This document shows positions 1-11,908 of a stretch of 11,908 nt of DNA, piece by piece. Source of the stretch: an uncultured archaeon (GTDB taxonomy: Archaea; Asgardarchaeota; Lokiarchaeia; Sigyniarchaeales; SOKP01). The notes beneath the pieces were generated by a model, which was given only the letters and a program-made list of their open reading frames with translations, had not been told where the DNA came from and did not search any database. The stretch is taken from contig CAZBPC010000097.1 in the NCBI GenBank assembly GCA_964493715.1, positions 1-11,908 of the forward strand, written 5' to 3'. Made by a program: the position numbers and the translations under genes. Numbering within the stretch: position 1 is the stretch's first letter; every line of letters starts with the position of its first letter.

Positions 1-1260
1 TATCTTCACCATTTAGGTATAAAGTCAACTCGGTATCTATTTGTACTATCTGAATCGCAAGTGTGATCGATTGAGGCTCATATTCCCCTTTTCTAGCATA
101 TATCGTTAAGAAATTAATACCAAAACTTAAATCAGTTGTGTTCAAGACCGTAGTATAATTACTATAGCTCTCTCCAAGAACTTCTGACACACCAGAACCG
201 TTCACGTCCACGGTTGCCCCACTTATAAACAGCGTTGAAATTGAATCTTTATAGGAAACGGTAAGATTAATCAATTGATTGGTATAGGTTGTTATTGCAG
301 GATTAGCCGTATAATCTATTCCATCTAAGTAGATTTTATATTCTGTGTTCCTTTCAAAAACATCTATAGTAAGAAGTACAATTGTAGAGGTATAATTTAC
401 CTTTTCAGCTATTATGTTAACAAATGATGTCCCAACTCCTAAATCCATTGAATTTAAGGTAAAGTTATAATATGTAGGATTTTCCTCGAAAATCTCTTCA
501 ATTTCAGTACCCTTTTTTAGGGTAACAATGGCTCCATTAATAACGCTTCCTGAAGATTCAAGATCGTTAAATGTAACCTCAAAGTTTAACAACTCTCCAG
601 ATTTTACATTATAAGATTTGTTAGCTGTGCAATCTATGTTATTGATCAAAATTCTCTCAATATAAGTTTCTCTTGGAACTATTCCAATGGATATTATCAT
701 TGTCTGCTCCTCACAACCAATTTTATTGAATGTAATTTTGAGATTATATTCCTTATTTATCTGATAAAGCGAACTATTAAATGTGATATTATACAATCCA
801 TTACCTGACATTGAAGCTTTCTCTCCGTTCCATTCAATTGCGAGATCTGCATTCTCAATACCAATTCCATTTGACTTATAGGTGTAATTAAGATGGATCG
901 TGAAATTATTATTCCAAGGAACCTGAATATTTGGATATTCTTCTGCTGTAAGAATGGTGTACTTAATGACATCAATCGTAATATCTACGACTTTATTAAG
1001 ATAAAATGAATGATTGGCATAAATTGTTACAGTATTATTTCCAGGATTGGCTTTACTAGCATTAAATTCGTACAAGTAAAAACCTGGACTTATTCTATCT
1101 AATGTTTCGATTGTCCCTGTAAAATTTGTATATACTGTTGCATAATCTATTGCTGAATTATCTATTAAATCGTTAAATGAGACTTTGATATTAACGATTC
1201 TATCTTCAGCTACATTGTCGATGAAAAAGATACCTTGATCAGGATATAGCAAAGAATCGT
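1..1260 (-). repeat. About four degenerate ~95-107 aa protein-level repeats (Ig-like) plus the start of a fifth
   Basis: Recurring motifs: NIKVSFNDLIDNSAIDYATV / TIHLNYTYKSNGIGIENADL / NFEVTFNDLESSGSVINGAIV / NLTVSYKDSISTLFISGATV; and YNFTLNSMDLGVGTSFVNIIAEKVNY vs YTTVLNTTDLSFGINFLTIYARKGEY; INNIDCTAN vs LDGIDYTAN vs LNGED. Confidence 0.75.
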
Positions 1261-3145
1261 GGATGACAGTGAATTTTTTATAAATAATCCCTGTTTCATT
1301 TAAACCAAAAGATGAATAAGAATTATTCCACCTAATAATTGCCTCATACTCTCCTGCTATATAATTTGGGCCATTATTAGGTATTCTGATAGGATCAAAA
1401 TATACCATACCTAAACTATCGACAGATTTAAATTGCTTTTGTATTGACCAAATTGTACCATTTGGAAACCTAATTTGAAGTTGAGCTTGCGTTTGCTGGA
1501 TGTACCCTAAAACCAATTGAGAATTATTGATCTTTCCAGTAACATTAATGTACTCTCCACTTAAGAACTCATTATTTATCTCCCAATTGTTTGTAGCATT
1601 ATTATATATATCCATCTCTTCACAGTAATTCGGAGATTCCGCTGTTAGCTTCCAAAATCCATTTGTATTGCTTGTGATAGAACTTACTGGAACATTTACA
1701 ATTTTTTTATTTCCATACTCTGTGATCGAAGCTTGAGAAAGCGAATCAGGGTTTAGTGAGAAGTATAATCCTGTTAAATTATAATCTAAAGGATAATCAA
1801 CGATCATATTTGTTTCTTCATATCCTGCTGGAATCTCCATATGTGCATATGTAGTCCAATTTGTATTACTCTTATTAGATGCAATAAATGAGGAACCTTG
1901 GTATTCCAAACTTGAATCAGCAGTATAATATGTTTCTGGAGTAGATTTTGTAGTATATAGATTTAAATTAGTAGTAAGCTCAACCTTATAACTTATCCAA
2001 TTTCCATCATCTTGGTAAGTGAAAGACCAATCTGAATTACTACTAAAATTAGCAATCACTGATGATTGAAGGCTTCCATTCCAATTACCAATAACACCCA
2101 AATTGCCTTCACCATAATTACCATTATCATTCACATTTTCACCATTTAATTTCAATTCTAATTGGATTGGTTTTGCTTTAGATTTTACTATTAATGAAAC
2201 ATTATCAAAAAGGACAGAATAGGAAGATGCATAACCAGAAGCGGTGCCACTAACTCTCTTAAACTCTAGAGTAACATTCAGATTTTTAATTCCTTCAGGG
2301 AATATTTGTTCGTCATTACCATCTAAGTAAATAGGATATGGATTATACCATTGACCATTTGGATTGCCAGATGCATCTATCATAGATTGAAGACCGTTAC
2401 CCCAAACAATTTTACCATTTACTAAAATTTGTAACACCATATGATTATTGAATTCATCACCATCTTTAGGAAAAACTGCAAAAGATAACCAAGCTTCCTC
2501 TACATTTCCTCTATCTAGCTGAAAGTTCGTTTCCCACCAACATTTATCCCCAACATCATAACGACCACTATTCGCATTAATCAACAATTCCAAACTACTT
2601 TCATAATCAGATACAGAAGTAGAACCATCATAATAATTTCCACTCATAGAATTAGTATATCCTTGAACATCTCCAGTTTTAAATGTCCAACCATCAATAT
2701 AATTACTATCATTAGATCCTGAAGGAGAACCACCAAAATTTCCTGCATTAAATGTTCCATTAATCCAATTCCGGGTATCGTATAAATTTGTTATTGTAGA
2801 ATTTAATTGATAACCATCCCATCCATATAAATCTACTTGCGCGTGAGTATCATCATACGAATTGTTATTGAAACTAACATCTAAATTAGACTTTGTTTGG
2901 TTAGCATAGTGAGTTACATTCCAAGGAACACCAATACCAGTGAATGTATTATCAGAAACTAAATCTTGAGTTTTTAAAATGTCATTCTGAAAGTCCTCAT
3001 TTTTATCGTATTTTTGATTTCCATACTCTAAATTAGCAGCTATATCGGGATTTTTTAAAGAAGTCATTAAAATTAAGTAAATTAAAACGCTCGATAAAAC
3101 TAAGATTCGTCTTCGTTTAATTCTATTTAGATTATTAAATTTCAT
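1..3145 (-). CDS. Large secreted/cell-surface glycoprotein with tandem Ig-like beta-sandwich repeats (partial, >1048 aa, 3' end outside window)
   Basis: Manual translation from ATG at 3145 (MKFNNLNRIKRRRILVLSSVLIYLILMTSLKNPD...) has no in-frame stop down to position 1. Basic n-region plus hydrophobic h-region indicates a signal peptide/anchor. Rich in N/S/T/Y/W/G with more than 20 N-X-S/T sequons (NVT, NQT, NST, NGT, NFT, NYT, NIT, NLT...). About 100-aa beta-rich repeats in the distal part. Missing from the ORF track because it has no stop in the window. Confidence 0.92.
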   Translation of the reverse strand, partial: MKFNNLNRIKRRRILVLSSVLIYLILMTSLKNPDIAANLEYGNQKYDKNEDFQNDILKTQDLVSDNTFTGIGVPWNVTHYANQTKSNLDVSFNNNSYDDTHAQVDLYGWDGYQLNSTITNLYDTRNWINGTFNAGNFGGSPSGSNDSNYIDGWTFKTGDVQGYTNSMSGNYYDGSTSVSDYESSLELLINANSGRYDVGDKCWWETNFQLDRGNVEEAWLSFAVFPKDGDEFNNHMVLQILVNGKIVWGNGLQSMIDASGNPNGQWYNPYPIYLDGNDEQIFPEGIKNLNVTLEFKRVSGTASGYASSYSVLFDNVSLIVKSKAKPIQLELKLNGENVNDNGNYGEGNLGVIGNWNGSLQSSVIANFSSNSDWSFTYQDDGNWISYKVELTTNLNLYTTKSTPETYYTADSSLEYQGSSFIASNKSNTNWTTYAHMEIPAGYEETNMIVDYPLDYNLTGLYFSLNPDSLSQASITEYGNKKIVNVPVSSITSNTNGFWKLTAESPNYCEEMDIYNNATNNWEINNEFLSGEYINVTGKINNSQLVLGYIQQTQAQLQIRFPNGTIWSIQKQFKSVDSLGMVYFDPIRIPNNGPNYIAGEYEAIIRWNNSYSSFGLNETGIIYKKFTVIHDSLLYPDQGIFFIDNVAEDRIVNIKVSFNDLIDNSAIDYATVYTNFTGTIETLDRISPGFYLYEFNASKANPGNNTVTIYANHSFYLNKVVDITIDVIKYTILTAEEYPNIQVPWNNNFTIHLNYTYKSNGIGIENADLAIEWNGEKASMSGNGLYNITFNSSLYQINKEYNLKITFNKIGCEEQTMIISIGIVPRETYIERILINNIDCTANKSYNVKSGELLNFEVTFNDLESSGSVINGAIVTLKKGTEIEEIFEENPTYYNFTLNSMDLGVGTSFVNIIAEKVNYTSTIVLLTIDVFERNTEYKIYLDGIDYTANPAITTYTNQLINLTVSYKDSISTLFISGATVDVNGSGVSEVLGESYSNYTTVLNTTDLSFGINFLTIYARKGEYEPQSITLAIQIVQIDTELTLYLNGED

Positions 3146-3355
3146 ATATATAACCCTTGTAGTAAATATAAAATTTTTTAATAATATGAAATCGCTTCAT
3201 GAATTTAATCTCTTCTAACATATTAAATAAGATCAGCAAAATCCAATTTCAAGTCTATACTTTTTAATAAATCATTTTCATATTTCTAATATTATAATGG
3301 AATAAAGATTAAATAATAATTATTTTATATTTAATAAAACAAGAAACTTGAAATC
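3146..3355. promoter_or_regulatory. Divergent promoter region (surface protein / longin-wHTH gene)
   Basis: 210-bp very AT-rich gap between two divergent ATGs with several TATA-like boxes; individual boxes cannot be assigned at this AT content. Confidence 0.5.
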
Positions 3356-4609
3356 ATGATTGAAGCAATTTTAACGTTTGAATTTGTATTAATTCAGAAA
3401 CCGACTGGAGAAGTGAAACCTGATTTTAAACCAATCATATTTTCTTTTGAGAATAAGGAGTTCACGAACGCAAACCTTTCTGAATTGATTTCGACAAGTG
3501 ACTTATTTTCGATTTTATATCATCACACTACTAGCATGCGTGAAATAGCAGGTGGTTTTAGCAATTTTTACGAGGGAAGATTAAAAGAGACATTTTATCA
3601 AATAAGCTCCTATTTCATTCAGGCTGACAGTGGTACGCAATTTCTGACTATATTAGTTTTTACTTTAGATGAGGATCTTGGGATCTATGAAGATATAATT
3701 AAAAGTTTAGCAAGAAAAATGGATTATTTATTCGAAACTTTTGAAACGGCTAAAAAAACAAATCAAATTTCTATAATCAGCAAAATTCATGAGAATATTG
3801 AGAATGAATTAAAATATGCAACATTTCAAATCAAGCGTTTAACTAGCCTTGATAAAATACAAAAATCTGCATTGATTTTTAATAGTTATGAACGTTTAGA
3901 AATTTTAAAAACACTACGAGAATCTCCTAAATCAAAAAAAGAAGTTAGAGAAATTCTTGAAAGAGTTAAAGAAAATCCTAATTTAGATATATTACTTGAA
4001 CCTTTTCTCGAATTAAACCTTATTCGCCGCGATTGGATTAAAGGAAAAAGAGACAAACGAACTGGATTGATTCAAGATCAAGGTGAATATTTGTTTTTAA
4101 CTAAAGATATTGAGTTAATTAGGGTACCCAACTATGAATTGCTAAATCACTTAAAAGAATCTAAACACGAACTATATTCGAAGTATGAAGCTAAAGTAGT
4201 AGATTTCTTCTCGGAATACGACCCAAAAACACAAACTGTTGAACAGAAAAAGAAAATTTCATCCATCTTGCTTAACCCAGACATATATGATCTCTTTGCG
4301 ATGTTGCGAAATAAATATTATCCAAAAGATAAAATCCCTAACATATTTTCAGAATTCGCTGATCTTGAATTATTATTGGATGAACTGATCCAACTTCAGA
4401 TCATTATCGAAATTAAAGATCAAAAGGAAAGACCGTGGTTATTATTGTTAACTGATATACAACCGATGATCTTTTTCCCAGAATATATGTTGAATAACGT
4501 AAAGGATGCATATCACAACGAAGACGCCAAGAAGAAAATTCCTTTTGAAGTAGCTAAGAAGGCTTTAGATCTATTAGAAGTTGCCTATCCTGAAAAAATT
4601 GAATTCTAA
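3356..4609 (+). CDS. Hypothetical protein, 417 aa: putative N-terminal longin/uDENN-like domain plus two tandem winged-helix repeats
   Basis: aa 1-130 pattern beta-beta-alpha-beta-beta-beta-alpha (YQISSYF..FLTILVF..DEDLGIYEDIIKSLA). aa ~166-290 and ~296-412 align: ERLEILKTLRE..K..NLDILLEPFLELNLI..EYLFLTKDI..P vs DIYDLFAMLRN..K..DLELLLDELIQLQII..WLLLLTDI..P. ORF is solid; fold calls are inference. Confidence 0.65.
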   Translation: MIEAILTFEFVLIQKPTGEVKPDFKPIIFSFENKEFTNANLSELISTSDLFSILYHHTTSMREIAGGFSNFYEGRLKETFYQISSYFIQADSGTQFLTILVFTLDEDLGIYEDIIKSLARKMDYLFETFETAKKTNQISIISKIHENIENELKYATFQIKRLTSLDKIQKSALIFNSYERLEILKTLRESPKSKKEVREILERVKENPNLDILLEPFLELNLIRRDWIKGKRDKRTGLIQDQGEYLFLTKDIELIRVPNYELLNHLKESKHELYSKYEAKVVDFFSEYDPKTQTVEQKKKISSILLNPDIYDLFAMLRNKYYPKDKIPNIFSEFADLELLLDELIQLQIIIEIKDQKERPWLLLLTDIQPMIFFPEYMLNNVKDAYHNEDAKKKIPFEVAKKALDLLEVAYPEKIEF

Positions 4610-4637
4610 ATCTATTTTTTCTCCATTCTTTTATTGT
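4610..4637 (+). terminator. T-rich archaeal-type terminator in the 28-bp gap between convergent genes
   Basis: TCTATTTTTTCTCCATTCTTTT directly after the TAA at 4607-4609. Confidence 0.4.
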
Positions 4638-6275
4638 TCAATAGTTAAATCCTAGATTTTTAATCGTATTTAATGTTACTGATAATTGTTCATATACATC
4701 AATTACATTATCCTCCTTAATTCTGAAGAATAATAACGATACCAATCTATTTTCTGCTTCTTCTTCTAAATTAAAGTTTTCGATTAATTCAGACCAATTT
4801 TCATCACTAGAAACTCTAATTCCGACAGAAATTACTTTATTTTTCTTTAAATCTTGTATTATGTTTGATATAATTTCAATCCAAGCGGAATCAATGCTGT
4901 TTTTATCCCTTGCATCAAATAAGCATAAGACTCCATCAGAATCGGTTGTTTTATAAGAATCATAAATATAACTCTTTAAAATCAGCCCATTATCAAATTC
5001 AAAACGCTTTTCCTTTTTCTTATCTTTTATATTAATGGGTGTCCCCATTTTATCTATTTTAGTTAAAATCTGCAGTGTGGGATTCCACAACTCATTTTGG
5101 CTTAAAAAGGTTAATGTTAATTCCTTGTTCGTCTCAAGGATCGAGTTAATCTCATCTAAAATTTTTCCCTTCAATATTGACTCCTCCTTTTCTTCACAAC
5201 TTAGAATGAAATGATAGGAAATTAAATTGAACGCATCTTGAATTCGATTACCATTTTTAGCACTCGTTTCGATATATGAAATTTTGGTTTTAGATCCATT
5301 TTCAATTGATGAAAGATCAGAATAATCTGACATTGTCGTGCTTTCTGACATTCCGGTTAATTTTGAAAGGTCGCTGGCAAGTTGAACGCCTTCTTCGTGA
5401 CTAATGACTCTCTGTTCTGTAAGATCTGTTTTGTTTCCGATAATTATAATTGGTAAATCCTTGTATTCGAGGAATTCTTTCAGTTCATTATGCCAATAAG
5501 TAACATTTTTAAAAGTTTCCCTATTAGTTAAATCGAAGACGATAAAGGCAGCTTGGGCTCCACCATAATAAGTTTTCCTGTATCTCTTGAAGTATTTTTG
5601 AGCACCGATATCCCATAACATTATATTGATTTTATTTCCAAAAGCATCAAATTCATGCGAGAGAATATTTAAACCTATGGTGGCTCGATATTTATCTACA
5701 AAATTCCCTTCCACGAATCTTCTGATGATTGAAGTCTTCCCAACTTCATGATCTCCAATCACAATGAATTTAAAACGATAAATTCCTCCTTGTTCGATCT
5801 TGGATTGGTAAAGTTGGTTCTTAATTCTCCCCATATCACTACAAACTTCCCCTCCGAACTTAAAATCAGGAATAGAAATCTGAATTAATCCTGTTTCAGA
5901 AGCATCAAGAATTTGAGCTGTTTTTTCAGCAAGAAAATAGGCATAAGGCGCGATGCTATCTATAGAACCCATGCTTTGTATTACCAAACTTAATGTCGTC
6001 TCTTCATTTATCAACACAAAAAGCAAACGATGTTCTTCTGTATCGATACTGGCTGTTCCAAATTGTTTGAATGAAAATTCTTCTCTTACTCTTTCAATTA
6101 AGGGGTTTATAACCGCAGTTAGAAAAGAGACAATTTCGAGGTCAATATTCATTCTTTTTTCACCCGCTATCACGAAACCATCCACATCTGATATAATTAT
6201 TGCTTCGACATCCGTGTTTTGATTCAGAAAATTATTAAATACGCTTTCAAACAATTGCTTTTTGATCATTGACAC
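4638..6275 (-). CDS. Roadblock/LC7 domain + Rab-like small GTPase + degenerate second G-like domain, 545 aa
   Basis: aa 1-125 roadblock/MglB signature (VEAIIISDVDGFVIA...). aa ~166-357: G1 GDHEVGKT, G2 ATIG, G3 WDIGAQ, YYGGAQAAFIVFDLT, G4 GNKTD, G5 ETSAK. No C-terminal Cys prenylation motif. Start is GTG 6275 or ATG 6269, with SD-like GGCGTGA upstream. Confidence 0.92.
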   Translation of the reverse strand: MSMIKKQLFESVFNNFLNQNTDVEAIIISDVDGFVIAGEKRMNIDLEIVSFLTAVINPLIERVREEFSFKQFGTASIDTEEHRLLFVLINEETTLSLVIQSMGSIDSIAPYAYFLAEKTAQILDASETGLIQISIPDFKFGGEVCSDMGRIKNQLYQSKIEQGGIYRFKFIVIGDHEVGKTSIIRRFVEGNFVDKYRATIGLNILSHEFDAFGNKINIMLWDIGAQKYFKRYRKTYYGGAQAAFIVFDLTNRETFKNVTYWHNELKEFLEYKDLPIIIIGNKTDLTEQRVISHEEGVQLASDLSKLTGMSESTTMSDYSDLSSIENGSKTKISYIETSAKNGNRIQDAFNLISYHFILSCEEKEESILKGKILDEINSILETNKELTLTFLSQNELWNPTLQILTKIDKMGTPINIKDKKKEKRFEFDNGLILKSYIYDSYKTTDSDGVLCLFDARDKNSIDSAWIEIISNIIQDLKKNKVISVGIRVSSDENWSELIENFNLEEEAENRLVSLLFFRIKEDNVIDVYEQLSVTLNTIKNLGFNY

Positions 6276-6513
6276 GTTAAAATCACGCCAAATCTATGAG
6301 TTATTAAATTATTTATAATAATTAGTAAGAAGATCATAAACCTAGTATTAAAATTTTAGTTTAATAAAATATGAATATCAATTTCACATGTATCGAATAA
6401 GTTATTTATAACAAATATAATATAATTTTATTTAACTGAAATACTATTTCTTAATAAGATGTACTAATTTAAATTAAAGAGATATAAAAAAAAGAAAGAG
6501 ATGAACAAGTTAG
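6276..6513. promoter_or_regulatory. Divergent promoter region (GTPase / TrmB-like gene)
   Basis: 238-bp AT-rich gap between divergent starts; TTATTTATAA occurs twice (about 6308-6317 and 6402-6411). Confidence 0.5.
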
Positions 6514-8709
6514 ATGGCTTTTATATTCCAAGGAAAATCAGAGAAAGAAGTTATAATTAAATGCAAGTTATGTTTCTCCGATGTAAAATTTGTCATTTCA
6601 TTAGCTGAATATCAAAATGCAACACAGTTTCCGCTAGTAAAAGAGTCAATCCATGGAACTCCTCCTCATAAGTTAATAATATCCTTAGATAAAAACTTGG
6701 AACTTAAAGAATTTAATATTGAAGATATCATCGACAAGGATGTTTCTTATTCAAAGGAATTAACTTTTCAAGTTTTAAGTGATATACAGCTAAATGAAGA
6801 GGAGATTGAACTATACTTCTTGACAACTGGTCGAGATGCTGTTTCTTTAGGGGAAATATCCATCCTTATCAACAAGGATAGTGATGAAAGCAAGAGGATC
6901 GCTGACAAATTCGTTGAAAAAGGATTATACAAGGAAATTGTTGGAGCCACTCCCCATTATGCCCCCTTACCACCATATGCAGCATTAATTAAACAATTAT
7001 CAAATTTTGATGAATACATCAAAGATATTAAGGAACAAGCTCCAGCTCAGTTAAATGAATCTTTTTCACAACTAGAAGCAAAGAGTAAAGGTATCAATGA
7101 ACTAAATGAGTACACAGAGTTTATTAGAAAATTGAAGGATAGAATTGAAAGTCAAATGGAGATTCAGAAAGTTGAAGTTGATAAAGCAATTAAAGTTATC
7201 GGGGAAATAAAAAACATTAATAACGTAATTTCTAACCTTGAAAATGATACAAAGGTAATTATAGAAGAGCAAATCAAAGATATCGAAGAACAATTTGAAG
7301 AAATGAAGAACTTAATTAGTAACAATCTACAAGAACTCCACTTAGGAGTCATCAGTAAGACTGTTAATCAGATAATTGATAATGTATTAAATGCGCGAAT
7401 GCAAATAATAGTAGATGGATTTAATACTAAACTTATCTCAAAAATTAGGAATATCATGAAAGACATCTCTGAAAATATTAATGCAATTACCGACTCCTCG
7501 TTGAAAACAGGAGAGACTTTAGAAGAAACTTTTTCAAACGTTACTGAATTGTTCACCAAAAATGTTACATATGCTGAGGAAAAGGTAAAAGGTATTTCAG
7601 ATCAAATCTTGGGTTCTTTTGAAGATTTGAAAAATACTTTTACTACTCGGGTCGTAAACACGCTAAGTGAAGAATTATTAAAGATTCTTAATCGATTAGA
7701 AATAAGCCAAATAACTACTAAAGAATTTTGGGAACAAGCAAAAAAGAAGAGCGTGATGTCCATGAGAGATATCTGGTTTATTCGATCTGTTGAAGGGGCA
7801 AGAGCTCACATCAATGAAGAAATATCTAAAACAAAGATGAGATTATTAATCGTAGCACCAAATATTACTGAAATTAATACATCACTCCTCCAATCACTCC
7901 CAAAACACGTCAATATCCGAATTGCTACATATATCAATCCGGATATCCCTGAACACAATGACGTGCTCCAAAATTTAGAAGGAATGCAAAACGTCTCCTA
8001 TAGAAATCGCGAACAACAAGATTTATGGGGGATTAATAGGGACTATGAAGAAGTTATTCTATGCATATTATCTAAAATAGATATAGGAAAAGAAGAAGGA
8101 ATAGAAATAGGGGGGATCGGCAGTATAGTCCAACAACACATTAAAATATTCGTACCAGTTCTTGAGGAGGCGTGGATAGGATCCCAAAAGACAGTAATGC
8201 CTGCAATGAGAACATCTTTTACGCAGAAATCAGTTCAACCTTCAGGTAGCTCAATTATTGGTGAATTGGATAGAAGTAAGGTGTTTACTGAGAATATTCA
8301 TAGCCATTCCTTGCCAAGTTCACCTTCAATCCCGAGTAAAAATTTACAAGCTGAAGTAAATATTCCAAGTATCGATAAGGTTCGGTTAACACCTATAAAT
8401 TTAGATCGAAGTTCAAGCACGCAAGCTAAATCAACTCAAACAGAAACTATTGACGCAGGAGGTTTATCAATCGGAGAACAATTAGATTTTTTGATAGCAA
8501 GCCTTCAAAAAAAAACGGGTCCTCAATTAGCTGAGATTTTAGAAAACATAAAAAATAAGATTGAATCAGAATTTGGATACGTTAGCATCTTAAGTCCTAT
8601 AGTAAATACGATTGCTGATCTGAATCAAATTCCGGGGTTAATCTCCTTAGCAGATGAGCAAGGTTTTGCAAATAGAATAAAATTCTGGAAGAAAAAACTT
8701 AATCTATAA
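6514..8709 (+). CDS. Multidomain TrmB-like protein, 731 aa: CxxC..H..H Zn-binding module, wHTH, long coiled coil, PLD-fold effector-type domain, S/P-rich linker, C-terminal helical bundle
   Basis: C17-K-L-C20, H47, H52. aa ~85-155 LSDIQLNEEEIELY..GEIS..KFVEKGLY..PHYAPLPP matches the TrmB N-terminal HTH pattern. aa ~155-415 is heptad-rich in E/K/I/N. aa ~418-556 IWFIRS..HINEEISKTKMRLLIVAP..VNIRI..RDYEEVIL..EEAW resembles the TrmB C-terminal/PLD-like fold, with no HxKxxxxD. Confidence 0.75.
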   Translation: MAFIFQGKSEKEVIIKCKLCFSDVKFVISLAEYQNATQFPLVKESIHGTPPHKLIISLDKNLELKEFNIEDIIDKDVSYSKELTFQVLSDIQLNEEEIELYFLTTGRDAVSLGEISILINKDSDESKRIADKFVEKGLYKEIVGATPHYAPLPPYAALIKQLSNFDEYIKDIKEQAPAQLNESFSQLEAKSKGINELNEYTEFIRKLKDRIESQMEIQKVEVDKAIKVIGEIKNINNVISNLENDTKVIIEEQIKDIEEQFEEMKNLISNNLQELHLGVISKTVNQIIDNVLNARMQIIVDGFNTKLISKIRNIMKDISENINAITDSSLKTGETLEETFSNVTELFTKNVTYAEEKVKGISDQILGSFEDLKNTFTTRVVNTLSEELLKILNRLEISQITTKEFWEQAKKKSVMSMRDIWFIRSVEGARAHINEEISKTKMRLLIVAPNITEINTSLLQSLPKHVNIRIATYINPDIPEHNDVLQNLEGMQNVSYRNREQQDLWGINRDYEEVILCILSKIDIGKEEGIEIGGIGSIVQQHIKIFVPVLEEAWIGSQKTVMPAMRTSFTQKSVQPSGSSIIGELDRSKVFTENIHSHSLPSSPSIPSKNLQAEVNIPSIDKVRLTPINLDRSSSTQAKSTQTETIDAGGLSIGEQLDFLIASLQKKTGPQLAEILENIKNKIESEFGYVSILSPIVNTIADLNQIPGLISLADEQGFANRIKFWKKKLNL

Positions 8710-8833
8710 TTAGTATCTTTTAATTTCTTACATCTCATCTATTAAAATCCCATCTTATTACTTATTATAATAATATATTTAGAGAGAAAATTGTGTGAAT
8801 CAATTTTTTTTAATCAAGCATCAGCATGAAATT

Positions 8834-8860
8834 AAAAAATCTTATAAAGCTTTTTATATA
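8834..8860 (+). promoter_or_regulatory. Putative BRE/TATA promoter for the membrane protein gene
   Basis: A-run followed by CTTATAAA (8841-8848), 23-30 nt before ATG 8871, compatible with a leaderless archaeal transcript. A second TATA-like run is at 8851-8860. Confidence 0.4.
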
Positions 8861-8870
8861 AGGATTAATC

Positions 8871-9425
8871 ATGGCTATTAGTTTTCATTTTCGGGTTCCA
8901 GGCATTTCTGAGATCCTTACCTTAATATCTTTCATCAGCTTGTTAATTGGGAGTTTACTATTAAAAAAGGAAAACAAGCATAAAGCAACGTATTTATTCC
9001 TTATGGGAAGTTCATTCGAAGTGTTATGGCAAGTTATTAACTTTTTTATTCCCGGAATAATCCTACCAATGATACCAAGTCCTGAAGATATAGAATTTGT
9101 AGGAACTTATGCCTTGATCTTCACGGGAATAATTCCAGGAACCGTGTTAATTTTAAGCGTTGGAATTCTACCGTTACTGTTTGCCCTGAAAAATAAAAAA
9201 TCAGATTACATTCACTCTTTAGAAATTGGGGCAATAATTCTAATAATTTCTGTTTTAATTGGAATGATTCTAGGTAATTCATTGTTAAACATAATTTCAA
9301 TGATACTATTGGCAATTTCGATGTTTTATTTTTCTCTGTATGGGTATTATCTAAAGAATTGGGCATTAATTATATTTAGTGTCTTATTCTTCATATCCAG
9401 GGGTCTTTATCTATTAAATTTTTAG
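8871..9425 (+). CDS. Hypothetical integral membrane protein, 184 aa, about 6 TM helices
   Basis: Alternating ~20-aa hydrophobic stretches and short Lys-rich loops (KKENKHK, KNKKSD, LKN); no family motif recognised. Confidence 0.8.
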   Translation: MAISFHFRVPGISEILTLISFISLLIGSLLLKKENKHKATYLFLMGSSFEVLWQVINFFIPGIILPMIPSPEDIEFVGTYALIFTGIIPGTVLILSVGILPLLFALKNKKSDYIHSLEIGAIILIISVLIGMILGNSLLNIISMILLAISMFYFSLYGYYLKNWALIIFSVLFFISRGLYLLNF

Positions 9426-9563
9426 GTCTTTTGTAATAAAAAGTAAATAAAAAATAATTTACTAATATATCCCAAATTCCCAATTAATTATGTATAAAGG
9501 TTACAACTATGTTCTAAAGAGGTATAATAAAGAGCAACTCATTAAGGATGTGTAAAAATTTCT

Positions 9564-9570
9564 AAAAAAA
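9564..9570 (-). terminator. U7 tract ending the peroxiredoxin-like transcript
   Basis: A7 on + (T7 on -) immediately after the 3' UTR hairpin. Confidence 0.5.
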
Positions 9571-9571
9571 G

Positions 9572-9655
9572 TATGAATTTTGATTCGGATAAGTGTGGCT
9601 AACTTTTTAGAATAAAATTCGACCATTTCTTATATTTTATTCCTTCCAAATCATA
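9572..9655 (-). promoter_or_regulatory. 3' UTR stem-loop, candidate SECIS element
   Basis: On the mRNA strand: UGAUUUGGA (9653-9645) pairs with UCCGAAUCA (9589-9581); inner AUAAG/CUUAU, UGGU/GCCA and AAUUUU/AAAGUU. Three G-U pairs work only on this strand. It begins just after the stop codon. A canonical AUGA/GA kink-turn could not be assigned. Confidence 0.45.
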
Positions 9656-9656
9656 A

Positions 9657-10130
9657 TTATTTGTTTAGATTTTTAAGTACATCAAATATTTCTTCAATTT
9701 TGGGAATATCATCCATTGAATCGCTATAATGTGCATATCTTATTATTGATTGCTTATCTATTATTAGAAGTGCTGGCATTCTACCAAATTTTAAAGGTTT
9801 TATTTCTTGGTTTAACATTTTATTGACTTTCTTTTTATCATCATAATATACAGGGTAATCTTTTGCATATTCGGATTCAAATTTTTTTGCATTTTCAAGG
9901 TTATCGGGTAAGATTGCATATAATTCTGTATCTAATTCTTTAAATTTTGTTAAGTTATTTCGCAAGCTTTTTGAATGTGCCTTGGCATAAGGTCAACTTT
10001 TGCTTCTAAATAACACTATCACTACGTTTTTTTTCCCTTTAAATTGAAGTATATTTGTTGTTTCATTTCTAGAATTTGGTAGACTAAACTCGCTGATTTC
10101 AGTACCAACTAGATTAAATTTATCTTTCAA
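9657..10130 (-). CDS. Peroxiredoxin-like (AhpC/TSA, thioredoxin fold) probable selenoprotein, 157 aa, Sec46
   Basis: From TTG 10130 (AAGTGA SD-like upstream): MKDKFNLVGTEISEFSLPNSRNETTNILQFKGKKNVVIVLFRSKS-TGA-PYAKAHSKSLRNNL...ELYAILPD...GRMPALLIIDKQSIIRYAH. TGA at 9995-9993 is in frame with the track ORF 9657..9965 and sits at the CPxC first-Cys position. Both halves match the AhpC/TSA pattern. Confidence 0.88.
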
Positions 10131-10209
10131 TTTTATTTCACTTATTTTTAATGATTTATGAGGATATCTTGTGAAAAGCTTAAAAAATTAATTCTTCTAA
10201 TTTAAAAAT

Positions 10210-10229
10210 CAGAAATTTTTCAATTTCTG
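10210..10229. repeat. Perfect 8-bp inverted repeat CAGAAATT-N4-AATTTCTG
   Basis: Read directly. On the minus strand the loop is GAAA and it is followed by ATTTTT; it lies 80 nt upstream of the peroxiredoxin-like start. Confidence 0.6.
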
Positions 10230-10617
10230 CAATTGTTGGTTTAAATCTATCCCTATCATCTTACGCTTAACCAAATAAAAATTAAAAAAAAATACTAAAT
10301 TCGGTATGTCTCTGCAATTTATATACTAAAAAAAATATCTTTTATTTATCCTCAAGATAAAAAGAAGATTGATTTTTGAATTAGATTAATTGATCGGTGT
10401 GATTTTAAGGAATTCTCACAGAAACATTAGAAAAAATAGGTTAATCATTATTCTTCTCTAAATATAAAATGATTCAAGAAGATAAATCTAATAGAGATCT
10501 TATTGATTTCTCCATAAATTTATTTGTAATAAAGAAATGATATCATTGTGGTTTAGTAGGCTTTTATTTCAAAGTTTGTCTAATTTTTTTTTTAAAATTT
10601 TAATCTTTTTCTCAAAG

Positions 10618-10625
10618 AAAAAAAA
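10618..10625 (-). terminator. U8 tract after the oxidoreductase stop codon
   Basis: A8 on + two bases past the TAA (10630-10628). Confidence 0.5.
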
Positions 10626-10627
10626 TA

Positions 10628-11908
10628 TTATACCTGAAATAGTTTGTTTATTTGTTCTGCGATTATTTTACCTTGAGCAACTGCATCAACAACGCTTTTA
10701 GATCCTGAAACACAGTCCCCTCCAGCTAAAACCTCGGGAATTGAAGTAAAGAAATTTTCATCAACAAGGATGGTTTTACGTTCCGTGAGCTTTAAATTTT
10801 CTTGGTATATACCATTTAGATCAGGTTCCTGACCTATCGCTTCCATTACAAAGTTAGCGTTTACTTTAAAGTAAGCATCATCAATTGGGATGGGCATGGG
10901 TCGCCCGCTTGAATCAACTTCCCCTAATTCCATCTTTTGACATACTGCTCCAATACTTACATCATCATTACAGATAAATTCGGTTGGTACCGTTAAAAAT
11001 TCGATCTTAACACCCTCTTCTTCTGATTCTATAATTTCAGCTTTGCCCGCAGGCATCTGTTCTTTTTCTCTCCGATATAAAATAGATGCTTCTGCACCCA
11101 TTCGTATTGAAACACGAGCAGCATCAGTAGCAGTACTTCCCCCTCCAATTATAGCCACTCTCTTATTCTTTAAATCTGGAATTTCCTTTTGCAAATTGAA
11201 GTTTTTTAAGAACTCTAAGGCGTGCAATACAGGTTTTGAATCTTCTCCTGGAATTTGCAACCAATTTGCTTTATGTGATCCAATTCCGATTACAACAACA
11301 CTAAATCCTAATCCAAATAAATCTTTAATCATGAATTTTTCATCGATACTTCTACTAGTTTCAAACTTGATCCCCACCTTTTTAATATTCTCGATCTCCT
11401 GATTTATAACATCTCTAGGGAGTCGGAATGCTGGGATTTCTGACACTAGCATTCCCCCGGGAACTTCTAATTTTTCAAATATTGTCACTCCTATTCCATG
11501 TTTTCGCAAGAAATATGCAGTGCTTAAACCTAAAGGTCCAGATCCAATTATAGCAACTTCCTTGCCAATTTCAGGCTTACATTCATAATAATCTTCAATT
11601 AAATCATAATTATCCACTAAAAAACGTTTAATTGATGGGATCTGTATTGGCTCACCTTGATTTCCAGCTGTACAATGTAATTGACAATAGCCTGGACACA
11701 CTCTTTCAACACTCCTTGGAAAGGGATAATGTTCATATATGATTCTTAATGCATCTTCAATTTTGTTATCTAAAATGCTTCCAATGATTTCTCTTGAATT
11801 GCAGTGTGTAGGACAAAATTTCATGCAAGGTGGAGGTTTTACTTCGGGATCACTCTTTTTAAAACATTGAAAACATCGTTCACATTCCTTTTTAACTTCG
11901 TCTATATC
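10628..11908 (-). CDS. GltD/NfnB(SudA)-like FAD- and NADPH-dependent Fe-S oxidoreductase (5' partial)
   Basis: Frame stays open past the track start (11824) to the edge: DIDEVKKECERCFQCFKKSDPEVKPPPCMKFCP (CxxC..CxxxCP). Also RVCPGYCQLHC, FAD site IIGSGPLG, GGML..IPAFRLP, second dinucleotide site IIGGGSTATDAAR with YRR (NADPH-type), and AGGDCVSG..VVDAVAQG. Confidence 0.92.
   Translation of the reverse strand, partial: DIDEVKKECERCFQCFKKSDPEVKPPPCMKFCPTHCNSREIIGSILDNKIEDALRIIYEHYPFPRSVERVCPGYCQLHCTAGNQGEPIQIPSIKRFLVDNYDLIEDYYECKPEIGKEVAIIGSGPLGLSTAYFLRKHGIGVTIFEKLEVPGGMLVSEIPAFRLPRDVINQEIENIKKVGIKFETSRSIDEKFMIKDLFGLGFSVVVIGIGSHKANWLQIPGEDSKPVLHALEFLKNFNLQKEIPDLKNKRVAIIGGGSTATDAARVSIRMGAEASILYRREKEQMPAGKAEIIESEEEGVKIEFLTVPTEFICNDDVSIGAVCQKMELGEVDSSGRPMPIPIDDAYFKVNANFVMEAIGQEPDLNGIYQENLKLTERKTILVDENFFTSIPEVLAGGDCVSGSKSVVDAVAQGKIIAEQINKLFQV

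Follow-up and report, generated by a model that had tools for sequence, protein, structure and literature searches.

Lokiarchaeota encode peroxiredoxin-like (PrxL) selenoproteins with a redox box that lies over the T/SxxC motif of peroxiredoxins (Prx) and in which selenocysteine (Sec) takes the first position in PrxL.2 and both positions in PrxL.1. According to the main text of that description, these proteins contain no other Cys, and a lokiSECIS element consisting of AUGA, 9 bp, an 11-nt loop and GA lies downstream of their genes (Mariotti et al., 2016; PMC4989117). According to the main text of a later survey, 43.2% of the Asgard genomes that use Sec encode Prx-like selenoproteins, and eSECIS-like structures are reported for 85.1% of all Asgard selenoprotein genes (Huang et al., 2024; PMC11227280). 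In Table 1 of a 2026 review, the family appears with UxxC and UxxU boxes, next to a separate bacterial AhpC/TSA-like selenoprotein with a UxxS box (cd02970) and glutathione peroxidase with UxxT (PMC13188914).

The gene described here is a member of this published Asgard family and not a new kind. Like the PrxL proteins of the main texts and of Table 1, its product combines an AhpC/TSA-type fold, a thioredoxin-type box that opens with a predicted Sec and an Asgard host; there is no Cys outside the box, and a structured RNA follows right after the stop codon. It differs from them in the box itself, which is UxxA (A, S or T across its clade) where the published boxes are UxxC or UxxU, and in the RNA, which lacks the AUGA/GA core and has a conserved hairpin with a UAGCCA loop. 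A preliminary description of the locus had presented it as a hidden selenoprotein. The selenoprotein gene is hidden indeed, but it does not represent an undiscovered kind, as the publications of 2016 and 2024 already describe Prx-like selenoproteins in Lokiarchaeota.

Other redox proteins offer more distant points of comparison. BCP/PrxQ and AhpE (3drn, 3hjp, 2cx3, 1xxu) resemble the product in fold (TM about 0.85) and in sequence (E down to 1.3e-7), but their PxxxT/SxxC motif is not kept in it and the Prx Arg is unaligned. Glutathione peroxidase (UxxT), the bacterial UxxS protein (cd02970), both as given in Table 1 of the review, and 1-Cys Prx offer a functional analogy for the mechanism proposed below, each with a lone Sec or Cys on a thioredoxin-type fold and no resolving residue three positions on. 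They are nevertheless different families, and the product has no match to GSHPx or a similar Pfam model at E <= 1. The best NCBIfam match is to SelL-related redox proteins (NF040769), which likewise combine a Prx-like scaffold with a redox box; at 45.5 bits against a cut-off of 120, the match falls short of what NCBI requires for membership.

The gene, its annotation and the Sec system of its host

The window, meaning the whole stretch of 11,908 nucleotides that was analysed, is a complete contig within a 3.68-Mb Lokiarchaeial (Promethearchaeota) genome of 160 contigs. Gene calling under table 11 yields an ORF of only 102 aa (9657..9965, minus strand), which begins 55 codons downstream of the real start. 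The full frame, 10130-9657, contains a single in-frame TGA in the context VVIVLFRSKS-U-PYAKAH, with no frameshift and no extra stop, and its 157-residue read-through product has no Cys at all. Orthologs start with ATG where the window's gene has TTG at 10130-10128, and the stop codon is the TAA at 9659-9657 on the minus strand. TGA is not generally reassigned here, because it terminates the gene at 4638..6275 (minus strand) and the other six large ORFs of the window contain no in-frame TGA. The coordinates of all features are collected in Table 1.

Table 1. Features of the PrxL-type locus, in positions of the window
Feature	Position	Strand	Remarks
PrxL-type gene, predicted selenoprotein	9657..10130	(-)	157 codons + TAA; start TTG 10130-10128
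In-frame TGA, codon 46	9993..9995	(-)	predicted to be read as Sec; directly precedes predicted helix 47-58
Codon 49, GCC (Ala), second redox-box position	9984..9986	(-)	Cys in relatives outside the clade; Sec in one paralog
Three-way junction, candidate Sec insertion element	9580..9655	(-)	starts 2 nt after the stop codon
P1 5' strand, GAUUUGG	9646..9652	(-)	pairs with 9588-9582 (CCGAAUC)
P1 3' strand, CCGAAUC	9582..9588	(-)	
P2 hairpin	9610..9642	(-)	9-bp stem GAAUAAAAU/AUUUUAUUC; 15-nt loop AUAAGAAAUGGUCGA
P3 hairpin	9591..9605	(-)	stem AAGU/ACUU; loop UAGCCAC
Run of seven T	9564..9570	(-)	9 nt past the end of the element match; 11 nt past the P1 3' strand

Public annotation either truncates the gene to 102 aa or places Trp at the Sec site. 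The 102-aa entries are named 'peroxiredoxin' or 'peroxiredoxin Q/BCP', and Trp is called at the site in all five full-length close homologs that were fetched (5/5), which lie on short contigs. The preliminary description had taken the 102-aa ORF for the C-terminal part of a Cys-free protein of 157 aa that extends 55 codons further upstream through one TGA, and had expected standard pipelines to cut it short; the frame is confirmed, and the truncated database entries exist.

A search for the Sec machinery in the same genome, also proposed there, found tRNA-Sec (59 bits), SepSecS (476 bits) and two SelD genes, all above their cut-offs. The SelD genes lie side by side, both contain a TGA in frame, and they score 188 and 172 bits (cut-off 125). 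The tRNA-Sec gene lies immediately upstream of SepSecS. Two further components score below the cut-offs of their models: a PSTK-like gene at 169 bits, where the TIGR03574 cut-off of 290.5 was passed among the control genomes only in Methanocaldococcus jannaschii, and a SelB-like GTPase gene at 231 bits, where the TIGR00475 (selB) cut-off of 242 was passed in only 2 of 14 control genomes. The SelB-like gene is located about 3 kb from tRNA-Sec on the same contig. This gene content identifies the host as a predicted Sec-decoding organism, with tRNA-Sec, SepSecS and SelD over the cut-offs and the PSTK-like and SelB-like genes below them.

A strict lokiSECIS pattern (AUGA, 9 bp, 11-nt A-rich loop, GA/AA) occurs at five places in the genome. 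One is downstream of a TGA-bearing VhuD gene, two are downstream of paralogous ORFs with adjacent TGA-TGA codons, and one follows a second AhpC/TSA gene with the motif FFRGNWUSHC. The fifth (C14) begins 6 nt past a 67-codon ORF with one in-frame TGA, in the motif GGGUGC. The second PrxL of the genome (WUSHC), which thus has a canonical element, is 23% identical to the window's protein, and its U aligns to the U of the latter.

The reading that best accounts for the locus, to which we assign a probability of roughly 85%, is that of an intact PrxL selenoprotein gene of the expressed type whose UGA46 is translated as Sec by the genome's own system, most likely under the direction of the junction at 9655-9580, to give a single-Sec redox protein. 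Translation would start at the TTG at 10130 and end at the UAA at 9659-9657. The UGA at codon 46 would be decoded by a Sec system of the archaeal/eukaryotic type, with tRNA-Sec, the product of a PSTK-like gene, SepSecS, SelD and a SelB/EFSec-like factor, and would be marked by a three-way-junction RNA starting 2 nt past the stop codon. Sec would then stand at the N-terminus of helix 1, as the first position of a UxxC-type box on a thioredoxin/peroxiredoxin fold. Sec insertion at UGA46 had already been proposed in the preliminary description, and the comparative evidence together with the Sec machinery strongly supports it.

A three-helix RNA behind the stop codon

The RNA at 9655-9580 is the only conserved structure between the stop codon and the T7 run. 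Taken alone, the window's RNA has this same junction as its MFE fold (-15.6 kcal/mol, z = -2.3); a plain MFE fold of the 3'UTR with extra flank is uninformative (z = -0.73). The 3'UTRs of 26 orthologs served to build a covariance model, with the three-helix structure specified by hand. In the resulting alignments, which are model-fitted, consist of related rows and therefore lean towards the structure, 28 distinct rows have 90.4% of cells paired against 80.5% when shuffled, with double changes in 16 of 20 pairs, and 78 distinct rows of a wider set have 96.3% against 89.3%, with double changes in 18 of 20; none of 500 shuffles reaches the observed values in either case. When the partners are slid by one column as a control, pairing drops to about 60% in both alignments. 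RNAalifold on a MAFFT alignment recovered P1 only, because distant rows are misaligned. The loop of P3 is of the UAGCCA type in 76 of 85 distinct elements and fits U-N-[G/C]-C-C in 82. No complement to it was found in tRNA-Sec, and within the mRNA only 2 of 30 genes have one, at different places.

The distribution of this RNA follows that of the TGA. The model has one significant match in the window's 3.68-Mb genome, and each of the 28 matches in 60 related genomes (28/28) lies immediately 3' of a homolog with the TGA; the training set had not included two of these 28 genes, one of them a UxxU paralog. On a wider set of contigs (the best 80 of 126 relatives), the element directly follows the gene in 77 of 80, the misses being L071, which is cut off, L086 and L129. 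It is absent behind all three homologs whose Sec position is Asp (L038, the second copy of L035, and L129), and it was not found at the SelD loci. The junction RNA is thus tied to TGA-bearing members of one gene family.

Compared with lokiSECIS, the element is similar in layout and different in its core. Both lie in the 3'UTR, just past the stop of a TGA-containing gene, with a main stem of 9 bp whose loop includes a stretch of A. Of the canonical elements in the genome, four out of five fold with a second hairpin three to four bases after the GA, and two also with an enclosing lower helix, so that the three-helix layout seems common to both. However, the strict pattern scan of the genome found no canonical lokiSECIS downstream of the window's gene. 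The AUGA/GA core by which both lokiSECIS and the eukaryotic SECIS are defined is missing from the window's element. Where canonical elements of the same genome have AUGA 5' and GA/AA 3' of the stem, the P2 stem of the window is flanked by AAGG and CU, which form ordinary pairs, and these flanks vary among orthologs. The P2 loop has 15 nt, with an AAA run and a terminal GA, in contrast to the 11-nt A-rich loop of lokiSECIS, which ends in G. The near-invariant UAGCCA loop of the third helix is a further difference. Two other arrangements were considered and rejected. A relaxed AUGA...AA fold in the window pairs 67.9% of cells against 67.6% in shuffled alignments, a value reached by 212 of 500 shuffles. 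A kink-turn or a k-junction formed at the P2 base was set aside because the junction sequences are not conserved.

In many UxxC relatives, a motif pair resembling AUGA/GA is found at the loop end of the stem and not, as in lokiSECIS, at its base. The P2 loop ends in RUGA(N) beside the 3' strand in 43 of 68 distinct elements of UxxC-type genes, and in these 43 it starts beside the 5' strand with (N)GA (31 elements) or (N)AA (12 elements). These motifs occupy the same strands relative to a 9-10-bp stem as they do in lokiSECIS, but the connection between them runs through the loop end, and the A-rich junction comes after the strand that has AUGA in front of it. RUGA-signature elements are possibly a circular permutation of lokiSECIS, resembling a K-loop. 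In the window's clade, the signature is found in none of 17 distinct elements (0/17), and the AAA run and the terminal (U)GA are kept.

Tentatively, and with the odds somewhat against it, these features can be combined into a proposal that Sec insertion in this widespread Asgard subfamily of PrxL depends on an element of a second class. This would be a three-way junction whose 9-bp stem does not have the kink-turn core at its base. For most members it would amount to a circularly permuted, K-loop-like lokiSECIS in which the A-rich junction replaces the apical loop and the invariant UAGCCA hairpin serves as a new recognition determinant. The window's clade would have lost this signature as well and would insert Sec with no recognisable kink-turn at all, a change coinciding with that from UxxC to a single Sec.

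The junction might also have nothing to do with decoding. UGA would still be read as Sec, but the junction would be a terminator-proximal stability or regulatory structure of the gene family, and the true signal would lie elsewhere, for instance in the coding region. The missing AUGA/GA core is consistent with such a role, as is the distance of 9 nt to the T7 run at 9570-9564, which is likely an archaeal transcription stop. An Rfam search of the whole window at E <= 10 returned neither a SECIS nor any other match in 9400-10200. This explanation is nonetheless unlikely: the element stands behind 77/80 and 28/28 TGA-bearing genes and is missing behind 3/3 homologs without TGA, it has its layout and 9-bp stem in common with the canonical lokiSECIS of the same genome, and the 3'UTR offers no other conserved structure ahead of the T run, the relaxed AUGA...AA fold being without covariation support. 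A role of the junction at 9655-9580 as the SECIS of this gene is therefore the favoured assignment, and it would fit both its position and its distribution.

Asgard Sec systems are a reference point for the origin of the eukaryotic SECIS. If the junction does direct Sec insertion without AUGA/GA, that core is not strictly required in these archaea, and junctions of this type could explain part of the Asgard selenoprotein genes outside the 85.1% for which the main text of the survey reports an eSECIS-like structure (PMC11227280). The main texts of both family descriptions (PMC4989117, PMC11227280) make no mention of a three-way junction, nor does the former mention a second hairpin, although the supplements may bear on the matter. 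A literature search for SECIS together with three-way junction gave, by title, no paper on such an element. As far as main texts go, a core-less junction with a UAGCCA loop was not found described.

Redox box and fold of the Cys-free clade

The product as a whole has the fold of its family. Pfam AhpC-TSA (PF00578) covers residues 8-132, across the TGA, with an E-value of 8.2e-21 and 74.7 bits against a cut-off of 26, and Redoxin matches as well. In an AF2 model with a mean pLDDT of 94.4 (29-sequence alignment), U46 lies right before helix 47-58, where the first residue of a redox box normally sits. The best fold matches in the PDB are Bcp1, Bcp4, AhpE and ResA, with TM about 0.85, together with 1-Cys Prx. 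The preliminary description had put Sec at the place of the catalytic Cys of AhpC/TSA proteins. This assignment does not hold. In phmmer alignments to BCP/PrxQ structures (3drn, 2cx3), Arg42 of the product corresponds to Pro, Sec46 to Thr/Ser and Ala49 to the peroxidatic Cys of PxxxT/SxxC, and that motif of peroxiredoxin proper, with its peroxidatic Cys, is absent from the product. Because U46 aligns to Thr/Ser and Ala49 to the peroxidatic Cys, the alignments make Sec46 the opening residue of a thioredoxin-type redox box; it does not correspond to the catalytic Cys of Prx. A possible counterpart of the conserved catalytic Arg that peroxiredoxins have ahead of their last core strand is Arg117, which does not vary among 29 sequences but is displaced from the Prx Arg when the sequences are aligned.

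The absence of a second redox residue, which had been noted for this one protein, is real and extends to a whole clade. Relatives outside it have UP[YFH]C and exactly one Cys, with the exception of L041, which has three, and one paralog, 35% identical, has U-G-V-U. In 18 distinct members of the window's clade, the second box position is A, S or T, and all of them are without Cys. In a quick maximum-likelihood tree of 89 distinct proteins (L100 and L071 left out), these 18 rows form one clade with an SH-aLRT of 100 and a branch length of 0.29, nested among UxxC rows. The tree and the substitution pattern indicate that the second Cys of the box was lost in a single event, and that the change has since been kept under purifying selection. 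No description of UxxA together with selenocysteine was found in the literature searched, and the Cys-free UxxA clade was likewise not found described.

With Ala at the second box position and no Cys anywhere in the protein, an internal selenenylsulfide is impossible. The oxidised protein would therefore cycle via selenenic acid, or via a mixed Se-S bond formed with a thiol from outside the protein. An outside thiol resolves the oxidised form of glutathione peroxidase, of 1-Cys peroxiredoxins and of monothiol glutaredoxins. By this analogy, an external reductant is a reasonable expectation for the UxxA protein, and single-Sec chemistry would be its mode of action. The protein amounts to a natural experiment, in which a Prx-like scaffold without Cys is left with one redox atom.

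The gene is flanked upstream by a Pyr_redox_2/Fer4_20 oxidoreductase and downstream by a 184-aa ORF. Within about 1.5 kb, neither neighbour is found beside 29 other loci; the gene context gives no hint of the reductant, because these neighbours are not conserved beside orthologs.

For the UxxA clade in particular, a near-cognate tRNA could place one of the standard amino acids (Cys or Trp) at the UGA, or the codon could be read only inefficiently, the kink-turn-like signature having eroded together with the partner Cys. The RUGA signature is indeed found in 0/17 elements of the clade against 43/68 of the others, and its loss coincides with that of the second Cys. Yet P1, P2, P3 and the UAGCCA loop stay conserved inside the clade, all 18 distinct members retain the TGA although a sense codon is one step away, and the genome keeps a full Sec system and other selenoprotein genes. 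Such a reading is improbable, more so than a non-decoding role of the junction, and Sec at UGA46 remains the preferred interpretation for this clade too.

Maintenance of the TGA

A six-frame search for homologs of the gene across 60 related genomes gave 34 matches with E <= 2e-33, of which 32 contain exactly one in-frame TGA and two contain none. In 29 of 30 fetched related loci, the TGA is at the same aligned codon, the remaining one (L038) having Asp there. A scan of species-representative genomes, in which the best 80 of 126 relatives were analysed, places it at the site in 78 of 80 Asgard contigs, with Asp in L129 and L100 unparsed; the 60-genome and 80-contig sets overlap, and their counts are not independent. 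By record titles, these 80 contigs come from Promethearchaeota/Promethearchaeia and from Frey-, Jord-, Atabey-, Hermod-, Thor-, Borr- and Helarchaeota MAGs. Asp replaces Sec in three homologs, L038, the second copy of L035, and L129. Cys takes its place in one homolog, P0047, with a CPYC box and 40% identity. The comparison with Asgard homologs that the preliminary description had suggested thus returned an aligned TGA almost throughout (29/30 loci, 78/80 contigs) along with a Cys form.

Coding sequence is maintained on either side of this codon. Across 12 members of the window's clade, in a protein-guided codon alignment, the median dN/dS is 0.16 before the TGA and 0.13 after it, medians drawn from 19 of 66 pairs, those whose dS was usable. 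Values after the TGA range up to 0.89 among clade members, and one comparison inside the clade (L018) gives 0.74 at low dS. All 12 members retain the TGA despite a dS that is often > 1. These comparisons indicate purifying selection on both sides of the TGA. The codon is neither an error nor a decaying stop. The two flanks had been called intact in the preliminary description, in accordance with these ratios and with the AhpC-TSA match that spans the codon.

If the TGA were a real stop, the locus would be a pseudogene or a truly truncated gene, and only the 102-aa ORF or nothing would be made. Gene calling under table 11 does produce this ORF, and such fragments are present in databases. The explanation is very hard to reconcile with purifying selection on both sides, with a TGA position that stays the same from genus up to class level and in different Asgard lineages, with a fold that needs both halves, and with the absence of frameshifts and extra stops; a maintained Sec codon, as preferred here, is in keeping with all of these. 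That TGA stands here for TGT, TGC or TGG through an error of sequencing or assembly can be dismissed for practical purposes, as the orthologs of dozens of genomes have TGA at the same codon and contigs from all four other public runs (4/4), which span 9500-10200, are identical at 9993-9995, so that the independent sequence that had been called for keeps the TGA. The nearby differences among these runs, at 9981 and 10002, are third-position changes and synonymous.

A canonical and a candidate insertion element, and a second hairpin

Besides the PrxL gene of the window, which is followed by the three-way-junction RNA considered here as a candidate Sec insertion element, the same genome (G000) encodes a second AhpC/TSA selenoprotein on contig C77. 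The two proteins share 23% identity, and the C77 gene carries a canonical lokiSECIS 11 nt past its stop codon; the genome thus pairs its two Prx-like genes with elements of different kinds. At every canonical lokiSECIS of G000 (contigs C4, C14, C39, C48 and C77), a further hairpin begins 1-4 bases past the GA/AA, an observation drawn from loci L141-L145 of this genome together with L147-L151. The stem of this second hairpin co-varies among orthologs (UCUGGA/UCCAGA, AUUAGGA/UCCUAAU and AAGGA/UCCUU), and in two MFE folds both hairpins are enclosed by a lower helix. The 2016 description of Lokiarchaeota PrxL selenoproteins (PMC4989117) was not found to mention it in its main text.

Variant redox boxes among PrxL relatives

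Some relatives of the window's gene carry a different residue at the Sec site. Homologs bearing Asp at this position retain the second Cys while having neither a TGA nor a junction element downstream, and in one genome the Asp copy lies in tandem, directly after the Sec copy. A paralog with a di-Sec box (L048) carries the same three-way junction as the window's family, with a UAGCCAC loop (82.8 bits), a P2 loop that opens with GA, and AUGA immediately before the 3′ strand. In another contig (L100), the tblastn match to the family (601-1289) spans 689 nt against the usual ~470, a length that points to inserted sequence or a split gene; the junction element is still present 3′ of the match.

Database annotation of the family (proteins P0002-P0036) differs between short and longer contigs. 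Full-length entries of 156-158 aa come from contigs below 2.3 kb and place Trp at the Sec site in all five that were fetched, presumably because genes were called under a code in which TGA is Trp. On longer contigs the entries are fragments of 102 aa, under the name peroxiredoxin or peroxiredoxin Q/BCP.

A possible di-Sec family and tandem SelD genes

Outside the window, contigs C4 and C48 of G000 encode a pair of paralogous ORFs, each with two adjacent TGA codons (contexts HADUUADNF and DVGCUUEKV) and a canonical lokiSECIS 6-7 nt 3′ of the stop. Of 60 related genomes, 41 have homologs; almost all matches, down to 26% identity, contain two TGA codons. The ORFs have no match in Pfam or NCBIfam. 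An AF2 model (pLDDT 73.6) gave only weak beta-grasp-like matches in a PDB fold search, all of them above E = 0.001. Seven selenoprotein families are named in the main text of the 2024 study of Asgard selenoproteins (PMC11227280), and the ORFs do not look like any of those seven; they may represent an undescribed di-Sec family. G000 also has two SelD genes; multiple selD genes are described in Loki- and Thorarchaeia (PMC11227280).

Features of the window and of related loci
Feature	Location	Strand	Description
Second AhpC/TSA selenoprotein gene	G000 C77:10804-11331 (= L143:158-667)	-	FFRGNWUSHC, UxxC
Asp-bearing homologs	L038:885-1355; L035:2143-2616; L129		Asp, not Cys, replaces Sec; LLRGLMDLFCQ
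Di-Sec-box paralog L048	G056:C196:9167-9631	-	GVTUGVUKK, two Sec; 35% identity
TGA-TGA ORF	G000 C4:10816-11232	-	~155 aa; pair at loci L141, L142/L146
TGA-TGA ORF	G000 C48:21720-22196	+	~155 aa
Tandem SelD genes	G000 C18:41768-44417 (L001, L002)		one in-frame TGA each
ORF	window 2-3145	-	1048 aa, open-ended
ORF	window 3356-4609	+	417 aa
Ras/Roc-type small GTPase with N-terminal Roadblock/LC7	window 4638-6275	-	545 aa; TGA stop
ORF	window 6514-8709	+	731 aa
ORF	window 8871-9425	+	184 aa

Remaining features of the window

At E <= 0.001, Pfam matched none of four ORFs of the window (2-3145, 3356-4609, 6514-8709 and 8871-9425). Within the first, the Na+ riboswitch aptamer RF03071 scores weakly at 2634-2692 on the minus strand (23.7 bits, where the gathering score is 40.5; E = 0.22), probably by chance. 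The 545-aa protein joins a small GTPase domain to a Roadblock/LC7 domain, and this pairing is a typical Asgard 'eukaryotic signature'.
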